Origin: a candidate division FCPU426 bacterium
GTDB lineage: Bacteria > Oederibacteriota > JAAXVQ01 > JAUVAV01
Length of the DNA: 12,774 nucleotides
Assembly: GCA_030637655.1 (NCBI GenBank)
Contig: DAOWGI010000086.1
Coordinates: forward strand, 1 to 12,774
Direction of reading: 5' to 3'
Positions 1 to 12,774 of this stretch are shown piece by piece (position 1 is the stretch's first letter; each line of letters begins with the position of its first letter). Position numbers and translations under genes: made by a program. The notes beneath the pieces were generated by a model, which searched no databases, had not been told where the DNA came from, and saw only the letters and a list, made by a program, of their open reading frames with translations.

Positions 1-141
1 ACCACAGCAGCTTGAGGTGGTTTGAAGCCATCCCCTGCAAGACGGCTCCGAAGGGCCTTCCTCCATCTCATGCACAGCATGGATTCGCAAGAGAGTTATT
101 TACTGCATATTCACACCTCCCCGCGCTCCTTCGTGGCGCAC
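1..141 (-). mobile_element. 5' end (start of domain I) of a second group II intron, probably bacterial class D (RmInt1-like), nested in the outer intron RT gene; continues beyond the window edge
   Basis: Minus strand reads TAT GCG GAT GAT T|GTGCGCCACGAAGGAGCGC..., with GUGYG at 141. The segment GATGGAGGAAGGCCCTTCGGAGCCGTCTTGCAGGGGATGGCTTCAAACCACCTCAAGCTGCTGTGGT closely resembles the RmInt1 domain I 5' region as I recall it. Confidence 0.85.
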
Positions 142-984
142 AATCATCCGCATACCGCACCATTTGGTATCCTTGCCTTTCCATCTCATGATCCAGCGGG
201 TCCAAATATATGTTTGACAGCAATGGACTGATCACCGCTCCTTGCGGTGTTCCTTCTTCCGGTCTCCAGCTTTTCATGCTCTCCATGACTTCCTGCTTCA
301 AGTATTGTCTGATCAGATCCAGCAGTCTTCCGTCGCTGATCTTCTCGGCTACCAGCTTGAGCAGCTTATCATGTGGTATGCTGTCGAAATAGCTTTTCAG
401 ATCAACATCCACCACCCATATGTATCCGGCTTTTAACTTCCGGCCTACTTCCCGCAGGGCGTCTTTGCATCCTCGGCCGGGCCGGAATCCGTAACTTCCC
501 TTTGCAAATCCTTTCTCAAAGATCGGCTCCATTACATCTTTCACTGCCTTTTGCACTATGCGGTCTTCCACTGTCGGTATCCCTAACGGCCTTTTCTCCG
601 AACTGCCAGGCTTCGGAATATATTCACGCTTGATTCCTTGCGGCTCGTATGTCCCTTCCCTCAGCTTTCGACTTATCCGTCGAGGTTTCCCTCCAGTTTG
701 CTTTCGTACTGCTCGATACTTTGCCCATCCACTCCTGCGCTGCCTTTGTTGGCTTTTACTTTCTCATATGCCGCTTCCAGGCTGCGCAGGGCATACACTT
801 TGTCGATCAGACTGAACCACTTGCCACCTTTCAACCCCGTCTCCAGGGCGGTCAACATGCGCTTCGTCCATATTGCCGGTTCCACCCATTCCCATCTCTC
901 GCGGATTTCTCCAACTTGCTTAGCCACGGAATCTTCCGGTTTCGGCACTTCCGCTGGTTTTGCTTCCGGCTGTATGGCCTTCAC
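142..984 (-). pseudogene. ltrA: Group II intron reverse transcriptase/maturase, disrupted by a frameshift near 680 and an intron insertion after YADD
   Basis: GTG start at 984 preceded by GGTGGAG. RT0 motif VKANKGSAGVDG, then stop TAA at 675-673. The -1 frame continues RISRKLREGTYEPQGIKREYIPKPGSSEKRPLGIPTVEDRIVQ, SYGFRPGR, VDVDLKSYFDSIPH, GTPQGAVISPLLSNIYL, VRYADD. RT similarity stops abruptly after YADD. Confidence 0.93.
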
Positions 985-1213
985 GTCTCCACCTTCCTGC
1001 GCTCCTTTGCTCCATGCCCGTTACGGCACTTCATCGCTAATACGGGCGCTCTGACTCCTGTCCGGCTCTCGCCACCTTGACAGGTCTCCCTGCTTCACGC
1101 ATTCCGCCTTCTTGCCGTCCTGTCTCCAACCACCCCACATGCTCCACGTCAGCTTTCTGCGTTTCCTTTCAGCTTCGCGGCTTTCCTCTCTTGGAGGTCT
1201 AGGTTTCGCCTTT

Positions 1214-1218
1214 GAATC
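1214..1218 (-). other. Putative EBS1 (GAUUC) of the outer intron
   Basis: Lies in the loop of GGTGAGCCCGC-GATTC-AAAGGCGAAACC, a context resembling the EBS1 stem-loop of compact group II introns. Perfectly complementary to the last 5 nt of the 5' exon (GAATC, 1398-1394). Confidence 0.65.
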
Positions 1219-1393
1219 GCGGGCTCACCGTCATGCAAGGCCGAATCGAGTTCGCTTTTCTACGGGCCGGCTTTTCGCCTCTTTCTGCTCCCCACCCCGC
1301 CTCACGACGACGCAGTTGACTTTGGCTTCAGGTGTGGAAACTTCACCTGGAGAGGACTTACACCTCTCGGACTGCTTGCGCTTGCAGGCGCAC

Positions 1394-1422
1394 GATTCCG
1401 GCTTAAACCATGCCGGAATGAC
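1394..1422 (-). repeat. REP-like hairpin GTCATTCCGGC-ATGGTTTAA-GCCGGAATC forming the 5' exon/target site of the outer intron
   Basis: 8-bp stem ATTCCGGC/GCCGGAAT (1395-1402 and 1412-1419) with a 9-nt loop, ending 1 nt before the intron's GTGCG. The GTCATTCC...GGAATC pattern is typical of a widespread family of intergenic palindromic repeats. Confidence 0.7.
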
Positions 1423-1645
1423 GGACGCTACGAAACTTGGCGGTTGGCCCGGGTTGCATGAATTTGTCGTTTCCGCAACAGCAACTAATTAATTATTGCT
1501 TAAATCACCTCAAATAATATCATCCGCCTAAAAATTAGCCAATCTATTTGACTGAGGAAAATTAAATTCCTTGCACTCTTTTTTACTTTTTTATGTTTCC
1601 TATAGGGCAGATACACCTCAATCAAGTATTAAATTTCTTTAAGTT

Positions 1646-1675
1646 TTGCTTCTCTTTTCCGATTCTATGTATAAG
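1646..1675 (+). promoter_or_regulatory. Possible sigma70-type promoter for the secreted protein/PorV pair
   Basis: TTGCTT-18 nt-TATAAG in an AT-rich intergenic region about 30 nt upstream of the ATG at 1708. Weak match only. Confidence 0.25.
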
Positions 1676-1707
1676 CAGTTTGATGACATTTATTGCGAGA
1701 TGAAAAC

Positions 1708-4065
1708 ATGACGAAATTTCTGAAAACCACTCCCATTCTGATTGCCTCGCTCTTGCTCTTGGTTGGGATTTCACAGGCAGATGTTACAGGTGTTACTTTT
1801 CATAATGTAGGCTTTGACGGCATGCGTTTTAGTGCCTCTTCAACCAATAATGTAGTCGCCAAATATGAAATTACTGCAGATACCATGGGAGGCTCTCTTA
1901 CTGCATTTGCTATCAATAACTATTACCAAACCCCGGCAGCAGAAGAAGGTCCGGATATTGTCCCCAACAGCGTCAAACTTTGGTACATGGCAGACGGCAG
2001 TGCTTTTAATGCCGGCACAGCCGTGTTTGTGGATACTCTACCATATATTGGTGCAGGTAGTTACGTTTGGGAACGCTTTCCTTTAAATCATCTGCTAATT
2101 AATGGAAGTATGCTATATGTTACTGTTGATATTACAGCCACTCCAACAGAAAACGCAATATGTGCATTCCAAGGTTATAAGGATGAATCAGAAATCCGCA
2201 ACCCAGGTCCAAGTTATATATATTTCCCCTCAACAACAGTCGAACCTTCCTCCCCACCTCTAATTTACCTCACCTCCTACACTGAACCCACTCAGGTTCA
2301 GGTGAGCAATATCAATTTCGGACAATCCTCTGTGTCCACAGGCCAGACGCTGGATCTTTTGGAATTTACTTTAGACAATATCGGCGGCGGTTTGACCGGC
2401 CCGGTTTATCTCAGCGGTTTAACCATTACAGTATATGATCAATTCGGCGCTGTCATCGCGCCGGATACTGCTTTTGACTCGATCGGCATCCGGGATGGTG
2501 TAACAGATACGCTTCTTTCTTTTGTGTCCTCACCCCCGGCCGGCGCTACCGGCATTTTCTTCCCCCTCTCGGTTTCGGTTACAGCTCTCACTGACAAAAA
2601 GCTCAAGCTTTTTGGTACGGCGACGACCAATACCACCACTGCTGTTTCCGCCTTCTATGTGGATTGGTTTAGCAGCTTAAATTTGGATGCCCAATATCTT
2701 TACACTCTAAGCACTGTTCCTGTGAATCCTGCCGGCGGTTATTCTTTCCCCATGGCCACTAATGTAATGGATGTGTTTTTTACGGCCACGCAAGTACAAG
2801 TTTACCACACACCAATTCTAGCGGACAACACAGTAGTGCTCAAAGGTCAGACAGACATCAATCCTGTGAATTATACGTTCATTAACCCGGGAAACTCGCG
2901 CACCTCGCGCATTGATATAACCAGTCTTACTTTAACAGTGACAAATGGTGATGGTGACACTATAACACCTTCTGCGGTTTTTTCCCGTGTAGCCATATCC
3001 GGCGGCCTCCTCTATGGCGAAACCACCTCGATTCCAACCACCGGCAGCGAGGTCACCATCACCTTGTCCAATAGTTATATTTCAGTGCCGGCCTATCAAC
3101 CTGTAACAACAACCGTGCAAGTGGACATACTCCCGGATGCCGGCGCGGTTGACTTTAGGTTAGTTCTGTCCGGCACCGCAGGTATTGCCGGGCAAGACGC
3201 GAATAATCTGCAGGCAGTGGCTGCTTTTGCAGCCTATGGCTCGGATCCCTTTCCCATGTCTTCAAACACTGTCCGTATAGCCAGCACATTTAATGTGACC
3301 TGTTGTTCTTTGGCGCCAATAACCTTGTATCCCAAGCAGCGGTCTGACATGTTGGAAATAACCTTTGAGCATCCGGGACCTGTGGATATGGGCAACCTGG
3401 AGCTGCGCGGCATTACCGTGACCGCTCAGGATCAAACAACCGGCGTGAATTTAAATAATTTCCTCTCAGATGTATACCTGGTCAAAGGCAACAGTTCGGA
3501 ATTGGCGCATAGCGTCATTTCTGCATTCGGAAGTGAAATTTATTTACCTTTAACCAATGTCACGATCGCTCCTTTTACCTCTTTGACCATGACCATTGAA
3601 ATACGTTTGAAAACCGCTCCAATCCAAGGAACACTTCGTATCGGGATTGCGGGCAATACTGATATCGATGCGTATCAACCCGCTGATCCCACTCGTCCGG
3701 TTTTTGTGGCCGGACTCTGGCCATTATTAAGCAATGCCGCAACAGTGGGAGGCGGCGAAGGCCAACTGCGCCTGTCCAACTATCCAAATCCCTTTGCTGC
3801 CGGCAGAGTAGTGACGCGCATCGCCTATTTCTTATCCGAATCAGCAACAGTCACAGCCCGGTTATATACCCTAACCGGCAACCGGGTAAATTCCCTGGCA
3901 GAGGGTGTTTTCCAGACTCCCGGCGAACAGGTGTTGCTCTGGAATGGCCGCGCGGCCACAGGCGCTGCTGTGAAAAACGGCGTTTATTTGCTGCGTATTG
4001 AAGCGGTATCTGTAGCAACCGGCGAAATCATAACGCAGATACGAAAAATAGCGGTGGTGAAGTAA
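1708..4065 (+). CDS. Secreted/surface protein with signal peptide, tandem ~160-170 aa beta-rich repeats and a C-terminal T9SS type A sorting/FlgD Ig-like domain
   Basis: N-terminus MTKFLKTTPILIASLLLLVGISQA is a Sec signal (ATG 1708 preferred over TTG 1693). Body is Thr/Ser/Val-rich. C-terminus reads LSNYPNPF...IAYFL...VTARLYTLTGNRV...LLWNGR...VKNGVYLLRIEA...KIAVVK. Confidence 0.82.
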   Translation: MTKFLKTTPILIASLLLLVGISQADVTGVTFHNVGFDGMRFSASSTNNVVAKYEITADTMGGSLTAFAINNYYQTPAAEEGPDIVPNSVKLWYMADGSAFNAGTAVFVDTLPYIGAGSYVWERFPLNHLLINGSMLYVTVDITATPTENAICAFQGYKDESEIRNPGPSYIYFPSTTVEPSSPPLIYLTSYTEPTQVQVSNINFGQSSVSTGQTLDLLEFTLDNIGGGLTGPVYLSGLTITVYDQFGAVIAPDTAFDSIGIRDGVTDTLLSFVSSPPAGATGIFFPLSVSVTALTDKKLKLFGTATTNTTTAVSAFYVDWFSSLNLDAQYLYTLSTVPVNPAGGYSFPMATNVMDVFFTATQVQVYHTPILADNTVVLKGQTDINPVNYTFINPGNSRTSRIDITSLTLTVTNGDGDTITPSAVFSRVAISGGLLYGETTSIPTTGSEVTITLSNSYISVPAYQPVTTTVQVDILPDAGAVDFRLVLSGTAGIAGQDANNLQAVAAFAAYGSDPFPMSSNTVRIASTFNVTCCSLAPITLYPKQRSDMLEITFEHPGPVDMGNLELRGITVTAQDQTTGVNLNNFLSDVYLVKGNSSELAHSVISAFGSEIYLPLTNVTIAPFTSLTMTIEIRLKTAPIQGTLRIGIAGNTDIDAYQPADPTRPVFVAGLWPLLSNAATVGGGEGQLRLSNYPNPFAAGRVVTRIAYFLSESATVTARLYTLTGNRVNSLAEGVFQTPGEQVLLWNGRAATGAAVKNGVYLLRIEAVSVATGEIITQIRKIAVVK

Positions 4066-5798
4066 TGCGTAAATATCTCCGCTCTCTCATCATTGGCGCG
4101 AGTATCGCGGGCTTGGCTTTTCCGCTTAGCGCTCAGGCGGCGCCGGATGCGGGTACTGACTCTGCTTTGTATTTGGGCAGTGGAGCGCGCGCGATTGCCA
4201 TGGGACGGACCGGGGTGACTGCTTTTGATTCCGCTTTTACCGCGGACTGGAATCCCGGGAGTCTGGGATTCTCTCCGCAATGTTCGGTTTCTTTACAACA
4301 CGCTTCTTTATTCGGCAACGCCTGGCACGAGAGCCTGGGTTTTGTATTTCCCACTCTGGATTACGGCACTCTCTCTTTGACCTTTGCCCGCATGGAAGTT
4401 GGCGGCATTGAAAGACGGGATGAGTATAATTTGCCGCGCGGTGACTTCGGAATGACTGAGCAGCAGGCTGTGATCGGTTACGGGTATAATGTCTGGGGAC
4501 CGTTTTCCGCGGGAACCGCACTCCGGGTACACAATTTGCGTCTGGATGGATTAACCGGCACCTCACCCGGAATTGACGCGGGTATTGCCTTCAAACTGCC
4601 CCTCCGGACCATAATCTTAAAAGAGGTCAGCAGCGGGTTCAGCTGTCGTAATGCTTTGGGACCGGCCTTGAAATTGAGCAATGAAGCGGATCGGCTTTTT
4701 CCCACCTGGCGTTTGGGCGCGGCTGTTAAAATGGAATTGGTTCCTGATTTTCCGGATCGTCTGATCATCCGGGCAGAAGCGGAAAAACCGGAACGCGCGG
4801 ATATTCGCCGGCAGGTGGGTTTGGAATACACAGTCTATGATTTGGTTTCCGTGCGCGGCGGCTGGGATCATGAATATCTCTCTGCCGGTATTGGCGTAAC
4901 CTACCTTGGTCTTACCTTTGATTACGCGCTCAGCTTCCCTGACCTGGGAATGCGTCACTTAATGACACTCTCCTATGCCATTGGTCAGAGCGTGATTGAG
5001 CGGCGTGCCAACCGGGAACGCGATGCCGAACGCCGGCGCCAAAAAATTGTCGAAAATATGAAAAACAAAATTATTCGGGATTACATAGCCCAGGCCAAAA
5101 TACATACCCAAAAACAGGAATTCGAGGAAGCTGCCAAATTGTGGGAAAAAGTGCTGGACTGGGCGCCGGACAATGCTGAGGCGAAGACAAAATTGGCTCA
5201 TATGGAAGAAGAAATCGTACGCGTTAAAAATTCCCGCGATCTAAAAACCGCTCAGGATTACCTGCGTAAAAAACAGTATATTGATGTGATGGTGGAATGC
5301 CAACGGGTTTTGGAACGCGATCCGAAAAACGCGATTGCCAAATCCTTACATGCTCAAGCTGAAAAAAAAGCGCAAAATCTGGGCAAATTCTCTTATACCA
5401 CCAATGTAAAACTGTTGCAGCGTATTCGGGAAGAATACCAACTCGGACTCCAAGCCTACACCAAGCGTGATTACTTGGAAGCAGTCAAACATTGGGAACG
5501 GGTAATAGAGGCCTCACCCTTGCAAAAACAGGTATACCGTTATCTGCAAAGCGCCCGCACCCGAATTCTCAAAGCGCAAAAAACTAAGAACAAAACACCG
5601 AAAATTGCCAGAGAAAACAAAAAGAAGCGGATGTATAAAAAAGCGGTGGAATTTTCACGCGAAGGCAAGCTCAAGGACGCGGTGCGCAGCTGGGAAAAAC
5701 TGGTCAAGGAAAATCCGAATGACCGGGATGCCAAACAAAATCTGGACAAAACGCGCAAGAACTTGATCGATAGTCAGAAAAAAGGCATTCGCTGGTAA
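4065..5798 (+). CDS. PorV/PorQ (UPF0164)-like outer-membrane beta-barrel fused to a C-terminal coiled-coil/TPR region
   Basis: Signal peptide ending AQA. Motifs GSGARAIAMG and DWNPGSL are typical of PorV/FadL-like N-termini. Amphipathic strands run to ...FDYALSF...RHLMTLSYAIG, followed by TPR-like units (EAAKLWEKVLDWAPDNAEA, CQRVLERDPKNAIA, EAVKHWERVIEASP, DAVRSWEKLVKENPNDRDA). Start overlaps the upstream stop (TAATG). Confidence 0.82.
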   Translation: MRKYLRSLIIGASIAGLAFPLSAQAAPDAGTDSALYLGSGARAIAMGRTGVTAFDSAFTADWNPGSLGFSPQCSVSLQHASLFGNAWHESLGFVFPTLDYGTLSLTFARMEVGGIERRDEYNLPRGDFGMTEQQAVIGYGYNVWGPFSAGTALRVHNLRLDGLTGTSPGIDAGIAFKLPLRTIILKEVSSGFSCRNALGPALKLSNEADRLFPTWRLGAAVKMELVPDFPDRLIIRAEAEKPERADIRRQVGLEYTVYDLVSVRGGWDHEYLSAGIGVTYLGLTFDYALSFPDLGMRHLMTLSYAIGQSVIERRANRERDAERRRQKIVENMKNKIIRDYIAQAKIHTQKQEFEEAAKLWEKVLDWAPDNAEAKTKLAHMEEEIVRVKNSRDLKTAQDYLRKKQYIDVMVECQRVLERDPKNAIAKSLHAQAEKKAQNLGKFSYTTNVKLLQRIREEYQLGLQAYTKRDYLEAVKHWERVIEASPLQKQVYRYLQSARTRILKAQKTKNKTPKIARENKKKRMYKKAVEFSREGKLKDAVRSWEKLVKENPNDRDAKQNLDKTRKNLIDSQKKGIRW

Positions 5799-5829
5799 CC
5801 AAGATGATGGGACGGGTTTGAAAAATGGT

Positions 5830-5861
5830 TTGTAGAGGCGCGATTAATCGCGCCTCTACAA
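5830..5861. repeat. GTAG-family REP element (perfect 32-bp palindrome)
   Basis: TTGTAGAGGCGCGATTAATCGCGCCTCTACAA, intergenic between convergent genes. Confidence 0.8.
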
Positions 5862-5863
5862 GA

Positions 5864-5907
5864 ATAAAAAAAGGGGACATGCTTTTTTAGCATATCCCCT
5901 TTTTTAT
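5864..5907. terminator. Bidirectional intrinsic terminator
   Basis: ATAAAAAAA-GGGGACATGC-TTTTTTA-GCATATCCCC-TTTTTTAT: stem flanked by A and T tracts between convergent genes. Confidence 0.85.
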
Positions 5908-5913
5908 CACTAA

Positions 5914-6288
5914 TTATTCTTTATTCAACATCTCCCCGACCTGTTCGCCCAATTCATAGGGATCAAAGGGTTTGATGATATAATCGTCAGCCCCGACTTT
6001 CAGGCCCTCCTCAGCATCACCTTTTTGACCTTTGGCAGTCAGCATGACCACCGGAATATTTTTGGTCCTATCATCCGCTTTTAGCTTTTCACAGACTTCA
6101 TACCCGTTCATATCCGGCATCATGATGTCCAGCAGGAAAAGGTCAGGCAAACTATCCTTAGTCTTTTCCAGAGCTTCTATTCCGGAGAAGGCCTCAATCA
6201 CATCATAATTGGCCATCTCCAAGGATATTTTCACGAGCTTGACAATATCCGGCTCGTCATCCACTACCATAATTTTATACTTAGCCAT
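5914..6288 (-). CDS. Single-domain response regulator (receiver only, CheY/DivK-like)
   Basis: IMVVDDE, LLDIMMPDMNG (phospho-acceptor Asp), MLTA and YIIKPF motifs. No output domain. AAGGAGG RBS. Confidence 0.95.
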   Translation of the reverse strand: MAKYKIMVVDDEPDIVKLVKISLEMANYDVIEAFSGIEALEKTKDSLPDLFLLDIMMPDMNGYEVCEKLKADDRTKNIPVVMLTAKGQKGDAEEGLKVGADDYIIKPFDPYELGEQVGEMLNKE

Positions 6289-6309
6289 AACATCCTCCTT
6301 AATACGTCA

Positions 6310-6407
6310 CCGCGAATTCCCCGCATTTGAATGCGGGGATGAGCGGCTAAAAAATAATGCTTTTCTTCATCTCGGACCAAATTCCCCGCGCTTCATGCGG
6401 GGAATTT
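6310..6407. repeat. Twin-hairpin element resembling IS200/IS605 terminal palindromes (possible non-autonomous PATE/REP doublet)
   Basis: TCCCCGCATT-TG-AATGCGGGGA (6318-6339) and AAATTCCCCGC-GCTTCAT-GCGGGGAATTT (6379-6407). Both share AATTCCCCGC...ATGCGGGGA and are about 40 bp apart. Confidence 0.6.
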
Positions 6408-6778
6408 TAACGCGTGGTCCATTTATAATACAAGCCGCCGCCGATCAGCGAAAATACTCCGCCGGCCATGATTCCAGCCAAAGACCACGCCCGCCATTGC
6501 AGAATAAAGGCCGTGTATTTGGTGATTTGATCCACAGATTCCAGCAGGTCCATTTTGGGCAGCAATACCACATAGGCAATGGAATGCATTGCCACTGAGA
6601 CTAAAATACAACCCGCTCCGATCAAGGGCAATATCCAAACCGGCTTTCCGTTTATAATCGCCAGCATCTTTTTCAGTACTATACTGTACCATATCATGGA
6701 AATTGCCAACAAAACAAATCCTATTTCATAGGGCAATGCATCGATCGGATATTGTTCAAACCAGAACATAATATCCAT
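6407..6778 (-). CDS. Hypothetical membrane protein (about 3 TM helices)
   Basis: 123 aa with three hydrophobic stretches. GGAG RBS; start lies 3 nt after the upstream stop. Confidence 0.8.
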   Translation of the reverse strand: MDIMFWFEQYPIDALPYEIGFVLLAISMIWYSIVLKKMLAIINGKPVWILPLIGAGCILVSVAMHSIAYVVLLPKMDLLESVDQITKYTAFILQWRAWSLAGIMAGGVFSLIGGGLYYKWTTR

Positions 6779-6781
6779 GCC

Positions 6782-7144
6782 TTATTCTCCCTTCGGTTCG
6801 GAACCGGACTGTGGTTTTGTCACATAGGACAAAACACTGGAAAATTTGGCCGTGCCGAGCAAACAAAAAAAGCCGGAGGCCAGCAAAGCAATATAAGCAA
6901 TCCATTGCGCCAATTCCGCTAATTTCGGATTATCCAACAAGGGTGTGGCTTTAAACACCAAAAAGATGGTATACACCAGCAAGCCGGTGGGCGCTGCCAT
7001 CAATAAGGTGCTGTAAGTGGCACGGTTAAAAACCTGGCGGTAGCGCCGCGCGATCATGCCAAATAAAGCATAACTAATCCAGAGTAAAATACTCCCAAAG
7101 ATCGCAACCAAGTAACTCGTTGCTTCCCAGATTTGTTCCTGCAT
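6782..7144 (-). CDS. Hypothetical membrane protein (about 3 TM helices)
   Basis: 120 aa with three hydrophobic stretches. GAGGTG RBS; operon-like spacing. Confidence 0.8.
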   Translation of the reverse strand: MQEQIWEATSYLVAIFGSILLWISYALFGMIARRYRQVFNRATYSTLLMAAPTGLLVYTIFLVFKATPLLDNPKLAELAQWIAYIALLASGFFCLLGTAKFSSVLSYVTKPQSGSEPKGE

Positions 7145-7177
7145 GCTGTGCTCACCTCACAAGAAAATACATAATAA

Positions 7178-7942
7178 TTACCGTTTTGATCCTTCCCACA
7201 TAATGCCAACAATATATTTGGCGCGTGTGGGTCCCAATAAAAGTGTTATGTTTCGTTCCAATTCGTTTAAAAGATCAATCAATTGTTTCATGTGCATCCG
7301 GCTCTGATCCAGTTTGAGTTTACGGAACGCTTCGCGCACCAACGCTTCTCCCATGTTACCCAATTCCCGGGTCGCAATCTCTATCACCTTGGGAATACGA
7401 AAACGCGTTCTGCGTATAATACCGGCGGACAACAAGCCGTAGAGTATTTGCAGGGCTCTTCCTTTGCATAACCCGCTTTTCTCCCGAACCGTACCCAGGG
7501 AATCATCGCCATTTACACGGGTCAACAGATCCCACTCATCACGCAGCAAATTGAGTTTCATCCATTCTTTTTCACCAGCCACCGGCGCCAACTGCAAGAC
7601 CACTTCATCGCCTGGTAAATATTCCGCCGCTTCTTGGGAAACAATAGTGCGGGATGCTTCCAAAATAAAATTCTCAATCTCTTCCTCATGCCCTTGCTGT
7701 TGTTTGCTGTTTAAGCTTTCGGCTTTTTCAAACTGAAAATAGCCTTTTTTCAAAACCAGCAGGCGCACGACCTCTTCGTGCAATTTGCCGGCGATTTTGG
7801 ACGTTCCAACAATGGTTCCGTCCTGTATGTAAATCTCACCCTCACCGTCTTCTCCTTTTACTCTGAGCTTGCCGGTCTGACGGTGCACAGCCAACAATCG
7901 CAGCATTCCACCAACACTCACATTGGATAGCTCCGCAAACAT
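7178..7942 (-). CDS. DUF4388/PATAN domain protein with a winged-helix-like middle region and a small helical C-terminal domain
   Basis: N-terminal ELSNVSVGGMLRLLAVHRQTGKLRV...GEIYIQDGTIV...KKGYFQFE matches the DUF4388 pattern. EWDLLTRVNG...SGL...LYGLLSAGII is the usual downstream HTH-like segment. Confidence 0.8.
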   Translation of the reverse strand: MFAELSNVSVGGMLRLLAVHRQTGKLRVKGEDGEGEIYIQDGTIVGTSKIAGKLHEEVVRLLVLKKGYFQFEKAESLNSKQQQGHEEEIENFILEASRTIVSQEAAEYLPGDEVVLQLAPVAGEKEWMKLNLLRDEWDLLTRVNGDDSLGTVREKSGLCKGRALQILYGLLSAGIIRRTRFRIPKVIEIATRELGNMGEALVREAFRKLKLDQSRMHMKQLIDLLNELERNITLLLGPTRAKYIVGIMWEGSKR

Positions 7943-8046
7943 AAGTCTTGCCTGCCTTTTTGATTTATTTACATTATTATTTTCGACTGATAAAAAAGGA
8001 ACTTTAGTGCCTTCAGAAACTTTCCGCCTAAAATATACTGCAGCCG

Positions 8047-8652
8047 TTAATCTTTTTGGTATAGATGATACAGTTCAATGTATTGACTCACTTTTTTTGG
8101 CACCAGATAGCGGACGCTCTTTTGGTGACGAATTTTTTTCCTGATCTTAGTGGAAGAAATATCCAAAGCGCTGACCCGAAAGAAGGAAATAAGGCTCAAT
8201 ATTGAGGCAGGAAAATCCGCCGCCATTTTGGCTTGTATGGCCTGCAGGGGAGTGCCTGGCCGGGAAACAGCCACAATCCGGCAATATTCGAACAATTGTT
8301 CGGATTGGTACCATTTCTTCAGTTTGAGCATCTGATCAGCGCCAATAATCAGATAGAACTCATCTTTGGGATGCGCTTGAGATAGCTTGATCAGAGTGTC
8401 AATGGTATAGGATTTGCCTGGCCGCTGCAGCTCTACCGGCGACGTGCTAAAATTAGCATTCCCGGAGATGGCACAACGGACCATATTCAACCGGTGCGCG
8501 GCCGAAGTCTCCGGTTGGCGGCGATGCGGAGGAATCCCAGAGGGAATAAATATTACGCGTTCCAATTGGCAGCATTCCGCCACCTCTTCGGCCACACGCA
8601 AATGCCCCAAATGGACCGGATCAAAAGTCCCGCCGAAAACACCAATACGCAC
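8047..8652 (-). CDS. nadD: Nicotinate-nucleotide adenylyltransferase
   Basis: GVFGGTFDPVHLGH (HxGH), SYTIDTL, IIGAD and DISSTKIR motifs. GTG start with AAGGAGG RBS. Confidence 0.97.
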   Translation of the reverse strand: MRIGVFGGTFDPVHLGHLRVAEEVAECCQLERVIFIPSGIPPHRRQPETSAAHRLNMVRCAISGNANFSTSPVELQRPGKSYTIDTLIKLSQAHPKDEFYLIIGADQMLKLKKWYQSEQLFEYCRIVAVSRPGTPLQAIQAKMAADFPASILSLISFFRVSALDISSTKIRKKIRHQKSVRYLVPKKVSQYIELYHLYQKD

Positions 8653-8748
8653 TTTTCCCTCCTTGAATCATAGATGTGAATTATTATAAATTCAAAAATT
8701 AGTACGTTCTTATATCTATCCTGTCTATTGGTCAGTTGTGGCGATATT

Positions 8749-10005
8749 TTATGATCGTATTTGTCCTTGTCCGCGGACGATGAATTTCGTAGTCGTTAGT
8801 TCCCGGATACCCATGGGTCCACGGGCATGCAGTTTCTGAGTCGAGATTCCAATCTCCGCACCCAAGCCGAACTGGCCGCCATCTGTAAAGCGTGTAGACG
8901 CGTTTACCAGTACGGCAGCAGCATCCACTTCCCGCAAAAAACGTTCCGCATGCAAATAATCCTGGGTCACAATGGCTTCCGAATGACCACTGCCGTAAAT
9001 GGCTATATGATCGATCGCCTCCTGTATATTAGCCACAATTTTCACGGCCAGAATCAGATCCAGATATTCAGTTTTCCAATCCTCTTCTGTGGCTTCTTTG
9101 GCAGCCGGATAAATTTCCCGTACCCGTTCACAAGCGCGCACTTCGACTCCGGCATTGGTAAAACGGGAGAGCAATTCCGGTAATATCCGTACCGCAATAT
9201 TAGCATGCACCAGCAGGGTTTCGGCGGCATTGCATACGCCCGGACGCTGGACCTTGGCATTATAGGCAATCTCTTCCGCCATCCGGATTTCCGCATGCGA
9301 ATCAATATACACATGGCAATTTCCATCTCCGTGCCGGATCACCGGCACCCGAGCATTTTCCGCCACCCATTGCAGAAATTTTTTACTGCCACGCGGTATC
9401 ACACAATCAATATACCCTTCCAGTTTCAATAATTCCGCCACTGCTTTGCGATCGGTAGTCCTGACTACTTGCGCGCTTGCTGCCGGCAGACCGGCAGCTT
9501 GAATCCCCTCTGTTATAAAAATGCCGATAGCTCGGTTGCTTTCTGCTGCTTCGGTTCCGCCACGCAGAATCACTGCATTGCCGGATTTCAAACACAGACC
9601 GGCGGCATCGGAGGTCACATTGGGCCGGGCTTCATACACCATGCCTATGACACCCAACGGAACCCGCATACGGCCTACGCGCAAACCATTGGGCCGGACA
9701 ATCTCATGTTCCACTTCTCCTACCGGATCCGGCAGTTCGGCAATCTCGCGCAAACCATTGGCCATATCTTTTACACGTTTCTCATTTAACGTCAAACGAT
9801 CCAACATGGCGCCGGTTGTCCCGGCCTCACGGGCTGCTCGCAGATCTTTCTCATTGGCAGCCAATATTTCAACCTTATTGGCCTCTATGTTGTCCGCCAT
9901 ATTGCACAAGGCACGGTTTTTTAATTCAGAACCGGCTAAGGACAAGACCCGGGCTGCTTCCCGGCCGGCTTGTGCCATTTTCAATAATTCATCACGCAGA
10001 CTCAT
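8749..10005 (-). CDS. proA: Glutamate-5-semialdehyde dehydrogenase (gamma-glutamyl phosphate reductase)
   Basis: VPLGVIGMVYEARPNVT, RPGVCNAAETLLVH and NASTRFTDGGQFGLGAEIGISTQKLHARGPMG motifs. Confidence 0.98.
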   Translation of the reverse strand: MSLRDELLKMAQAGREAARVLSLAGSELKNRALCNMADNIEANKVEILAANEKDLRAAREAGTTGAMLDRLTLNEKRVKDMANGLREIAELPDPVGEVEHEIVRPNGLRVGRMRVPLGVIGMVYEARPNVTSDAAGLCLKSGNAVILRGGTEAAESNRAIGIFITEGIQAAGLPAASAQVVRTTDRKAVAELLKLEGYIDCVIPRGSKKFLQWVAENARVPVIRHGDGNCHVYIDSHAEIRMAEEIAYNAKVQRPGVCNAAETLLVHANIAVRILPELLSRFTNAGVEVRACERVREIYPAAKEATEEDWKTEYLDLILAVKIVANIQEAIDHIAIYGSGHSEAIVTQDYLHAERFLREVDAAAVLVNASTRFTDGGQFGLGAEIGISTQKLHARGPMGIRELTTTKFIVRGQGQIRS

Positions 10006-10026
10006 GAATGCTCCTCCCTTTATTAT

Positions 10027-10076
10027 GTAGAGACGCAGTAGATACGCAGTAGAGACGTAGCATGCTACGTCTCTAC
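10027..10076. repeat. GTAG-family REP palindrome preceded by two 11-bp partial copies of its left arm
   Basis: GTAGAGACGCA (10027-10037), GTAGATACGCA (10038-10048), then perfect palindrome GTAGAGACGTAGCATGCTACGTCTCTAC (10049-10076). Confidence 0.8.
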
Positions 10077-10120
10077 AATAACGTATTACAACAATGTATT
10101 ATAATAACGTATTACAACAA
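10076..10120. repeat. 13-bp tandem repeat (three and a half copies) overlapping the proB stop codon
   Basis: CAATAACGTATTA / CAACAATGTATTA / TAATAACGTATTA / CAACAA. Confidence 0.75.
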
Positions 10121-11239
10121 AGCCAAATCATCGCGATGAATAACCTCATCGCTGTTTATAAAACCTAATATTTTCTGAATTTCGGAACTTTTCTTTCCCA
10201 GTATTTGCTTAATTTCTTCTGAGTTGTATTTAACTAAACCATGCGCAAAACGAACTCCTTTTTCGTCCGCCAGAACCACGCACTCCCCTTGCTGAAAAAT
10301 ATCCGCAGCTGAACTTTTAATTCCTGACGGCAACAGACTTTTGCCGCCCTCTTTCACCGCGCGTACAGCTCCTTGATCTAAAACCAACATGCCTTTGGGT
10401 TTTAGCGAATAAGCAATCCAACGTTTTTTTGCAGCTTGCTTATCTGCCTGCGGATAAAAAATGGTCCCAATTTCCTCTCCGGCCATGATGCGCAACAACA
10501 CATTTTTTATTCTGCCGTTGGCAACAATAAGTTCTTCGCCCATTTTGGTAACTTTTTTCGCGGCTTCCAATTTGGTGACCATACCGCCGGTTCCCAACTC
10601 ATTGTTGGATAAGTTTGCCATTTTGGTTATAGTCTGCGTAATCCGCTCCACCTGATGAATCAGCTTGGCTTGAGGATCTTTGTTCGGATCACCGGTATAC
10701 AGTCCGTTTACATCCGTTAAAATAATCAAGGCATCGGCCTCAGTCAGATTGGTAACCTGGGCAGAGAGTTCGTCATTGTCTCCAAACTTAATCTCCTTGA
10801 CGACCACTGTATCATTCTCATTCACAATTGGAATAACCTTCATTTTAAACAATTCAAAGATGGCATTGCGCGCATTGGAATAGCGTTGCCGGTGATTGAT
10901 GTCTTCCGCGGTCAGTAAAATTTGGCTGGTTAAAAGCCCCCTGCGCTTAAAACTCTCAGTATAGGCTTGCATGAGTTGTGGCTGACCGATGGCCGCCATG
11001 GCTTGTTTGGCAGGAATAGTCCGCGGACGGGTCCTGGCATTGGTAGCCAGCATACCGGCACCCACAGCGCCGGAAGAGACCAGGATGACTTCTATACCTA
11101 GCTGTTTTAAATGAGCAATTTCCCGGGCTAATTTACCTATAAAGCGTTTATTGAGCAAACCGGTGTCTGTGGTCAACAAAGCCGTCCCGATCTTCACTAC
11201 AATGCGTTTGGCTTTTTTCAAGAGTTGTCTGCGTTCCAT
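10112..11239 (-). CDS. proB: Glutamate 5-kinase with C-terminal PUA domain
   Basis: RIVVKIGT, VSSGAVGAG, PIVNENDTV, FGDNDELSA, GTGGMVTKL motifs; PUA region KSLLPSGI...VIHRDDL. Confidence 0.98.
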   Translation of the reverse strand: MERRQLLKKAKRIVVKIGTALLTTDTGLLNKRFIGKLAREIAHLKQLGIEVILVSSGAVGAGMLATNARTRPRTIPAKQAMAAIGQPQLMQAYTESFKRRGLLTSQILLTAEDINHRQRYSNARNAIFELFKMKVIPIVNENDTVVVKEIKFGDNDELSAQVTNLTEADALIILTDVNGLYTGDPNKDPQAKLIHQVERITQTITKMANLSNNELGTGGMVTKLEAAKKVTKMGEELIVANGRIKNVLLRIMAGEEIGTIFYPQADKQAAKKRWIAYSLKPKGMLVLDQGAVRAVKEGGKSLLPSGIKSSAADIFQQGECVVLADEKGVRFAHGLVKYNSEEIKQILGKKSSEIQKILGFINSDEVIHRDDLALL

Positions 11240-11261
11240 CTTAAGGCCATCCCGGATAAAT

Positions 11262-11291
11262 GTAGGGGCACGGCTTAGCCTAAGCCCCTAC
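11262..11291. repeat. GTAG-family REP element (imperfect palindrome)
   Basis: GTAGGGGC-ACGGCTTAGCCTAA-GCCCCTAC between obgE and proB. Confidence 0.7.
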
Positions 11292-11300
11292 GACATTATA

Positions 11301-12584
11301 TTACATATCTTCTTTGAATAGAAATTCTTCCTTGCCTACAATAAGGGTATCATCTTCCGCCACTTTATAGGTCTTAAATGCTTCTGTCAATCCGATGCGG
11401 TCGAAAACCGCTTTCAACTTTGTGACCGCTTCTTCATTGTTAAAATCTGTCATGGCCACCCATTTTTCCGGCTCTTTTCCGAAAACCCGCCAGACTCCCG
11501 GTTCTACGTTCTCAATACGGAAACGAGGGGCCGGCCCGGTAATGACTTTTTTAGCAATCAGCGCGACCAATGGTTCATCCGGTAAAGTTTTTAAAAGCGC
11601 GTAAGTATGCTGCCTGAGTTCCTTTACACCTTGCCGGGATGCCGCTGATATCACAAAAACATCATATCCTTGTTTTTTAAAATCTTTCACCAGCGTCTGC
11701 ACTGCTTTTTTATCTGAAATTAAATCCACTTTGTTCAGTACCACAATCTGCGGTCGCCGGGCAATCTTTGGATTGTACAATGCCAACTCCCGATTGATTG
11801 TGGCAAAATCCTTAAGCGGATGCACTTCCGGAAATCCAATGTCCACAATATGAATCAAGAGTTTGGTTCTTTCCACGTGACGTAAAAACTCGTGTCCCAA
11901 GCCAATGCCTTGCGCGGCACCCTCAATCAACCCCGGAATATCCACCATCACAAAACTGGCGCCGGTATCAATTTTGACCACGCCCAAATTGGGGGTCAAG
12001 GTAGTGAAGGGATAATCCGCGATTTTCGGTTCTGCCGCGGAGCAAGCGCCCAGCAAGGTGGATTTGCCGGCATTGGGCAGACCCACCAAACCCACGTCTG
12101 CAAGTAGTTTAAGTTCCAGGATCAAATCCTTTTCTTCACCCGGTTCTCCCTTTTCCGCCAGTTTAGGCGCGCGCCGCAAGGCTGTGGCAAAATGCACATT
12201 CCCTCGTCCCCCACGTCCGCCTTTGGCAATAATCACTTTTTGATCCGATTCGCTCAAATCCGCGACCACTTCGCCTTGTATGGTATAAACCATCGTACCT
12301 TGTGGAACACGAACCACATAATCCTTGGCTTGCCTGCCATATCTTTTCTTTCCAGTACCCGGATTGCCGGGATCCGCCACAAACTCTTTGCGAAACGAAA
12401 AATCCACCAGCGTCTTTAAGCTGCGGTCCGCCACAAAAATAATATGCCCGCCGTGTCCGCCATCACCGCCATCCGGACCGCCTAAGGGCACAAACTTCTC
12501 ACGGTGAAAATGGGATGAGCCATTTCCGCCGCGTCCGGCCTGCACACGAATTTGGGCACGATCAATAAATAAATTCTTTTTCAT
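11301..12584 (-). CDS. obgE: GTPase ObgE/CgtA with a DUF1967-type C-terminal domain
   Basis: Gly-rich Obg fold (REKFVPLGGPDGGDGG), G1 GLPNAGKST, G2 YPFTT, G3 DIPG, G4 NKVD, G5 ISA. C-terminal ...TDFNNEEAV...IGL...DTLIVGKEEF. Confidence 0.98.
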   Translation of the reverse strand: MKKNLFIDRAQIRVQAGRGGNGSSHFHREKFVPLGGPDGGDGGHGGHIIFVADRSLKTLVDFSFRKEFVADPGNPGTGKKRYGRQAKDYVVRVPQGTMVYTIQGEVVADLSESDQKVIIAKGGRGGRGNVHFATALRRAPKLAEKGEPGEEKDLILELKLLADVGLVGLPNAGKSTLLGACSAAEPKIADYPFTTLTPNLGVVKIDTGASFVMVDIPGLIEGAAQGIGLGHEFLRHVERTKLLIHIVDIGFPEVHPLKDFATINRELALYNPKIARRPQIVVLNKVDLISDKKAVQTLVKDFKKQGYDVFVISAASRQGVKELRQHTYALLKTLPDEPLVALIAKKVITGPAPRFRIENVEPGVWRVFGKEPEKWVAMTDFNNEEAVTKLKAVFDRIGLTEAFKTYKVAEDDTLIVGKEEFLFKEDM

Positions 12585-12620
12585 ACTCGTTCCTGTTGTA
12601 CAGTATTCTTTTAATCCATT

Positions 12621-12652
12621 AAAAAAAAAGCCCTAAGGCGGACCTTAGGACT
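12621..12652 (-). terminator. Intrinsic terminator between the upstream gene and obgE
   Basis: Minus strand AGTCCTAAGG-TCCG-CCTTAGGGCT running into a T9 tract. Confidence 0.85.
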
Positions 12653-12673
12653 CATGACTTTCGTAGATTCGCC

Positions 12674-12774
12674 TTAGGCGCCGGCTGCATCCTCCGAGGG
12701 GGTTACTTTCGTTTCCGGCTCAAGTGTTGCAGTTGCGGTTTCTGTTGCCAACACAGTAGCTTTTTCAGCTTGCA
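12674..12774 (-). CDS. 3' end of a gene truncated by the window edge; low-complexity acidic/Thr/Ala tail. By synteny possibly 50S protein L27 with a C-terminal extension
   Basis: Open frame QAEKATVLATETATATLEPETKVTPSEDAAGA* ending TAA at 12676-12674, directly followed by a terminator. Identity rests only on the common rplU-rpmA-obg gene order. Confidence 0.5.
   Translation of the reverse strand, partial: QAEKATVLATETATATLEPETKVTPSEDAAGA

Follow-up and report, generated by a model that had tools for sequence, protein, structure and literature searches.

A probable twintron in a cold-seep bacterium: a class-D-like group II intron within the RYADD codons of another group II intron's reverse transcriptase

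Does a contig whose first bases interrupt the catalytic codons of a reverse transcriptase (RT) record one group II intron nested within another, and if so, what kind of element is the inner intron and how might it have reached such a site? The window analyzed here is the whole stretch of DNA under study, the complete contig C114 (12,774 bases) from a 3.28-Mb metagenome bin of 120 contigs, and the other genes that it carries (ObgE, ProA, ProB, NadD, a response regulator, and PorV/PorU-like proteins) point to a bacterium. We put at about 85% the probability that the locus is a real twintron of a bacterium living in cold-seep sediment, in which a class-D-like guest occupies the RYADD codons of a group II intron of a different lineage (the host). 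An initial annotation had proposed such a nested intron. Its observation is borne out by the junction on the minus strand, an Rfam domain I match, a continuation on contig C74, and public contigs that span the junction, and its interpretation as a whole is supported by that continuation, a non-chimeric junction, class D features of the guest, and a separate lineage of the host, with two corrections: the predicted letters of exon-binding site 1 (EBS1) are probably wrong and the novelty of the arrangement is smaller than had been assumed.

The minus strand reads GTG CGG TAT GCG GAT GAT T from 160 to 142 (V-R-Y-A-D-D plus T), as annotated, and GTGCGCC begins at 141, where the predicted GUGYG intron start is confirmed as GTGCG (141..137). 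The degenerate junction motif TAYGCNGAYGAYNGTGYG is found at a single place in the window, 154..137 on the minus strand, and was absent from all 200 shuffles. The first 141 nt of the guest (1..141, minus strand) contain the 5' GUGCG and the beginning of domain I, with the rest lying beyond the contig end, and Rfam RF01999 (group II D1-D4-2) matches 64..1 on the minus strand with 53.1 bits against a gathering score of 36, the 3' side of the match ending at the contig edge; the 5' end of the guest therefore has both the GUGYG start and the domain I of a group II intron. The guest is inserted within the RYADD codons at RVT_1 profile position 155/156, in the same orientation as the host, where it splits the next codon after YADD (Phe) behind its first base. 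By homology, the Tyr-Ala-Asp-Asp codons and the first Phe-codon base (142..156, minus strand) would serve as IBS2 (UAUGC), one linker base, and IBS1 (GAUGAUU), roles assigned from 25 relatives whose EBS2 and EBS1 loops pair with the same exon positions. Two further readings of the initial annotation stand, namely that the tail 'CAPRRSAG' in the open reading frame track is read-through into intron RNA and that the 141 nt are unlike the 5' end of the host intron at 1393, with which they have no self-match in a similarity search and just the letters GTGCGCC in common.

Parts of window positions 1-400 were found in 20 listed public runs, which belong to 12 studies and are mostly metagenomes of cold seeps and marine sediment, and the contigs of four runs (X1-X4; Logan contigs, assembled by another method) were aligned to the window. 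A 399-nt contig from X1 (record 1) spans positions 1-398, and a 265-nt contig from X4 (record 25) spans 1-171 with 0 differences and extends about 94 nt past position 1; both bridge the 141/142 junction, so it is not the chimera against which the annotation had cautioned. Two contigs from X2 fork 30 nt inside the guest, one with the host-RT flank (112-894) and the other with the flank of a second guest copy, found on contig C113 of the bin. In X3, a host-type RT contig passes from 142 straight into D-D-F-V-I-L-S-R-S-Q-A-E (minus strand), and this uninterrupted allele gives the exon junction as GATGATT^TCGTG and shows that hosts with and without the guest exist together. The same run also contains a 17-nt loose end that suggests a third guest flank, again with R-Y-A-D-D.

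The 5' part of the host covers 1252 nt of the window (142..1393, minus strand), beginning with GUGCG at 1393 and running through domains I to IVa to about 985, where the open reading frame follows. The N-terminal part of the host RT (143..984, minus strand) has a GTG start at 984 and RT motifs 0-5 and ends in VRYADD. In this assembly it carries a one-base frameshift near 679/680, with an extra base present behind 679 in X2 and X4 contigs; with the five X2/X4 differences at 675-693 introduced, no stop interrupts the 281 codons that lead from the GTG start to VRYADD, and the X2 contig with the intact frame also reaches the first 30 nt of the guest. The one-base deletion reflects strain variation or else an error in the consensus, and given the frameshifted RT the outer intron may be dead in this assembly.

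The remainder of the host is found on C74:142-722 (581 nt), giving a host length of 1252 + 581 = 1833 nt without the guest, and includes a second domain V/VI (DV/DVI) pair (RF00029, 59.5 bits, C74:656-722) that ends in AU. The host is thus a group II intron by its GTGCG start at 1393, an open reading frame with RVT_1 and GIIM domains, a DV/DVI pair, and an AU end. That two intron lineages are stacked, as first proposed from the unlike 5' ends, agrees with the host RT being 36-40% identical to the proteins of guest relatives and with the host having neither the class D protein tail nor an RF01999 match. Its RT forms a very long branch in a quick tree, and a relaxed-threshold Rfam search with its domain I gave a weak RF02003 match (18.8 bits against 49). 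The host protein has no endonuclease domain and stops about 30 residues past the maturase domain. With its hairpin-adjacent site and short protein the host recalls class C, of which it would be a candidate member.

Upstream of the host, the 5' exon (1394..1425, minus strand) consists of an 8-bp hairpin (AUUCCGGC...GCCGGAAU) followed by C, so that the intron lies one base after the hairpin, with no U-tract behind it. This exon forms the left half of a two-hairpin dispersed repeat, about 100 nt long, whose first hairpin is AUUCCGGC...GCCGGAAU and whose second is GACCCCGGC...GCCGGGGU; the right half is carried by C74:723-790. A regular expression for the repeat gave 42 matches on both strands (about 20 places), mostly with a conserved right half (e.g., C56, C70, C93, C96, and C113), and since the host lies one base behind the first hairpin, the other repeat copies are potential empty sites. 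Summed contig depth in X1-X4 was 860-3900 over the repeat (1401-1450) compared with 4-14 for the host intron. Elsewhere in the bin, a copy of the host 5' end together with the hairpin exon (335 nt, 95.5%) lies at C30:23594-23928, and C30:28424-29327 is a degenerate RT/maturase with stops. More group II pieces occur on C75, C65, C105, C47, C110, C30, and C84, many at contig ends, and on C110 a domain I (2643-2527) and a DV (2396-2321) lie about 130 nt apart, suggestive of an ORF-less derivative. The same contig (locus L007:3091-3188) contains an Rfam DUF3800-V RNA (65.3 bits against a gathering score of 37.4), which is unrelated to the twintron. Beside the intron, window positions 1693-5798 (plus strand) hold two large genes, in which a type IX secretion sorting-domain-like C-terminus with weak PorU/T9SS matches and a PorV/PorQ family domain (91.9 bits) fused to TPR repeats were recognized.

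The continuation that the initial annotation had predicted beyond position 1 is present in all its parts on C74 (a DV/DVI pair, completion of the Phe codon, RT6-7/X, and a second DV/DVI pair). C74 starts with a DV/DVI pair at 66-141 (RF00029, 56.8 bits against 40), and the 3' end of the guest folds into DV and DVI (-44.7 kcal/mol, z -5.7), leaving an A bulged out at position -7, features that would belong to the same element as window positions 1-141. After 141, C74 reads TC GTG ATA CTA..., which together with the T at window position 142 encodes Phe and then V-I-L-S-R-S. The RVT_1 profile (205 positions) is split accordingly, with positions 1-155 on window:143-676(-) (Pfam, E 3e-32) and 157-203 on C74, where a GIIM maturase domain (E 1e-15), a stop, and the second DV/DVI follow. 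Removal of the guest restores the host RT frame exactly. C114 and C74 are judged to belong together because the RT frame runs on across both and because the left half of the dispersed repeat is on C114 and the right half on C74; the pairing of C114 with C74, as opposed to C50, would follow from this continuity of the exons.

One expected detail differed. The guest was predicted to end in AY, and the domains are in place with the end ...CUACUCACC (ACC), which is also the end of 10 of 40 relatives. An alternative end at ...CAC, with one extra C shifting the host frame, was rejected on the basis of the relatives ending in ACC, of the X3 empty allele, which joins GATGATT to TCGTG, and of the branch A, which lies at -7 with the ACC end.

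Both edges of the guest recur elsewhere in the bin. C113:1-141 is identical to window positions 1-141, with different flanks beyond, and C74:1-141 is identical to C50:1-141. The 141-nt boundary is not biological and probably reflects a k=141 assembler at a collapsed repeat. As two contigs end 141 nt into the 5' end of the guest and two start 141 nt before its 3' end, the bin holds two guest copies, the body of which was not binned. About 1.6 kb of the guest is outside the assembly, including the EBS1/EBS2 loops and all of the protein except the last 20 residues, so the pairing, length, and ORF integrity proposed for the window copy are drawn from its relatives and its ends. The second copy (C113) lies behind the stop codon of a gene, and its flank has no RT features beyond G-Y-A-D-D. 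From -15 to -1, 12 of the 15 letters of this flank agree with the RT site, and the copy looks like an ectopic insertion at a look-alike, non-RT site.

The class of the guest, for which bacterial class D (IIB3, RmInt1-like) is the candidate, can be approached from its protein tail and from its relatives. C74:2-61 encodes A-K-R-E-P-Q-L-F-T-H-W-Q-M-G-I-I-P-T-A-G, followed by a stop. Class D proteins are described as having the signature LX3AX3PXLF[V/A]HW in the C-terminal extension (PMC4615759), and 10 of the 11 visible positions of the guest tail fit this motif, with T at the [V/A] position and the leading L off the contig. The stop (C74:62-64) comes right after the class D tail and just before DV at 66, which leaves no room for D/En domains. 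A scan of public collections with a pattern for the guest DV gave at least 120 metagenome and at least 118 genome loci, and many of these match both guest ends about 1.86-1.94 kb apart. Among the matches listed, the closest are L220, L219, L249, and L156, full-length introns of 1.86-1.94 kb with which the 5' part of the guest shares 78-84% identity in a stretch of about 80 nt; at the protein level, the 20 assembled C-terminal residues of the guest are 76% identical to the L219 C-terminus. An exact 24-mer from the guest 5' end had 0 matches in the metagenome contig collection and 0 in the genome contig collection, and a BLAST search of window:1-160 found no near-identical guest copy in 60 relatives, with partial matches at 79-88% identity. 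The proteins of the relatives are 55-58% identical to the 419-residue RmInt1 protein (Sinorhizobium meliloti GR4, locus L253), and in a maximum-likelihood tree built by a quick search from 37 different proteins, RmInt1, B.th.I3, L219, L249, L156, and L208 form one clade (SH-aLRT 96), a placement that uses the proteins of relatives as proxies for the guest and RmInt1 as the sole class-labelled reference. The class D assignment of the initial annotation is supported by this combination of a protein tail signature and nearest full-length relatives in the RmInt1 clade, and the guest is best described as a putative class-D-like (RmInt1-type, IIB) group II intron.

With so much of the guest unassembled, it may be asked whether it is a dead remnant (truncated, ORF-less, or rearranged), or whether the C114 and C74 pieces come from different copies. 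The guest body is missing from the bin and from both scanned collections, the host RT is itself frameshifted in this assembly, and ORF-less or broken derivatives do exist, as in the closely spaced domain I and DV of C110 and the broken ORFs of L220, L127, L106, and L039. We nevertheless consider a dead guest, or one pieced together from different copies, improbable: two copies have intact ends that agree in all 141 nt on either side, which suggests recent mobility, the 3' piece keeps an open protein C-terminus up to the stop just before DV, the occupied and empty host alleles stand side by side in X3, and the bin's two 5' and two 3' junctions are what two complete copies would give. A full-length, class-D-like guest is the preferred reading, and its choice of site can be compared with that of its relatives.

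A 5'-end profile gave 112 matches in the 238 listed loci, and in 48 of these the 5' end was fully aligned and 13 nt or more of exon were present (two of the loci, L207 and L226, are identical rows from one genome). Among these matches, 25 of the 48 relatives sit directly after T[AT]YGCNGAYGAYN, and three more are site variants (one at RWADD, one at RFMDD, and one with a start call off by a few bases). All eight of the 5' flanks tested with Pfam are RVT_1 sequences that end at profile position 155, as in the window, and the closest relatives L220, L219, L249, and L156 are all in RVT_1 genes at that position.

The exon-binding loops of these relatives lie about 220-270 nt into the intron, compared with the 141 nt assembled for the window copy. 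Based on a domain I alignment, the EBS2 loop is GCGUA in 25 of 25 RYADD-sited relatives and the EBS1 hairpin loop, about 30 nt beyond EBS2, is AGUCGUU in 20, AGUUGUU in three, UGUCGUU in one, and GGUCGUU in one, the first loop base of the last two variants tracking the exon -1 base. In this scheme GCGUA pairs with UAYGC and AGUCGUU pairs with GAYGAYU, placing a G opposite each codon third position, so that C and U are both accepted. All 7 EBS1 positions pair in 21 of these relatives, and 6 of 7 pair in the remaining four. Of the 20 relatives with a different insertion site, 17 form 6-7 of the 7 pairs between these columns and their own exon sequence (the other three seem shifted by one or two columns), and this covariation identifies the loop as EBS1. 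The window copy would then read its site by RNA-DNA pairing in the manner of its 25 RYADD-sited relatives, and the EBS1 sequence AAUCAU(C) predicted by the initial annotation is probably wrong in detail, as all 25 use AGUCGUU-type loops that pair via G.U. No statement of this G.U logic at the RT site was found in the literature searched; as Dai and Zimmerly 2003 was outside the search, it is not claimed as new.

Other members of the family were observed at different sites. The introns of L023, L067, L223, L097, L108, L150, L022, and L119 follow W-H-x-D-E (TGG CAY NTN GAY GAG N; the first six loci) or A-D-I-T (GCG GAT ATC A; the last two), with 3' exons that read (x)YVKI.G or YIP. These sites look like what we take to be conserved transposase codons, IS6-like and IS3-like; a Pfam search of the short 5' flanks of L223 and L023 (82 and 56 residues) gave no match. 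In L085 (minus strand, intron start at 4095 in locus coordinates) there is an apparent three-level nest, in which a YADD-sited intron of about 1.89 kb is followed 644 nt later by the DV/DVI of its host, whose 3' exon again resembles a post-YADD stretch ((F)VVSFQYK).

That the guest is not a site-specific intron of RT genes at all, and reached YADD by chance or by ectopic retrotransposition from a normal home elsewhere (e.g., an intergenic site of the C113 type), is very unlikely. The position of the second copy after a stop codon, without RT features beyond G-Y-A-D-D, speaks for such a landing, but agreement of its flank with the RT target in 12 of the 15 letters is what would be expected of an ectopic insertion away from the RT site, the third flank in X3 again reads ...R-Y-A-D-D, and the nearest relatives are all at the corresponding position of RVT_1 genes. 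Least probable of all is an assembly artefact, in which the 141/142 join of an RT gene and an unrelated repeat exists in no real molecule, for although the genome is a metagenome bin of 120 contigs and the window stops exactly 141 nt into a repeat common to C113 where the assembler collapsed a repeat, independently assembled contigs from X1 and X4 span the junction, the downstream half of the same RT begins exactly at the matching 3' junction on C74 with the Phe codon restored, and the same junction occurs in 25 independent relatives among the matches listed.

Taking the locus as a site-specific insertion, a mechanism can be proposed. The guest would belong with B.th.I3, P.l.I2, M.a.I5, and UA.I3, a lineage retrohoming to the active-site codons (RYADD) of other RTs, and the site would be read by RNA-DNA base pairing (EBS2 GCGUA with UAYGC and EBS1 AGUCGUU with GAYGAYU), with C or U tolerated at third positions. 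Insertion may proceed by reverse splicing at replication forks without an endonuclease, as the class D intron literature would suggest. Every active RT carries the site, and each resident retroelement would thus offer a safe target. The host RT would be made only once the guest has spliced out.

A broader reading, which we hold tentatively and think somewhat less likely than its opposite, is that RYADD-homing class D introns form a large environmental guild of hyperparasites that attack any RT across lineages, one RNA reading all synonymous Tyr-Ala-Asp-Asp codons, and that sister branches seem to apply the same logic to conserved transposase codons. Hosts would then span lineages, from the IIC-like intron here to a retron-like RT in B. 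thuringiensis. The presence of 25 of 48 relatives at RYADD, among the matches listed, together with G.U pairing at synonymous positions would suggest a rule by which an RNA guide targets a protein motif and not one DNA sequence. At the scale of the single locus, the twintron is a clean natural example of a mobile element parasitizing another at the one sequence that its victim cannot change, although with the phenomenon in print since 2003/2008 no new question is opened.

RYADD-homing introns have been published from archaea and bacteria (M.a.I5, UA.I3, P.l.I2, and B.th.I3; PMC2504315), and the novelty presumed by the initial annotation, which knew of such introns in Methanosarcina, is reduced accordingly, with the bacterial P.l.I2 and B.th.I3 described in 2008 (PMC2504315). 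The published members are reported to be about 1.8 kb long with a B-like structure and are described as lacking an endonuclease (PMC2504315; PMC4424553), and they are given as 58-67% homologous along about 1.8 kb (PMC2504315). Homing into other introns is treated as a known route to safe sites (PMC4424553; Mohr et al. 2010).

The nearest of these systems to the guest for which a sequence was compared is B.th.I3, whose target AGGTATGCTGATGACT is identified by Tourasse and Kolsto 2008 as the RYADD motif of an RT (PMC2504315) and was located at L252:1258 on the Bacillus thuringiensis israelensis plasmid pBTHD789-2. Like the guest, B.th.I3 lies one base after the RYADD codons of an RT, at the same RVT_1 position, and begins with GUGCGCCACGAA; its EBS2 (GCGUA) and EBS1 (AGUCGUU) are those of the RYADD-sited relatives of the guest, and it is about 1865 nt long with no endonuclease domain, a KLFAHW protein tail, and six bases after the branch A. 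When the ends alone are compared, 139 of the last 141 nt of the guest align with B.th.I3 at 75% identity, and an alignment can also be made of the 141 nt at the 5' end. The sequences have nevertheless diverged, and the host of B.th.I3 is described as a retron-like RT and not a group II intron (PMC2504315). The name carries a conflict, as Toro and Martinez-Abarca 2013 (PMC3552965) are seen to place B.th.I3 in group g2 with FADD, while the L252 protein has YADD and falls near RmInt1 in the quick tree. P.l.I2 (Photorhabdus luminescens), M.a.I5 (Methanosarcina acetivorans), and UA.I3 (uncultured archaeon GZfos32G12), considered here by their published description, are of the same RYADD kind; their hosts are called 'related' group II introns, whereas the host of the present guest is distant, at 36-40% RT identity.

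RmInt1 (Sinorhizobium meliloti) has the same class signature in its protein tail, is described as lacking D/En (PMC4615759), and has a single linker base between IBS2 and IBS1, as in the guest lineage, but is reported to home to the insertion sequence ISRm2011-2 and not to RT codons (PMC4615759). In Thermosynechococcus elongatus, TeI3 inside TeI4 resembles the present locus in that a conserved site in one intron is the homing site of another, and identical inner copies are reported in diverged outer copies (Mohr et al. 2010). It differs in that the site is described as lying between two start codons in domain IV and not in the RT active site, and in that the inner introns are given as ORF-less and the inner and outer introns as closely related (Mohr et al. 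2010). Set beside these systems, the twintron adds a new case to the published RYADD-homing introns of archaea and bacteria, extending them with a cold-seep bacterium and with a host from another intron lineage.
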